From the NCBI GenBank assembly GCA_963769025.1, contig CAVYKI010000002.1, forward strand, positions 382,364 through 446,363: DNA of 64,000 nucleotides, in the 5' to 3' direction. The position numbers and the translations under genes are program-made. This document shows positions 1 through 64,000 of this stretch, piece by piece (within the stretch, counting starts at the first letter, position 1; every line of letters begins with the position of its first letter). Under the pieces are notes generated by a model that saw nothing but the letters and a program-made list of their open reading frames with translations, made no database searches and had not been told where the DNA came from. This stretch comes from an uncultured Verrucomicrobiae bacterium (GTDB lineage Bacteria; Verrucomicrobiota; Verrucomicrobiia; Chthoniobacterales; Chthoniobacteraceae).

Positions 1-363
1 ATGCCCGCCGCCGCGCGCGACGCACTCGAAGGCGTCGCGGACATATTCTTCCATCCCACGCCGACCGTGGATCTCGCGCTCGCCCTCGCGATTCTCCGAG
101 CGGACTACGGCGTGAAGCGGCTCGTGTGCGAGGGCGGCGGAACGCTCCTTCGCTCCTTTGCCGCAGCCGATCTGCTCGACGAGCTGCACCTCACGCTCTG
201 CCCGTTCATCTTCGGTGGTCGCGGCGCGCCGACGCTCACGGGCCTGCCGGGAACATTCCTGCCCATGAGCACCCAATTGCGTCTCGTGGAGATGCGCAGC
301 GCAGGCGGTGAGTGCTTCACCCGCTGGCGTGTCATCCGCGGCAGGAAGCCCGCTGCAAAATGA
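1..363 (+). CDS. RibD C-terminal (reductase) domain protein, 5' partial
   Basis: LVCEGGGTL...LLDELHLTLCPFIFGG motifs typical of RibD_C/DHFR-like reductases; ORF runs off the window start. Confidence 0.8.
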   Translation: MPAAARDALEGVADIFFHPTPTVDLALALAILRADYGVKRLVCEGGGTLLRSFAAADLLDELHLTLCPFIFGGRGAPTLTGLPGTFLPMSTQLRLVEMRSAGGECFTRWRVIRGRKPAAK

Positions 364-1646
364 CCGCCGCCCGAATCACGATGCCCGCTTCCGACAACCT
401 CCAGCCACGCCGTCGCGCCGTCATCACCGGCATCGGCCCCATTGCCGCGTGCGGCATCGGTCTCGAGGCGTTCTGGAATTCCATCCGCGAGGGTCGCAGC
501 GGCATCGCACCCGTCACGGCGTTCGACGCGTCCGTCTTCCGCGCCCGGAACGCCGGCGAAGTCCGCGACTGGGATCCCGCGCCATTCTTCCCGCCGCACC
601 GGCTGAAGCGGCTCGACCGTTACGCGCAATTCGCCGTCGCCTCCGCGCTGCTCGCGCTCGAGGACGCGCGGCTGCCGTGGAGCCGCGAGAAACCCGACCC
701 GCGGCGCGGCGTGAGCTTTGGCACCGCGCTCGGCGGCATCTCAAATGCCGAGGCGGAGCACGCGCGCTTTTTGAAAAAGGGCCCGCGCGGCGTGAGCCAG
801 ACTCTCGCGCTCCAAGTCTTCGGCGGCAGCGCGCACAGCAACATCGCGATCGAGTGCGGCTTCCGCGGTCCCGGCAACACGTACTCGAATTCCTGCGCGA
901 GCGGATCCGTGGCGGTCGGCGAGGCGCTGCGTTACATCCGCGACGGCATGGCGGACGTGATCATCGCCGGCGGCGCGGAGGCGCCGCTGTGTCCGCTCAC
1001 GTTCGTGGCGTTCGATTTCATCAAGACCATGAGCCGCTGGCAGGGCGAACCGGCTGCGTTCGCCTGCCGGCCGTTCGACAAGGATCGCGACGGATTCGTG
1101 ATGGGCGAGGGGGCCTGTTCGCTCGTGATCGAGGAATACGGACACGCCGTGCGCCGCGGCGCGCGCATCTACGCCGAGGTGCTCGGCTACGCGCTGAACA
1201 ACGACGCCTTTCACATGACCAGCCCGCTGCCGAGCGGCGAATGCGTCATCGCCTGCATGAGGGCCGCGCTCGCCGACGCCCGGGTGGAACCGTGTGACAT
1301 CGGCTACATCAACGCACACGCGAGCAGCACGCAGCTCAACGACGCGAACGAAGTGATGTGCATCCGCACCGTCTTCGGCGAAACCCCGCCGCCCGTCAGC
1401 GGGACAAAGCCTTTCACCGCGCACCCGCTCGGCGCGACCTCGGCGATGGAGACTGCGATCTGCGCCCTCGCGCTCAGGGACCAGTGGCTGCCGCCGACGT
1501 TGCATCACCGCACGCCCGACCCGGCCTGCGACGCGGACATCGTGCCGAATGCCGGACGCGCCCACGCCCTCCGCCACGCGATGAACAACGCGTTCGGCTT
1601 TGGCGGCGTGAATTCGTCGCTCGTGCTCGGTCTCGTCGAGAGCTGA
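360..1646 (+). CDS. beta-ketoacyl-ACP synthase II (FabF-like)
   Basis: VITGIG start, catalytic Cys (SNSCASG), His (INAHAS) and His (AHPLGA), CRPFDKDRDGFVMGEG, NAFGFGG; ATGA overlap with the upstream stop. Confidence 0.9.
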   Translation: MTAARITMPASDNLQPRRRAVITGIGPIAACGIGLEAFWNSIREGRSGIAPVTAFDASVFRARNAGEVRDWDPAPFFPPHRLKRLDRYAQFAVASALLALEDARLPWSREKPDPRRGVSFGTALGGISNAEAEHARFLKKGPRGVSQTLALQVFGGSAHSNIAIECGFRGPGNTYSNSCASGSVAVGEALRYIRDGMADVIIAGGAEAPLCPLTFVAFDFIKTMSRWQGEPAAFACRPFDKDRDGFVMGEGACSLVIEEYGHAVRRGARIYAEVLGYALNNDAFHMTSPLPSGECVIACMRAALADARVEPCDIGYINAHASSTQLNDANEVMCIRTVFGETPPPVSGTKPFTAHPLGATSAMETAICALALRDQWLPPTLHHRTPDPACDADIVPNAGRAHALRHAMNNAFGFGGVNSSLVLGLVES

Positions 1647-1717
1647 GGCGGGCGGAAACTTTCTCGCCCTGCGCGCGGGAATGGGTTGTCCTCGCGTGCC
1701 CAGCCCCGCATTCCCCC

Positions 1718-2629
1718 ATGAATCCGAACATGTCCGTCTCCCGTCGTGAATTTGCGAAGCAGTCCGCGCTTGCCGCTGCCGCGCTCGCTGCCAGCGTAAC
1801 GCCCCTCGCCGCCGCACCCGTGAATCCTTGGAAAATCATCGCATTCAGCAAGCCGTTTGACCGTTCGAGCCCGGACGAAACCGCCGACATCGTCGCGGAG
1901 GTCGGATGGGACGGCATCGAGTGCGCCGTGCGCGCGAAGTCCGGTCACATCGCGCCCGAACGCGTGGAGGAGGATCTGCCGAAGATGGTCGAGGCGCTGA
2001 AGAAGCGCGGGAAGACCGTGGAGATCGTCACGACGGAAATCACGAAGCTCGATCCCCTCGCCGAGAAGATCCTGCGCACCTGCGCGAAGCTCGGCATCAA
2101 GAAATACCGCTTCGGATTTACGAAATACGCGAAGGACAAACCGATCGAGGAAACGGTGCGCGAGCAGGGTGCGGCGCTGAAGGATCTCGCGGCATTGAAC
2201 CGTGAGATCGGCGTGCAGGGCGGCTGGCAGAATCACTCGGGCGTGGATTACGTCGGCGCGCCGATCTGGGATCTGTGGACGATGCTGCGCGACCTCGATC
2301 CAAAGCACATCGGCGTGTGCTTTGACATCGGCCACGCGACGCTGGAAGGCGGCCTGTCCTGGCCGATCCAGGCACGGCTCATGGAGCCGTGGTACGTCGC
2401 CGTGTTCCTGAAGGATTTCGAATGGCAGAAGATCGAGAGCGGCTGGAAGCCGGCGTGGTGCCACTTCGGCGAGGGTGCCGTGCAGCGGAGTTTCCTGACG
2501 AACCTCAAGGCCGGCAAGTTTGCCGGCCCGCTCTGCCAGCATCACGAATACAAGACCCTCGGCACCGGCGCGGAAATGATCGCCAACATGAAGAAGGATC
2601 TCGCGAAGCTGCGCGAGTGGCTGGCGTAG
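1718..2629 (+). CDS. Tat-exported sugar phosphate isomerase/epimerase (xylose isomerase-like TIM barrel)
   Basis: SRREFAK twin-arginine signal; GWDGIE, QNHSG, FDIGH motifs. Confidence 0.8.
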   Translation: MNPNMSVSRREFAKQSALAAAALAASVTPLAAAPVNPWKIIAFSKPFDRSSPDETADIVAEVGWDGIECAVRAKSGHIAPERVEEDLPKMVEALKKRGKTVEIVTTEITKLDPLAEKILRTCAKLGIKKYRFGFTKYAKDKPIEETVREQGAALKDLAALNREIGVQGGWQNHSGVDYVGAPIWDLWTMLRDLDPKHIGVCFDIGHATLEGGLSWPIQARLMEPWYVAVFLKDFEWQKIESGWKPAWCHFGEGAVQRSFLTNLKAGKFAGPLCQHHEYKTLGTGAEMIANMKKDLAKLREWLA

Positions 2630-2709
2630 GTTTTTGGGTGTGCCGTCCGGCCGTGCCGTTTTTCCGCATTCGCAATTGCTCCGCGTAAGACGCGGACACT
2701 CCGCTCTCC

Positions 2710-3997
2710 ATGGAACCAACCATCAAAATCGCCCTCGTCGGCGCCGGCATGTTCGGCGGCGACGTCCACCTCCGCGCCTACGCAGACCTCCAGCGCTTCG
2801 GCATCGCCGGACAGCTCGCGCGCGTCGGGCTCGACAAGTTCAACCGCGACCTCGCACCGGTAAAGTTCGACCTCGTCGCCGTTGCCACACGCTCGCAGAA
2901 ATCCGCGGAGAAATCCGCTGCGGCGTTTGCAAGGAATGGACCGGCCATTCGCCCAAGTGCTACTCCGGCGACGAGCCATGGAATGACATCCTGCGCGACT
3001 TTCCCGATCTCGACGTGCTCGCCGTGGCCACGCCGGATCATCTGCACACGCAGCCGATCCTCGCCGCGCTCGCGAAGGGCGTGCATGTGCTCACTGAAAA
3101 GCCGATGTGCCTCACGACCAGCGAGGCGGATCAGATCATCGAGGCGGCGCGGGCGAAGAACTGCATCGTCGCCGTGGACATGCACAAGCGGTATGACCCC
3201 GATCACCTGCGCATCCGCGACGACATCCAGAACCGCATCGGCGCGCCGCTCTACGGCACGGCTTATCTCGAGGAGCCGCTGGAGGTGAGCACGAGCACGT
3301 TCAAGTGGGTCGAGTCGTCCGACCCATTCAGCTACGTCGGCCCGCACTGGACGGATCTGATTTTCTCCTACTACAAGTCGCAAGCCCGTCTCGCTCACCG
3401 CCGTCGGCCAGAAGAAGCGCCTCGTGCGCGACGGCATCAATGCCTACGACGCCGTGCAGGTGCGCGTGGATTTCGACAACGGAATGAGCATCAACTTCCA
3501 CAACAACTGGATCACGCCGCCCGACTTCGAGGGGCCGGTGAACCAGGGCCACGAGATCGTCGGCGCCGATGGAAAGGTGGAGAGCGACCAGCAATACCGC
3601 GGCTTCCGCTGGTGGAACAATGGCGGCGGCTCGCGCACGAGCAACAACCACTTCACCCGCGACGTGCTCCGCGCCGACGGCACGAAGGCCTACGTCGGCT
3701 ACGGCGTGGACAGCCTCACCGTCGGCCTCGTGGCGATCTGCCGCGTGAAATTTGCCGGCGAAACGCGCGACGCCGTGGCGAGCCTGTATCCGACCGCCGA
3801 GGAAGCGCGCATCACCTGCGCCATCGTGGATGCGGCGGCGAAGGTGCGCGACTTGAACTTCAAATACATGGCTGAGGGCAAAGGCGCGACGGTCACGGCG
3901 CGCTTCGGCAAGGACGGAATCACGATCGTGCGATCCGAACCGCGCAGGCGAAGGCGCGGCGAAGGTGTTCCAGAACATTTACGCCGAGCCGATCTGA
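2710..3997 (+). CDS. Gfo/Idh/MocA family oxidoreductase (apparent frameshifts near 2930, 3380, 3935)
   Basis: IALVGAGMFG, VATPDHLH and TEKPMC motifs lie in consecutive frames; ends KVFQNIYAEPI*. Confidence 0.8.
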
Positions 3998-4004
3998 AAC
4001 CGGC

Positions 4005-5303
4005 TCACTTCACGATCTCGCCGACGAGCAGGATGGCGCCGGGGTAGAATGCGGTGCCCTCAAAGCGCTCGGGCTTGTCCATCGTGTTGTTCCGCTGTGC
4101 GAGGATCTTCGCCTTGTCGGGCTGCTCGGGATGAATTTCGATCTTCACCGTGTGGATTTCGTCCGCGAGTCCGTCGCCGATGAGCATCGTGGAGAGGCGA
4201 TGGGAGGTGCAGTACGAGTCAAAGCGCGGGACGATCTTTGCGGGCCGCTCGTCGAGCGTGACGATGACCTGGCCGCAGTCGGGCCCGACGATGTCGTAGA
4301 TGCCCGCGCGGGTGCCCTTGAATTTGAAGGTGATCGTTTCGCCGGGCTGCGAGCCCTTGTGCAGCGAAGTCATGCGATTCGCCCAGCGCTTGCCGAAGAC
4401 ATCCTTCCGCGGGTCGAGATGCGTGAAGCCCTTGGAAAGCGTCGCCGCGGAGATCGGCACGAGTTTCGCAGCCTCGTAGTTCGTCGCGATGAATGGCGCG
4501 GGGAGCGTGTGAGCTCCGGGCGATTTCGAGGCTTTGGTGATCGACTCCATCGAGCGCACGATGGCCTGCAGGTAAAGTTCGTGGCCGGTTTCCACGTGCG
4601 GATGCACGGTGTCGGGCGCGAAGACGAACTTGTCGCCGAGCGCCTTCTTCTCGTCGTCGGTCTTCGGCAGCGGTGCCTTCCACACGAGCCGGCCTTCCTT
4701 GGCGAGCTTCGCGACTTCCATCGCCATGTGGATCGTCGGGATGCCGTAGTGGTCCGCGATCTTCTCCATCGCGCTCGCGGAGCGCTGGAACTTTCCGTCC
4801 AGCATCGCTGGCGAGTGCGCCTCGGTGAGCGTGTAGACAAAGCAGATGTCGCATTCCGGCAGCGCGCGCCACGTCTGCCGCACGATGCCCTCCATGCAGC
4901 GGAAAATCTGTTCGGGCGAAGCGCCGCCGTCATTCGTCGCGAACTCCACGAACATCAGGTCCGGCTTCTTATCGAGCACGTCCTGCCGCAGTCGGAAGAC
5001 GCCGAGGTCCGAGCCCGTCCCGCCGATGGCCGCGTTGATCTCGCTGAACTTCGCCTTTGGAAACGCCTTCTGAAAATGCGCGAGCGACTTCGGCCGCCAG
5101 CCCGGCTGCGCGGTGATCGATCCGCCGAAGTACGCGATGTGGACCTCCGCGCCCGGCGTGTTCGCCTTCGCGAGGAAATTCGGGAGCCCCGCGCGCGGGC
5201 TGCATTCCTGCGCGGGCGAAAGCGGGAAGTCGGCATCCGCGCCACGGGCGGCGCAAAGTGCGAGGATGAGGGAGACGAACGTGGAGCGGAGCAGGGAGTT
5301 CAT
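4005..5303 (-). CDS. secreted SGNH/GDSL hydrolase
   Basis: Signal peptide; blocks GGSIT, NAAIGGTGS, EFATND, DTVHP. Confidence 0.85.
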   Translation of the reverse strand: MNSLLRSTFVSLILALCAARGADADFPLSPAQECSPRAGLPNFLAKANTPGAEVHIAYFGGSITAQPGWRPKSLAHFQKAFPKAKFSEINAAIGGTGSDLGVFRLRQDVLDKKPDLMFVEFATNDGGASPEQIFRCMEGIVRQTWRALPECDICFVYTLTEAHSPAMLDGKFQRSASAMEKIADHYGIPTIHMAMEVAKLAKEGRLVWKAPLPKTDDEKKALGDKFVFAPDTVHPHVETGHELYLQAIVRSMESITKASKSPGAHTLPAPFIATNYEAAKLVPISAATLSKGFTHLDPRKDVFGKRWANRMTSLHKGSQPGETITFKFKGTRAGIYDIVGPDCGQVIVTLDERPAKIVPRFDSYCTSHRLSTMLIGDGLADEIHTVKIEIHPEQPDKAKILAQRNNTMDKPERFEGTAFYPGAILLVGEIVK

Positions 5304-5411
5304 GGATGCGTTTGGACGAACCGGCCTGTATCGAATCCTCCCCGCAAACGCCAGCAGCTTGCCGTCCACGTCGCACGCCGGGACGATGCGGAATTCGCGG
5401 CGCGGAGTGTT

Positions 5412-5439
5412 TTGACCGCCGACTGCTTTCCATTATGTT
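5412..5439 (+). promoter_or_regulatory. sigma70-like promoter for tRNA-Arg
   Basis: TTGACC-16bp-TATGTT ending 14 bp before the tRNA. Confidence 0.55.
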
Positions 5440-5453
5440 CGCGCCGCGAAAGC

Positions 5454-5530
5454 GCACTCGTAGCTCAACCGGATAGAGCATCGGTCTTCGAAACCGAGGG
5501 TTGGGGGTTCGAATCCCTCCGGGTGCACCA
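5454..5530 (+). tRNA. tRNA-Arg (anticodon TCG)
   Basis: Cloverleaf: acceptor GCACTCG/CGGGTGC, D-arm GCTC/GAGC, anticodon arm TCGGT-CTTCGAA-ACCGA, T loop TTCGAAT, encoded CCA. Confidence 0.95.
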
Positions 5531-5560
5531 TCCCTTTTGCGCTGGGAGCCGCATGAATGG

Positions 5561-5842
5561 CTAGAGCACGCCTGATTCGAGATGCTCGAGGTAGATGAAT
5601 TCCGGTGACTTGACTCCCGCCTCTGCCCGAATTTTCACGAGCCTGGGTGACTCAAAAAAGCTTCTGGCTTCATCAATCGAAGTCCATGCCGAGAGGTGGA
5701 CGACTCGGTTGGGGTCCTCCTGAAACTTGAGAACCTGATATGAGCGTTCGCCGGCTGCTTTGCGGATGGTCGCGGCGGCATCGAAAACCTTCTTCCAGGC
5801 AGGGTAGTCGGCGACCTCGTGAATGATGAGAACGTGTTGCAT
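5561..5842 (-). CDS. small dimeric alpha/beta-barrel protein (antibiotic biosynthesis monooxygenase/cyclase-like)
   Basis: MQHVLIIHEVADYPAWKKVFD...AGV..PEFIYL pattern, 93 aa. Confidence 0.75.
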   Translation of the reverse strand: MQHVLIIHEVADYPAWKKVFDAAATIRKAAGERSYQVLKFQEDPNRVVHLSAWTSIDEARSFFESPRLVKIRAEAGVKSPEFIYLEHLESGVL

Positions 5843-5853
5843 GATGAAGCGGT

Positions 5854-6030
5854 TCACGCGCAAAGCAGTTCTTCCCCGAACAGCGCGATGTCGGCAGCGG
5901 CAGACTGAATCGCCAGGTCGAGCGGCAATCCTGCTTCCAGATAGATGTGGCTGAGAGCCGTCAGTCCATGCCTTGAATTGGCAGGATGATCCGGCGCGTC
6001 GGGTTCGAGTGTTTCGGTTTCGTGGTGCAT
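5854..6030 (-). CDS. small hypothetical protein (58 aa)
   Basis: ATG at 6030; protein-like helical C-half (LTALSHIYLEAGLPLDLAIQSAAAD); stops 11 bp before the next gene on the same strand. Confidence 0.55.
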   Translation of the reverse strand: MHHETETLEPDAPDHPANSRHGLTALSHIYLEAGLPLDLAIQSAAADIALFGEELLCA

Positions 6031-6299
6031 GGGGTTCGGCTTGGTGGAACCGCAGGCCAACGACGGGGACAAAAAGCCCACCGTCGTTGCCGAGCGGTGG
6101 GTTGTTGAAGAAAGACTGTTTGAGGAAATCAGAATCTCGTCCCACCGCGCAGGGCTTTCGCCCATACGGCAACGCGAACCGGCATCGAGCAAATGCTCTG
6201 CGCCTGGCGTTTGGCGGTGGTGGAAATGAGATGATTCACGGGTGAGTTTTCCTCGTAGCCGCGATCCGGGTCTCCGTCAATTCCGAGGACGCACCGACG

Positions 6300-6321
6300 G
6301 ATTGTGAAATATTTCACAATC
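6300..6321. promoter_or_regulatory. perfect 22-bp palindromic operator (CRP/Fnr- or Rex-type box)
   Basis: GATTGTGAAATATTTCACAATC fits TGTGA-N6-TCACA and TTGTGAA-N4-TTCACAA. Confidence 0.7.
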
Positions 6322-6479
6322 TCGTCTTGCAATCGGCGGGAGATCGGCGAATGTGAAAGCGTTCTGGGGGGAACAGCCCGGTCATTGGCCAATCGGTCGG
6401 TGATCGGGCACTTTTTTGTACCTGCGAGCCGATGCGCAGTTCAGCGGTCCCAAAAAGGGTACTCGGCGATACATCCGCC

Positions 6480-6565
6480 TCCCGTCCAGCCGCGATTCAG
6501 GAGGTGCTCCATTGGTCGAAGGAATACTCATCATGAGTCATCTGAGGTCGATGGAGCACTTTTTT
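6480..6565 (+). ncRNA. candidate small structured RNA, copy 1
   Basis: Stem GTGCTCCATTGG/TCGATGGAGCAC enclosing ACTCA-TCA-TGAGT, then T6; homologous to 7190-7264. Confidence 0.5.
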
Positions 6566-6693
6566 GGATTCGCGCCGCCTTGGGAATGCCCTCGGACCTT
6601 CACGCCGAGCGGACGGATTTTCCGCGATACGGGTTGTATAAAAGAAAAACTCAACACGGTGAACAAATGCGGCGCCGCATCCGTCGATCGGTC

Positions 6694-6885
6694 ATGAAGC
6701 AGACATTCCCCATTGAACTGGTGGGCGGCAGCCAGGATGGCGCCGTGGTGGACATCGAGGAAGCGCCGGAGGTTTTCCTCATCCGAGCCAGCGAGGGCCT
6801 GAGGGAGGTTTACAAGCGCCAAAACTTCGAGCCGCCTTTCATCTACCTGCAGGTGGGCTACGCGGTGAACGAGACTTCGCAATGA
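6694..6885 (+). CDS. small hypothetical protein (63 aa)
   Basis: MKQTFPIELVGGSQDG...; ATGA overlap with the next ORF. Confidence 0.6.
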   Translation: MKQTFPIELVGGSQDGAVVDIEEAPEVFLIRASEGLREVYKRQNFEPPFIYLQVGYAVNETSQ

Positions 6886-7124
6886 ACACGCTTCGTCGAG
6901 ATCCACGGGTCCACTTTCATGGTGAATCCACCCGTTCATTCAAAGTCGGGATGTTTCTGGGTGCCGTCATCGTCGCTTTTGTGGCGATGGGTGCCTACGC
7001 CCTTGCGGCGGGAGGAAGTGTGGCGATCACGGCCGGAGTCTCGAAACTGATTCTATTTCTGTGCGGAGTCGTCATCGCGATTTTGCTGACCCTTGCCGTC
7101 ATCGTCGGGAAGCAACCGCGGTAA
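6882..7124 (+). CDS. small membrane protein, DUF1328-like
   Basis: Two hydrophobic helices around GGSVAITAGVSKLILF, resembling the DUF1328 pattern GGIAGAAAGIAKILF. Confidence 0.5.
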   Translation: MNTLRRDPRVHFHGESTRSFKVGMFLGAVIVAFVAMGAYALAAGGSVAITAGVSKLILFLCGVVIAILLTLAVIVGKQPR

Positions 7125-7189
7125 GGCCGCACCGGCGCCGGACGAGCGCAAAGTCCCTAGCGAACAATCTTCGCAGCGATACATCCGCA

Positions 7190-7264
7190 CCGCGATTCAG
7201 CAATTGCTCCATTGGCCGAAGAAAACTCGTCACGGGTAATTCTGGAGTCGATGGAGTACCTTTT
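7190..7264 (+). ncRNA. candidate small structured RNA, copy 2
   Basis: Stem TGCTCCATTGG/TCGATGGAGTA enclosing ACTCG-TCA-CGGGT, then CCTTTT; 700 bp from copy 1. Confidence 0.5.
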
Positions 7265-7443
7265 GTCCGGGATGCCGCTGGCCTGCGGTGCTGAAACTCC
7301 GTCCATCTCCGGGAAAAGCGAGCGCTGGCAGGAAGGGGAGAGCCTCCAAAGAGCCGCGCGGCGCGCGAAGGGATTTGAATTTCGATATCCTACATCCGCC
7401 GCCGGGGGACTGCGCGATGCATCACTCCCAGGAGGAAAATCCG

Positions 7444-7722
7444 ATGAATGCTTCGCCTCTCATGATCCCCATCAGCGTCGGCATCTTGTATTTTGGCGGC
7501 ACCGCAAAAAGCGCGGTGAATGTCGCCAATGTTCTCTTTTCGATTTCGGCGTTGCTGCTTCTGGCCGCCGCCTTGGCGGACCGGAGCAGAGAAGTGATAC
7601 CTCGCAGAGGCCACCCCAGCCAGGTTCCCCCGGAGCCCATCGTTCATCACCACTCGTTCCTTCCCAAGTTCGCCTTCGTCATCGCCCTGCTGACCCTTGG
7701 CTCGTGCATTCATGAAAATTAA
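7444..7722 (+). CDS. small membrane protein, DUF1328-like N-terminus
   Basis: AGGAGG RBS; LYFGGTAKSAVNVANVLF resembles the DUF1328 core; extra C-terminal hydrophobic segment. Confidence 0.5.
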   Translation: MNASPLMIPISVGILYFGGTAKSAVNVANVLFSISALLLLAAALADRSREVIPRRGHPSQVPPEPIVHHHSFLPKFAFVIALLTLGSCIHEN

Positions 7723-7886
7723 TGGCAGTGCGGATGCGCTCGCCCTCGCCCCCACCTCCAAGGCACCGGATTGCAACTGATCGCCCTCGGCGACCGGCGG
7801 TTAAAACCTTCGCCGATACATCCGCCATCGATGTCCACCCCGATACATCAGCGGCCCCTGCGGGCAAACAACACCTTGATCCCACT

Positions 7887-8354
7887 ATGACACCACGCTT
7901 GCAAAAATCGGACATCCCGCACCTGTTGCTCATCCTCGGCCTCGCGATTGCACCTGTGATTTTCACCGGGTGTGACCGCACCACCCGAACGTCCGATTCG
8001 TTAACAACGCCCGACTCCATGGTCACATTCGGGAAGGTCGTCACCGCTGCAAACGTGGACTCCAACAACGCCCCCACTGCGCTTGCCGACACATTTTCAC
8101 CCAGCCAGAAAACCATCTACGTCGTCGCCGAGGCAAAACAGATCGCGCCCGGCACACGCATCGCCGCGAGCTGGACGCGCGATGGCACGCCGGTCGAAGT
8201 CTCCAAGGAAATCATTGCCAGCAAGGGCTACCACGACACGAACATCGAATTTCACCTGAATTCCGGCCCCGAGGGTTTCACGCCCGGGAGGTACAAGGTG
8301 GAGCTCATCGTCAATGGCACCGCTGGTCCCACCGCGCACTATACGGTCAAGTAG
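7887..8354 (+). CDS. lipoprotein with Ig-like beta-sandwich domain
   Basis: Lipobox IFTG-C; DTFSP..IYVV...W...PGRYKVELIVNG. Confidence 0.75.
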   Translation: MTPRLQKSDIPHLLLILGLAIAPVIFTGCDRTTRTSDSLTTPDSMVTFGKVVTAANVDSNNAPTALADTFSPSQKTIYVVAEAKQIAPGTRIAASWTRDGTPVEVSKEIIASKGYHDTNIEFHLNSGPEGFTPGRYKVELIVNGTAGPTAHYTVK

Positions 8355-8377
8355 TCCACCGAAAATTCCCACCATTT

Positions 8378-8518
8378 ATGAACCGATACTTCCTCTTCAT
8401 ACTCTGCGCCGCGCTGCTCCTCGCTTTCAACGGCTGCGCCACCACCGAACAGCGCACCTCTGGCGGATCCATCGCCCCCAGCGGGAGCGCCAGTGGATCC
8501 ATTGCCACCCACCGCTAG
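8378..8518 (+). CDS. 46-aa lipoprotein (not in the ORF track)
   Basis: MNRYFLFILCAALLLAFNG-CATTEQRTSGGSIAPSGSASGSIATHR*: signal peptide II with lipobox. Confidence 0.7.
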   Translation: MNRYFLFILCAALLLAFNGCATTEQRTSGGSIAPSGSASGSIATHR

Positions 8519-8651
8519 CTTCCCTTTCGCGGGCCAGGCACCCGCACGCCGGGACGCAGCCGCAGTTCCCGTTGTTTTCAAAATCATATGCCCCGCCCAT
8601 CCGCGGCGTCGGCCCTGCAGTCTGACTAATGGCGCCGAGCCTGCTGCAGCC

Positions 8652-9509
8652 TCACTTCCTTTTCGAACCAGGCTTCGCGATTTTGGCAGGCACCGCGGGC
8701 TTGGTGGTCCGGCCTGACTTCGACGACTTCGTCGTCCGGGCTGCCTTGGAAGTCCGGGCCATCGTGGACGACTTTGCTGCCTTTAGGACTGTCGCCGCCT
8801 TCGCCGGGGAATCCGAGCCCCGCGCATGGCGCTCCTTGTCCTGCAGCCGCTTCGCGTACATCTCGCATTTCGCGATCTGCACCTCCGGCGGGTCCGTGAT
8901 GTTCACCGGCTTCGCGCGGATGACCCCCAACGCCAGGGCCTCCGCGAGCCACTGCTGGCCTGCCGCTGAGGCGTAATGCCCCGCCTCCGCCCGGTTGCTC
9001 AAGAAACCGCACTCCACCAGCACGGCGCATCCGACTGTCCGCACCAGCACCGCAAAGTCCTGCGACGCGATCCCGCGGTTCGGCGATTCGTGCGACTCAT
9101 CCAGCGCCTCCAGGATCGTCCGTGCCACGAATTTCCCCGCGATGCTTTCCGGAAAATAGAACGTCGAAAAACCCGCCGCGCTCGTCCTCGACGACGCATT
9201 GAAGTGAATGCTCAGCAGCAGTGACTGCGGATACCGGTTCGCGATCTTCACCCGCTCATCCAGCGAAAGGTAAACATCCGTCCTGCGCGTCAGGATGCAC
9301 TTGATGCCGCTCTTCAGCAGCAGCTTCTCCAAGCGCAACGACACCGCCAGCGTCGTGTCCTTTTCCTTCACCTTATACCAGGCCGTCCCTTCGTCGATGC
9401 CCCCATGGCCGGCATCAATCACCACCGTATCAAATGCATGCACCAGCGGAACCGCCAGCAGCAACAGAACCACCGCGACGAGGACGGCGTTTGTTCGCGG
9501 AACATTCAT
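8652..9509 (-). CDS. N-acetylmuramoyl-L-alanine amidase (Amidase_3) with Lys/Ser/Ala-rich tail
   Basis: VVIDAGHGG, EKD, LSIHFNA, VLVECGFLSN zinc-amidase motifs. Confidence 0.9.
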   Translation of the reverse strand: MNVPRTNAVLVAVVLLLLAVPLVHAFDTVVIDAGHGGIDEGTAWYKVKEKDTTLAVSLRLEKLLLKSGIKCILTRRTDVYLSLDERVKIANRYPQSLLLSIHFNASSRTSAAGFSTFYFPESIAGKFVARTILEALDESHESPNRGIASQDFAVLVRTVGCAVLVECGFLSNRAEAGHYASAAGQQWLAEALALGVIRAKPVNITDPPEVQIAKCEMYAKRLQDKERHARGSDSPAKAATVLKAAKSSTMARTSKAARTTKSSKSGRTTKPAVPAKIAKPGSKRK

Positions 9510-9714
9510 AACCGTGCCTCATCCTAGCGTTTCCATGCACTCCCATGCAAGCGATTCCGTGCCCCCGGTAGTGGCCCGATGCTGCCGAGTTCCGGAAAAG
9601 TGAACCGCGGCGGGCGCGGCGGATGCGGGGAAAATCGATGCGCGGGATCTTCCATCCGCCGCGGCGGGGATCGAAGGGTTGGCAGGAGCGCGGCTTCGCG
9701 GGTAGGATGGATCC

Positions 9715-10077
9715 ATGAAATCCGTCGTCGTCCTCGGTGCCAGTCCCAAGCCGGATCGCCATGCATTCATGGCAATGCAGCGACTGGCGGAGCACGGGCA
9801 CAAGGCCATCCCGGTGAACCCGGCTTTTGCGGAGGTGCTGGGTGAACGCTGTTACGCTTCCATCTCCGAGGTGCCGCAGCCGATTCACACGGTGACGATG
9901 TATCTCAGCGGGGAGCGCTCGGCGCCGCTCGCCGGGGACATCCTCAAGGCGAGGCCGAAGCGCATCATTTTCAACCCTGGTGCGGAGAACGAGGAACTGG
10001 CGGACGCTGCCGCTGCCGCGGGGATCGAGACGGTGAATGGATGCACGCTGGTGATGTTGGGCGCGGGGAGCTTTTGA
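9715..10077 (+). CDS. CoA-binding protein (YccU-like)
   Basis: VVVLGASPKPDR, IPVNP, IIFNPGAEN, CTLVML. Confidence 0.9.
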   Translation: MKSVVVLGASPKPDRHAFMAMQRLAEHGHKAIPVNPAFAEVLGERCYASISEVPQPIHTVTMYLSGERSAPLAGDILKARPKRIIFNPGAENEELADAAAAAGIETVNGCTLVMLGAGSF

Positions 10078-10114
10078 CTTGCAGGCGTTTCCCGGAGCGG
10101 CTTCAAGCGGCATC

Positions 10115-10489
10115 ATGCCTGAACACATTGAGAACGAGATCCGTGCAAACACTCCCGAGCCCCAGTGCCGGACCGAGATTGCTGAAAACCAGACTGCCAG
10201 TGTGACGGCAACCGGCGAGTGGTTTTGCGAAGGCAATCCGCGCGGCCCCGGCGGCAACACCGGGGAGCCAAAGGCGGGCGGCGAATGTCCTGTGCCAGGA
10301 GCCAATGAGAACTGCCTGGTGGTCATCGTCACCCGTGCCGATGGCGAGGAGAAGGTGCCATTCACCCGCGATGATGACGCGCTGAAGATTCAGGGCCCGT
10401 GCGCGCTCACGTTCGTGCCGAACGGACCGAGCGACATGCTGGATGAAAACTTTGGCCTGATCACGGTTTCGGTGGACATCGCACCATAG
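10115..10489 (+). CDS. LecA/PA-IL-like lectin-fold protein
   Basis: Collinear by-eye matches to LecA motifs over 124 aa (IRAN, ATGEW, GPGG, CLVVIV, LTFVPN, DENFGLITV). Confidence 0.55.
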   Translation: MPEHIENEIRANTPEPQCRTEIAENQTASVTATGEWFCEGNPRGPGGNTGEPKAGGECPVPGANENCLVVIVTRADGEEKVPFTRDDDALKIQGPCALTFVPNGPSDMLDENFGLITVSVDIAP

Positions 10490-10562
10490 CCCTGATCAGG
10501 GCGAAGACGGGGAGCGGACTTTGCGTTCGGGCCCCGGGTATCGGCCGCGCTTCAAACGCGGA

Positions 10563-12855
10563 TCAGAACTTTAAACGCATGCCAAACACCCCGGTGAACG
10601 TTTCCTGCGGCGTCGCGGTCTGATAAGAAAAGCCGGCGGTGGCATTGTGGTTGTCAGTGATGTTCCTGAGGTCGGCGTAGATCTCCATGTAGTCGGTCGG
10701 CTTGTAGAGCAGATGCACGTTCAGTTCCCACGGATTGCGCGTTTCGCTGGTCAGCGCGCTGGCGCTGAGGTTCTTCGGCGTGGACATCGCGACGAGGCTA
10801 GGGGTCAGGAAAAGCTTCGGGGTAATGGCCCACGTGGCGCCGAGCCGGAAGTTATGCTGGGAGAGCCCTTTCAGACCGAGCGTGATTCCTCCGACCGATT
10901 CATCGAACGAAGTCAGTGAATAGGAAAACCAAGTGCTGAGATTGCGATCCAGCTTGGCCTTTCCGTAGAAATCCATGCCCACATTCTTGCTGGTTCCGCC
11001 GTTCACGGAGTGAACGATCGTGCGATTTTGCGCCGCCGTGCCTTCCAGTCCGACGTAGGCGTCTTTCATCACGATATTTTGGTCCAATCCGCCATCCGAG
11101 ACGAGGATGAGGTCGCTTTGCTCCCCGTAGTAGAAGCTCAGCCCGAGATTGTAGTTCGGTTTGGCGTAGGAGAAATTCAGTTCATGCGTCTTGGAGGTCT
11201 CCGGTTGCAAATTGGGATTTGAAATGGCGAGGATGTCGCCGCGATCGTAGGTCGCGTTGAAATACGGGGACGGGGAAATATAGGCCCATGAATAGGTGTA
11301 CTTCGCAGTCAGGGCGTCGGTCAGGTTGTACACGATGGCGGCACGCGGGGTGTAAGAAGGGTCCTCGATGCGGCTGTCCTTATCCACGCGGGTGCCGGCG
11401 ATCACCTTCAGCTTGGGATTGATCTGCCAGGTAGTTTCGAAATAGGCGCCGATCCGGTCGAATTCCGCATCGATGACGCGCGGAACGGTCTTCATGGAAG
11501 TGGGATCTCCGGCCCTCGTGTAATAAACGAAGTCTCCGGCTTCCATGATGGTCTGGTTGTGGCTCCCGCCGCTCGCCCCGCCAGGGACGGTGGATTTTGC
11601 GATGATGTCGTAGTTGGTGTAGGCGACGCCGAAGAGCGCCGACCACGACTTGGTGATGTCAAACTTCAGCGTGTGCTCGGTGGCGATGCTGTGTTCGTTG
11701 GCGTACTTGTAGTCGTTGTAGAACCAGGAGGTGGAGGTCAGCGTATCCGGGAACACGTAACGCGATGTGGGATCGACCTCGTAAAAATTATAGGTGATGG
11801 AGGAATCGAGCGTGGCTTTCTCGGAAATCTTCCACTGGTACTTCAACTCCGTGACCCATGAACTGTCCTGCCAGACAGCCTCGGAGACGTATGCGAGGAT
11901 CGGGAAGCCGTAGCCTTCGGCGCTGCTGCGCTTGGAGTTCCGATACCAGCTCTGAAGGACCAGGTCTCCAATCTGGAGTTTGGCGAAGGCGTTCAGGCCG
12001 AAATCCTGGCGTTCCGGGACCGTGCCACTTCCCCGGTTCGCCGCCCCCGTGAGGTTCAGGGCGCTCTGCCACCAGCGGGGATACTCCTTGTCGATCCGCG
12101 TCAGGTTGGAGTCGTGGTATTGGACATAGCCGCTGAAGCTGATGTTCCTCGCGCGATCGAATATCTTGCCAAACGAGCCGTAAATCTCGCGTTCGGAGAC
12201 GGAGCCCGCATGGCCGCCGAGTTCAAGCGACATCTTTCCGGACGCCGGCGGTTCCTTGGTTTTTACATTAATCACCGCGCTGATGGCGTCCTGGCCGTAG
12301 AGCGTGGAGCCGGGGCCGTAGATGATCTCGATCTGCTCGGCATTCCGCACGCTGAAGTCGTTGCGGAAGGGAAAATACTCACCTCCGGGGGGATTGACGC
12401 GCATCCCATTGACTAGCACGACGACCTTGTTGTTGCTGGCAATCCCGCGGACGGAAACCTGGGTTCCGATTTCGGAGAAAAAATACGAGGACAAATCCAT
12501 TCCCGGGACGTCCCTGAGCACGTCCTTGAGCGACGAGTAGCCGCGCAGGGAGATGTCGTTCTTGTCGATGACGTAAACCGTGCCGGGCGCTGCGATTGCC
12601 TTTTCGGCTTTCTTCGAGGCGGTGGTGACGGTCGCGACATCGAGTGTCAGCAGTTCTTCGATGCTCATCCTTTTCAGCGCATCCAGGCCCTCGGCGGCCG
12701 CGCCCGGGGGAGGCATCCGTCGCTTCTGCTGCCCGGACGTGCGTGGGCGTGAACAGGGAGAATCCGGTAATCGCAGCCACCGAGGTGGCAAGGGCGCGAA
12801 CACGGCGCTGATGGGAACGGCGGGACTTGGCGGATTTGCGAATGGGGGGATTCAT
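10563..12855 (-). CDS. TonB-dependent receptor (apparent frameshift near 12710)
   Basis: MSIEELL..V.TASK N-terminus, plug motifs (LRDVPG, SVRG, IEIIYGPGSTLYGQDA), NPNLQPE, terminal Phe; signal peptide in the adjacent frame from ATG 12855. Confidence 0.9.
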
Positions 12856-12927
12856 GGGATTGCGATTTTGGGGAATGCAATAGGGCGAGTGGGAGGGGAA
12901 TGTCGGCGGAACGGGGTGCGAGCCAGT

Positions 12928-13465
12928 TTAGAGGGGAGTCGAAAGTGTCAGAATCCTGGAACTGAAGTTCAGCCGGGCCCGCTGAGCTTCGCTGACGTTG
13001 ATATGGAAACGAAGTTTGGACGCGCCCGTGGACAGGCCAACCATGCCGCCCAGCTTGGTGAATTGATCGATATCGCTAATGACGATAGTTCCGTCGCGTC
13101 GCGTGGCCTTGATGATGTCAGCGATACGCGGTGTTTCCGAGCGGCTGATGAACAGAATCCGGCAACCGTCCAGCGCCTCTGGCTTTGATGAGCGTTTGAT
13201 TGCGACCTTGCGGCCGGAGACGGTCTGCCCGCGCATGATTGAATCCAGGGCGCCTCCAAATGGGTCGTCGCCGAGTACGCCGATGGTGAACGGGGTCTGC
13301 GTGTCGGTGCCGGCCTTGTCCGGCCAGGTGGTAAATTTCGTGATGGTCAGCAGGAACGTGGCTTTTACCTCGGTACTCCGAGTACTGTGCGCGGCCAACG
13401 GGGGCGAAGGCGAACGCCAGGCAGAGGCAGACCAAGCGGAGAAGGAGCTTACGCAAAGGTCCCAT
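12928..13465 (-). CDS. YfiR/HmsC (DUF4154) family periplasmic protein (apparent frameshift near 13375)
   Basis: EY(E)VKATFL..ITKFTTWP, IGVLGDDPF, CRILFIS, GGMVGL, F.IN, SSRILTL; signal peptide in the neighbouring frame. Confidence 0.85.
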
Positions 13466-13819
13466 TTCTCTGTGTGCTATCGCGTTGAAAGTGCGCCGGG
13501 AAACAAATCCGCAGGCGGGCTGCCTTCGTCTGGTGAATAGGCGGAAAAGGCCGTGACCATGCATCGGGAGGAACAGTCAGTGTTTAGGGGCGGTGGCAAC
13601 CTGCGGCCTGAGATCATCCGTGGGGACTGTCTGCGGACCGCGGGAAATGAAGCAGGCCGTTTAACGGGGGCAAAACATCAGGGGAAGGATAATCTTGAGA
13701 TTTATGGAGCGCCCAATGGCTGACGGGTGCTGCCGGCGGCAATTTTTTGGAGGAACGGGAGTGGGAACGCCGCGAGTTCACCATTTACCTCGCGATCGGG
13801 TTGTGCGATTTGCGGAGCC

Positions 13820-14965
13820 ATGCCGACGCTCCTCCCGCCCAGCCGCCAAGCATCATGGTTCCAGGCCCGCCGCGCCGCGCTCGTTGCCTTGTGTGTCCAC
13901 GTTTGCCTGAGCCTGTGCGCGGCGGGCGCGAACGGTGCCGAGAGCGGGACGGATCGTGTGCGTGTGGTCCGGGCGTCCGCGGCGGGGCAGGTGGTGAAGG
14001 CGCAGGCGGGCGCGGATGGGACGATTCATGTGCTCGGCGACTCGGCGGAGGGGCCGCGGTATGTGAGATCGACCGACGGCGGACTCACTTTCAGCGCGCC
14101 CATCGCCGTCGTGGACGGGGCCGCGCGGAAACCCGGGCTCAAGTTCATCGTCTGGGATATCGCCCTGGGCAAGGATGGCCGCGTGCATGTGGCGCTCGGG
14201 ACCAATGCGTGGCAGTTGAAGCTGCCGAAGGACGAGTGGGGATTCTTTTACACGAGCCTCGCGCCGGGCGCGAAGTCGTTCGCGCCGGTGCGGAATCTCA
14301 ACCGCATCCCCAGCGAAGGATTTTCCCTCGCCGCCGATGCGCGCGGCACGGTGACCGCGTGTTTCCTCGCGGGGAAAATCTTCACGATGGTGTCGCACGA
14401 TGGCGGCGCGACTTTCTCGGCGGCCACGGAACTCAACCCCGCGTGGAACCCGTGCCGCTGCTGCACGACGAGCGTGGCCTTCGGGCGCGACGGCACCCAG
14501 GCGCTGCTCTATCGCGAGGAGACCAACAACGACCGCGACATCCACCTCGCGCTTTGGAAACCGAATCCCGGCAGCGAGCCGGCGCGCACGCGCATCAGCG
14601 ACACGCCGTGGAAAATCGCGGCGTGTCCGATGACCTATTTCACAGTCGTCCCCACCGAGGCCGGCTACCTGGCGGCGTGGCCGACGAAGGGGGAGGTGTT
14701 CTTTGCACGGATGGACAAGGATGGCGCCGTCCTGCCTCCGGGGGAAATCAAGACGCCTGCCACGAGCGGGATGCGCACCGGCGTGCTGGCACTGGGCGCG
14801 CCTGACGGCGCGACGCTCATTGCGGCGAAGAACAAGGACGTGCTGACATGGCAGCTCTACGACGCGAAAGGCCAGCCGCTGGGTGTCGCCGGGACCGACG
14901 CCAGTCCGGGTGCCGGAGCCGCGGGCGTCGTGCTTCGGGGTGGAAAGTTCGTGCTGTTCCTATGA
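13820..14965 (+). CDS. secreted sialidase/BNR (Asp-box) beta-propeller-like protein
   Basis: Signal peptide; RSTDGGLTFS and SHDGGATFS Asp-boxes; CRCC and CP motifs. Confidence 0.7.
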   Translation: MPTLLPPSRQASWFQARRAALVALCVHVCLSLCAAGANGAESGTDRVRVVRASAAGQVVKAQAGADGTIHVLGDSAEGPRYVRSTDGGLTFSAPIAVVDGAARKPGLKFIVWDIALGKDGRVHVALGTNAWQLKLPKDEWGFFYTSLAPGAKSFAPVRNLNRIPSEGFSLAADARGTVTACFLAGKIFTMVSHDGGATFSAATELNPAWNPCRCCTTSVAFGRDGTQALLYREETNNDRDIHLALWKPNPGSEPARTRISDTPWKIAACPMTYFTVVPTEAGYLAAWPTKGEVFFARMDKDGAVLPPGEIKTPATSGMRTGVLALGAPDGATLIAAKNKDVLTWQLYDAKGQPLGVAGTDASPGAGAAGVVLRGGKFVLFL

Positions 14966-15062
14966 CGGCCACATCGGCAGACAGCCCGCGCCCCATTCCC
15001 GTCGTGGTCGCACATTCCCCGCGGGACCCCCGGCGGAGCTGAAGCGAGCCTGACCAAAAGCC

Positions 15063-16283
15063 ATGCCTCCTTCACCCGAGATCGCAGCACCTCCCGCCGA
15101 GCGCCTGCGGTCGGTGGATGCGCTCCGCGGATTCGACATGTTTTGGATCCTCGGCGCGGGGATCTTCGTGAAGGCGCTCGACAAGATGAGCGACAACTCG
15201 CCCACGCGCCTGCTCGCCGAGCAGCTCCAGCATGTGCAGTGGGAAGGCGTCCGGTTCTACGATCTGATCTTCCCGCTCTTCCTTTTCATCGTCGGAGTGT
15301 CGCTCGTCTTTTCGCTCGACCGCACGCTGGCCCGCGCCGGGCGGGCAAAGGCGGTCGTCCAGATCGTGCGGCGCAGCGTGCTGCTCTTTTTGCTCGGCGT
15401 GCTGTACAGCGGCGGGCTGTCGGACCGTTGGCCGGATGTCACCCTCGGCGGCGTGCTCCAGCGCATCGCGGCGTGCTACCTTTTCGCCGCGCTCATCTAC
15501 GTCTGGTACGCCAGTCGGCTGAAGGTGATCGCCGGCATCGCCGCCGCGCTGCTCGTCGGATACTGGGCGCTGCTGTCGTTTGTGCCGTTCCCCGATTTGC
15601 GGCTGGAAAAGGGGAGCGTGGAGGAAGTCGCGCAGCGCATCGGCTCGCACGATCCGGCGGTGATCGCCGCGGCCGTGCCGGGGCGCGTGCAGGGCCTTTA
15701 CGAGGAGCACCGCAACCTCGCCAACTACCTCGACTTCCGTTTCCTGCCCGGAAAAAAGATGTCGCTGTACTACATCAACGAAGGCCTGCTGAGCACGCTG
15801 CCTTCGATTGCGCTCTGCCTGTTCGGCATCTTCGCCGGGCGGCTTTTGAAAGGAGGCACGGACCCACGGCGGAAGGTCGCACTGCTGTTTGCGGCCGGAG
15901 CAGCGGGCATCGTGCTCGGCTGTCTGTGGTCGCTGCAATTTCCGCTCATCAAGCGCATCTGGACCTCGTCATTCGTCCTCGTGTCGGGCGGCTACAGTGC
16001 GGCGATGCTCGGGCTTTTTTACTACGTCGTGGATGTGCGGAAATGGAACCGCTGGTGCGAGCCGTTCGTGTGGATCGGCATGAACTCGATCACGCTCTAT
16101 CTCTCGGCGCGCTTCATCAACTACACCGGGAGCGCCGAGAAATTCGTGGGCGGCGACGTGAAGGCGTTCCTCGACTCGCAGGTGCAGGGGCTCGGCAGCC
16201 TCGGCATCGCGGTATCCGGCCTCGGCCTGGTCTTCCTGCTCGCGTGGTTCCTGCATCGCCGGCGGATTTTTCTGCGCGTGTAG
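15063..16283 (+). CDS. heparan-alpha-glucosaminide N-acetyltransferase-like membrane acyltransferase (DUF5009)
   Basis: RLRSVDALRGFDM, H..WEG..YDLIFPLFLFIVG, GVLQRIA, EGLLS, IKRIWTSS. Confidence 0.85.
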   Translation: MPPSPEIAAPPAERLRSVDALRGFDMFWILGAGIFVKALDKMSDNSPTRLLAEQLQHVQWEGVRFYDLIFPLFLFIVGVSLVFSLDRTLARAGRAKAVVQIVRRSVLLFLLGVLYSGGLSDRWPDVTLGGVLQRIAACYLFAALIYVWYASRLKVIAGIAAALLVGYWALLSFVPFPDLRLEKGSVEEVAQRIGSHDPAVIAAAVPGRVQGLYEEHRNLANYLDFRFLPGKKMSLYYINEGLLSTLPSIALCLFGIFAGRLLKGGTDPRRKVALLFAAGAAGIVLGCLWSLQFPLIKRIWTSSFVLVSGGYSAAMLGLFYYVVDVRKWNRWCEPFVWIGMNSITLYLSARFINYTGSAEKFVGGDVKAFLDSQVQGLGSLGIAVSGLGLVFLLAWFLHRRRIFLRV

Positions 16284-16607
16284 CGGGGCGGGATGCGGTG
16301 CTTGTGGTCGGCACCCGGAAGCTTCGTTGGTGCGGCGCGGAAGTTGATAATTTAATTCCTTAACCGAAGAGTCTCAAGAATTTGCGCGAATGAGGAATTA
16401 TTCGTTGACGGCAACGCGAAACTCGAAAGAAGCGCAGTCGGCATGGCAATATTCATCCGATATCGCTCGAGGGAACGGCACCGCGCCATGCTTCCCGGGC
16501 AGGTTTGCCCGGCAAGATAGGGATCCCCTCGGCACCTCCGGAAACAGACCTCAGTCCATCCATTTCGACCACTCGCCGCCAACCCAACCACCCGCTCACC
16601 CAACTCC

Positions 16608-19600
16608 ATGAAGACCACCAAAGCCACCACCGTCGTCTCCCTCCGCACCAGCCGCAAGAATCGCATTGGCCGCAAGTCCGGGCTGCGCCCATCCATCCTC
16701 GCCACCTCGATCGCTGCGTTGTTGGCGTGGGGGAACCGCGCACGCCCAGCTCACCATTAACCCGAATTTCGACGCCTCGATCGACGCCTTGGGCGTTGTC
16801 CAGGCCGCGCAAGTGAAAAGCGCAATCAATGCCGCCATCACTCAAGTCACGAGCCTGTTCACGACCTTCAACCCGACGACCATTGCCATTGATTTCCACT
16901 CAGTGAATTTCGGGCTCGGCGGCAGCGGCACGGCGCAATACACAATGCCGTATTCCACATACAAAACCGCCCTCCTCTCCAACCCGGGCCAGAATGCGGT
17001 CCAGACTGCGGCCTACGCCACTCTGCCCGTGGGACCGGTGGGCGTTGGCGGTCTCAGCAACACGCGGGTCATGGCTGCTGCCGGGTTGGCTCTGGGCGAC
17101 CCGACGGGCGGTGCAGCTACGGCTATCGCCAGCAGCCAAGTCTTCGGCTTCAATGGTGGTGCGAATCCGATGACCCGGCAGGCGGGTTATGCGGGCATCG
17201 TCGTGTTGAATACAGGGCTGATGTTTGCTGACAGGAACAATCCGGTGAACAACCTGTATGACGTCCAGTCGGTGACCATCCACGAGATCAATGAAGTCCT
17301 TGGCGGCGCGGGTGGCTTCACCAGTCAGGGCGGGAGTCCCAGTAATTTCGGAACGATGGATCTTTTCCGCTACAGTGCCCCCAACACAAGGAGCTACACG
17401 AGCAATCTCGCCACGTCCGCTTACATGTCCATTGATAACGGTGTCACCAACATCGTGAGGTTTAACCAGGAAAACTTGGACAGCGGCGACGCCGGTGACT
17501 ATGGAAACCCGGTTGCGGTGAATGGATCCGGCATGGTTGGCAACGTTCCCCCGCGGGTGAACGATGCTTTCAACACGCCGTTTACGACTGGCACGCCGGG
17601 AGGCTGGACCAATATTGGGTTCGCAGAGTTCACGAGCTTTCAGATGACCGGCTTCAACCTCACCGCGCTGGCGATGGCTCCGGGGCGGGTTTGGACAGGC
17701 AGCTCGAGCGGCTTTTGGAACCAGGCCAACTGGGCCAGCGATGCCGCTGGCACGCCCACGGTTTCGCTGCCGACGGCCGCAGACGACATCTCCTTCTCCG
17801 CGGCGGGTGCGCACAGCCAGTCCACCACGCTCGGCCAGAATATCACGATCCGCAGCCTGACCATCAACGACGTCTTCCCGATCAGCATCGCTCCCGGCGG
17901 AGCCTTCGCGCTGACCATCTCGGGCCTTGCGGGCACGGGCATTGATGTGAAGGCGGGCGCCGGGGCGGTGACGATATCCTCGGGCCTCGCGCTCACTGGC
18001 AATTCGGACACGATCAATGTGAGCAACGTGGGTGGCCTCTCGCTCACGGGCGGGCTCGGGGGCACCACCAGTTTCACCAAGACGGGGACCGGCAAGCTCA
18101 CGTTTGGCAGTTCGCTGAATGTCACCCACACGGGCGGCATGACCTTGCAAGGGGGCACGCTCAGCCTGCAGCTTGGCCTCGCGGCGGGCTTCGGCACCAT
18201 CATGACCACGGGCTCGGTGATTGACTATGCCGCGGGCATCAACAACGCCGCGCCGATCCAGATCGCCAGCAACACGACGCAGTTCCAGGTGCTCATGGGA
18301 ACCGCGACGCAGTCGGGTATCATTTCGCAGGACGCCCCCGGGCGGCCGATGGAGAAGATCGGCGTGGGCACGCTCGTGCTCACGGCAGCGAACAGCTACA
18401 CGGGCGGCACCAAAGTCAGCGCGGGCACGCTGCAGATCGGTAATGGGATGATCGGGAGCATCCATGCCGGGAGCGACGTGGAGGTGCTGCCGGGTGCGAC
18501 GCTGGACGTGAACTTGGCCGACCTCTCGACCTTTGCCAATGCCATCAACAACAAGGGGACGGTGCGCGGGATCAACGGGCCTGGCACCACGCAGACATTG
18601 AGCGGGAACATCCACGGCATCGGCAGCCTCGTGCAGAATGGGAATGGGAAAACCATCCTTACCGGGGTGAACAGCTATTCGGGCGGGACGCAGGTGAGGG
18701 TCTCAGGCACGCTGCAGGTCGGCGCGGGCGCGCTGGCCAGCAGTGTGGGCAGCGGGAACGTGAGTCTGGGCGGCTCTCTGGCGATTCATAATGCGACGGG
18801 CGGGCTCATTGCCAATAACATCGACGCCGACGTGGTGGGCGTGAACGGCTTTTTGGCCACCGCCCAGACGGGGACACTTGAGCTGTCGGGCACGATCACC
18901 AACTCGGGCGGTGGCGGCGGAACCCTGAAACTCACGCAGTTCGGCAGCGGCACGACGATTCTGAGCAATACGGGGAACACCTATTCGGGCGGTACGCTCG
19001 TGTCGGGCGGGACGCTGCAGGTGGGCAAGGCCATTGCTGCGGGGTCGGTCGGGACGGCTGACATCAGCGTTATCAGCGCTGGGACGCTGTCGCTGGTGAA
19101 CCTCATTGGGAACGCGCTGACGAACAACATCACCAACGGAATCGTGGGCACGGGCACGGTGGAGGTGAACTCCGCGAACACGAACACGCTCTCCGGCGCG
19201 CTGACGAATGGTGCCGCCGGCACGCTCGCGCTGGTGCAGAAGGGCGCGGGGACGACAATCCTGACCAGTGCGCTCGGCAACACCTACACGGGCGGGACGA
19301 CGGTGAGCGCCGGCCCCCTGCAGGTAGGCAATGCGGGCAACACGGGATCCATCGGCGCCCCTGACGGCACCGGTCAGAGCACCACGATCAATGTCGGGAC
19401 GGGGGCACGTTCTCGATTGTAAACATGGGCGGCGGCAGCACCTTTTTGTCCGGTCCCTACAGTGGGAAACTATTTGGAGGGAATATCATCAACAACCTGG
19501 GCGGCTCGGGAACCGTGCTGGTTGATTCGACGAACAACGTCGGCCTTTTGTCGAGAATTCAGGACGGGACGGGCAGCCTTGCCGTCACCAAGAACGGCAC

Positions 19601-22600
19601 GGGTGTGGCGTTCTTCACGGATTCGTCCAGTGGCGGGCCGAACAGCTACTCAGGAGTGACCAACGTGAATGCCGGCACCCTTGCACGGCGGTGACGGTGC
19701 AGACGGGTGCGACCCTTTCGGGCACCGGCACGCTGGGCGGAGCGGTGACGATCAACGACGGCGGCTTCCTCAATCCCGGGACGAGCCCGGGGACGATCAC
19801 GGTGGCGAGCCGGGGCTGTGGGCGAACGGGACCGGGACGCTGTTCCTCAACAACGTGACCAACAGCTTCTTCAACGCGGCGACTCCGGCCGCCGGCCTGA
19901 AGGTGACCAACGGCGGGACGGTGAGCGTGACGAATGACGCACCGCTGGGTGCCCTCACAGCCGGGATCACCCTGAACAACGGCACGCTGCAGGCGAACGG
20001 GACATTCACGCTGACCGCCACGTGGCCAACAGCTACGCGGGCCCGACCTGGATCACCAACGGCGGCACGTTCAACGCGAATGTGCTCGGCGCGCTGCCCT
20101 CGACGGCGGCGGACGGCTTCGGCGGCATCGCCACCGTGCGCACGACGGTGATCATGGATCCGGTCGGCGCGATTCCCGCATCGAGCGCGCCTGCCCCGAG
20201 CACGGGCAGCTCGGTCCTGAATCTGGTCACAAATCAGGCCATCCAGGCATTGATCAGCCCGGATACCACGTCAGTCGTGAACCTGAACGCCAACACGCTC
20301 CTGATGGGCTTTGCGGGTGCCCCGATGGCTCCCACGACGGACCCCGCGGATTTCATGGGCTCCATCACCGGCGTCGGCGGCAAGCTGACCAAGGACGGCA
20401 CGAACTTCCAGACACTTTCCGGGACGGTGGCGAACACCTATGACGGCGTCACCACCATCCTCGGCGGCACGCTGGACCTGAACAAGACCCCGGGGGTGAA
20501 CGCCATTGCCGGGCACATCACGATCGGCGACGGCGCGACGACGCCCGGCCTGGATGTGCTGCGGCTGAGCGCGAGCAACCAGATCATCAACACCTCGATC
20601 CTCACGTTCTTCGGGACCGCCGGAAATGCCGGCACGTTCCGGATGTTCGGCAACAGTGAAACCGTGGGCGGCTTGGTGAGCACCGCCGACGCGGGCGTCG
20701 TGGGGAACGGCAATGTCGGCATCTCCATCCTCACGCTCGACGTGAACACGACCGACCGCGACTTCAGCGGCATCCTCGTGGACGGGGTCGGGATGGGCGG
20801 CACGCTGGAACTCGTCAAGAAAGGCACGGCGCAGCAGACCCTCTCGGGGACGTTGGCCAACACCTTCACCGGGAACACCACGATCACCGGCGGCACGCTC
20901 AACCTGAACAAGGCGGGTGCGATTGCGATCGGCGGGAACATCACCATCGGCGACGGCGCGACCACGCCGGGCGTGGATCTGCTGTTGCTGAATGGCACCG
21001 GCGGCAACCAGATCATCGACACCTCGATCCTCACGTTCTTCGGCACGGGCGGCAATGCCGGCACGTTCCGGATGAACAGCAGGAGCGAAGCCGTGGGCGG
21101 TCTGGTGAGCACCGGCAACGCGGGCATCGTGGAAAACGGCACCGCCGGCACCTCCACGCTCACGCTCGACGTGAACACGACCAACCGCGACTTCAGCGGC
21201 ATCCTCCAGAACGGCGCCGCTGGCACATTGGTCCTGACGAGGACCGGCACCGCCGAGCAGACGCTCTCCGGGACGGTGGCGAACACCTTCACCGGCCTGA
21301 CCACGGTGAATGCCGGCGTGCTCAACCTGAACAAGACGCCCGGAGTGAACGCGATCGCCGCAAACGTGACCATCGGCGACGGCGCCGGCGGCGCGAGCAG
21401 CGACATCCTGCGGCTCCTCGCCGCCAACCAGATTGCCGACGCCTCGGTGATGCTCATCAATGGAAGCAGCGGCAGGTTCGATCTGAACAACAACAACGAG
21501 ACCGTCGGCTCCATCGCGGACACCGGCGTCGTGACGCCGAGCGGCAGCAGCGTGACCCTCGGCAGCGCAACGCTCACCACGGGCGACAACAACAACACTA
21601 CGACCTTCAGCGGCGTCGTCAGCGGAATGGGTGGCAACCTGATCAAGGAAGGCACCGGCACCTTCACCCTCGCCGGACCGAACACCTACACGGGGACGAC
21701 CAACGTCAACAACGGCATCCTCCGCGCGGCCAACGCCACGGCGCTGGGCACCGCGGCGGGCAACACGGTCGTGGCCACCGGCACGTCGCTTCAAGTCGCC
21801 AATGGCACTGCGCTCGGCGCGGAACCGGTGGTCCTCAACGGCTTCGGCTTCGGCGGCATCGGCGCGCTGACGCAGGATGTGAACGGCACCTCCAGCTTCG
21901 CCGGGCCCATCACCGTGGCGACGAATTCGAGCATCAGCACCAACGGCACCGGCACCTTCACGCTCACCGGGGCCATTGAAAAGGATGCGACCACGCTGAC
22001 CCTCCGGGGCGGCGGCACGATCGTCATCTCGGGAGGAATCAACGGCGCGACCGCCTTCAGCTCGGACCTCGTGGTGGACGGCACGGGCGCCGGCGGGGTT
22101 ACGGTCGTCACGATCGACACGCTTCCCAGCTCCTATGCCGGGCCGACGTGGATCACGAATGGCGGAACGCTCAATGCCAATGTCGTCGGCGCACTGCCCT
22201 CGACGGTGGCGGACGGCGGCATCGCGGCAATCCGCACGACGGTCATCATGGATCCCACCGCGGCCATCTCCGGTTCACCGGCGCCTTCCCCGAGCACGGG
22301 CAGTTCGAAATTGAACCTCGGTGCCAGCCAGGCGATCCAATCGCTCACCGGTGCGAACGCAACCTCGCAGGTGAACCTGAACGCGAACCTGCTGACCATC
22401 GGCACGGCCGCGGGCACGACGACCTTCGCCGGCAGCATCGTGGGCGCAGGCGGCAGCATCACCAAGGACGGCGCCAGCACTCAGGTGCTCTCCGGAAACA
22501 GCAGCTACTCCGGCACCACCACGCTGAATGCAGGCGTATTGGGAGCCGGATCCTCCAAGGCGCTCGGCAATGCCAATCTCACGGTCAACGCGGGCACGTT

Positions 22601-23293
22601 GATGACGGTGGGCGGGCCGTTCGCGGTGAACATCGGCGCCGGCAACATTGCGTTCCCCGGCGGCACGATCGTGACGGCGGACGCCTCGGGATCTACGGCA
22701 CCTACTTCACCGAGAATTTCCATCTCGATGCAGCGGTGAATGGCGGCCTCAACAGCTACAAGACCCGCCGCACCACGCCGAACAACACCAGCGCCGCCGG
22801 CAGCACCGATGGTTCGGAAATCAACGTCCTCGTCGCCGCGGGCTACGACTGGAAATTGGGCGGCCTGACCGTCGGCCCGACGGCCAGTTACCAGTACACG
22901 AATGTGAACCTGGACGGCTTCACCGAGACGGGGGCCTTTGCCCCGCTGCGCGTCGCCGGCCAGACTGCGGAATCCTCCCGCACCGCCCTGGGCATCCGCG
23001 CGTTCTTCGACACGCAGGTCATGGGTGTGGCAGTCCGGCCCGAGGCGAAGCTCGCCTGGCAGCATGAGTTCGGCGACAACGGGTTCTCGATCACGTCCAA
23101 CTTCGCGACGCTGGGCGGGAATGCGTTCACCGTCAACGGACCGGTCATCGGGCGCGACAGCCTGCTCATGAGCGCGGGCTTCACGATCCTGTGGAACGAG
23201 CGCTTCGCGACCTACTTCTTCTATGATGGCGAGGTGGGCCGCTCGAACTACGACTCGCACAACATCTCCGGCGGCTGCCGCCTCCGCTTCTAG
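16608..23293 (+). CDS. large autotransporter: N-terminal metalloprotease-like domain, passenger-associated repeats, truncated beta-barrel; broken by frameshifts and deletions
   Basis: Extended signal peptide from ATG 16608 (frameshift in G run ~16730); HEINEVLG/MDLFRY; many K.G.GTL.L...NTYTG.T repeats; C-terminal barrel strands ending in Phe. Confidence 0.8.
20030..22400 (+). repeat. internal repeats in the autotransporter passenger
   Basis: SYAGPTWITNGG...QAIQ block at ~20030 and ~22130; ~140-aa tandem units QTLSGT.ANT...DVNTT.RDFSGIL starting ~20410, ~20835, ~21260. Confidence 0.8.
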
Positions 23294-23567
23294 CGCGGAA
23301 CGCGCTCCTTCGTCCGTCGCAGCGCGAACACAGACACGGGAAGTGCGGCGATCCCGGCGCGATGGCGCTGGGCAGGCGGGCCGCACGGGTTCGCGACCCT
23401 TTGGCGTGTGCGTATGCCCGGTCAAATAGCGAACGTCGGCAATTCAGACTACGCGCTGCAGAGCCCGGAACAGGGGGCTGCAGCGCGTGTCCGAAGCGAT
23501 TTGCAAAGGATGTGATGTGGGCCATTTCCAAACGGGGGGAATGCGCTACGTTCCCGGTTCCGAATCC

Positions 23568-24177
23568 ATGAACGTAACCAACGTCAGATTTCAAATCAGC
23601 GCGCCGGATCTTGCTTCGTGCCCGGATTCGGAGCTGCGGGAGTTCGCGTTCATCGGGCGTTCGAATGTCGGAAAGTCATCGCTGCTCAACATGCTCGCCG
23701 GTGCGAAGACGCTGGCGAAAGTCTCCGCGACGCCGGGGCACACGCAGCTGATCAATTTTTTCCCGGTGAACAGTGCGTGGACGCTCGTCGATCTGCCGGG
23801 CTACGGCTACGCGCGGACGGCGGGGGGGGATCGCGATCGATTCCAGCAGATGATCGCCGGCTACCTCACCGGGCGGGAGAATCTGGCGGGCGTGTTTGTG
23901 CTGATCGACTCGCGGCATCCGCCCCAGCAGATCGATTTGGAATTTGTGCAGTGGCTGATCACGGAGTCGGTGCCATTCGCACTCGTCTTCAGCAAGGCGG
24001 ACACGGTGAAGGCGGGGCTCCTGCAAAAGAACATCGAGCTTTTCCAGGCGAAGATCGCGCCGTGGTGCGGTGACGTTGCCGAGGGTTTTCATCACGTCGG
24101 CGGAGACGCGGATTGGGCGGCGCGAGCTGCTCGCTTTCATCGGGGAGGCGTTGGAGGGTGTGGGATCGTTTGCCTGA
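23568..24177 (+). CDS. engB: ribosome biogenesis GTPase EngB/YihA/YsxC (apparent frameshift near 24075)
   Basis: GRSNVGKSS, PGHTQ, DLPGYGY, SKAD; C-terminus VFITSA...ELLAFI in the adjacent frame. Confidence 0.9.
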
Positions 24178-24189
24178 GTGCGGATGCCG

Positions 24190-25302
24190 ATGACTCTCGA
24201 GGATCTCGGTTGGAACGCGGCGTTTGAGGCGGAGTTTGCCCCGTATCTCCGCGAGGGCTGGAAACCGGCGCGGCTGATCCGCGACAACAAGATCACCTAC
24301 GGCGCGCTGCTCGCGGACGGGGAGGAACTGGAGGTGACGATGAGCGGCAAGATCTACCACGATGCGAAAACCGATGCTGAATTGCCGGCGGTGGGCGACT
24401 GGGTGGCATTGGAAATCGGCGGCGAAGACGACGAGACGATGATCCGCGCGCGGCTCACGCGGCAGACATGCCTCTCGCGCAAGATGTCGGGCCGGAGCAC
24501 GGAGGAGCAGGTCATCGCGGCGAATGTCAACGTGGTGGTCGTGGTCACGGATGCGGGATCGGATTTCAGCCAGCGGCGGATGGAGCGCTACTTCGCCATC
24601 ATCGGGAAGAGCCGCGCGAAGGCCGTGGTGCTGGTGAACAAGGCGGATCTTTTTTCCGACACGCAGAATCGCGAGGCCGCGGACGCCATCCGTGCGCTCA
24701 ATCCGGAGGCGGACGTGCACATCACCAGCGCGGAAAAGGGGACGAGCCTGAAGGTGCTGAAGCAGTACCTGAAGCGCGGCGTCTCGATGACGCTGGTCGG
24801 ATCGAGCGGCGTGGGGAAATCATCGATCGTGAACCACCTCCTCGGGGACGATTACCAGTGGACCGACGAGGTGAACGAGACCACTGGCAAAGGCCGCCAC
24901 AGCACGACGGCGCGCGAGCTGTTCGTCCTGCCGGCCGGCGGAATCCTGATCGATAATCCGGGCATTCGGGAAATCCACATGTGGACCGACGAGACGACGC
25001 TGCGCGAGCGCTTCGCCGACATCGAGGAACTGGCCGCCCAGTGCAAATTTTACGACTGCAAACACGGCACGGATGCGGGCTGCGCGATTCGCGCGGCGAT
25101 GGCTGCGGGCAAGCTGAGCAAGGAGCGCTTCGAGGGTTTTCAGAAACTGGAGGAAGAGCTCGAAAAGCTCCGTCTCAGCCGGAAGAAACGGCAGATGACC
25201 GGCGACCGCCACATCCGGCGGCAGCAGCAGGGGAAGGCGCGGCGGTATGCGGAGCGCAGCGAGCGCGAGCACGAGCACGAGCCGCGGCGGAAGCGGGATT
25301 AG
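24190..25302 (+). CDS. rsgA: small ribosomal subunit biogenesis GTPase RsgA
   Basis: PAVGDWV, NKAD, GSSGVGKSS, GRHSTT, DNPG, zinc site CKFYDCKH...GC. Confidence 0.95.
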   Translation: MTLEDLGWNAAFEAEFAPYLREGWKPARLIRDNKITYGALLADGEELEVTMSGKIYHDAKTDAELPAVGDWVALEIGGEDDETMIRARLTRQTCLSRKMSGRSTEEQVIAANVNVVVVVTDAGSDFSQRRMERYFAIIGKSRAKAVVLVNKADLFSDTQNREAADAIRALNPEADVHITSAEKGTSLKVLKQYLKRGVSMTLVGSSGVGKSSIVNHLLGDDYQWTDEVNETTGKGRHSTTARELFVLPAGGILIDNPGIREIHMWTDETTLRERFADIEELAAQCKFYDCKHGTDAGCAIRAAMAAGKLSKERFEGFQKLEEELEKLRLSRKKRQMTGDRHIRRQQQGKARRYAERSEREHEHEPRRKRD

Positions 25303-25572
25303 TCACCGCTGTTTCGTGCCGGGCGGCGTGCGGCCCGGGCCGAAATATTTCTCGCTGCGGTAGCGGAGCCAGACGCGGAGGACTTGCGGGATTTTCTCCC
25401 GCTCGGCCTTGGTGAGCGTTTCATAAAGGGCGAGCGCCTTCTCGCGTTCGCCGCGGCAGGCGCGGTTGTTGTGCGCGTCCCATGCGCTGCGCGCGGCGCG
25501 GATGCGGCGGCAGGTTTCCTTGATGAGGGCTTCGCCAACGAGCGGTTGGGTGTTGTTCGTTTTCGCGGGCAT
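25303..25572 (-). CDS. small basic helical hypothetical protein (89 aa)
   Basis: Clean ORF 18 bp after the methyltransferase stop; WDAHNN.ACR and IPQVLRVWLRYRSEKYFG look conserved. Confidence 0.7.
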   Translation of the reverse strand: MPAKTNNTQPLVGEALIKETCRRIRAARSAWDAHNNRACRGEREKALALYETLTKAEREKIPQVLRVWLRYRSEKYFGPGRTPPGTKQR

Positions 25573-25590
25573 CGCGGAAGGACGGTGCCG

Positions 25591-27123
25591 CTAGCGCGCG
25601 AGCTTGCGGTACAATTCCATCCGGCACTCGAAACCGCCGAGGTCCACGGCCTGGCGTGACTCGAGCTTGAGCGAGGGCTGGGGGCTTTCCATGTGGAAGG
25701 GATTTGTGAAGACGAGCCGGCCGCCGGGAGCGAGGACTTTGGCGGCGACGGCGAAGAGATCCTCGAAGAGACCGCGGAGGTTGCGGATCGGAATTCGCCG
25801 GCCGAGGGGCGGATTGCTGATGATGAGCGTGAGGCCGGCGAGATTCTCCTCGCGCGCAAAATCGCGGAAATCGCCGCAGGTGAAACGTGCCCCGGCGAAG
25901 CCTGGCTGCGCAGCGGCGAAGTTCCGCCTCGCGATGTCGATGGCCTGATCGCTGAGGTCGGTGCCGCGGACGCTGCGCACGCCGCCGAGCAGGGCGCGCT
26001 CGATGAGTTCGAGGCCCGATCCGCAAAACGGATCCCAGATGCTTTCATTTTCCTGCCGACCGGCGAGCCGCGCCATGCATGCGGCGAGCGGCGGGTGGGA
26101 GGCGGCTGGGACATCGTCGAGGCGATACGCGTGACGCGGATCCGGCGAAATGCGCGGCCGCAATTCGACCGAATCGCCCTGACCCGCGGGATGAATGTCG
26201 ATCGCCCACGGCGCCTCGCGCGCGTCGTTGAGGATTTGCGGACAAAGCGCATAGGCGCGGTTCGCCACGTCGCGCACAGCCGCGCGCTGGTGCCCCTTCG
26301 CGACAAACTCGAGCCGGTAGCGGATGGCGCCGGCAGTGAGTGCGGTGAGCAGGCGCTGCGACAGGGGGGACGCAATGGCGGACGCGAGCGACTCGATGGA
26401 CGCAGCCTCGCTCGCGGAATTTACGATACCGAGGACGAAGCCCATGGTTCCAAAGCAGCGGAGCGCAAAAATGTCGTCGAGCGTGAACGGCGCGGACGCG
26501 CTGATCGCCACGAGCCCCGGCTGCACCTCGAGGACGCGGAATTTTCCCTGCGCCTCCACTTCCTCGCGGACGATGCGCTCCAATCCCTCACGTCCGCGAA
26601 GGTGGATGCGCAACCCGGTGAAATCGGGGATCGCGCTGTCCAAGCGGATCGTGCTCGGACTCTGGCTGCGCGCGACTTTGGCCCGCACCTTCTGTTCGGT
26701 CTGCGCGGGCAAAGCGCCGGTTTCCGCGAGGATTTCCAGCGTGGCCTCGCCGCCGATTTTGTCGAGCGTCCGTCCGAGATACTTCGCCTCCCGCTCGCTC
26801 GTGCCGGTGCGCAGGATGCCGAGCAGGTCCGCCTCCTCGCTGGCGCCGGCGCCGATCTTTGGCAGAGCGGCCATGGCGTAGCGGCGGACTTTTTCCTCGG
26901 GATCCTGCAGCAGGCTCCGCAGCCATCGTCTCACCTCGTCCTTTTGCTCCTTGGGGCCGGATTCGGGAAAGACCACGCCGACCGCGCGGATGACGGATAC
27001 GGTGTCGAAACGCTCCCGCGCCGTCGCGCGATTGAATCGCGCGACATCCTGCGTCCAGAGTTGTTCCCACGGGACGGCGCGCAACTGCCTGTAGAGTTCC
27101 TTGCCGGTATTGCCGCTTTTCAT
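25591..27123 (-). CDS. HEAT-repeat N-terminus fused to a UPF0020/RlmL-like SAM-dependent methyltransferase
   Basis: LLQDPEEKVRRYAMAALPKIG HEAT repeat; LAACM, WDPFCGSG, GTD, ISNPP. Confidence 0.8.
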   Translation of the reverse strand: MKSGNTGKELYRQLRAVPWEQLWTQDVARFNRATARERFDTVSVIRAVGVVFPESGPKEQKDEVRRWLRSLLQDPEEKVRRYAMAALPKIGAGASEEADLLGILRTGTSEREAKYLGRTLDKIGGEATLEILAETGALPAQTEQKVRAKVARSQSPSTIRLDSAIPDFTGLRIHLRGREGLERIVREEVEAQGKFRVLEVQPGLVAISASAPFTLDDIFALRCFGTMGFVLGIVNSASEAASIESLASAIASPLSQRLLTALTAGAIRYRLEFVAKGHQRAAVRDVANRAYALCPQILNDAREAPWAIDIHPAGQGDSVELRPRISPDPRHAYRLDDVPAASHPPLAACMARLAGRQENESIWDPFCGSGLELIERALLGGVRSVRGTDLSDQAIDIARRNFAAAQPGFAGARFTCGDFRDFAREENLAGLTLIISNPPLGRRIPIRNLRGLFEDLFAVAAKVLAPGGRLVFTNPFHMESPQPSLKLESRQAVDLGGFECRMELYRKLAR

Positions 27124-27337
27124 TCGGGAATAGGGATGCGCGTGGTCATTTGATCAATGAGGGAAAATCGAAGCGCCGCGCCCGGACTGCGGGGTCCGAA
27201 AACTCCATGCGGCAAAAGACCCGGAGGCCGTGCGCCTCGCTCTCCCAGTCGTTTGGAACGCTGTTCCTTCGGATCGGCTGGGCCGGAAAACCGTGCTCCG
27301 CGCGCGGCGCCTGACCAATCCTTGCGCCCGGCTGCGT

Positions 27338-27610
27338 TCAGTTTTTCCTGATGTGCTTTGTCACCGTGTTGCTCGCCGCCTTCGTGACGCCGGTGTACAG
27401 GCTCTTCAGGATTCCGATTGGCAGGCCGAGAATGCTTCTTTCCAACTGCGTCGTACCGCTCGAGCTGGTCGTGGATGTGGAACTGGTGGTGAGGGCGTCC
27501 GCAGCCGTGGCGGTTTGGAGGGGCGCGCCGATGCAAATGAGAGCGGTGATGAGCGCCGTCGCGATGCGAAATGACGTGGCTGTCTGCGGAAGCGATGGGA
27601 GGGTTTGCAT
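27338..27610 (-). CDS. small putative secreted hypothetical protein
   Basis: Signal-like segment ending ATA-AD, Ser/Thr linker, amphipathic C-terminal helix. Confidence 0.45.
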   Translation of the reverse strand: MQTLPSLPQTATSFRIATALITALICIGAPLQTATAADALTTSSTSTTSSSGTTQLERSILGLPIGILKSLYTGVTKAASNTVTKHIRKN

Positions 27611-27736
27611 GGGTTGGCGATGGTTTGGGTGCCTGTGTGTTGCCGGCGGCGGCGATGGTTGGGGCGTGTCTAGCCGCAGGTGATGGGCGCGGCAAGGGCG
27701 ATTCCGCCCTTAAAGCCGTGAGGCATGCGGCAAGGC

Positions 27737-28618
27737 TCAGTGCTTGGGCGCGCGGACGGTGTTCTCATCCACGTCGCGCTGGCGACGGGTGAGGATCTTG
27801 TCGGCGGTCTCGCCGACCATCTGCTCGATGAGCAGGCGGAGGTGGCTGCCAGGCCGATAGTCGGCGGGCGCGATGTGGCGGACGCGGTCGGCGGTGCCGA
27901 CGAGCTGGTAGCACTTGCGGAAGCTGTTCCGCGAGGCGTCGTCGGGATTGTAAACGGCGATGGCGTGGCCGCCGTGCTGGCGGACGACGGTGAAGCACGG
28001 CACATCGGTCGGGCCGTCGCCGATGTAGATCATGTGGTCGAACGGAATCGGGCGCAGGTCGGGCGGCATGTGGTCGTTCACATCCTGCGAGTGGTCGAGC
28101 ATGCCCTTGTTGATGCGGAAGAGGAATTGCGTCTTCTGCGTGTGGCTGATGACGCGCTTTGGGAATGCGATGCGGCCCGTGGAGTCCTCGGCAAATTCGC
28201 AGGCGAAGATCGAGCGGATGTAGGGGGCGAGCCGCGAGCCGTCGAGCAGGGCCTTGATGCCGCTGCTGATGATGTAGTGCTCGATCTTGATGCCGAGCGT
28301 CTCGTGTTCCGACCGGAGCAGGCCGGTCTTGAACTGCTCGAACATCTCCGGGAGGCCGGGGTAAAATTTGAGGCCCGCGCCGAGTTCGCGCAGGTGCTTG
28401 TTCGTCGGGCGGTCCATGCCGAGGTAGTCGAGCAGCGCCTTGAGGTAGGCGAGTTCGTTGTCGTAGCCCTCGTCGCGGACGAGCGCGTGGCAGCGCTGCC
28501 AGAATTTCGGCGGATCGATGCCGAACGACGGAAAGAGGACCTCGTCCTGCATGTAGTTCGGCGAGAGCGTCTGGTCGTAGTCGAAGACGATCGCGATGGT
28601 GTTCTGGGGGACGGCCAT
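27737..28618 (-). CDS. HAD-superfamily hydrolase
   Basis: FDYDQTL motif I, IISSG motif [10 protein letters not shown] motif IV. Confidence 0.9.
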
Positions 28619-28681
28619 GCGGGGAGAATCAGCGGAAGGGGAGTGGAGTGCGAAGCATTTTCTCCCGCGCGTGGCGGTCGC

Positions 28682-29566
28682 TCACGCCACGATGTGGGTG
28701 AGCGCCGGGGCGATCTGGGGGAACTGGAAGCCGAAACCTTCCGCCGTGGCTGCTGCGGGAAGCACGCGCTTGCTGTCGAGCAGCTCGTGGGAAAAATCGC
28801 GGAGCAGCAGCCGGAGCACGAATGCGGGCACGGCGAGAAATGCGGGGCGATGCAGGCTGCGGGCGAGCGCGGCGGTGAAGTCGGCGTTGCGCACGGGCCA
28901 CGGCGCCGTGGCGTTCAGCGGGCCGCGCGCGTCGAGATTCTCGATGGCAAAAAGGAGCACGCGCGCGAGATCCTCGACGTGGATCCACGAGAGCCACTGG
29001 CGTCCGCTGCCGAGCCGTCCGCCGAGGCCGAGGCGGAAAAGCGGGAGCATCATGCGAAGCGCGCCGCCGCCTTTGCCCAGCACGAGGCCGATGCGCGTGC
29101 GGACCACGCGGCAGACCGGTTCCGCGGCGCGCGCCTCCGACTCCCACTCGCGGCACGTGTCCGCGAGAAAGCCCGTGCCGGGCGGCGATTCCTCGGTGAT
29201 TTCGGCTTCGCCGCTGTCGCCGTAAAAGCCGATGGCGCTCGCGGACACGAGGACATCCGGCGGATGCGACGCGGCGCGGATGGCCTCCGCGATCCGGCGT
29301 GTGCCGAGGACGCGGCTGTCGCGGATGCGCTTCATTTTTTCACGGGTCCAGAGGCCCGCGACATTTTCCCCGGCGAGATGGATCACCGCGTTGCAGCCGG
29401 TGAGATCGGGCGGCTCGTCCGTCGTGAATTTTCGCGTCTCGATGCAGTCGTGCACCGGTCGCGAGGGATCGCGCGTGAAGGCGACGACTTCGTAGCCGCG
29501 GCGCACCGCGAGGCGGATGACGTGCCGGCCGACGAATCCGGTCGCGCCGGTGAGGGCGAGTTGCAT
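28682..29566 (-). CDS. TIGR01777 family NAD-dependent epimerase (YfcH-like)
   Basis: TGATGFVG, HLAGENV, SASAIGFYG, GSGRQWLSWIH. Confidence 0.9.
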   Translation of the reverse strand: MQLALTGATGFVGRHVIRLAVRRGYEVVAFTRDPSRPVHDCIETRKFTTDEPPDLTGCNAVIHLAGENVAGLWTREKMKRIRDSRVLGTRRIAEAIRAASHPPDVLVSASAIGFYGDSGEAEITEESPPGTGFLADTCREWESEARAAEPVCRVVRTRIGLVLGKGGGALRMMLPLFRLGLGGRLGSGRQWLSWIHVEDLARVLLFAIENLDARGPLNATAPWPVRNADFTAALARSLHRPAFLAVPAFVLRLLLRDFSHELLDSKRVLPAAATAEGFGFQFPQIAPALTHIVA

Positions 29567-29584
29567 GGGTGCTTCAGCGCTGCG

Positions 29585-30501
29585 CTAAAATTTGCGGTGC
29601 AGCCAGCCGTAGGGGAACTGGTCGCCGGGGCAGTCAGTGGGCCATTGCGGCGGGTTGATTTCCTTGTGGGCGCGGACGACGGCGGACTGGCCCTGGATTT
29701 TGCCGACCTTGCGGCGGAGGTAATCGATGAGCTCGGCGAGCGCGTCGAGCTGGCCCTTGCGGGGCGTGCTCCGGTTGAAATCGCCGACGAGGCAGATGCC
29801 GATGGCGATGTTGTTCAGGTAGTCGCTGTGGACGTGGCCGCCCTGCAATCTGCCGGTGCCAGCGGTTGCCGATCTCGATGGCGCCGTCCTTCGTCGAGGT
29901 GCCGTTGCCGATGACGAAGTGATAGGCGAGGCCGTTCGGCATTTTCCGGACAAAGCGATGGTAGTGCTCAAAGGCGGAGGCTCTGCCCTGCTTGGTGCCG
30001 CTGTTGTGCACGACGATGTAGCGCCAGCGGCCGCGCGTGACCGATGCGCGATCGATCGCCCGGCGGACGGTGCTGGTGAGATATTTGTAGTTCGCCCCGC
30101 CGCTGCCGAAGAGCCGCGACCAGACGCTCTCCGCCTTGGGCGGCGGCTCGTGATCCTCGTCGGGCAGCGGACCGATGGCGCTCTCGCGGACGACGATGTT
30201 CGGCTGGGACGGGGAGGGGGTGAAATTCGGGGCGGGCTTCGGCGTGGTGACGGGCAGCGGCGTGGGGCGCGCCACCGGTTGCGGGGTCGGACGTGCGACG
30301 GGCGGGCTGCCGATGGGTGTCGTGCGCGGCTTGGGCTTCGGGTCCCGGTTCGGGCGGCGGCGTGTAGGGGATGGTGGTCATCTCCTCGCGGGCCTTCAGG
30401 AAAAGGCGACGCTTTTCCTCGTCCGAGATCGGCTGCTGGGCGGGCAGGCGGAAGACGACGATGCAAAGCAGGACGAGAAACAGGACTGAACGGTGGCGCA
30501 C
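29585..30501 (-). CDS. Amidase_2/PGRP-like N-acetylmuramoyl-L-alanine amidase with Pro-rich linker (apparent frameshifts ~30355, ~29855)
   Basis: WRYIVVHNS, YHFVIGNG, GGHV, IGICLVGDF, HKE...TDCPG across frames. Confidence 0.85.
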
Positions 30502-30601
30502 GGAAACGCACGCTAGGAACTCCGCGCCGCTGCCGCAAGCCCGGCGACGAAATGCGAGGGATGTTTTGCCGCGATGCGCGCGGCGCCATTATGCTGCCGC
30601 C

Positions 30602-31256
30602 GTGAAGCTCGAACTGCCCGCTGACCGGATCGCCGTGAAAATATGCGGCATCACCAACCGCGACGACGCGCTCGCCGCGGTGGATGCGGGCGCGGATCTG
30701 CTCGGCTTCAATACGTGGCCGGGGACGAAGCGCTTTGTGGACATCGCGCGGAATGCGGATTGGATCGCGGCGCTCCCGCGGCCGGTGGTGCGCGTCGCGC
30801 TGCTGGTGAATGCGACGCCGGAGGAAACGGAGCGCATCGCGGCGTTCCCGTTTGTCGATGCGCTGCAGTTCCACGGCGACGAGGATGCGGATTTCTGCCG
30901 CTGGGTCGCGAGGCTCGGCAAGCCGATCATCAAGGCCCTCCGCGCGCGGGATCGCGGCGTCCTCGCGCAGGCCGGGAGTTTTTCCACGCCGCACATCCTG
31001 CTCGATGCGCACGTGCCGGGCGAATTCGGCGGGACCGGCGCGCGAGTGGATCTGGAGCTCGTGCGCGAGTTCAAGGCAGCAGCATCCGGCGCTCACGCTG
31101 TGGCTGGCCGGCGGGCTCGTGCCTGCGAATGTGGCCGAAGCCGTGCGCGCGGTGTGGCCTGCGGTGGTGGATGTTTCGAGCGGCGTGGAAATGGAGCCGG
31201 GCAGGAAGGACGCCGCGAAAATGCGCGCGTTTGCAGAGGCTGCGAAGCGGGCCTGA
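30602..31256 (+). CDS. trpF: phosphoribosylanthranilate isomerase (apparent frameshift ~31080)
   Basis: VKICGIT, QFHGDE, LLDA...GGTG, LAGGL...NV, DVSSGVE. Confidence 0.9.
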
Positions 31257-31344
31257 GTGTGATTGGAATGACGGCGTCCGGGCGTTAAAAGCCGCGCCTT
31301 TGGCAAGTTGGCCCGCCATTTGCTCCCGTAGGGCTCACGAATCC

Positions 31345-33171
31345 ATGAAACTATCAGCCTCCGCCCTTGCCAAACTCCATCGCACACTCGGTGCGCTCAT
31401 CGTCTCCGTGAGCGCCTCGCTTGCCCAGAACGCCGTGCCTCCCGCGCCGCTCGCGCCGCCGGTCGTTCCGCCGGCAGCGGCGCCGATTGATCCGCCCACG
31501 GCTCCGCTTCCGCCGCTCGCCGCCGCCGGCTGCGGTCCCGCCGCCGGTGGCACGCTCGCTCCTGCGCCGATTGAGCCTCCGATCCAGACTCCCGGTGGCG
31601 CTCCGCTGCCCGCGCCTGGCGATCCTGCGGCTGTCGCGCCCGGCACGCCTTGGCGTGCTCGAGATGAACAATTCCCGCGTGAGTGAATTTCAGGGTGACG
31701 ACGTTTCGCTCGTGCTCCGCACGCTCGCACGGCAGGCGAAGATGAACGTCGTCGTGAGCCCCGCAGTCACGGGCCCCATCACGCTGCGCGTGGAAAACAA
31801 GACGCCCGCGGAGGTGATGCGCATCATCTGCCAGGCGAATGGTCTCATCATCGACGAGATGGAAGGCGTCATGTACGTGAAGACCACGGCCGAAAAGCAG
31901 AAGGAGCCCACCGAATCGCACCAGTACACCTTCAGCTACGCCAAGGCCTCGGACATCTCGCCGCTCCTCCAGTCGCAGCTCACCAGCGGCGTGGCGCCGC
32001 AGTTTGACGTCCGCACGAACACGATCTTTTTCCGCGAGGGAAAATCGAATGCGGAGAAGGTCATGAAATTCCTCGAAGATGTCGATTCGCCGACCAAGCA
32101 GGTGATGATCGAAGCGCGCCTCGTGGAAGTGACCGCGAATCCGAAGCAGAGCTACGGCATCAACTGGGGCGGCGTGGTCGGCAGTTCCTCGACGCCGATG
32201 TCGATCAAGTACGGCGGCTCCCAGCTCAACCCGGGGACCACGCCCGTCACCTCCTCGACGAGCGGCGGCTCCTTCCAGCTGAACGATGTCCTGCGCAACG
32301 CGACGAACGTGTCGAGCCTCTCGAACAGCGTCGCCGGACAGTTCTCGATCCTCTCCGTCCAGCAGATGTCGCTGACGATGCGCCTGCTCAACGAGGACAG
32401 CGATGCGGAATTCCTCGCGAACCCGCGCATCGTCGCCGCGAACAACCAGAAGGCGACCATCAAGATCACGCGCAACCAGCCGGTGCCGCAGTTGAACTTC
32501 AACGAGCAGACCGCGCAGGCCGTGTTCGGCGGGTTCCAGGACAAGGAATTCGGCAACACGCTCACCGTCACGCCCTCGATCAACAAGGACCAGTTACGTC
32601 TCGATGATGGTCCAGCCCGAGATCAGCAACAAGGTGGGCGACGCCACGTTCACCTTCAGCGGTGCCACGGTCGCCAGCCCGATCATCGACAAGCGCACGT
32701 TCGACTCGAACGTGCTCATCAGGAGCGGCGAGACGCTCGCCATCGGCGGCCTGCTGCAGGATGAAATCACCAAGGGCAGCAACAAGGTGCCGGTGCTCGG
32801 GCGACATCCCGCTCTTCGGCAAAATCTTCCAGGAAAAGAACAACACGCGCACCAAGCGGAACCTCCTGGTGTTCGTCACGCCGAACATCATCAACCAAGG
32901 CTACGGCACGGGCCTCGAAAGTCAGATCACCGGCCTGAAGAACACCGGCAATGAATTCGCCGACCCGAACGGGTGGAGGAACAACGCCAAGGGCGCGATT
33001 CGCCTCAAGAAATCGTCCGACAAGCCGCTCGCCGCGGAATACGCGCCGCCGGTGAGTGCAAGAGGTCGGACTGTCGTCATCCAGCATGGTGCGGGTGCCA
33101 CCGGTGACTACAAAGGCGACGCCGCTGCGATCCGGGGCAGATACAAGGTGAACGCCGCCGCCCTCGAGTAG
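31345..33171 (+). CDS. type II secretion/type IV pilus secretin (GspD/PilQ-like), several apparent frameshifts
   Basis: Pro-rich N-terminus, STN-like domain, QVMIEARLVEV, ANPRI, LTVTP.I, SGETLAIGGL, IPLFGKIF, LLVFVTP. Confidence 0.85.
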
Positions 33172-33199
33172 GCGCGAGGTCTCAACTCAGATTCCACAG

Positions 33200-33233
33200 G
33201 ACGCCGGCCAGCGATGGCCGGCGTCTTTCGTTT
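33200..33233 (+). terminator. intrinsic terminator after the secretin
   Basis: GACGCCGGCCA-GCGA-TGGCCGGCGTC followed by TTTCGTTT. Confidence 0.7.
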
Positions 33234-33275
33234 CCAGGCGGAGCCGCGAATGGCGGCGGCCGTGTCTCCGCGAGA

Positions 33276-34858
33276 TTAGCGGCGCCGCGGGCTTCGCCGG
33301 CTAGCTTCTCGAAGTCGCCGGGGCTCACCCAGCCGGCGTTCAGCTTTTCGCCGCGCATGAAGCGCTCGTAGAAGCCGACGTGGCCTTGGTTCGCGTGCGG
33401 GTATTCGTCGAAGATGGCGCCCTTGCCGTCCATGCGCGGATCGCCCTGCTCGCGGAGTTCGGCGTACATCTGCGAGCGCAGCGCGGACTGGATGGCGACT
33501 GGGGCTCGGCTTGCCGGCGAGGTTGTGGATGGCGTCGGGATCGTCGGTGAGATCGTAGAATTCCTCGCCGGGGCGCAGGCCGAAGCAGAGCGCCCAGAAC
33601 TGGTCGGCGGGATCCACGCGATGCGCGTCGAGGATGAAGGTCTTCGTCGCGCCCGCGTCGCAGTCGAGGTAGCCGGTCTCGGGATTGCCGCCGGGCCAGC
33701 GCGTGGGCTCGAAGTTTTGCAGGTACAGCCAGCCGTCCTTGATGATGCCGCGCGTCGGGTAGCCCCAGTCGTGCGGGCGGCCGATGTCGGTGCGCTCCTT
33801 GCCGATGAGCACGTGGTCGCGCTCCGGATTCGATGCGCCCGCTTTTCTCCGAGCGGAAAATGTCCGTGAGACTGCGACCGGGCGACGGCGCCATGCCGGT
33901 CTCGCTCCCACTTCAGCCTGGCGAGCTTCGATGAACGTCGGCGCGAGGTCGACGAAGCTCACGAAGTCCTCGACGATGCGGCCCGGCTTCGCGATGCCCG
34001 CGCGGCCACATCGCGGCGAGCGGCACGTGATTCGCGAGCTTCGTACGCGTTGCCCTTGCCGCGCGGGAAAGGCATGCCGTGGTCGCGACGTCACGATGAC
34101 GAGCGTGTTGCGCGAGCAGGCCGCGCTTTTCCAGGTCCGCGAGCATCCGCCCGAGGTGCCGGTCGAAGTGCTCCACCTCGAATGCGTAGTCGAGCATGTC
34201 GTTGCGCACCGTGTCGTTGTCCGGCCAGAAGGCCGGGACGCGGTCGATGTCGCGTGAGCTTCTTGCCGCCCTTCGCGACGCCGGAGCCGAATTCGTAGCC
34301 GCGATGCGGCTCGATCGCGCCGTACCAGAAAGCACCACGGCTTGTCCTGTCGGCGCGGCGTCGAGGAAGTCGGCGAAATTCGCGGCGTAGTCGTTGTTGC
34401 TGATGTCCGTCGTCGGCGGCTCCGCCTTGCGCGCGTTGAACGGCTTGCCGGTCATCAGCCGCGGCTTGCCGTCCGCGTCCTTCGCCACGCCCGGGCCCCC
34501 AGCCCTTCATCGTGTATCCCACGAACCAGCCGTGCTCCGCGAGCGCCTCGGCCCAGCCTTTGAACTCCGGCGGGAAAATAGCAGATGTGATTCGCCGCCT
34601 CCTTGAGCTGCCACGAGTTGCGCCCCGTGAGGATGCACGCGCGCGACGGCGCGCACTTCGCCATTCGGCGTGTAGGCGTGCTTGAAAAGCAGCGCCCTCG
34701 CTCGCGACGCGATCGAAGGCGGGCGTCTTCACCCACTTCGTGCCGTAGGCGCCCGCGTGCGCGCCCCAGTCGTCGGCGATGGCGAAGAGGATGTTCGGCC
34801 GTTCTTCCGCGGCGGAAACGCCGAGGACCACGCACAGGAGCAGGAGGAATGCTTTCAT
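33276..34858 (-). CDS. sulfatase (many apparent frameshifts; 3' end approximate)
   Basis: [23 protein letters not shown] (CxPxR), [29 protein letters not shown] across frames. Confidence 0.85.
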
Positions 34859-34970
34859 GGGGATTCGCGAAACGTGATGCCGCCGCGCGGGCGGATTGTC
34901 CATCCTCGTCCCGGCAATGAACGGCTGGATGCGGACCCGGCGAACTTGCGATTCCTGGCGCGGTGAAGCC

Positions 34971-35303
34971 TCAGGCCTTTTTCACGAAGCACGCCTTCAG
35001 GCCGACCGCGATGCCGTCCACCTTGCAGGAAATCTCGTGGTCGCCGTCCCCGAGGCGGATCGGTTTGGACTTCGATCCGCCCTTGAGCACCTGCGAGCCG
35101 CTCAGCTTCAAGTCCTTGATGAGGATGACGCAGTCGCCGTCGGCGAGCACGTTGCCGTGCGCGTCCTTCACGGTGCGCGCGGCGTCGGGCGCGTCGGGCG
35201 CGGCTTCGCGCGGCCATTCGTGGCCGCAGGTCACGCATTCCCAGCGGTCGGAATGTTCCAGCACGTCGGTCATCTCACACATCGGGCACGCGGGTTTGGA
35301 CAT
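34971..35303 (-). CDS. PhnA/YjdM zinc-ribbon family protein
   Basis: CPMC...CVTCGHEW, VKDAHGNVLADGD, IKDLK. Confidence 0.9.
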   Translation of the reverse strand: MSKPACPMCEMTDVLEHSDRWECVTCGHEWPREAAPDAPDAARTVKDAHGNVLADGDCVILIKDLKLSGSQVLKGGSKSKPIRLGDGDHEISCKVDGIAVGLKACFVKKA

Positions 35304-35429
35304 AAGGTTGCACGCTAACCATGTTCGGCGCCGCGACTCAACCGCACACTCCGGTCCGGCGGCTGCCCCGATGCGAATCAGGATTGTGAAACGCGCGCGA
35401 TCGGTGAATTTGCAAACCCGTCACACCCC

Positions 35430-36785
35430 ATGAACGCCATGCCTCCTTCCTTGCTTCGCATTTTCCTGCTCCTCGCGGGGCTCACCGTCGGATTCGTCAC
35501 GCAGCCCGCCTTTTCGCGGGTGGGTTACATTCCCGAGGACTGGGCCGCGATGTCGCCGCGTGATGAAATCCGTCCCTCGTTTTCATACGATCCAAAGGGC
35601 GGGCCGAAAGGCACGGGCGCACTCGAGATCATCCACGATCAGCGCGAGGGGCTGGATGGCTGGTTCCAGAAATCATTCGCGGTGATCGGCGGAGAATTCT
35701 GCCGCGTGTCGGCGACGCGGAAGACCAAGGACGTCGCCGTCCCTCGGCACAGCGCGCTGGTGCGCGTGGTCTGGCGGGACGATGCCGGGAAGTCGGTGCG
35801 GGCCGATGCGCCGGTGGGAAGCGAAACAGGAGGCCGCCCGCTTTTCTCCGCCGAGCCGGAACATCCCGCGGATGGCGCGACCGACGCGGAAGGTTGGACG
35901 ACTGTCTCCGGCGTCTATCGCGTGCCGGCGAAGGCCACGCACGCAATCGTCGAGTTGCACTTGCAGCATGCGCCAAATGGCCGCGTGGCGTGGAGCGACG
36001 TGACCGTTTCCAAGACCGAGCCGCCGCCTTCGCGCAAGGTCCGGCTCGCGACGGTCCACTACCAGCCGCACGGGAAATCGCCGCGCGAGAACTGCGAGGA
36101 ATTCGCGCCGCACATCGCGGAGGCCGCGAGGCAAAAGGCGGATCTCGTGGTGCTCGGCGAGACGGTGCCGACGGCGAGCCTGAAGCAGAAGGCGGTGGAA
36201 TTTGCCGAGCCGATCCCCGGGCCGTCCACCGACTACTTCGGCACACTCGCCGCGAAGCACCGGCTCCACATCGCGCTGAGCCTCTACGAGCGCGACGGCC
36301 ATCTCGTTTACAACACCGCCGTGCTGATCGGCCCGGATGGAAAGCTCATCGGCAAATATCGCAAGGTCTGCCTGCCGCACGGCGAAGTGGAGAAGGGGAT
36401 CGCGCCCGGTCGCGACTATCCGGTGTTCGATACGGCGTTCGGGAAAGTCGGCCTGATGGTGTGCTACGACGGCTTCTTCCCCGAGGTCGCTCGCGAGCTG
36501 AGCAATCGCGGCGCGGAGGTGATCGCGTGGCCCGTGTGGGGCTGCGATCCGCTGCTGGCGCGCGCCCGTGCGTGCGAAAATCACGTCTATCTTGTGAGCA
36601 GCACCTTCACCGCGGCGGAGAATGACTGGATGATCTCCGCCGTCTTCGACCGCGCCGGCACGCCCATCGCGAAGGCCGTGAAGTGGGGCACGGTCGCCGT
36701 GGCCGAGGTGGACCTGGCGCAGCCGTTCGTCGGTCCGTACAACCTCGGCGATTTCCGCTCGATGGTCCCGCGCCACCGTCCGTAG
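35430..36785 (+). CDS. secreted carbon-nitrogen hydrolase (nitrilase family) with N-terminal carbohydrate-binding-like domain
   Basis: Signal peptide; catalytic E (VLGE), K (YRKV), C (VCYD). Confidence 0.85.
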   Translation: MNAMPPSLLRIFLLLAGLTVGFVTQPAFSRVGYIPEDWAAMSPRDEIRPSFSYDPKGGPKGTGALEIIHDQREGLDGWFQKSFAVIGGEFCRVSATRKTKDVAVPRHSALVRVVWRDDAGKSVRADAPVGSETGGRPLFSAEPEHPADGATDAEGWTTVSGVYRVPAKATHAIVELHLQHAPNGRVAWSDVTVSKTEPPPSRKVRLATVHYQPHGKSPRENCEEFAPHIAEAARQKADLVVLGETVPTASLKQKAVEFAEPIPGPSTDYFGTLAAKHRLHIALSLYERDGHLVYNTAVLIGPDGKLIGKYRKVCLPHGEVEKGIAPGRDYPVFDTAFGKVGLMVCYDGFFPEVARELSNRGAEVIAWPVWGCDPLLARARACENHVYLVSSTFTAAENDWMISAVFDRAGTPIAKAVKWGTVAVAEVDLAQPFVGPYNLGDFRSMVPRHRP

Positions 36786-36793
36786 GCGCGAAA

Positions 36794-36853
36794 CGTAAGG
36801 CGGACAATCCTGTCCGCCCGCCTGACTGCGCGGACAGGATTGTCCGCGTTACG
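36794..36853. repeat. REP doublet (REPIN-like) between convergent genes
   Basis: CGTAAG-GCGGACAATCCTGTCCGC ... GCGGACAGGATTGTCCGC-GTTACG; each arm is itself palindromic. Confidence 0.75.
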
Positions 36854-36862
36854 CCCGCCCTC

Positions 36863-37879
36863 CTACTTTGTGGCGATGATGGCGCTCGCCGTGGTCGGCG
36901 GGAGCGGGTGCAGCGTGGCCTCGCCGAAACCCGCATCGGCGAGCATCGCGCGATATTCGGTGAAGGTGTAAGCGTCGCCCTCGGGCGTCGTGCCGAGCAT
37001 CATGAGGCTGAACGCAGCAGGGGAGGGCGGCGTGATGCGGTCGTCGTTCGGGACAAACTCCACGATGAGCACGCTCCCGCCCGGACGCAGCGCGTCAAGG
37101 ACGCGGCGCAGGAAGCGCGTGCAGTCGGCCGCATTGAAATGGTGGAGAAAATTCGGGATGAGCACCAGGTCGTAGCCCGTGCCGAGTTCCGCCGTGAAGG
37201 CATCGCCCTCGATCGTGCTGAAGCGGTCGGCGAGGCCCGCGGCGCTCACATTTTCCGTGGTGACGGCGAGCACGGGCTTCCAGTCGAGCGCGACGAGATG
37301 CGTGAGCGGATTCTTTTGCGCGACGGCGATTCCATACGCGCCGTGGCTCGCGGCGATGTCGAGGACGCGCGTCTCGTGCGCGGCATCGAGCTGCACGAGG
37401 CCCGCGGCGGCGCGCGCAGCGGCGGTCATCATCGGTCCCATGGCGCGGGCAAATTCCATCCACGCGGGATGCTCGGGCGCGGTGGTGCCCAGTTCGGAAG
37501 TGTGGATGCGGCCGCGCCGCACGGTGGCCGCGAGATCGGCGAATGCCTCGGTGAGTCCCGGTGTGAAGAAGAACTTCGCCGAGTCGCCGACGTACGCGGG
37601 CGAATTGCGGTCGAGGAAGAACGCCGTATCCGGCGTGAGTGCGTATTGGGCGCCGTCCTTGGTGAGAAAACCGAGGATGGTGAGCGTGTCGCAGAGGATG
37701 CGGATTCCGCGCTCCGGGCACTTGCAGCGCGCGGCGATTTCCGCGGCCGTGGAGGGCGTCCCGCCGATCGCGGTGAACATCCCGAGCTCGATCGCCGCCT
37801 TCAGCGCCCCGGCGCGCTGAGAGGCGTTGATGGTTTCAAAATAAAGTTGCGGTGACGGAGCGGCGGTGGCGTCGGGCAT
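36863..37879 (-). CDS. O-methyltransferase (dimerisation + Methyltransf_2)
   Basis: LKAAIELG, VLDIAASHG, LDW, GDAF, NFLHH. Confidence 0.9.
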   Translation of the reverse strand: MPDATAAPSPQLYFETINASQRAGALKAAIELGMFTAIGGTPSTAAEIAARCKCPERGIRILCDTLTILGFLTKDGAQYALTPDTAFFLDRNSPAYVGDSAKFFFTPGLTEAFADLAATVRRGRIHTSELGTTAPEHPAWMEFARAMGPMMTAAARAAAGLVQLDAAHETRVLDIAASHGAYGIAVAQKNPLTHLVALDWKPVLAVTTENVSAAGLADRFSTIEGDAFTAELGTGYDLVLIPNFLHHFNAADCTRFLRRVLDALRPGGSVLIVEFVPNDDRITPPSPAAFSLMMLGTTPEGDAYTFTEYRAMLADAGFGEATLHPLPPTTASAIIATK

Positions 37880-38001
37880 GGGATGAAGGAGTGCGCAGCT
37901 ACCGAAGGCGGGGCGCCTTAGCGATGAAAGAATTCTTTCGCGGGGAAACTGAAGTGCAGGATTCCCTGTCAGCCCACGCCGATCTGTGCCACACACCGCG
38001 C

Positions 38002-38349
38002 ATGAATGTCGAACGACTCAAATATGTGATCTGGGCTGCGGACATGCAGCGCGCGGTGGACTTCTACGTGAAGGTCTTCGGCGGTTCGGTGCTGAAGCAG
38101 AATGAAATCATCAGCGAAGTTTCCATCTGCGGCGGCGTCATCGGCATCCACGGCGGCGGCGAGGGAAAGCGCACGTGGACGGGCCTGAGCTTCCAGGTGC
38201 CCGATGTCATCGCGGGCGCGGCGGAGATCGTCGCGGCCGGCGGCCAGCTCGTCCGCGAACCGCAGCCCGAGGACGGCGAGCCGCCGCACCTCGCCATGTG
38301 CGTGGACCCCGAGGGCAACGAGATCATGCTCACGCGCAAGCGCTCGTAG
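38002..38349 (+). CDS. VOC/glyoxalase family protein
   Basis: DMQRAVDFY..VFG, LSFQVPD, DPEGN. Confidence 0.9.
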   Translation: MNVERLKYVIWAADMQRAVDFYVKVFGGSVLKQNEIISEVSICGGVIGIHGGGEGKRTWTGLSFQVPDVIAGAAEIVAAGGQLVREPQPEDGEPPHLAMCVDPEGNEIMLTRKRS

Positions 38350-38378
38350 GGCGACGCTTCGAACGCACGCATCGCCGC

Positions 38379-39176
38379 ATGTCCTTCCTCGAACGCCTCC
38401 TCTCCATCGGCCCCATCCGCAAGGCGATCTGGCGGATGTGGTATCCCTTCCTCACGCGCCGCCTGCGCGGCGATGAGGTGCTCTTCCTGAACTACGCCTT
38501 CGAGACCGAGCCGCCCGTCGGCCTGCCGCTCGCGCCTGCGGACGAGCCGGACCGCGCGTGCATCCAGCTCTATCATCACGTCGCATCGCAGGTGGAATTG
38601 CGCGGACGCGACGTGCTCGAGGTGAGCTGCGGACATGGCGGCGGCGCCTCGTGGATCGCGCGCACCATGCCGCCAAAAAGCTACACCGGCCTCGACCTGA
38701 ACCCCACGGGCATCCGCTTTTGCCAGCAGCGCCATGTCGTGCCGGGCCTCCGCTTCATGCAGGGCGACGCGCAGAAGCTCCCGTTCCCGGATGCCTCGTT
38801 CGATGCCGTCATCAACGTCGAGGCCTCCCATTGCTACCCCGATTTTCCGCGCTTCCTCGCCGAGGTCGCGCGCGTGCTCCGGCCCGACGGCCACTTCCTC
38901 TACGCCGACTTCCGCTTCGGCGCCGAAATCCCCATCTGGGAAAAAGCCATCGCCGACGCCCCGCTCCAGATCGTCCGCACGCGCGACATCGGCGCAAATG
39001 TCCTCCTCGGGATGGACCGCAACGGCGAGCGCAGCCTGCGGCTCATCCGCGAACGTCTCCCGCGCTTCATGCACGCGCTCGGCCGCGACTTCGCCGGCGT
39101 CCCCGGCTCCCGCGTGTACGTCGCGCTCCAGACCGGCGAGCTCTCCTACCGCTCCTGGTGCCTCCGCAAGCCCTGA
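38379..39176 (+). CDS. class I SAM methyltransferase, similar to mycobacterial lipid O-methyltransferases
   Basis: FLNY, IQLYH, VLEVSCGHGGG, GDAQKLPF, INVEASHCY. Confidence 0.85.
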   Translation: MSFLERLLSIGPIRKAIWRMWYPFLTRRLRGDEVLFLNYAFETEPPVGLPLAPADEPDRACIQLYHHVASQVELRGRDVLEVSCGHGGGASWIARTMPPKSYTGLDLNPTGIRFCQQRHVVPGLRFMQGDAQKLPFPDASFDAVINVEASHCYPDFPRFLAEVARVLRPDGHFLYADFRFGAEIPIWEKAIADAPLQIVRTRDIGANVLLGMDRNGERSLRLIRERLPRFMHALGRDFAGVPGSRVYVALQTGELSYRSWCLRKP

Positions 39177-39298
39177 GACTGTGTTGAAAAAGCTACTTAG
39201 GAAGGCAGGAAGGCAGGAAAATCCCGGAGTTCTCCAAAGGGGCTTCCTGCCTTCCTGCCTTCCTCAGAGATTCCAAAATGGGACTTTTCAACACTCTC
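39177..39298. mobile_element. 122-bp MITE-like element
   Basis: 14-bp terminal IRs (12/14), TGA on both flanks, internal perfect 21-bp IR (39199-39219 / 39244-39264). Confidence 0.65.
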
Positions 39299-39469
39299 TG
39301 AGCGTCGGCCATCGTCCCCGCTCCTTGGAGTAAAGGCAGCTCCATCGGGAAACGTGGGCGAACGAACCCCCGGCGAAGTCGTCGAACAAGCTGGCGAAGG
39401 TTCGGCCCGACCACCATTGCATCCACCGCGTTCCCTCCACTCCCCGGTTTCCGCAGGATGGCCCCCCGG

Positions 39470-39805
39470 AGAAGCTAGACGGCGACCGCCGAAAGGCAGA
39501 GCGCAGCCCGGAAAAGGAAGATGGAACTCCGCGAAAGGAAGACTGCATTCGACGAAAGGAAGACTGCATTCGACGAAAGTAAGACTGCATTCGACGAAAG
39601 TAAGACTGCATTCGACGAAAGTAAGACTGCATTCGACGAAAGTAAGACTGCATTCGACGAAAGTAAGACTGAATCGCCCGAAAGGAAGACTGCATTCGAC
39701 GAAAGAAAGACTGAATCGCCCGAAAGGAAGACTGCATTCGACGAAAGAAAGACTGAATCGCCCGAAAGGAAGACTGCATTTGCCGAAAGGAAGACAGAAA
39801 ACGAA
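39470..39805. repeat. 21-bp tandem repeat (13 clear units from 39533 plus ~3 degenerate)
   Basis: GAAAG(G/T/A)AAGACTG(CATTCGAC/AATCGCCC) units without spacers. Confidence 0.95.
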
Positions 39806-39977
39806 AATTTCCGGACACAAAATGGCGCACTCTGCTGCGAAGTTCAGAATCGCAAGCCGCAATCATTCAGATTGTTACATCGAATTGCACAGATTTCCGA
39901 ACGGGCCTGTCCAAATTTCGACACCCCTCCACACCCCCGTTTTCGCCGGTTTTCAGGCAATCACACCGTGCCGCAGT

Positions 39978-40090
39978 CCGACCGTCCCACCGTCCGCCCG
40001 TCCGCCCGTCCCACCGTCCCACCGTCAACCGTCCCACCGTCCCACCGTCAACCGTCCGCAACCGTCCCAACCGTCCCAACCGTCAACCGT
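39978..40090. repeat. simple-sequence tract of CCGTC-core 7-10 bp units
   Basis: ...ACCGTCCC ACCGTCCC ACCGTCA ACCGTCCC...; followed by TTCGTGTGTTTCGTGCCTTTCGCG. Confidence 0.85.
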
Positions 40091-40139
40091 GCCTCCCCTC
40101 CACATTCGTGTGTTTCGTGCCTTTCGCGGTCCAATTTCC

Positions 40140-41410
40140 GGTTCATCCGGGGAGTGATGGCTAAACGCCGCTGAGTTTGAGGGAGGATTCATGGAGGCTG
40201 TAGAGTTTGAGATGAAGGAACTCGATGTCGCGATAGCCGTATGCGGCGCGAGTCATGGCTCCGACCTTGTTGTTGATGCCTTCGAGTTTGCCGCTGGAGA
40301 TGGGGTGCTCGAAGTAGTTGAGGATGCCGGCGGCGTGGGCGCGCAGGGTCCTGGCCAGGCCTTCCATCTGGCGGATGCCGCTGCCCAATGCGCGGGCGAT
40401 CCAGCGCTCCAGGAAGCGGCGCATGGCGTCCCGGGTGCCGCGGCTCCAGAGCAGGCGCAGTTCTTCCTTGAGATAGTAGGCGGTGGAGAGCGGTTGGTTG
40501 AAGCGCAGGGCCTCGGCGAGTCTGTCGCGTTTGTCCTCGGTGAGCTTCTCGCTGCCCGTGAGCAGCAGGTAGCGGGAGCCTTTGAGGGTCTGGTAGCCGA
40601 GCACCTCGGCCTCGCGCTGGAGGGCGCGCCGCAGGTCGTCGATCTTTTCATTGGCCAGTTTGATGATGTGGAAGTGGTCGAAGACGGCGTGCGGCGAGAT
40701 GGCGCTCCAGTAGGCGGCACTCATGTCGCAGGCCACCGCCTCCACGCGTGCCCTGGCCAGCCGCAGCCGCCGCCAGAACTTGCGCAGTGCATCCCCGCCG
40801 CGCCCCTTGGCCACCCAGAGGATGCGACCGGTGTCCAGATCGATGACCAGCGTGAGGAACTTCGCCTTCTTGCCCAGATGGATTTCATCAATGGCCAGCC
40901 GCCGGACCTCCCGCAGCGGGATGCGCGCATAGCGCCGCCGCAGGTCGGCCTTGACGATCTCCTTGACGGTGTCCCACCCCAGATGCGCCAGCGCCGCCAC
41001 CTCCGAGAGCGTCATGAAACGGCTCAGCTCGCAGGCGAACTCCGCGAGCCCATGCGTGTAGTGCGCGTAGGCCGGGGCAAAAAGGGGGCCACCTCGAACC
41101 CATGCCCGCACACCCGGCACTGGCAGCGCGGCACCTCAGCCACCAGCACCACTTCCTTGAGCCCAATGGGCACCGTGCGAATGCGCCGCCAACGCTTGCC
41201 ACGCCGCATCGCCGGTCCGGCCCCACACTTCGGGCAGACCAGCTCCTCCTCCTTCACCGCCAGATGAAACTCCACCCGCCCCTCCACGTACCCGGTCTTC
41301 ACATATTCATACCCTTCACGGACCCCAAACGCATGATACAAAAGGCTCTGGCTCATCCCTCCCTTCTACCACTTCCCAACCCCTGTAAGCCATAACTCCC
41401 CGGATGAACC
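40140..41410 (-). mobile_element. ISL3-family insertion sequence
   Basis: Terminal IRs GGTTCATCCGGGGAGT(G/T)ATGGCT (22/23) enclosing a transposase. Confidence 0.92.
40161..41356 (-). CDS. ISL3 transposase (split at CCCCCTTTTT ~41080)
   Basis: N-terminal zinc finger CPKC...CRVC; IDE, CDMS, FDHFH, LEGINNK...AYGYR. Confidence 0.9.
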
Positions 41411-41411
41411 G

Positions 41412-41651
41412 GATTTCCGCGGCGACAAGAAAGCAAAGGATTCACTTGGTCGCCACCTCCGCCGTGTCGATTGGCTCAATCAGAACTTAGAGTCACTCAC
41501 GAAGCTGACGGGTATTTTGAAGGGAAGTATCAAGATGATGCCTGTTCTCGTCACCAGCGATATTGTTCCCATGCAGTTTTTCGAGGAAATGAACTTTCCT
41601 CCAAAACAGGTCGTGCCTTTTGGCGATCTTGGGGAGTATCTGTCACCATAA
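41412..41651 (+). pseudogene. 3' fragment of a lower-GC gene truncated by the IS
   Basis: Open frame from the IS end: DFRGDKKAKDSLGRHLRRVDWLNQNL...VLVTSDIVPMQFF...EYLSP*; no start. Confidence 0.6.
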
Positions 41652-41763
41652 CTGTGGCGCAAACGGCAGCTCTCTGTGTGCGTGGGACTCCGGACATTCA
41701 GTCGCGGGGCCGAGGTGCCAGGCAGGAAGCGATGAAACGAACCTTCGGGCAGCGCGGCGTCCT

Positions 41764-41912
41764 TCACCCCTTGCGGGCGGCGGCCTGCGCTTCGAGTTCG
41801 GCAATCCGCGCCTTGAGCGGGGCCATGTGCGCCTCGGTTTCCGCCTCGGTGAAGCGCGGGGTGATGGTTTGCGGGCAGTTCCAATCGTAGCTCACGGCTT
41901 CGATGAGGAAGA
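41764..41912 (-). pseudogene. 3' remnant of a pyridoxamine 5'-phosphate oxidase-family gene, copy 1
   Basis: FLIEAVSYDWNCPQTITPRFTEAE...PLKARIAELE* with no 5' part. Confidence 0.75.
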
Positions 41913-41913
41913 A

Positions 41914-41961
41914 AGGGGGACAAGGAGACAGGGAGATCAGGGAGATCAGGGAGATCAGGGG
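41914..41961. repeat. short GGAGATCAG-type tandem tract
   Basis: GGGGACAA GGAGACAG GGAGATCAG x3 at the remnant/TA junction. Confidence 0.8.
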
Positions 41962-41989
41962 CGGGCAGATGGCACGGCCTGCCGCCGCA

Positions 41990-42018
41990 TTGACGCTGCC
42001 AGTGGTGCCGGGCATCCT
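41990..42018 (+). promoter_or_regulatory. sigma70-like promoter of the PIN module
   Basis: TTGACG-17bp-CATCCT, 8 bp before ATG 42027. Confidence 0.45.
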
Positions 42019-42026
42019 GCATGGCG

Positions 42027-42509
42027 ATGAGCCTGCCGCGTCTCTACCTCGAAACGACCTTCCCGAGCTACCTCGTTGCGCGGCGGAGCCGGGATATGCG
42101 GATTGCCACGGATCAGGAAGCGGCGGAATCGTGGTGGGATTCGCATCGTGTGGATTTTCAAATCTTCATCTCGCAAGTCGTCGTGCGCGAGGTGCGCCGC
42201 GGCGATCTGGAACTGGCTGCCGCGCGGCTGGCAAAGATTCGCGAGTTCGACGTGCTGGTGCCGAAGCCGGCCTCCGAGGAACTCACCGTGTGACTGCTGG
42301 CGGATGGAATCGTCCCGGCGGTTGCCGCGGACGATGCGGTGCACATCGGCCTCGCTGCCGCGCATGCGATGGACTTCCTGCTGACGAGGAACTGCAAACA
42401 CATCAACAACCGCTACACGTTTCGACGCATTGAGCGGGCTTGCGCGGCCTGCGGACTGTCCTGCCCGGTGATTGCAACTCCAACGGAACTGATGAACCTT
42501 CAGCCATGA
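42027..42509 (+). pseudogene. PIN-domain (VapC-like) toxin with in-frame TGA at 42291
   Basis: YLETT.PSYL, SQVV.REV..GD, DAVHI..A, LLTRNCKHI; frame continues after the stop. Confidence 0.8.
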
Positions 42510-42706
42510 ACGAAAACGAGATCCTACAGGAAATCCGTCGCGTTCGCGACGAGCACGCGCGGGAGTGCAATTACGACGTGCATGTGATGTTCGAGCAGAT
42601 GCGCGCGGAGACGGAGCAGTTAAAAGCCGAGGGCTGGAAAGTCGTCCCGCCCGCGGTTGCGCGGGAGCCTTCCGCCGTCGTCCGCGAAGACCCGCCGAAA
42701 CTGTGA
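42506..42706 (+). CDS. putative antitoxin-like small protein
   Basis: ATGA overlap with the PIN gene; EILQEIRRVRDEHA...YD pattern typical of partners downstream of PIN genes. Confidence 0.65.
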   Translation: MNENEILQEIRRVRDEHARECNYDVHVMFEQMRAETEQLKAEGWKVVPPAVAREPSAVVREDPPKL

Positions 42707-42724
42707 ATCCGGCGGAATTGATCC

Positions 42725-42931
42725 ATGCCAACACCGAAAACGAAGACGTTTGACGCCGTGGAAATGTCGCGGCGATTGCGCGAAGAAACCGGACGCAAGC
42801 TGGCCGGGCTGACCCGCGAGCAAAGATTGGCGCTGCTCAATTCCCATTTGCGCCTGTCCGCTGTCGCTTCATCCGCGGATCAGGAAAGCGCGGAATCGTG
42901 CATGGTGAGGGAAGAGCCGGCGAAGAAGTAG
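42725..42931 (+). CDS. second antitoxin-like small protein
   Basis: KTFDAVEMSRRLRE...GLTREQ pattern; 68 aa. Confidence 0.55.
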   Translation: MPTPKTKTFDAVEMSRRLREETGRKLAGLTREQRLALLNSHLRLSAVASSADQESAESCMVREEPAKK

Positions 42932-43044
42932 GCTCGCGTTTTTTTCAAAGGAAGCCGCAGGCGTTGGCATCCGGATTTGCGGAATGAGCGAATGGCGGCC
43001 AGACATGAAGTGATGAAACGAACCTTCATGCAGCGCGGCGTCCA

Positions 43045-43403
43045 TCAACCCTTGCGACTGGCGGCCTGCGCTTCGAGTTCCGCAATCCGCGCCTTCAGCG
43101 GGGCCGTGTGCGCCTCGGTTTCCGCCTCGGTGAAGCGCGGGGAGATGGCTTGCGGGCAGTTCCAATCGTAGCGCACGGCTTCGATGAGGAAGAGGGGTTC
43201 GGTCTTGCCGCGCATCGCGGGTGAAGGGCTGAGCTGGTCGCCGAGGTCGCCGAAGTCGGTGTGTTCGCGGGCGTCGAGGACGCGGGCGTGGCCGAGCATT
43301 TTCAGGCGCTCGCGGCGGAGGTCGTCCGTGAGGAAGAGCCTGAGGAAGATCGGAAGGCGGTCGTCCCCGTTGAGATTGCCGGTGCTGAGGAGCTGGCGGC
43401 TGC
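43045..43403 (-). pseudogene. 3' remnant of a pyridoxamine 5'-phosphate oxidase-family gene, copy 2 (longer)
   Basis: RQLLSTGNL..DDR...LFL.D..RRERLKMLGHAR...YDWNCPQ.ISPRF; small in-frame duplications; no start. Confidence 0.8.
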
Positions 43404-43754
43404 CTATCCCCAAAAGCAACCGTTTGCGTCTTCGTCCACGAGCTTGAGGAAGGCCGCGAGGGTTTTGACTTCCGGGCGGGGCGGGTAGCGGTGCCACTTC
43501 AGGTCGGCGCGTTTCCAAAACACCTGCCAGACATCCCGGGTCTTCACGTAGCGGGCCTTGGCGATGGACTGTTCGGTGTGCCGGGTGGGATCGCGGAACA
43601 AGGGCCGCACGAGGAAAAGCTCCACCTCGCTGCCCGCGATGCGCTGCCCCTCCCGGACACGGTCGCGAAGGTGCAGGGCTGGCCGGTGCTTTTTCCAGAT
43701 GAGGGTCTCGACCAGGGCGGCGTAGCTTGCGATTTCGGCATCGGTGAAGGCCAT
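43404..43754 (-). CDS. DUF3024 family protein
   Basis: IAKARYVK...W.VFW.RADLKWH.Y...VDED..GCFWG C-terminal signature. Confidence 0.8.
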   Translation of the reverse strand: MAFTDAEIASYAALVETLIWKKHRPALHLRDRVREGQRIAGSEVELFLVRPLFRDPTRHTEQSIAKARYVKTRDVWQVFWKRADLKWHRYPPRPEVKTLAAFLKLVDEDANGCFWG

Positions 43755-43959
43755 GGGGGATCTTGTTCGCTCCCCACCGCGGAGAATACAAGCAGGCGTC
43801 GCAGGTGTTGCCGTCGGCTCCGTTCCGCGTCGTCGCCGTGCGCGTGAAATGGCGGAGTCCGTCCGATCAGACCGTGAGGACCGTAAGGTCCGGCCTCGCG
43901 CAGGCGGAATTGCTGTGCGCGGAGGGGGCTGAATTGAGAATCTGCCGAGCGGAGGCCGG

Positions 43960-44088
43960 CTACTTTTTCTTGTGCGCGGCGGCCGATTTCGCGGCGAGCG
44001 CCTGCTTCTTCTGCTGGTCGGCACTGTTTTGCACGGCCTGCTTCTGTGAGGATTTCTTCTGGTTCGCCTTCGGTGATTTGTCGCCCAT
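43960..44088 (-). CDS. 42-aa Lys/Gln-rich basic protein
   Basis: MGDKSPKANQKKSSQKQA...KKK with an A-rich leader before the ATG. Confidence 0.65.
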   Translation of the reverse strand: MGDKSPKANQKKSSQKQAVQNSADQQKKQALAAKSAAAHKKK

Positions 44089-44279
44089 GGTGTTGTTTTC
44101 TTCTGCGGGTTGAGTTTGCCCGCGGAATGTTGGTTTCTCCGAAGGGGACCGCACCGTCGTCGCGCGGCGGCCCGTTGTAAATGACGGACGCGATCTCATT
44201 TTCGTGCGGAGGGGCAGACGCGCGGGCGATCCGTTGCGTGGAAGTTTGCGCAAAAAAAGGCGGGGGCCATACTCGCCGC

Positions 44280-44861
44280 ATGTCCACACCTCGCATCCTC
44301 GCATTCGGCGGCAGCCTTCGCCGTGATTCGTTCAATCAGAAACTCGCCGCCATCGCGGCGTCGGGCGCGCGGGACGCCGGGGGCGAGGTGACGCTGATCG
44401 CGTTGCGCGACTTTCCGCTGCCGGTGTTCGATCAGGATTTCGAGGCGGAGTCGGGAATGCCGGACGAGGCGAAACGGCTGAAGCAGCTTTTCCTCGAGCA
44501 CGACGGGTTGCTGATCGCGTCGCCGGAATACAATTCGAGCATCACCGGCGCGCTGAAGAATGCGATCGACTGGGTGTCGCGCACGGAGCGCGAGGACGAG
44601 CCGCCGCTGGCTGCATTCAAGGGGAAAACGGCCATCCTCTGCGCGGCGTCGCCGGGCGCGCTCGGCGGGCTGCGCGCGCTGGTCCATGTGCGGGCCATCC
44701 TCGGAAACATCGGCGTGACGGTGCTGCCGGATCAGATCGCGGTGAGCAAGGCGCACGAGGCATTCCTCGAGGACGGAACGCTCTCAAACGAAAAGCAGGC
44801 GGCAAAGGTGAAGGCCCTCGGCGCGCAACTGGCGCGGCATCTTGCGAAAGTGCTGGCGTGA
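44280..44861 (+). CDS. NADPH-dependent FMN reductase
   Basis: GSLRRDSFN, SPEYNSS, LKNAIDW, SPGALGG. Confidence 0.92.
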   Translation: MSTPRILAFGGSLRRDSFNQKLAAIAASGARDAGGEVTLIALRDFPLPVFDQDFEAESGMPDEAKRLKQLFLEHDGLLIASPEYNSSITGALKNAIDWVSRTEREDEPPLAAFKGKTAILCAASPGALGGLRALVHVRAILGNIGVTVLPDQIAVSKAHEAFLEDGTLSNEKQAAKVKALGAQLARHLAKVLA

Positions 44862-44876
44862 CAGGAGTCGCCCCGG

Positions 44877-47800
44877 CTAGCGCGGCGGTGCGATCAGGTT
44901 GCCGTAGCGGTGGCGCGTTTCGCTGACGGCCTGCTCGCGGAGCCAGCGGGTGAGTTCGAGGCGGCCGTCGGTGGAAAGCGGCGCGTCGATCCAGTTGAGG
45001 TCCGCGGCGTGCGCCGCGCGGAGGATTTCGTCACCCGGCGTCTCGAAGGTGCGGAGGAATTCGGAGTGGCGGGCGAGCGCGGGCAGGCGGGCGGCAAAGG
45101 CGGCATCACTTTCCGCCGTCTCGATGCTGAGCTCCAACGGCACTCCGCAAAGCTCGGCGGCGAGCCGGGCGAGCGCTTCCGAGGTGGCGTCGGGTTTTTT
45201 CATCCGCAGGACGACGCCCCGGCACGGGCGGTAGCCGAAGACGTTGCTCTCGCAGCGGAGCGCGGACGGATCGTGCGGCTGTGAAAAATGCTCGTGCCAT
45301 GCGGCGCGATAGCTCTCGGCGGCGCTTTCGACATGGGGCACCGCGACGGCTTCGAAACGGCGGAAGAGATTCACGTAGTTTGGCCCGCCCGCCTTCGCTC
45401 CCGGGCCGATGGCGCTGCGTTTCCAACCGCCGAAGGGCTGGCGTTGCACGATGGCGCCGGTGATGGCGCGGTTGATGTACAGGTTGCCCGCCTCCACGCG
45501 TTCCTTCCACGCGGCGATTTCTTGCTCGTCGAGCGAATGGAAACCCGCGGTGAGGCCGAAGCGCACTCCGTTTTGCAACGCGACCGCTTCGTCGAGATCG
45601 CGCGCACGTATCACGCCGAGCACGGGGCCGAAGCACTCGGTCTGGTGGAACCACGAGCCGGGTTTTACGCCGAGCCTGATGCCCGGTGACCACAGGCACG
45701 GATCGTCGGCATCGCGCCGCGGTTCGAGCAGCCAGCTCTCGCCTTCGTCGAGTGTCGTGAGCGCGCGCAGCAGTGCGGGCGACGGCTCGCGGATGACCGG
45801 GGTGACGATGCTTTCGCGGTTCATCGGCGGAGCCTGCGCGCAGGCTCGCCGCGGCGTCGCGGAGCTGGCGGCGGAAGACGGGATCGTCATAGACCTCGGC
45901 TTCGAGGATCGCGAGGCTCGCGGCGGAGCACTTCTGCCCGGCGTGGCCGAACGCGGAACGCACGATGTCCTTGATCGCCAGATCGCGATCCGCGAGCGCG
46001 CTGACGACGATGGAATTCTTGCCGCTCGTCTCCGCGTAGAGCCGGAGCGAAGGACGCCAATCCTGAAACATCCGCGCCGTCTCGTACGCGCCCGTGAGCA
46101 CGACCGCGTCGGTCCGGGGATCGGTGATGAGCGCACGGCCGGTCCCGGCATCGGGGCAGGCGACGAACTGGAGCACGTCGCGCGGAATGCCCGCCTCCCA
46201 GAGCTGCTGCGCCAGCCACCAAGCGGTGCGTGCGGTGACGCGGGCGGGCTTGAGGATCACGCTGTTGCCGGCCATCAGCGCCGCGAGCACGCCGCCGGCC
46301 GGGATGGCGAAAGGAAAATTCCACGGCGGGGTGACGACGACGACGCCGAGGGCGCGCGCCTTCTCTCCGGACGGCGCGGCGCCGGTCGCCGCGTAGTAGC
46401 GCGCAAAGTCGATCGCCTCGCTCACCTCCACGTCGCCTTCGCCGATGGCCTTCTTTCCGTCCTCCCGCATCAGCGCGATCGTCTCCATGCGATGCGCCGC
46501 CATCACGTCGCCGCATCGCCGGAGCAATTCGGCGCGGGCCGCATCGCCGCGCGCCTCCCACGCGGGCTGCGCAGACTTTGCAATATCGAGCGCGGCGGAA
46601 ATGCCGGGGACAGGCGGCAGATCGGAGAGGCGGAACGAGCCGATGGCGTGCTGCAGCGCTGAGCGATGGCGAGCTTGCGACCAGTCGGTGTCGGGTTCGT
46701 TGGAGAAGCCGACTGCCGGCCTTTCGGGCAGCGTCTTCCGGCGGGATGCGGGGCCCGGCGTCTCGCGCGCCGCCCAGCCTTCGAGGAAGCGCATCTTTTG
46801 CCGCTCCCATGCGTGGCTCCCCGGCGCGAGCGCGAAGAGATCGCGGAGGAAATTTTCCGGCGCGGTGTTTTCGTCGAGGCGGCGGATGAGGTACGCAAGC
46901 GCGCTGCCAAAGTCCCTCTCATGCACGACCGGCGCGTACACGAGCAGACCGCCCGCCGCGTCGCGGACGGCGCGCGCCTGGTGATTCGCCATGCCTTCGA
47001 GCATTTCGATTTCAATCGCATCGCGGACGCCGCGTGCCTCGCGCAGGACGAGCGCGAGCGCGACGTCGAAGAGATTGTGGCTTCCCCCGCCGATGCGCAC
47101 CGCCGCGGCATTCTCCGGCTGGCAGGCATATTCGAGCATTCGGCGGAAGTTTGCGTCGGTGTCCGCCTTCGTCGGGTAAGGCGCGGGATTCCAGCCGCGG
47201 AGTTCGGCCTCGACACGCTCCATCGCGAGGTTCGCGCCCTTCACCAGCCGCAGCTTGATCGGCGCGCCTCCCGCGGCCACGCGCTGCCTCGCCCATTCGG
47301 TAAGGGCACGCTGCGCGTCCCAGGAATCCGGCAGATACGCCTGCAACGCGAGGCCGCCGCGCAGCGCGAGGAACTCCGGCTCGTCGAGCACTTCGCGGAA
47401 AGCCGCGACGGTCAGCGCAAGATCGCGGTATTCCTCCATGTCGAGGTTCACAAATTTCCCGCCCGCCAACGCGGCGCGATAGAGGCGGCGGAGGCGTGTC
47501 TTGATCGCGGAAAGAGTGGCATCCCACGCGACGAGATTGATCTGGCTGAAGAGGGCCGAAATTTTCACCGACACGTAGTCCACATCCGGCCGCGCGAGCA
47601 GCGAGAGGACGGCGTCCATCCGGTGCGCGGCTTCCTCTTCGCCGAGGATGGCCTCGCCGAGCGGGTTCACGTTCACGCGCATCTCATCGGCGCGCCGGTC
47701 GGAGAGATACTGCGCCAGCGCCTCGGATTCCGCGGGGAGGATGACGCCGCGGCTGTCGCGCCGGAGCCGCCAACGCACGGCCGCCATGACCACTTCGGGG

Positions 47801-48189
47801 AGGAACGACGACGCCATCGCGCCCGCGCGCAGCATTGCCCGATCGAGCCACCCGAAGCCGTTCGGCACGCCGAACTGTGCGAGGACACGACGCCAGCCCT
47901 TCGCCGCGCGCTGCGGATCGGAGCTGCGGAAAATGCGGTCCGTCATCGCGAAGCTCAGGCCTTTCGCCGCGGGATCCGCGATGAGCCCGGCGACCTGGCG
48001 GGCACGGGCTTCTTCGGATGCCCGCTGTTGCGCGAGCGCGGCGCGGAGCAGTTCCTCCGCGAGCGCGACGGCGCGCTGTGCGATGGCATCGGCGGACGCG
48101 ACCGGCGCCGGAGCGGGGTCGGGATCGGAAGTGGGCGGGCGCTTCACGGGAAGGAGTATCGCGGTTCGGTTCGGCCGCGTCATTTGCAA
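44877..48189 (-). CDS. putA: bifunctional proline dehydrogenase / P5C dehydrogenase (apparent frameshift ~45820; start may be GTG 48147)
   Basis: SVKIS, LDMEE, LQAYL, RLVKGAN, RRLDEN; ALDH motifs PWNFP, ETSGKN, AGQKCSA, ECFGPVL, QPFGGWK. Confidence 0.92.
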
Positions 48190-48270
48190 TTCGCGTTCCG
48201 GCGGGGCGGCGGGCGGGCGGATTTTGCTGCTGGCGATTTTGCGCGCCGCTCTGCTTCACTTTGCGGCCCT

Positions 48271-48633
48271 ATGCCGACCTTCATCCCGAAACCCACGCAG
48301 ATCGAATCCGCCGGAAACAAGCCGAAGATCATTCAGGAATTCATCGGCCACGTGAACTCGCAGACCGCCGGAGTCAGCGTCGCGAAAATGAAGAGCCCGT
48401 CGGGCTGGGTGGAGCCGGGGCAGACGCCGGATTTTGACGAATACACCGTCGTGCTCGCGGGCTCGCTGCGCGTGGAGTCGCGCGACGGTGTGCAGGATGT
48501 CGCCGCCGGGCAGGCGGTGATCACGCACGCGGGCGAGTGGGTCCGCTACAGCACGCCGCATCCGGAAGGCGCGGAATACATCGCCGTGTGCCTGCCTGCG
48601 TTTTCGCCGCAGACGGTGCATCGCGACGAATGA
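48271..48633 (+). CDS. cupin domain protein
   Basis: GW.EPGQTPDFDEYT.VL.G, GEWVRYSTP. Confidence 0.85.
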   Translation: MPTFIPKPTQIESAGNKPKIIQEFIGHVNSQTAGVSVAKMKSPSGWVEPGQTPDFDEYTVVLAGSLRVESRDGVQDVAAGQAVITHAGEWVRYSTPHPEGAEYIAVCLPAFSPQTVHRDE

Positions 48634-48674
48634 CCGGGTTGCATTCGCGGCGCGTGACGGGATAACGTCGGCGC

Positions 48675-49916
48675 ATGAACGACTCCCCCCGTCCTGAGAT
48701 TTCGCGCCGCGCCTTTTTGCGCCGGGCCATGTTCACCGGAGCGGCGCTGCCCGCAGGCGCGTGGGCGGCCGATGAAACGACGATCCGGTTGCCATTCGAG
48801 AATGGCGAGCGCGAGCTCGTAAAGTATCCGCAGAAGCGCGCGCTCATCCGGCTCACTTCGCGACCGCCGCAGCTCGAGACGCCCTTCGCGGTCTTCAATG
48901 AAGGCGTGCTCACGCCGAACGACGCATTCTTTGTCCGCTATCACCTCGCCGGTTCGCCGCCCGCCCGAGAGCTGCTCATGCCCGATGCATTCCGCATGCA
49001 GGTGCTTGGAAAGGTGAAGACGCCGCTCAAGCTGAGCATCGAGAAACTCCGCACGCAATTCGAGCCCGTCGAAATCACCGCGGTGAACCAGTGCAGCGGG
49101 AACAGCCGCGGCTTTTTCCAGCCCCGCGTCGGCGGCGGACAGCTCGGCCACGGCGCGATGGGCAATGCCAGATGGAAGGGCGCGCGGCTCAAGGACGTAC
49201 TTGAAAAGGCGGGCCTCGCCGCGGACGCGAAGCAGGTGCTCTTCAACGGACTCGACACGCCGCCCGCGCCGCAGGTCCCCGACTTTGTAAAGGCCCTCGA
49301 CGTCGAGCAGGCGCTCGATCCCGATTTGCTCCTCGCCTACGAGATGAATGGCGAGCCGCTTCCGTGGCTGAACGGCTTCCCTCTGCGCCTCGTGGTCCCC
49401 GGTCACTACGGCACCTATTGGGTGAAGCATCTCCATGAAATCACCGTTGTGGATGAAACCTTCAAGGGCTTCTGGATGGACCCCGCGTACCGCATCCCCG
49501 ACACCGAGTGCGCCGCCATCGCGCCGGGCACCGCGCCAAAGCACACCGTCCCCATCTCGCGCTTCAACGTGCGCTCCTTTCTCACCAGCATCGCCGATGG
49601 CGCGAAGCTCCGCTCCGGCGTGGAGCACATCGCCCGCGGCATCGCGTTCGACGGCGGGCATGGCATCCGCGAGGTGCTCTTCAGCGAAGACGCCGGCCGG
49701 ACGTGGCGCGCCGCGACCCTCGGCGCGGACCTCGGAAAATATTCCTTCCGCGAATGGAGCATCGCATTCACGCCCGGCGCGGAAGGCGAGCGCAGGCTCC
49801 TCTGCAAGGCGACCAATGTCCTCGGCCAGTCGCAGCCGCTCGACCCGCTGTGGAATCCCGCCGGCTACATGCGCAACGTCGTCGAGACCGTCACCGTCAC
49901 CGTCCAAAAAGCCTGA
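48675..49916 (+). CDS. sulfite oxidase-family molybdoprotein (SorA-like), Tat-exported
   Basis: SRRAFL signal; FFVRYH, QCSGNSR, MGNARW, LAYEMNGEPL, GFPLRLVVPG. Confidence 0.9.
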   Translation: MNDSPRPEISRRAFLRRAMFTGAALPAGAWAADETTIRLPFENGERELVKYPQKRALIRLTSRPPQLETPFAVFNEGVLTPNDAFFVRYHLAGSPPARELLMPDAFRMQVLGKVKTPLKLSIEKLRTQFEPVEITAVNQCSGNSRGFFQPRVGGGQLGHGAMGNARWKGARLKDVLEKAGLAADAKQVLFNGLDTPPAPQVPDFVKALDVEQALDPDLLLAYEMNGEPLPWLNGFPLRLVVPGHYGTYWVKHLHEITVVDETFKGFWMDPAYRIPDTECAAIAPGTAPKHTVPISRFNVRSFLTSIADGAKLRSGVEHIARGIAFDGGHGIREVLFSEDAGRTWRAATLGADLGKYSFREWSIAFTPGAEGERRLLCKATNVLGQSQPLDPLWNPAGYMRNVVETVTVTVQKA

Positions 49917-49919
49917 CCC

Positions 49920-50219
49920 ATGAAACGCATCGCCTTCGCCATCCTCGCCTGCGTCACCGTCGCCATCGCCGCGGACGAATGGCGGCTCCCCGAAGAGAAG
50001 CCCGCATTCAAGCCCGCGCCCGGCGCCGATCTCGCGCAGGCAAACTGCCTCATGTGCCACTCGCACGAATACATCACCACGCAGCCCGCCTTCACCCGCG
50101 AGCAATGGAAGGCCTCCGTGATGAAGATGCAGCAGAAATACGGCGCCCCCATCGCCCCCGAAACCGTGGACCCTCTACTCGACTATCTCGTTCAGACCTA
50201 CGGCAAGCCCGCGAAGTAA
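49920..50219 (+). CDS. monoheme cytochrome c (SorB-like)
   Basis: Signal peptide; CLMCH; YI.TQP, W...V.KM...YGAP. Confidence 0.9.
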   Translation: MKRIAFAILACVTVAIAADEWRLPEEKPAFKPAPGADLAQANCLMCHSHEYITTQPAFTREQWKASVMKMQQKYGAPIAPETVDPLLDYLVQTYGKPAK

Positions 50220-50392
50220 GCGCCCCTCGGCGCCGCGAACCCCCCGCATGCTCAGCCGTTATTAGATGCGACTATCAACTTTGGCTGCGTGCGGGAAAGG
50301 TGGGGGGGAAGCTGCCGCGACAGCAAGTTTCATGTGGCTTAAATTGAAAAATCTTGACGGTTTTTGCCGGCCGTTTAGACAAATGCGCCTCT

Positions 50393-50926
50393 ATGAAAAT
50401 CATTCAATTATCGTTGGCAATGTTGATCGGAATGTTCTGTGGCGCGCCCTCCGTGCAGGCGGCCCCTCCCGGAAGCATCGAGCACAAAGTTGCCGTCAAG
50501 GGCGGCTGGACGGTGAGTTATTTCACGGGGAAGGACGGAAAATTCCAGTTCGCGCGGATGCTGAAAACCTATGACAAGCACGAGACGAAACTCAGGCTGA
50601 GTTTGTCGAAGGGTCTGTTGACGATTGATGCCTCCGGGGATTTTTCCAACATCAACACCAAGGCCGAAATCACCCCGGCTAAGATCTACATTGACTCGCC
50701 GGACGTGGCCCATCAACACAACGCGGTGTACATGGAGGAGGCCAATGGCGAGCCTTGGATGTCCATTACGCAGCCCACGGACGAACCCGGGATTGAGGAC
50801 GGTTTCGCCAATGGGAAGGCGATGTTCATCAAGCTGGGCAAGGTGACGTGGAAGTATGACCTCACCGGAACGAACGCCGCCTACAAGGCAATGGTTGACG
50901 CCTTCCAAAAGCACGGGGTCAAGTGA
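50393..50926 (+). CDS. secreted hypothetical protein
   Basis: Signal peptide ending VQA; clean 177-aa ORF; TTGACG-16-TAGACA upstream. Confidence 0.7.
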   Translation: MKIIQLSLAMLIGMFCGAPSVQAAPPGSIEHKVAVKGGWTVSYFTGKDGKFQFARMLKTYDKHETKLRLSLSKGLLTIDASGDFSNINTKAEITPAKIYIDSPDVAHQHNAVYMEEANGEPWMSITQPTDEPGIEDGFANGKAMFIKLGKVTWKYDLTGTNAAYKAMVDAFQKHGVK

Positions 50927-51372
50927 GGCTCCTGCGCCCGGCAATCTGAACGCCGGGCGCGCCGTCCGTGGATCGACGGACCTAATACGGTAGGCGCGAG
51001 CGCTCCTGATGGTTTCCGCGGAAGTTCGCGACTGCTGCAGTGGAGCGGGTGCCCATTTTGAATGGGCATGCCGCTCCGCTGCGGCGGGGCAGGCCATTTT
51101 TGCCGCGGATGCGGTATTTCCTTCTGGCTCCGGCGCGCGGCGAAGTCGTCGGAACCTCACCGGACTCGCAGGTGCAGGTGGGGGATTGTCATTGCCCATC
51201 TCCATCGTTGGCGAGGCGCCCCGCATCTCCGGTGATGCAACTGCGACTGCAGCGGAACAGCGGGGACTATCCTGATCAGAACGTCCCGAGAGCGTGACCA
51301 CGACGGGAGGGCAGAGCGTCCGAAAACAATTGCACACATCCGGGGGCCTGCGACGCTGCGTTAATGATCACC

Positions 51373-52224
51373 ATGAACACGACATCCCGGCCCCGCACTC
51401 ACGGCATCTTTCTGACGCTCCTCGGCGCGGTGTTGCTCACTTGCTCCGGTTTTGCGGCGGCCCCCATCAAGGTGGAACTCGACCTCAATAACGATGGGAA
51501 CACGGATCTCCTCTTTCAGGGCAGCTCCGGCAATGTGGTCGTGTGGTACATGGACGGGATGGGAAACGTCAGTTCCACTGGATATGTCTATGACGGCAGC
51601 CTCGGGGGCTGGGAGATCAAAGGGCATGCGGACCTGAATGGAGATCGCAATATCGATATCATTTTCCAGCACACCTCAGGATTTGTCGCAATATGGTATA
51701 TGGACGGCAGCGGCGGCGTCAACTCGGCCGCCTTGTTCTATAATGGAAGCCTCGGGGAGTGGAAGATTGTCGCCGCTGCAGACATCAACAGTGACAACTT
51801 CTCCGACCTCGTCTTCCAGAACGCATCAGGCCATATCGCCGTGTGGTATCTCGACGGCAACGGGAGCGTCACCTCTACCGCCATGCTCTCCAGCGCGGGC
51901 CTCGGGGATTGGAAGGTCGTCGCCGCTGTCGATATCAACAGGGACGCATACACCGACCTGGTCTTTCAGAACGATTCGGGCCAGATCGGCGTGTGGTATC
52001 GGGACAGCGCCGGTAACGTCGCCTCTACCGCGCTGCTTTACAGTGGAAGTCTCGGGGATTGGAAATTGGTCGCCGCTGGAGACATCAATAATGACGGCAA
52101 CTTCGATCTTCTCTTCCAGAGCGCTTCCGGGCAGGTCGTCGTGTGGTATCTGGACGGCAGCGGGAACGTGACTTCTGCGGCCTACCTTTACACGGGAAGC
52201 CTCGGCGATTGGATCCTCCGCTGA
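51373..52224 (+). CDS. secreted FG-GAP/VCBS-repeat beta-propeller protein, paralog 1
   Basis: Five ~50-aa repeats DxNxDGxxDLxFQ...VWY...LGxW. Confidence 0.88.
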   Translation: MNTTSRPRTHGIFLTLLGAVLLTCSGFAAAPIKVELDLNNDGNTDLLFQGSSGNVVVWYMDGMGNVSSTGYVYDGSLGGWEIKGHADLNGDRNIDIIFQHTSGFVAIWYMDGSGGVNSAALFYNGSLGEWKIVAAADINSDNFSDLVFQNASGHIAVWYLDGNGSVTSTAMLSSAGLGDWKVVAAVDINRDAYTDLVFQNDSGQIGVWYRDSAGNVASTALLYSGSLGDWKLVAAGDINNDGNFDLLFQSASGQVVVWYLDGSGNVTSAAYLYTGSLGDWILR

Positions 52225-52467
52225 GTCATCGTCGCGCGCAGTCCTGTGCCATTCGGATGTGCCCGGCAGGGGCCGCGCGCGATTTCCCCGTGCGGCGTGT
52301 CGGAGTTCCCGCATCGCGTTCGGGGCGGGCGAGGCGTCCTCACATGACCCACCCGGCCCGGCCAAGAGCGTTCCGTCCGGATAAAAACGATGAGTCCGGC
52401 GCCATGGGGGGCACCGGCCAAAAGTTTCATACGGCCGGATGCAGGCGGCGATGCGTAACTGATCGCT

Positions 52468-53325
52468 ATGAACACCACCTCTCGGCCTCGCACTCACGGA
52501 ATGTTATTGGCGCTCATCGGCGCGCTGCTGCTCACATTCTCCAGTTCGGTCTCAGCCATTCCCGTTTTGGGTGTGGGACTGGACCTCAATAATGATGGCA
52601 ACGCGGATCTTCTTTTTCAGAATCCCGCCGGCAATGTCGCCGTGTGGTATATGGACGGCTCGGGAAACATCAGCTCCACCGGATACATTTATGACGGCAG
52701 CCTCGGGGGGTGGGTAATAAAGGGGAATGCGGACCTGAATGGTGACGGCAATGTCGATCTCATCTTTCAGCACACGTCAGGCTCCGTTGCGGTGTGGTAT
52801 TTGAATGGCAGCGGCGTCGTCGACTCGTCAGTGTTGCTCCACTCTGGAACCCTCGGGGACTGGACAATTGTTGCCGCTGCGGACGTCAACAGCGATGGTT
52901 TCGCCGATCTTATCTTTCAGAACGCTTCGGGCCAGATCGCCGTGTGGTATACGAACGGCAGCGGCGGCGTAACCTCTGCCGGCTTGCTCCACACCGAGAG
53001 CCTCGGGGACTGGAAGGTAGTCGCCGCGGTAGATATCAACAGGGATGGATACACGGACTTTGTTTTTCAGAACGGTTCCGGCCAGATCGCCGTCTGGTAT
53101 CGCGACCTCAACGGCAATGTCATCCTGACTGCTTTCATCTATAGTGGAAGCCTCGGAGATTGGAAGGTGGTTGGCGCCAGAGATTTCAACAATGACGGCT
53201 TCTTCGACCTTCTTTTCCAAAACGAATCCGGCCAAGTGGCCGTTTGGTATCTGTCGGGCACGGGGATCGTGACCGGTACCGCCTACCTCTACACGGGCAG
53301 CCTGGGCGATTGGCGCCTTCGTTAA
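52468..53325 (+). CDS. secreted FG-GAP/VCBS-repeat beta-propeller protein, paralog 2
   Basis: Same five repeats; identical N-terminal MNTTSRPRTHG. Confidence 0.88.
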   Translation: MNTTSRPRTHGMLLALIGALLLTFSSSVSAIPVLGVGLDLNNDGNADLLFQNPAGNVAVWYMDGSGNISSTGYIYDGSLGGWVIKGNADLNGDGNVDLIFQHTSGSVAVWYLNGSGVVDSSVLLHSGTLGDWTIVAAADVNSDGFADLIFQNASGQIAVWYTNGSGGVTSAGLLHTESLGDWKVVAAVDINRDGYTDFVFQNGSGQIAVWYRDLNGNVILTAFIYSGSLGDWKVVGARDFNNDGFFDLLFQNESGQVAVWYLSGTGIVTGTAYLYTGSLGDWRLR

Positions 53326-53478
53326 GAGGCGGAGGCGCGGGGTGCTTTCGGCTCGGGTCGGATCGGCAGATCCAGAGCAGCGGCAAAGCGGGACTGAAAT
53401 GAGAGGGGACACCCGCGCGCGGGCGACCTCAGAGGCACCGCTGAGGGATTCCGGAAGGACTGGGTGTCTCTGCGAATT

Positions 53479-53502
53479 CGGCGACTTGGAAGTCGTCGCT
53501 CC
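53479..53502 (-). repeat. single REP-like palindrome
   Basis: Minus strand GGAG-CGACGACTT-CC-AAGTCGCCG. Confidence 0.45.
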
Positions 53503-53581
53503 GGCTTGACTGGAGTGCATCCGCGGGCGCAAATGCGCGCCCTTTCCTACGAACCCACGCAACCATCCATCCACTCCCATC

Positions 53582-54433
53582 ATGCGCTTCGGCATCAATT
53601 CCTTCCTCTACGTCAGCCCTTTTACCACCGCGAGCGTGAAGCTCTTTCCGCAGTTTAAGAAGTGGGGATTCGACACGGTGGAGATCCCGGTGGAGGCGCC
53701 GGAGCACATCGATCCCGTAGCGGTGAAGAAGGCAGCGGACAAGGCCGGGCTGGCGATCGGGAGCATCTGCGCATGCATGGGTCCCGGGCGCGATTTTCGC
53801 GGGACGGCGGCGGAGCAGAAGACTGCGAGCACGTATGTGAAGAAGCTGATCGACCAGGCGGCGATCATGGGCTGCCCGAGCGTCATCGGGCCGATCTATT
53901 CCGTGGTGGGAAAGGCGGACGCGGTGGAGCCGGCGCAGCAGAACAAGGAGTTCGCGCTTGTGGTGAAGAACCTGAAGCCGCTGGCGAAGTACGCGGAGAA
54001 GAAGGGCGTGACGCTTTGCATCGAGCCGCTGAACCGGTTTGAGACGGATTTCCTGAACACGTGCGACAAGGGGCTGAAGCTCATCAAGGCCGTCGGGAGC
54101 AAGGCGGTGAAGCTGCACCTGGATACGTTCCACATGAACATCGAGGAGAAGAACCAGGCGGCGGCGATCGTGAAGGCGGGCAGCCAGCTCGGGCATTTCC
54201 ACGCGTGCGGCAGCGACCGCGGGACGCCCGGTGGCGATCACATCGACTGGAAGCCGATCGTGAATGCGCTGAGGAAGATCAAATACAAGGGCGACGTGGT
54301 GATCGAGAGCTTCACGACGGACGTGAAGGTGATCGCGCGCGCCGCGGCCATCTGGCGGAAAATCGAGCCGAACCGGAACGACATCGCGGTGAAGGGGCTG
54401 AAGAACCTGAAGAAGTTCTTCGGAAAGAAGTAG
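53582..54433 (+). CDS. D-psicose/D-tagatose 3-epimerase-like sugar isomerase
   Basis: EPLNRFET, HLDTFHMNIEE, RGTPG, IESF. Confidence 0.88.
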   Translation: MRFGINSFLYVSPFTTASVKLFPQFKKWGFDTVEIPVEAPEHIDPVAVKKAADKAGLAIGSICACMGPGRDFRGTAAEQKTASTYVKKLIDQAAIMGCPSVIGPIYSVVGKADAVEPAQQNKEFALVVKNLKPLAKYAEKKGVTLCIEPLNRFETDFLNTCDKGLKLIKAVGSKAVKLHLDTFHMNIEEKNQAAAIVKAGSQLGHFHACGSDRGTPGGDHIDWKPIVNALRKIKYKGDVVIESFTTDVKVIARAAAIWRKIEPNRNDIAVKGLKNLKKFFGKK

Positions 54434-54476
54434 GCTGCGTCCGACTGCCTGCCGGCGTGCAGCCGCACTGGTCGCG

Positions 54477-54677
54477 CTATAACTCCGCCGGGCTGCGATC
54501 GAGAAAGTAGAGCATGAGCGCGATGGCGCCGATGGCCGCGATCACGCAAAGGGCCGGGACGACGAGGCCGATCCAGCCGCGCGGAGTCTTGGCATGGCAC
54601 TCCGGGCAATGATCCGCGTAGTCGGAGAACACGCGCTTGCACTTTTTGCAGCGGATGATCCTGGGCTGGGTGAACAT
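54477..54677 (-). CDS. small zinc-ribbon membrane protein
   Basis: CKKC...CPEC followed by one transmembrane helix. Confidence 0.65.
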   Translation of the reverse strand: MFTQPRIIRCKKCKRVFSDYADHCPECHAKTPRGWIGLVVPALCVIAAIGAIALMLYFLDRSPAEL

Positions 54678-54795
54678 CGTTCCCGGTAGCACGTCGGGGG
54701 CGGATTGTCACGGGATGCGGCGGCGTGCCGCTTTTTGAATGGCCGTGAGGGAATCCGCCGATGACGGCGCGCGCCGCGTGAGGTATGCAGCGCGG

Positions 54796-55458
54796 GTGCT
54801 GTTTGAACATATCACCGAGATCCGCGACGAGACGCCACGCTCTGCGCCGCTGAACATGGCGCTGGACGAGGTACTGCTGGAGGAGATCCGTGATCCGTTG
54901 CTGCGCATTTACCGATGGGAACGGCCGGCGGTGTCGTTCGGTTATTTTGGAAAATACGCGCCGGTCGCCGCTGCGTGGCCGGAGCGCGCGATCGTCCGGC
55001 GGATGACGGGTGGCGGTGTCGTGCCGCACGGGCTCGACCTCACCTATTCACTCATCGTGCCGGCGGGGCACGCGTTCGCCGGGCGAGGTCCGCGCGACGT
55101 GTACAGAGCGGTTCACGAGGGCATCGGCGCTTTTCTCGCCAGAGAGGGCGAGTCGGCTGCACTTGCGTCGGCGCCGAAGCGCGAGGGGACCGGCGTGTGT
55201 TTCGAGAGCCCGGCGGAATTCGATCTCCTCTCGCGTGGCAGAAAAATCGCGGGGGCCGCGCTGCGCCGGACACGGCACGGGCTGCTGCTGCAGGGAAGCA
55301 TCCAGGAACTCCCCGGGCTGGAAAATTTGCGCAGCTGTCTCGTGTCCGCCTTTGCCACCGACGTGCTCGCCGCGGAACTTACGCCCAAGCAACTCGCCAC
55401 CGCTGACTCGCTGGCGCTGGAAAAATACGGGACGCCTGCCTGGACCACGCGCGTGTGA
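54796..55458 (+). CDS. lipoate-protein ligase A / LipM-like protein
   Basis: NMALDE, LRIYRW..P.VSFGYF, VRR.TGGG.V.H, KIAGAA, LLQGSI. Confidence 0.85.
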   Translation: MLFEHITEIRDETPRSAPLNMALDEVLLEEIRDPLLRIYRWERPAVSFGYFGKYAPVAAAWPERAIVRRMTGGGVVPHGLDLTYSLIVPAGHAFAGRGPRDVYRAVHEGIGAFLAREGESAALASAPKREGTGVCFESPAEFDLLSRGRKIAGAALRRTRHGLLLQGSIQELPGLENLRSCLVSAFATDVLAAELTPKQLATADSLALEKYGTPAWTTRV

Positions 55459-55497
55459 GCGGACTCGGGCCGAGTCGGATTTCGTACCCCGCACTCC

Positions 55498-58400
55498 TCA
55501 CGGGCTGGTAATCAACAGCCGCGTGAAGATCTGCGTGTTCGTCCCGATGGGGACGCTGAATGTATGAGTGCTGCCGTTGACCGTTTCGGTCATGGGCAAC
55601 CAGTCGCCGGTCGCCAGATCCGCCTTCCACTCCGCTCCGTAGGTGACGCCGCTGACACCGTCCGGCTTGGTGACGGTGATGACGTAGTCCGGGCCGACCA
55701 TCTCGGGTTGCGGCAGCATGCCTGCATTCGTGTGCGCTGGGTCTTGGTTGGGGCCCAAGACGGCGAAGACCGCAAGGTTTGGGACGCCGGTTTCATACGG
55801 ATCGGCGTCGTCCGCAGCACTGCCGGCATTGTTCGCGGTGCCGAGGAACTGCTGGCGCCAGTTTTCCAAAGTGGTGAGTCCGGTGCCGGTGAGGGCGATG
55901 TCGTAGCTTCCATTGCTGCCGGCGACGTTGCTGGTGATGTGCAGCGCGGCGGTCTTTGGTCCGAGGGAGGCAGGATGGAATTGCACGGTGAACACGGTCG
56001 TGCCAAACGGCGACACGGGTGCGACCGGATCCGCGGTGACGGTGAACGCGGAACGATCGGGCCCGTCGATGGCGATGCCGAGGCCGGTGAGGTTCGCGGT
56101 GCCGGTGTTTTGGATCGTGAAGGTGTGACTGGCATTGGCGCCGGGGAGCGCGCCGGGGACGGTCACGGTGCTGATGCCGTCGAAGACGTTCACGGACGGG
56201 GAGGTCTGCACACTGATTCCAGGGCCATCGCCGAGGAAGCGCGCGACGGCGAAATCGTTGAAGATTCCGTACATGGAGCCTCCCACGAGGATCTTCCCGT
56301 CGCCTTGGAGGGCCATGCAGTTTGCCACTTCATCGCTCGTGCCGAAGTCCGCGGTGGCGATGCCTGTGCCGTGGAAGGTCGTGTCGGGCATGCCGTCGGC
56401 CTTGTAGCGCAGGAGCGCGAACCTGTGCCCGGCATCGGTGACTGTGGTGCCGGAGACGACGATCTTCCCGTCGCTCTGCAACGCCACGCCGCTGGCGAAG
56501 TCGTCGCCGGTACCGATCGCAGTGATCGCTGTTCCCGTGCCGTTGAAGGTCATGTCGAATGTGCCGGGCATGCCGGTGGCGATGTCCCCGTGGAAGCGGG
56601 CGACGGCAAAGTCGTAGTTGGTGCCTGCGGAAGACATGCCTGCGGTGACGATCTTCCCGTCGGGTTGCACCGCGATGCCGTAGATGGCGTCGATGTCCGT
56701 GCCAAGGCTCACGACGAGTTTCCCGGTGCCGTTGAAGGTCGTGTCCAGCGTGCCGTTGGAGTTGTAGCGGGCGATTGCGGATTCAATGCTGTTGCCGATG
56801 CCCCTCTGTCCGGCGACGAGGATTTTCCCATCCGCCTGGATCGTCATGCAACTGGGGAAATCGTCGCCGCCCATGTGCGTGGTGACGATGCCTGTCCCGC
56901 CGAAAGCGGTGTCTGGCGTGCCCGGCGTGCCGGTGGATACGTCCCCATGGTAGCGCACGATCGCGAAGTCGTAGTCGGTGCCGTTCTGTGCGTAGCCGGC
57001 GACGAGGATTTTCCCGTCGCTCTGAACCGCGATGCAACTGGCGCTCGCGCCGCGGGGTTGGAATGGAGGGACGGGGAACTGCGTGATGACTTTGCCCGTG
57101 CCGTTGAAGGTTGTATCGGGCGATCCGTCGGCGTTGTAGCGAACGAGGCCGAAGTCGCTGGCGATGTTGTTGCCCGCCGTGCCAGCGACGACGATCTTGC
57201 CGTCGCCCTGCACCGCAACGGCCGTTGCATTGTCGCCGGAGCCTGCGAGGTCGGTGAGCACGCTCCCGGTGCCCGCGCCGAAAGTCGTGTCGGGCGATCC
57301 GTCGGGGTTGTGGCGCACGACAGCGAAGTCGTCGTCGTTGCCATTCGTCGCGGCGCCGACGGCCACGATTTTCCCATCGGGCTGAAGTGTCATGCCGTAG
57401 ATGTAGTTGTACCCGCCGAGATCCGTGCTCTGCATCCCGGTTCCGTTGAAGCTGAGGTCCAGATTCCCCGGCACCGGCCCGGCGCGCGTGACGGTGACGG
57501 TGTAGGGCTGCTGCGTCGTGCCATCGAGCGCGGTGACGACGATGGTGATCACATTGACGCCGATGTTGAGCGCGATCGGTTCGGTGTTGCCCCCCGAGGT
57601 CACGCTCACGCCGTTCACCGTCACCGATCCGATGCCCGTCGATGCCGTGGGACTGAGCCACAGGCTCGCGGTCTCAAATGAAAGGCTCATCGTGTAAGCG
57701 AAGACATTCCGGTCAAACGCCGGCGACAGCGTGCCGGTGCCAAAGCCGAGATCGTAGAGCCGCGCCTCGTGCGGGTCGGGCGTGGTGAAGGTCATGTCCC
57801 GCCCGTAGGTCGTGCCGATGTTGTTCTTTGCCCGGAGGCGGTAGTGATACGTGACGCTGTCACCGGTCACGGGGATTTGCACCTGCACGTAACCGAAGCT
57901 GTTCGCCGCCGCGTAGCCTGGCAGCGTCACCGTGCTGCCGTAGTCGGTGCCGGGGCCGTATTCGAAAGCGATCGTCGTGATCGGCCCGTTGTTTGCCGTC
58001 GCGAAGCCCGAGAGCACGGCGGTCGTCTGGGTGATCTCGAGCGCCTTGTCCGTGCTCGCGGCGGGGAAGCCGATCGCGGGCGTGGTGAAAGTGACGTCCG
58101 GGCCAAACACGTAGCCGTTCGGGCCGAGGGCGCGCGTGCGGTAGTGGTAAGTCGTGCCGGGGCTCAGGCCGTTGCGGGTGCCGCTCACGGCCGTGATGTT
58201 GCTCCCGGTGACCGTGGAAGGATAGGCGCTGGCCCCCGAGAGGTACTGGGTCGTGGTGCCGAATTGAAAGTCCACGTTCGCGCTTGCCCCGTTCGCGTTC
58301 ACGGTGCCGTTGAGCTGCGCGTAGCGGCGCTCCACCATCGTCGGCGCGAGCGTGTTTGCGGTCGGGTCGCCGGGCTGGTCGGCGGTGGTGAAGCTCTCGG

Positions 58401-61059
58401 GCGGGTCGCTGACGGCCACCCCGCCGGCGTTCTGCGCGCGGACGCGGTAATAGTAGGTGGTGTTGCCCGCTAGCCCGGAAATCTGCGCATGCACGCCGCC
58501 GGCGATGGTCGTGATCGCGCCTTCCCACACCGGTGCGCTCGATCCGCAATCCGGAGTCGTCCCGTACTCGAAGGTCACCACCGTGCTGGAATTGTCCGGA
58601 TTCACGTCGGCGTAGAAAGTGGCGCTGGACGACGTCACGGAGCTGGTGCCAAGGCCGATGATCGCGGGCGCGTGCGGCAGCGTGGTGAAAGTGGCATCGG
58701 CACCGACCTTCACGCCCTCGGCGGTGGTCGTCTTCACGCGGTAGTGATACGTCGTGTTCAGGCTCAGCCCGGAGAGCGTCGCACCCACGGCCGTGTCCGT
58801 GACGCACGCGAGGGGCGAGGGCGTGGCGTTGCGCACGCTGCCGTAGCTGGTGGTGAGGCCGTATTCGAACTGCACGGTGGCGGTCAGGCCGTTTGTGTTC
58901 ACCGTGCCCCCGACGGTCGCGCCGGTCAGCGTGATGCCCGACGCCGCGCCCGTGATTGGATGCACCGAGGCCGGCAGGAGCGCGGCGGTGCGGACATTGT
59001 CCAACTGAAAGAAGGCGAGCCCCGGAGAGCCCTCGGCAACAATCAGGTCGAAGCACACGCGGACCGTCGTTCCCGCGAACGCCGACAAATCCACCGCCCG
59101 CGTCAGCGGTCCGCTGTCGAGCGTCTTCGTGCCGGATGAAGCCGTCAGGATCACCGTGCGCTGCAAAACCGTCCCGCCACCGGCGGGCTCGATGGTGACC
59201 GCGAAGGTACGCGGAGGCAGCGAGGGCGAATAGGCGAGCATGTCCCAGCCGACGCGATAATCGAACCGCACGAACGGCTCAGCCGCGGTCACGGCCACAT
59301 CATGCGCGAGCCGGACGACTCCCGGCGAGGCCCCGGTGAAGCCCGAGGTCGCCGAGAAGTTGCCGTCGGTCGCGTCGGTGGTGAAGAGGCCGTTGCCCGG
59401 AGTGTAGCCGTCGTCCTGGACGCGGAGGGATTTGAACGGCGAGTTGATGTCCGAGACGCTCCAGTTGGTGAAGCCGTTCTCGAAGCTCCCGTTGCCGATG
59501 AGAGTCCCCGTCGTGAGGCTGCCTGGCGGGGCCGGGGAGGAGACGATGGCGAGGCTGTGGACCGCATTCGGTCCGCTGAATGCCGCGGTGAAACGCTCGC
59601 CGGACAGCAGCGCCGAGGTGTTCACGGGCCACGGTTCGTTGCGCTGCGTGGTGTTGCCCGTTCCCAATTCGCCGGAGCCGTTTTTTCCGCACGCCGCGAG
59701 CGTGCCATCGGAGCACAGGATGAGGCTGTGCGAGAGGCCTCCGGCGATTGCGGTCACGGTCTTGCCGTTGAGCGCTTGGGCAGGAGTTATCGCGACGGGG
59801 AGGATGCTGTCGAATCCGCCGTTGCCGAGCTGGCCATAGCTGCCTTGCCCCCAAGCCGCGACGGTGCCATCCGCGCAGAGGGCGAGGCTGTGCAGCGCCC
59901 CCGCGGCGACGGTTGTGACCGTCTTGCCGGTAAGCTGCGAAGCGCCGGACGCCGTCACGCCCACCGGCACGTTGCTCGCAGTCGTGCTTCCGTCGCCGAG
60001 CTGTCCGAAGAAATTGTCGCCCCATGCGGCGAGGGTGCCGTTAGCGCAGAGCGCGAGACAGTGGTTTTGCCCGGCTGCGATCGCGCTCACCGTGGTTCCC
60101 GAGAGCACGCCGGTGGTGATTACGAGAGTCGGGACCGTGCTGCCGGCCGTGCCGCCATTGCCGAGCTGGCCGCTGGCGTTTGCACCCCACGTGGCCACCG
60201 CGCCGGTCGAGAGCAGCGCCATGCTGTGATTTTGTCCCGCGGCGATGGCCACGACTTTCTTGCCCGCGAGGGCGCCGGATGGGGAGACCTGCACGGGCAC
60301 CATGCTGGACGAGGTGCCGCCGATGCCGAGCTGGCCGGCACCGTTTGCGCCCCATGCGAAGACCGTCCCGTCCGAGCAAAGGGCGAGGCTGTGGTTTGCC
60401 CCTGCCGCGACGGCGACGACCCGCTTTGTGGAAAGCCCGCCCGCCGTGTTCACCGAGACGGCCACGTTGCTGGGCATCGTACTGTTGTTGCCGAGCTGGC
60501 CGGCGGAATTCGCTCCCCATGCTGCCAGCGCGCCGTTCGCGCACAACGCGAGGGTGTGCCTGTCTCCGGCGGAGAGCGCGACGATCGACTTCCCGGCGAG
60601 CACGCCCGTGGCCGTCACCGCCACCGGGAGATTGCTGGGGATGCCGGTCCCGTTGCCGAGCTGGCCGCCGATGTTGCCGCCCCACGACAGCGGCCGCACG
60701 TTTGCCCACTGCAGCACGAGGTCATTGCCCGTGCCGCCGGCGTAATTCGCCACGAAGGTGTATGGCAGCCCGCCGTAATTCAGCGTCACCGTCTGGCCGT
60801 CCGCGAGATTGGCGAAAGTCCCGTTCACCTGAAAGGCCGGGTTCGTGATTTTCACCACCGTGAGGTTCGTGCCGACGGGCGGCGCGAAATTGAGCGTGAA
60901 GTTTACCGTACCACCGGTCGCATCGTAGCCGCCACCCGGGCTTAGCGGCACGTCCGTCGCGGTATGATAGACCGCATTGAGGATCGCCGCCTGCGCACCC
61001 GCGAGGTGGAGGAACAGAATGCACAAGAGACTGAGGAGGCTTGGAAGACGGGTGTTCAT
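55498..61059 (-). CDS. large multidomain surface protein (RCC1 repeats, FN3-like, cadherin-like, Delta-60 repeats, Ig-like, C-terminal anchor-like domain)
   Basis: Signal peptide; ~7 WG.N..GQLG/AAG..HSLAL repeats; 4 FEYG...YHYR units; Q.DGKI.VAG...D.TF.GTG repeats; tail LENWRQQF...DADP. Confidence 0.9.
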   Translation of the reverse strand: MNTRLPSLLSLLCILFLHLAGAQAAILNAVYHTATDVPLSPGGGYDATGGTVNFTLNFAPPVGTNLTVVKITNPAFQVNGTFANLADGQTVTLNYGGLPYTFVANYAGGTGNDLVLQWANVRPLSWGGNIGGQLGNGTGIPSNLPVAVTATGVLAGKSIVALSAGDRHTLALCANGALAAWGANSAGQLGNNSTMPSNVAVSVNTAGGLSTKRVVAVAAGANHSLALCSDGTVFAWGANGAGQLGIGGTSSSMVPVQVSPSGALAGKKVVAIAAGQNHSMALLSTGAVATWGANASGQLGNGGTAGSTVPTLVITTGVLSGTTVSAIAAGQNHCLALCANGTLAAWGDNFFGQLGDGSTTASNVPVGVTASGASQLTGKTVTTVAAGALHSLALCADGTVAAWGQGSYGQLGNGGFDSILPVAITPAQALNGKTVTAIAGGLSHSLILCSDGTLAACGKNGSGELGTGNTTQRNEPWPVNTSALLSGERFTAAFSGPNAVHSLAIVSSPAPPGSLTTGTLIGNGSFENGFTNWSVSDINSPFKSLRVQDDGYTPGNGLFTTDATDGNFSATSGFTGASPGVVRLAHDVAVTAAEPFVRFDYRVGWDMLAYSPSLPPRTFAVTIEPAGGGTVLQRTVILTASSGTKTLDSGPLTRAVDLSAFAGTTVRVCFDLIVAEGSPGLAFFQLDNVRTAALLPASVHPITGAASGITLTGATVGGTVNTNGLTATVQFEYGLTTSYGSVRNATPSPLACVTDTAVGATLSGLSLNTTYHYRVKTTTAEGVKVGADATFTTLPHAPAIIGLGTSSVTSSSATFYADVNPDNSSTVVTFEYGTTPDCGSSAPVWEGAITTIAGGVHAQISGLAGNTTYYYRVRAQNAGGVAVSDPPESFTTADQPGDPTANTLAPTMVERRYAQLNGTVNANGASANVDFQFGTTTQYLSGASAYPSTVTGSNITAVSGTRNGLSPGTTYHYRTRALGPNGYVFGPDVTFTTPAIGFPAASTDKALEITQTTAVLSGFATANNGPITTIAFEYGPGTDYGSTVTLPGYAAANSFGYVQVQIPVTGDSVTYHYRLRAKNNIGTTYGRDMTFTTPDPHEARLYDLGFGTGTLSPAFDRNVFAYTMSLSFETASLWLSPTASTGIGSVTVNGVSVTSGGNTEPIALNIGVNVITIVVTALDGTTQQPYTVTVTRAGPVPGNLDLSFNGTGMQSTDLGGYNYIYGMTLQPDGKIVAVGAATNGNDDDFAVVRHNPDGSPDTTFGAGTGSVLTDLAGSGDNATAVAVQGDGKIVVAGTAGNNIASDFGLVRYNADGSPDTTFNGTGKVITQFPVPPFQPRGASASCIAVQSDGKILVAGYAQNGTDYDFAIVRYHGDVSTGTPGTPDTAFGGTGIVTTHMGGDDFPSCMTIQADGKILVAGQRGIGNSIESAIARYNSNGTLDTTFNGTGKLVVSLGTDIDAIYGIAVQPDGKIVTAGMSSAGTNYDFAVARFHGDIATGMPGTFDMTFNGTGTAITAIGTGDDFASGVALQSDGKIVVSGTTVTDAGHRFALLRYKADGMPDTTFHGTGIATADFGTSDEVANCMALQGDGKILVGGSMYGIFNDFAVARFLGDGPGISVQTSPSVNVFDGISTVTVPGALPGANASHTFTIQNTGTANLTGLGIAIDGPDRSAFTVTADPVAPVSPFGTTVFTVQFHPASLGPKTAALHITSNVAGSNGSYDIALTGTGLTTLENWRQQFLGTANNAGSAADDADPYETGVPNLAVFAVLGPNQDPAHTNAGMLPQPEMVGPDYVITVTKPDGVSGVTYGAEWKADLATGDWLPMTETVNGSTHTFSVPIGTNTQIFTRLLITSP

Positions 61060-61207
61060 TCTGGGTGAAAAAGCCTGAAAAAGGTCGCGCGGATGAATCA
61101 CAACGCGCCCAGGCATTCAACTCCGAACTCGAACCCCGCGCCCTGATTCCCACAGCGTTCCAAGGTTTCGTCGCGGCTGTTTCATTGAAGGAAAGCCCGT
61201 GCTCCGC

Positions 61208-62065
61208 TCACGAAAAGACGACCGTCTTGTTGCGATAGACGAGCACCTTGTTCATCACGTGCCACCAGAGCGCCTTTGACAGGACCGTCTTCTCCAGGTC
61301 GCGTCCCAGCCGCACGAGATCCTCCACGCTGTCCTCATGCGAGACGCTCATCACGTCCTGCTGGATGATCGGCCCCTCGTCGAGTTGCTCCGTCACGTAG
61401 TGGCTGGTCGCGCCGATGATTTTCACGCCGCGCTCGTAGGCCTGGTGGTATGGCCTCGCGCCCACGAACGCGGGCAGGAACGAGTGGTGGATGTTCAGGA
61501 CGCGATTCGGAAACGCCGCGACGAATTCCTTGCCGACGATCTGCATGTACCGCGCGAGCACGACGGTGTCCACGCGGTGACTTTCCAGCAGCGCGAGCTG
61601 CGCGGCCTCCTGCGCGTCGCGGTTTTCCTTCGTCATCGGGAAATGGTGGAACGGAATGCCGAACCGCTCGGCGGCGGTACGCAGTGCCTCGTGGTTGCTC
61701 ACGATGAGCGGGATGTCGGCAGGCAGCTCGCCGGCCTCGTGACGCGAGAGCAGGTCGTAGAGGCAGTGGCTTTCCTTCGAGACGAAAACTGCGATGCGCT
61801 TGCGCTCGCTGGAGAACTGCAGCCGCCACCACATGCCGCGCGCCTTTGCCATCGGCGCGATGTGAGAGGCGATCTCCGGCTTCGTGATGGTGAAATTTTC
61901 GAGTGACCACTCGACGCGCATGAAGAACACGTCGTCCTCGCGGTCGATGTGCTGCTCGAGGTCGAGGATGTTGCCGCCGTGTTCGAAGATGAAATGCGTC
62001 ACCGAGTGAACCAGCCCCGGCTGATCGGGGCAGTGAACGAGCAGGACGGCGGTGTCGGAGGGCAT
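61208..62065 (-). CDS. purU: formyltetrahydrofolate deformylase
   Basis: CPDQPGLV ACT domain, VSKESHCL, VLARYMQI, NIHHSFLPAF.GARPY, LDEGPII. Confidence 0.95.
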   Translation of the reverse strand: MPSDTAVLLVHCPDQPGLVHSVTHFIFEHGGNILDLEQHIDREDDVFFMRVEWSLENFTITKPEIASHIAPMAKARGMWWRLQFSSERKRIAVFVSKESHCLYDLLSRHEAGELPADIPLIVSNHEALRTAAERFGIPFHHFPMTKENRDAQEAAQLALLESHRVDTVVLARYMQIVGKEFVAAFPNRVLNIHHSFLPAFVGARPYHQAYERGVKIIGATSHYVTEQLDEGPIIQQDVMSVSHEDSVEDLVRLGRDLEKTVLSKALWWHVMNKVLVYRNKTVVFS

Positions 62066-62212
62066 CGGGGGAAGTCTTGGGCTCGCGCCGGTGCCTTGCA
62101 ACGCCGGAACGTGGCCCGGGGACGGCGGCGATTGACTGGCTATCCGATCTGCTGTTCTGTGCGCGGCCCCCGGATGCCGACCCGCTCCGCCGGGCAGACA
62201 ATCGAACCTGCC

Positions 62213-62986
62213 ATGCGTTTCGCCATTTCCCTGCTGATGCCCGTCTTCGCGCTGCTGCACCCCTTTGCATTTGCGCAGGACGGCAGCGCGGCGAAACCTG
62301 ATGGGAAGCCGGCAGCGCCGCCGGCGGAGGAGGACAAGGAGGGAAAAGGGGTGCGTTCCGAACTGCTCACGACCGGCCCCGGCGTGAAGCTCGGGTCGCT
62401 GCCGAGCCGGTACCAGTTCCTGCTGACGGAGGCGATGAAGCGGTTTCAGGCCCGCGACTTCAAGGGCGCGACAAACTACGTGGAGAGGGCGGACGAGATC
62501 CTGCCGCCCACGGCGTGGTCGCTGAATGTGCGCGGCGCGATCGCCATCGAGCAGCGCGACTTCGAGCGCGGCTACAAGTACTGCTCGGACGCGCTGAAGC
62601 TGGACCGTAATTTCTACCCGGCGCAATTCAACATCTGCGAGATCCCGTTTCTCATGGGGAAGTACGCCGAGGCGCGCGGCCTCTGGATGAAACTTTACGC
62701 GATGGTGAAGCCCGGCGAGATGTCCGGGGAACTGCTGACGTACCGCATTTTCCTGACCTATCTGCTGGAGGGCGACACCGCGCACGCGAAGGAGTGGCTG
62801 GAAAAGCTCCCGTTCCCTTCGCAGACTCCGGCCTACCAGTACGCCCACGCGGCATGGGCGCGGCAGCAGGGCGACATGGCAAAATGGGAGGACTGGATCC
62901 GCAGCGCCGCATACATCTGGCCCGAGGGAAAACGCTCGGAGTACGTGGATGTGCTGATCCAACTCGGCTGGATGAAACGGGAATGA
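62213..62986 (+). CDS. secreted TPR-like protein
   Basis: Signal peptide; TPR-like helices (LNVRGAI...ALKLD..FYPAQFN). Confidence 0.75.
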   Translation: MRFAISLLMPVFALLHPFAFAQDGSAAKPDGKPAAPPAEEDKEGKGVRSELLTTGPGVKLGSLPSRYQFLLTEAMKRFQARDFKGATNYVERADEILPPTAWSLNVRGAIAIEQRDFERGYKYCSDALKLDRNFYPAQFNICEIPFLMGKYAEARGLWMKLYAMVKPGEMSGELLTYRIFLTYLLEGDTAHAKEWLEKLPFPSQTPAYQYAHAAWARQQGDMAKWEDWIRSAAYIWPEGKRSEYVDVLIQLGWMKRE

Positions 62987-63037
62987 TGGCGCCTCCGCCG
63001 CGCGGTGCCCGGGCTTGCGCGACGGAGGAAAACGGCA

Positions 63038-63829
63038 ATGGCTGACTTCTTTCTCCGAGTTGCGCTGCAGCTGATCGAGCCGATGGGGCTGCTTTGGCTG
63101 GGGCTGATATTCCTCACGCTTCTGCTGCGCAGGCGCGGGCAGAAAATCCCGTACATCATCGCCGCGGCGCTCACTTTCCTCGTGACGATCCTCGGCGGCA
63201 CGGACCTCACCGCGTGGATGCTGGGCCGGCTCGAACGCCCGTGGACAGCGGTGAAGCTCATCGAACTCCCGGTGTGCGACGCCGTGGTGGTGCTGGGCGG
63301 CGGAGCGGATGCTTCGCGGCATGAAGTCGGCGGTGTGCGTCTCACAAAGGCAGGCGATCGAATCCTGACCGGCCTGGAACTCATGCGGTGGGGCCGCGCG
63401 CCAGCGATAGTCATCGGCGGCGGCATGGTGCGCGTGGATGACGTGGACAGGGTGGAAAGCGATTTGATCCGCACGCGCATCGGCGACTGGAAGCCGCCGT
63501 TCACGTGGGAAATCGTGAGCCTCGGTGCGGCGACCGACACCCACGACGAAGCGCTGCGCCTCGTGCCGCTCGCAAAGCAGCGCGGATGGAAGAAAATCCT
63601 CCTCGTCACCTCGGCGAACCACATGAACCGGGCCGCGTCCGTGTATCGCGCCGCCGGCTTCGAGGTCGTTCCCGCGCCGTGCAATTTCCTCGTCGCCGGA
63701 AGCCCGAATCCCCCCGGGTTCCGAATTGGGATTCCGAGCTGGAATGGGTTTGAGAAGTTCAGCATCTGGCTCCACGAGATCGCCGGCTGGGAGATCTATC
63801 GGCGCAGGGGCTGGCTGGACGTGCCGTAA
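63038..63829 (+). CDS. YdcF/ElyC (DUF218) family protein
   Basis: N-terminal TMs; VVVLGGG, DTHDEA, LLVTSANHM.RA, LHE..G. Confidence 0.88.
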   Translation: MADFFLRVALQLIEPMGLLWLGLIFLTLLLRRRGQKIPYIIAAALTFLVTILGGTDLTAWMLGRLERPWTAVKLIELPVCDAVVVLGGGADASRHEVGGVRLTKAGDRILTGLELMRWGRAPAIVIGGGMVRVDDVDRVESDLIRTRIGDWKPPFTWEIVSLGAATDTHDEALRLVPLAKQRGWKKILLVTSANHMNRAASVYRAAGFEVVPAPCNFLVAGSPNPPGFRIGIPSWNGFEKFSIWLHEIAGWEIYRRRGWLDVP

Positions 63830-63958
63830 ACGTTCCCACTCCTCCGCACCGACTGCAGTCTGTCATGGATTTTGCCTTCACGCGGAGGTGCGCACCTTTT
63901 GACAGAAAAAGTCATCCACGTGGCGTGCGCAGAACTGGACGGACCGATCGGGGGAAGC

Positions 63959-64000
63959 TGGAGCCAGAGAAGGGGATTGAACCCTTGACCTGCGGTTTAC
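63959..64000 (-). tRNA. tRNA-Thr (NGT), 3' half only, cut by the window edge
   Basis: Reverse complement GTAAACCGCAGGTCAAGGGTTCAATCCCCTTCTCTGGCTCCA: end of anticodon loop GTAA, T-arm, CCA. Confidence 0.8.

Follow-up and report, generated by a model that had tools for sequence, protein, structure and literature searches.

Two homologous hairpin blocks, A and B, lie on the plus strand of the window (the whole 64,000-nt stretch of DNA that was analysed), each preceded by the motif CGATACATCCGC and each ending in a T run (Table 1). We interpret them tentatively, at somewhat less than an even chance, as sibling short RNAs of ~70–85 nt that end at terminator-type hairpins. The observation of the pair in an earlier note on this DNA is confirmed, and the interpretation given there is partly supported.

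Table 1. Features of the locus, with positions in the window.
Feature	Position	Strand	Description
H1, conserved small RNA gene	6355..6428	+	Invariant 5′ hairpin GTTCTGGGGGGAAC; not part of the pair
Motif copy 1, CGATACATCCGC	6467..6478	+	26 nt before the stem of hairpin A; then a 10-nt insertion relative to copy B
Unpaired stretch CCGCGATTCAG, copy A	6490..6500	+	Candidate single-stranded 5′ part of the RNA
Hairpin A	6505..6558	+	12-pair outer stem, 3×3 internal loop, 3-pair helix, 5-pair apical helix ACTCA/TGAGT, loop TCA
T run of hairpin A	6560..6565	+	Six T, 1 base past the stem
Promoter-like element TGAACA-N16-CGTC	6660..6685	+	Directly before the ORF63 ATG, downstream of hairpin A; read by eye
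ORF63	6694..6885	+	Conserved 63-aa protein of unknown function, no Pfam match
ORF80	6882..7124	+	DUF1328-like small membrane protein; start overlaps the ORF63 stop (ATGA)
Motif copy 2, CGATACATCCGC	7177..7188	+	53 nt past the stop of ORF80
Unpaired stretch CCGCGATTCAG, copy B	7190..7200	+	From the A–B alignment
Hairpin B	7205..7258	+	Architecture as hairpin A; apical helix ACTCG/CGGGT
T run of hairpin B	7261..7264	+	Four T, separated from the stem by CC
Partial motif copy 3, TACATCCGC	7391..7399	+	45 nt before the ATG of ORF92
ORF92	7444..7722	+	Small membrane protein; AGGAGG 8 nt before the ATG
Motif copies 4 (GATACATCCGC, 7815–7825) and 5 (GATACATCAGC, 7842–7852)	7815..7852	+	Before ORF155; no hairpin after
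ORF155	7887–8354		Lipoprotein gene; motif copies 4 and 5 in front

Structure and sequence changes of the hairpin pair

Positions 6489–6568 align with 7189–7266 at 88% mean column identity over 81 columns; with the flanks, the identity of A and B is 78% over 175 columns. A DNA search of the genome against itself returned the pair with 80% identity over 75 nt (E = 4.7e-11), in agreement with the homology of roughly 80% at a 700-bp offset described in the earlier note. The A–B alignment score of 88 was not reached by any of 1000 shuffles (16.9 ± 3.5). The hairpin blocks are offset by 700 bp and the upstream motifs by 710 bp, because of the 10-nt insertion in copy A.

Both copies adopt the same predicted fold, a long stem with an apical hairpin, as had been proposed. 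The outer stem pairs 6505–6516 with 6547–6558 in A and 7205–7216 with 7247–7258 in B, and each of the 20 pairs is of a standard type in A as well as in B (40 of 40 cells, several of them G-U). The plus strand folds at −36.0 kcal/mol for A (z = −2.2 against shuffles) and −28.6 kcal/mol for B (z = −1.8), whereas the minus strand of copy B is no better than its shuffles (z = +1.2). Outside the hairpin, the minimum-free-energy folds of A and B differ. We also observed a CsrA-type GGA motif, a tandem G-A internal loop and an SD/anti-SD pairing; these occur in copy A only and are therefore not conserved.

In total, 15 substitutions and several indels separate A from B. All six substitutions at paired positions keep the pairing: one pair is changed on both sides (A-U to G-C), and four pairs are changed on one side, through G-U. 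The compensatory change reported earlier therefore exists, but what was called covariation amounts to that single pair. A neutral simulation gave P = 0.002–0.019 that six random substitutions keep 20 of 20 pairs, or 0.07 if all are transitions, for a structure derived from the same two sequences. In the covariation shuffle control, 237 of 500 shuffles reached the observed values, two sequences having almost no formal power. The plus-strand fold and the pair-keeping substitutions nevertheless support the structural selection that the sequences had suggested, although gene conversion between the copies could mimic it.

The hairpin region does not code for protein. Every difference within the frame common to the two copies (AIQEVLHWSKE in A and AIQQLLHWPKK in B) is non-synonymous. 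Two 1-nt indels, one on each side of the apical helix (alignment columns 37 and 53), break this frame, with stops at 6534 and 7237; both the indels and the non-coding character had been recognised before. The 61-aa frame that opens at TTG 6512 matches nothing in Pfam, and neither the open reading frames nor the alignment revealed a conserved leader peptide at A or B.

Upstream motif and unpaired stretch

The motif in front of each copy and the T run behind it are present as first described. Motif copies 1 and 2 are identical (12 of 12 positions), and so are the two copies of the unpaired stretch (11 of 11). GATACATCCGC occurs seven times in the 5.34-Mb genome, three of them within one 1.4-kb stretch of this locus.

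Several readings of the motif were rejected. A sigma-70-type scan lists no promoter before A or B. Read as an ECF-type −10, the motif has CGCC against CGTC(G/C)AA in the ORF63 promoters, and GAAC-like stretches lie at varying distance (11–16 nt), leaving this reading unsupported; read by eye, upstream A-rich or GAAC-like stretches keep no constant distance from the motif. GCCGATAC resembles the sigma-28-type sequence GCCGATAA, but no TAAA stands at the right distance. A look-alike of the motif in the relative G010, AAATACATCC, falls within coding sequence of the minus strand and is a coincidence.

Downstream genes and tandem duplication

Of 150 other genomes searched, 15 contain a homolog of ORF63 (among congeners, 13 of 29), and a paralog lies on contig C12. 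A GAA(C/G) ... GTC pair similar to the element before ORF63 precedes the 12 other homologs listed; by its consensus, this element may be of the ECF-sigma type. The ORF63–ORF80 pair is also adjacent in the relative G025, and no convincing homolog of ORF92 was found in 150 relatives.

ORF80 aligns with the DUF1328 protein of the same genome (C9; BLASTP, 37% over 51 aa, E = 2e-7), the gene of which, at 49.8 bits, passes the cut-off of 27. ORF80 itself had no hit to Pfam DUF1328, and ORF92 scored 14.3 bits against DUF1328 (PF07043; E = 0.052), under the 27-bit cut-off. ORF80 and ORF92 are DUF1328-like and are not members by the curated Pfam cut-off; the earlier label holds for the resemblance of ORF80 to the genome's own DUF1328 gene, but both proteins stay below the Pfam threshold.

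BLASTP gave no alignment between ORF80 and ORF92. Their DNA can be aligned collinearly between the ATG and the C-terminal helix, with a score of 52 (codon shuffles 30.1 ± 5.2, 1 of 1000 as high), and by this comparison ORF92 is a much diverged paralog of ORF80. With paralogs so diverged, ~100 non-coding bases have been kept far better than the coding sequence, as the earlier note had observed.

The order of hairpin, gene start and gene end is collinear across both units. Judged from these alignments, the locus is an old tandem duplication of a unit composed of the CGATACATCCGC motif, the hairpin and a DUF1328-like gene. Similarity is at background right outside the hairpin block (6300–6462 against 7010–7172, 177 of 300 shuffles as high; 6567–6660 against 7265–7360, 280 of 300). 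A remnant of ORF63 in the second unit was considered and rejected: the best tblastn match (E = 0.004) is a 15-aa piece that is not collinear with the DNA alignment, and the DNA similarity is within that of shuffles (234 of 1000 as high). The neighbour genes scanned contain no recombinase or transposase domains.

Distribution of the hairpin

In the genome itself, blastn-short and the covariance model R1, which we built from the hairpin pair, found two copies and no third. Two copies in 5.34 Mb exclude a dispersed repeat (REP, MITE), a possibility raised in the earlier note. A DNA search of 100 relatives gave only chance pieces of 16–36 nt (best E = 0.0017). R1 returned two weak hits in 149 relatives, neither of them real; the better one (G090, 24.2 bits) is within an open frame of 286 aa that runs in the same direction. 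With laxer filters on 29 congeners, the best E values were 1.4 and 2.1, and with filters off at four loci with ORF155 homologs nothing fell below E = 1.2. The stem pattern TGCTCCATTGG-N28-36-GTCGATGGAG, an exact pattern blind to copies with covaried stems, matched twice in a search of one genome per species, in Pseudomonas and in a betaproteobacterial MAG, both with unrelated interiors and without a T run. In metagenome contigs it matched four times, with R1 scores of 10–12 bits for two and nothing for the other two (E up to 1).

No gathering score was reached by cmscan against Rfam 15 with permissive filters over 5500–9000 and 6290–7320, in line with the earlier note, which recognised no known riboswitch or ribozyme. 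Copy A was touched by Clostridiales-2 (6450–6526, 13.8 bits against 58.6, E = 4.4) and, on the minus strand, by the S4-Bacteroidia leader (13.5 against 34.7 bits, E = 7.8); nothing overlapped copy B. There is no hairpin family beyond the two copies in everything searched (genome, relatives, species genomes and metagenomes), and the word "family" used at the outset has to be dropped. Sequencing runs matching the locus were two soil-metagenome DNA runs (0.07 share of words) and no RNA run. Soil-metagenome contigs cover pieces of it, e.g. 6302–6508 (14 differences) and 7004–7158 (none), and do not cover the hairpin stems. The literature on Verrucomicrobia small RNAs and terminators, as far as its text was accessible, held nothing specific.

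The adjacent small RNA gene H1

H1 has a covarying terminator stem (6376–6409) followed by six T (6412–6417). Of 149 other genomes of the order, 147 contain it; it is absent from Rfam 15, and a literature text search for its motif string found no match. Changes on both sides affect 12 of its 20 pairs, and the 29 H1 sequences that were aligned all share its 5′ hairpin, GTTCTGGGGGGAAC / GUUCUGGGGGGAAC, without change. A TGTGA-N6-TCACA box is associated with H1 and may be a site for the organism's CRP/FNR-type regulators. Small RNA genes often stand in tandem in this order, as illustrated by three hits ~310–330 nt apart in G007. A CTTGCA-type −35 and a −10, read by eye, precede H1 genes and have no counterpart before A or B.

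Hairpins A and B share with H1 the strand, the tandem position, a similar size and a similar terminator tail, GCACTTTTTTG. Unlike H1, they are confined to this genome and lack the invariant 5′ hairpin. With the filters off, the covariance model R2, built here for the H1 family, scored H1 at 83.1 bits, matched A with 5.9 bits (E = 9.3) and did not match B; according to this model, A and B are not members of the H1 family.

Interpretation as sibling short RNAs

We infer that A and B may be sRNAs. Both would be plus-strand RNA elements that end transcription, the long stem followed by a U run being of the intrinsic-terminator type, and in each case the unpaired stretch CCGCGAUUCAG and the stem most likely form one short RNA. 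Transcription would start at or just after the motif and stop at the U run, and the product would act as RNA, e.g. by pairing through its conserved 5′ stretch. The siblings would stem from the tandem duplication of a unit comprising the CGATACATCCGC motif, the hairpin, (ORF63) and a DUF1328-like gene. The likely route is unequal crossing-over between motif copies, one before the hairpin and one before ORF155, which would explain why the full motif is present three times and the hairpin only twice.

The invariant unpaired flank favours sibling RNAs, because a plain terminator would not need one. Past the hairpins, ORF63 and ORF92 have upstream elements of their own (TGAACA-N16-CGTC for ORF63; motif copy 3 and AGGAGG for ORF92), so transcription begun at motif 1 or 2 would simply stop when it reaches the U run. 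The setting of hairpin A, 140 nt behind the H1 gene, also counts in favour, as does the occurrence of only two copies in the genome. On the other side, no promoter was recognised before A or B, and hairpin B would be a weak terminator (four U after a 2-nt spacer) in an ordinary operon-terminator position, 81 nt past the ORF80 stop. The case for selection consists of two sequences and one compensatory pair, since no homologs were found in the searched genomes and metagenomes. Elsewhere in the genome, the reverse complement of this 5′ stretch is present at 11 sites, all in long open frames and never in start regions; no target is suggested.

In enterobacteria, OmrA/OmrB and the sigma-E-dependent RybB and MicA are sibling (duplicated) small RNAs that act in trans and combine a single-stranded 5′ seed with a Rho-independent terminator. 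Like them, A and B, as predicted RNAs, are two adjacent copies of ~70–85 nt in which conservation is highest in an unpaired 5′ stretch that leads into a hairpin and a U run, and they lie among genes for small stress-type membrane proteins. Unlike them, A and B have no recognised promoter, no suggested target and no homolog found outside this genome, and their hairpin is a long three-helix structure and not a short GC clamp. A wider proposal, in which A and B are trans-acting sibling sRNAs expressed from an undescribed promoter/operator motif, CGATACATCCGC, common to ORF92 and ORF155, and the 6.3–8.4 kb region is a lineage-specific mini-regulon, appears to us rather doubtful.

Alternative explanations

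A and B could simply be intrinsic terminators that do nothing else, which we consider unlikely. Hairpin B would end the ORF63–ORF80 operon, A would be a second stop behind H1 or have terminated a gene that no longer exists, and the two would be alike only as parts of a duplicated unit. On the coding strand of both copies, the stem leads directly or nearly so into a T run. B stands behind an operon with no other terminator-like plus-strand site between ORF80 and ORF92. The organism uses canonical hairpin-plus-U terminators, as in the H1 genes, and selection for a stable stem alone would also preserve the structure. However, the flank and the motif, dispensable for a terminator, are identical while loops and neighbouring genes have diverged, and ORF92 is followed by the motif but by no such hairpin. 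Moreover, A stands behind the strong terminator of H1 with no open reading frame between. The 54-nt composite hairpin of three helices exceeds the terminator definition of our scan, in which A and B are unlisted because only loops of 3–8 are permitted.

Improbable, in our view, is a functionless relic, i.e. a ~110-nt block copied later than the genes or homogenised by gene conversion, with the pairing due to luck and to the choice of structure after the fact. The restriction to two copies, with none in 29 congeners, marks the element as young or fast-evolving and does not indicate a need for it; the drop of identity to background at the block edges would fit a short secondary copy, and the formal covariation control lacks power. 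Nevertheless, the number of substitutions and indels between the copies means that a conversion would not be recent, none of the six stem substitutions breaks a pair (P about 0.002–0.02), and the collinear order of hairpin, gene start and gene end fits one duplication of the whole unit.

The earlier note had also allowed for attenuating leaders, an option that is weakened here and that we regard as quite improbable. An attenuator usually takes the form of a terminator-type hairpin upstream of genes; here, a transcript from the motif would stop at the hairpin unless a signal blocks its folding. The hairpin precedes a DUF1328-like gene in two of two cases (A before ORF63–ORF80, B before ORF92) and follows one in only one of two. 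However, the gaps to the start codons (128 nt from hairpin A to ORF63 and 179 nt from hairpin B to ORF92) each hold the gene's own promoter-like element, which in the case of ORF92 is a further motif copy. The two copies have no anti-terminator pairing in common, nothing matches among riboswitch and leader families, no leader peptide is conserved, and homologs of ORF63 and ORF80 in relatives lack such a hairpin.

Least probable, though compatible with the other readings, is that A and B are decayed or re-purposed paralogs of H1: A is in tandem with it (148 nt start-to-start for the 3′ halves), shares CATTGG, GGTCG.TG and GCACTTTTTTG with it (local score 30 against 16.4 ± 3.4, 0 of 1000 shuffles) and is spanned over its full length by the H1 model at the expected register (6493–6576), but besides the poor model scores the similarity is mostly terminator tail, H1 against B is at chance (316 of 1000), and flanked comparisons (38 and 224 of 1000) are not convincing.

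The arrangement also recalls integron attC sites or cassette-boundary repeats, with similar hairpin-forming repeats between small, unrelated-looking genes of the same direction; this reading was rejected. The core sites of attC are RYYYAAC and GTTRRRY; 6480–6600 contains no GTT or AAC triplet, so the core sites are absent. No integron integrase in the genome reaches the cut-off of model TIGR02249 (265 bits), the best match having 85 bits and lying on a different contig, and, unlike those of cassettes, the genes flanking A and B turned out to be paralogs.

Biological significance

The pair alone is a small matter, a species-restricted and probably functional hairpin that was duplicated together with a small membrane-protein gene. 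The more useful product is H1, an order-wide, multi-copy, strongly covarying small RNA family that is new to Rfam. The duplication is nonetheless a natural experiment, in which ~100 non-coding bases kept 88% identity and the coding sequence became almost unrecognisable. By this differential conservation, constraint within the unit falls on the hairpin, its unpaired flank and the motif in front. Should the wider proposal be true, the locus would be a mini-regulon of small RNAs and small envelope/stress proteins, born by motif-mediated tandem duplication beside an order-wide RNA gene. If their transcripts are confirmed, A and B would be among the very few small RNAs described in this poorly studied soil lineage and would offer a handle on the unexplained CGATACATCCGC motif.

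Layout of the locus

The hairpins lie in a stretch of lowered G+C content (55-59% in 5400-8400 vs 62-68% on both sides), which contains only small genes and RNA elements. The domain scan of the neighbours revealed no recombinase or transposase near the hairpins. The product of the conserved small gene at 5854-6192 had no Pfam match; the gene shares 79% DNA identity over 393 nt with a relative (G001), in which the counterpart also stands beside an ORF63 homolog and tRNA-Arg. Relatives carry ORF63, ORF80, ORF155 and the gene of a fourth small protein in varied combinations and places. At one such locus (L040, genome G011), the ORF155 homolog is preceded by two other small genes; by eye, one has a hydrophobic, putatively DUF3309-like product and the other a putatively CsbD-like product. 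These neighbours hint at a general-stress setting for this gene set.

Features of the locus in window positions (every motif copy precedes a hairpin or a small gene)
Feature	Position	Strand	Details
tRNA-Arg	5454-5530		starts the low-G+C stretch
ABM-domain gene	5561-5842	minus	
Conserved small gene	5854-6192	minus	C-terminus ...YLEAGLPLDLAIQSAAADIALFGEELLCA
H1 small RNA gene	6355-6428	+	promoter region from about 6300; GTTCTGGGGGGAACA predicted 5' hairpin; terminator stem 6376-6409; six T
Motif 1, (CGA)TACATCCGC	6467-6478	+	between H1 and ORF63
Hairpin A	6505-6558, within 6489-6568	+	after motif 1, before ORF63
T run after hairpin A	6560-6565	+	six T
ORF63	6694-6885		
ORF80	6882-7124		start overlaps ORF63 stop
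Motif 2	7177-7188	+	between ORF80 and ORF92
Hairpin B	7205-7258, within 7189-7266	+	after motif 2, before ORF92
T run after hairpin B	7261-7264	+	four T
Outer stem, A and B		+	12 pairs, TGCTCCATTGG(T/C) with G TCGATGGAG(C/T)A
Inner parts, A and B		+	3x3 internal loop, 3-pair helix, 5-pair apical helix, loop TCA
Partial motif	7391-7399	+	
ORF92	7444-7722		
Motif 4	7815-7825	+	
Motif 5	7842-7852	+	
ORF155, lipoprotein gene	7887-8354		
Amidase gene	after ORF155		convergent

Homology and common fold of the hairpins

Copies A and B are real homologs. Over 81 columns, the mean column identity of the two stretches was 88%; with 50-nt flanks included, it was 78%. The DNA search of the own genome returned the same match (80% over 75 nt, E 4.7e-11), and the local alignment score of 88 was not reached in 1000 shuffles (16.9 ± 3.5). 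The offset of exactly 700 bp claimed in the earlier note applies to the hairpins; the upstream CGATACATCCGC is displaced by 710 bp because copy A carries 10 extra bases after the motif.

Both copies share one fold on the + strand, with standard pairs in 40 of 40 cells (20 pairs in each copy); the stem with an apical hairpin described earlier was found again. Against shuffles, the fold z-scores were -2.2 (A) and -1.8 (B) for the + strands, and +1.2, no better than shuffles, for the minus strand of B; the fold is strand-specific because it contains many G-U pairs. In one pair both sides differed, A-U having become G-C; four more differed on a single side, by way of G-U. The compensatory change noted earlier was found again, but the covariation between A and B is formally weak: with two sequences, 237 of 500 shuffles reached the observed values, and the control had no power. 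In a simulation that placed six random substitutions among the 40 paired positions, transition shares of 0.5-0.8 left every one of the 20 pairs standard in 0.2-1.9% of trials; with transitions alone the figure was 6.9%. The tested structure had been derived from the same two sequences. The simulation is suggestive of stem substitutions that preserve pairing beyond neutral expectation.

The block is non-coding, as had been argued from its frame-breaking indels. In the single reading frame common to A and B, every difference was non-synonymous (E/Q, V/L, S/P, E/K), and two 1-nt indels shift the frame, with stops within 10 codons after. Only copy A has a 61-aa frame from TTG 6512 behind AGGAGG, and this frame had no Pfam match. 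The Rfam 15 scan of the locus, including 1 kb alone with lax filters, gave nothing near the gathering score for A or B; the earlier note had likewise recognised no known riboswitch or ribozyme.

Tandem duplication of the gene units

The two units, with hairpin A before ORF63-ORF80 and hairpin B before ORF92, are products of an old tandem duplication. BLASTP did not align ORF80 with ORF92, whereas a gapped DNA alignment ran collinearly from the ATGAA... start as far as the C-terminal helix (GTCGTCATCGC...CTGCTGACCCTTG), with a score of 52 vs 30.1 ± 5.2 for codon-shuffled sequences (1 of 1000 as high). ORF80 aligned to the bona fide DUF1328 protein of the own genome (E 2e-7; this reference, at 49.8 bits, is well above the cut-off of 27), and ORF92 matched the Pfam DUF1328 model with only E 0.052. 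The DUF1328-like genes are indeed far more diverged than the hairpins. An ORF63 remnant in unit 2 was not demonstrable by translated and DNA comparison. The order motif-hairpin-genes, motif-hairpin-gene, motif-ORF155 holds three full motif copies and two hairpins. Such an arrangement could have come from unequal crossing-over between two copies of the motif, one on either side of the first unit.

Between the units, the motif (12/12), the unpaired CCGCGATTCAG (11/11) and the hairpin (88%, with all pairs) were kept while the paralogous coding parts became nearly unrecognisable. This contrast suggests that the non-coding block is constrained, and in more than its stem.

The motif is clearly local. 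Exact GATACATCCGC copies number seven in the genome, three of them here, and the window contains eight near-matches vs 1.6 expected; the relatives' loci showed no counterpart. As an ECF-like or sigma-28-like promoter it was rejected, fitting neither consensus, and none of the other promoter or regulator consensus sequences considered fitted it. The sigma-70-type promoter scan found no site for A or B.

Distribution of the pair

The earlier note proposed an unnamed family, and the searches returned A and B alone. A DNA search and R1, the covariance model built from both copies, found just these two in the own genome (5.34 Mb in 13 contigs, computed as 83% complete); a dispersed repeat was rejected on this count. 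Among 100 relatives, DNA search gave chance pieces only. R1 yielded two weak matches in 149 relatives, the better one inside a 286-aa open frame, and a best E of 1.4 with laxer filters on 29 other species of the genus. The exact-stem pattern matched twice with one genome per species and four times in metagenome contigs, each match having an unrelated interior or no model score. A search of RNA runs returned none with the locus.

Possible roles of the hairpins

Our tentative preference, held with somewhat less than even confidence, is for a short RNA of about 70-85 nt from each copy; A and B would then be sibling small RNAs, as the earlier note proposed. The putative RNA would start near the motif and end at the hairpin. 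The block of each unit has sense orientation and closes with a U run; after it comes the upstream element that belongs to the following gene. Plain terminators are a less likely alternative: B occupies the very position expected of the ORF63-ORF80 terminator, but A follows another strong terminator without an intervening gene. Identity falls to background directly at the block edges, as would fit a relic whose similarity was kept by a later short copy or gene conversion, a reading of low probability. Attenuating leaders, suggested by the DUF1328-like gene after each hairpin, seem a shade more improbable, since no alternative pairing is conserved and each gene's own promoter-like element is located after the hairpin. 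That A and B are decayed paralogs of H1 is compatible with the other readings and the least probable: H1 vs A scored above shuffles, mainly through the terminator tail, but H1 vs B did not, and with the H1 family model (R2) A scored 5.9 bits (E 9.3), whereas B had no match.

The observation of the earlier note was thus confirmed, and its interpretation supported in part. The pair is a species-restricted and probably functional RNA hairpin of terminator type, which was duplicated together with its gene unit.

The ORF63 family

ORF63 belongs to a real gene family, present in 15 of 150 other genomes, among them 13 of 29 congeners; the own genome has a paralog on contig C12 (314658-314834). Its members have about 62 aa and the pattern FPIEF.GGS.DG ... 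PPF.YVQIGY..NETW, with no Pfam match. All 13 copies compared carry upstream TGAA(C/G)-type and (C)GTC-type elements, about 16-17 nt apart and ending 8-20 nt before the start codon; that of ORF63 stands 3' of hairpin A. The arrangement resembles an ECF-sigma promoter, and suggests ECF-sigma control with a very short leader. Relative G025 likewise has an ORF63 gene next to an ORF80 gene; by eye, the surrounding stretch showed no similar hairpin.

A second conserved non-coding block, GGCGGCGGCCGGGGATTC.AACCCCACCCGG...GCCGCC with several nested inverted repeats, was observed at L110 (C12), L055, L058 and L061. At least four genomes have it, about 150-200 nt ahead of an ORF63 homolog; an Rfam scan up to E 1 gave no match.

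The neighbouring H1 small RNA family

Region 6296-6425 was first detected by the terminator scan as a terminator-like hairpin. DNA search was enough to match it in 25 of 60 genomes from the family. In the alignment of 29 distinct H1 sequences, GTTCTGGGGGGAACA was invariant; its predicted 5-pair hairpin (loop GGGG) has no covariation support because the sequence never varies. The terminator stem showed both-sided changes in 12 of 20 pairs. Overall, 98.3% of cells were paired, and none of 500 shuffles reached any of five measures.

R2 found four H1 copies in the own genome. Matches occurred in 142 of 149 other genomes of the family (73/73 high-quality ones, including the window's genome) and in 147 of 149 others of the order, covering all 16 sampled families; the two misses were 0.9-Mb genomes. 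Outside the order, 145 phylum genomes gave only three weak matches (28-35 bits). Genomes carry 1 to 10 copies, some in tandem about 310-330 nt apart. Upstream of H1, positions 6303-6318 form a perfect palindrome, TGTGA-AATATT-TCACA. The TGTGA-N6-TCACA box, which corresponds to the CRP/FNR-type consensus, was exact at 13 and had one mismatch at 6 of the 26 H1 loci examined in relatives; its centre lies 42 or 50-52 nt upstream of the invariant G of H1. H1 had no Rfam 15 match, and a full-text literature search for its motif string found no paper.

H1 is a strong new small RNA family, of which A and B are not members. Though outside the pair's coordinates, it is the more notable object of the locus.
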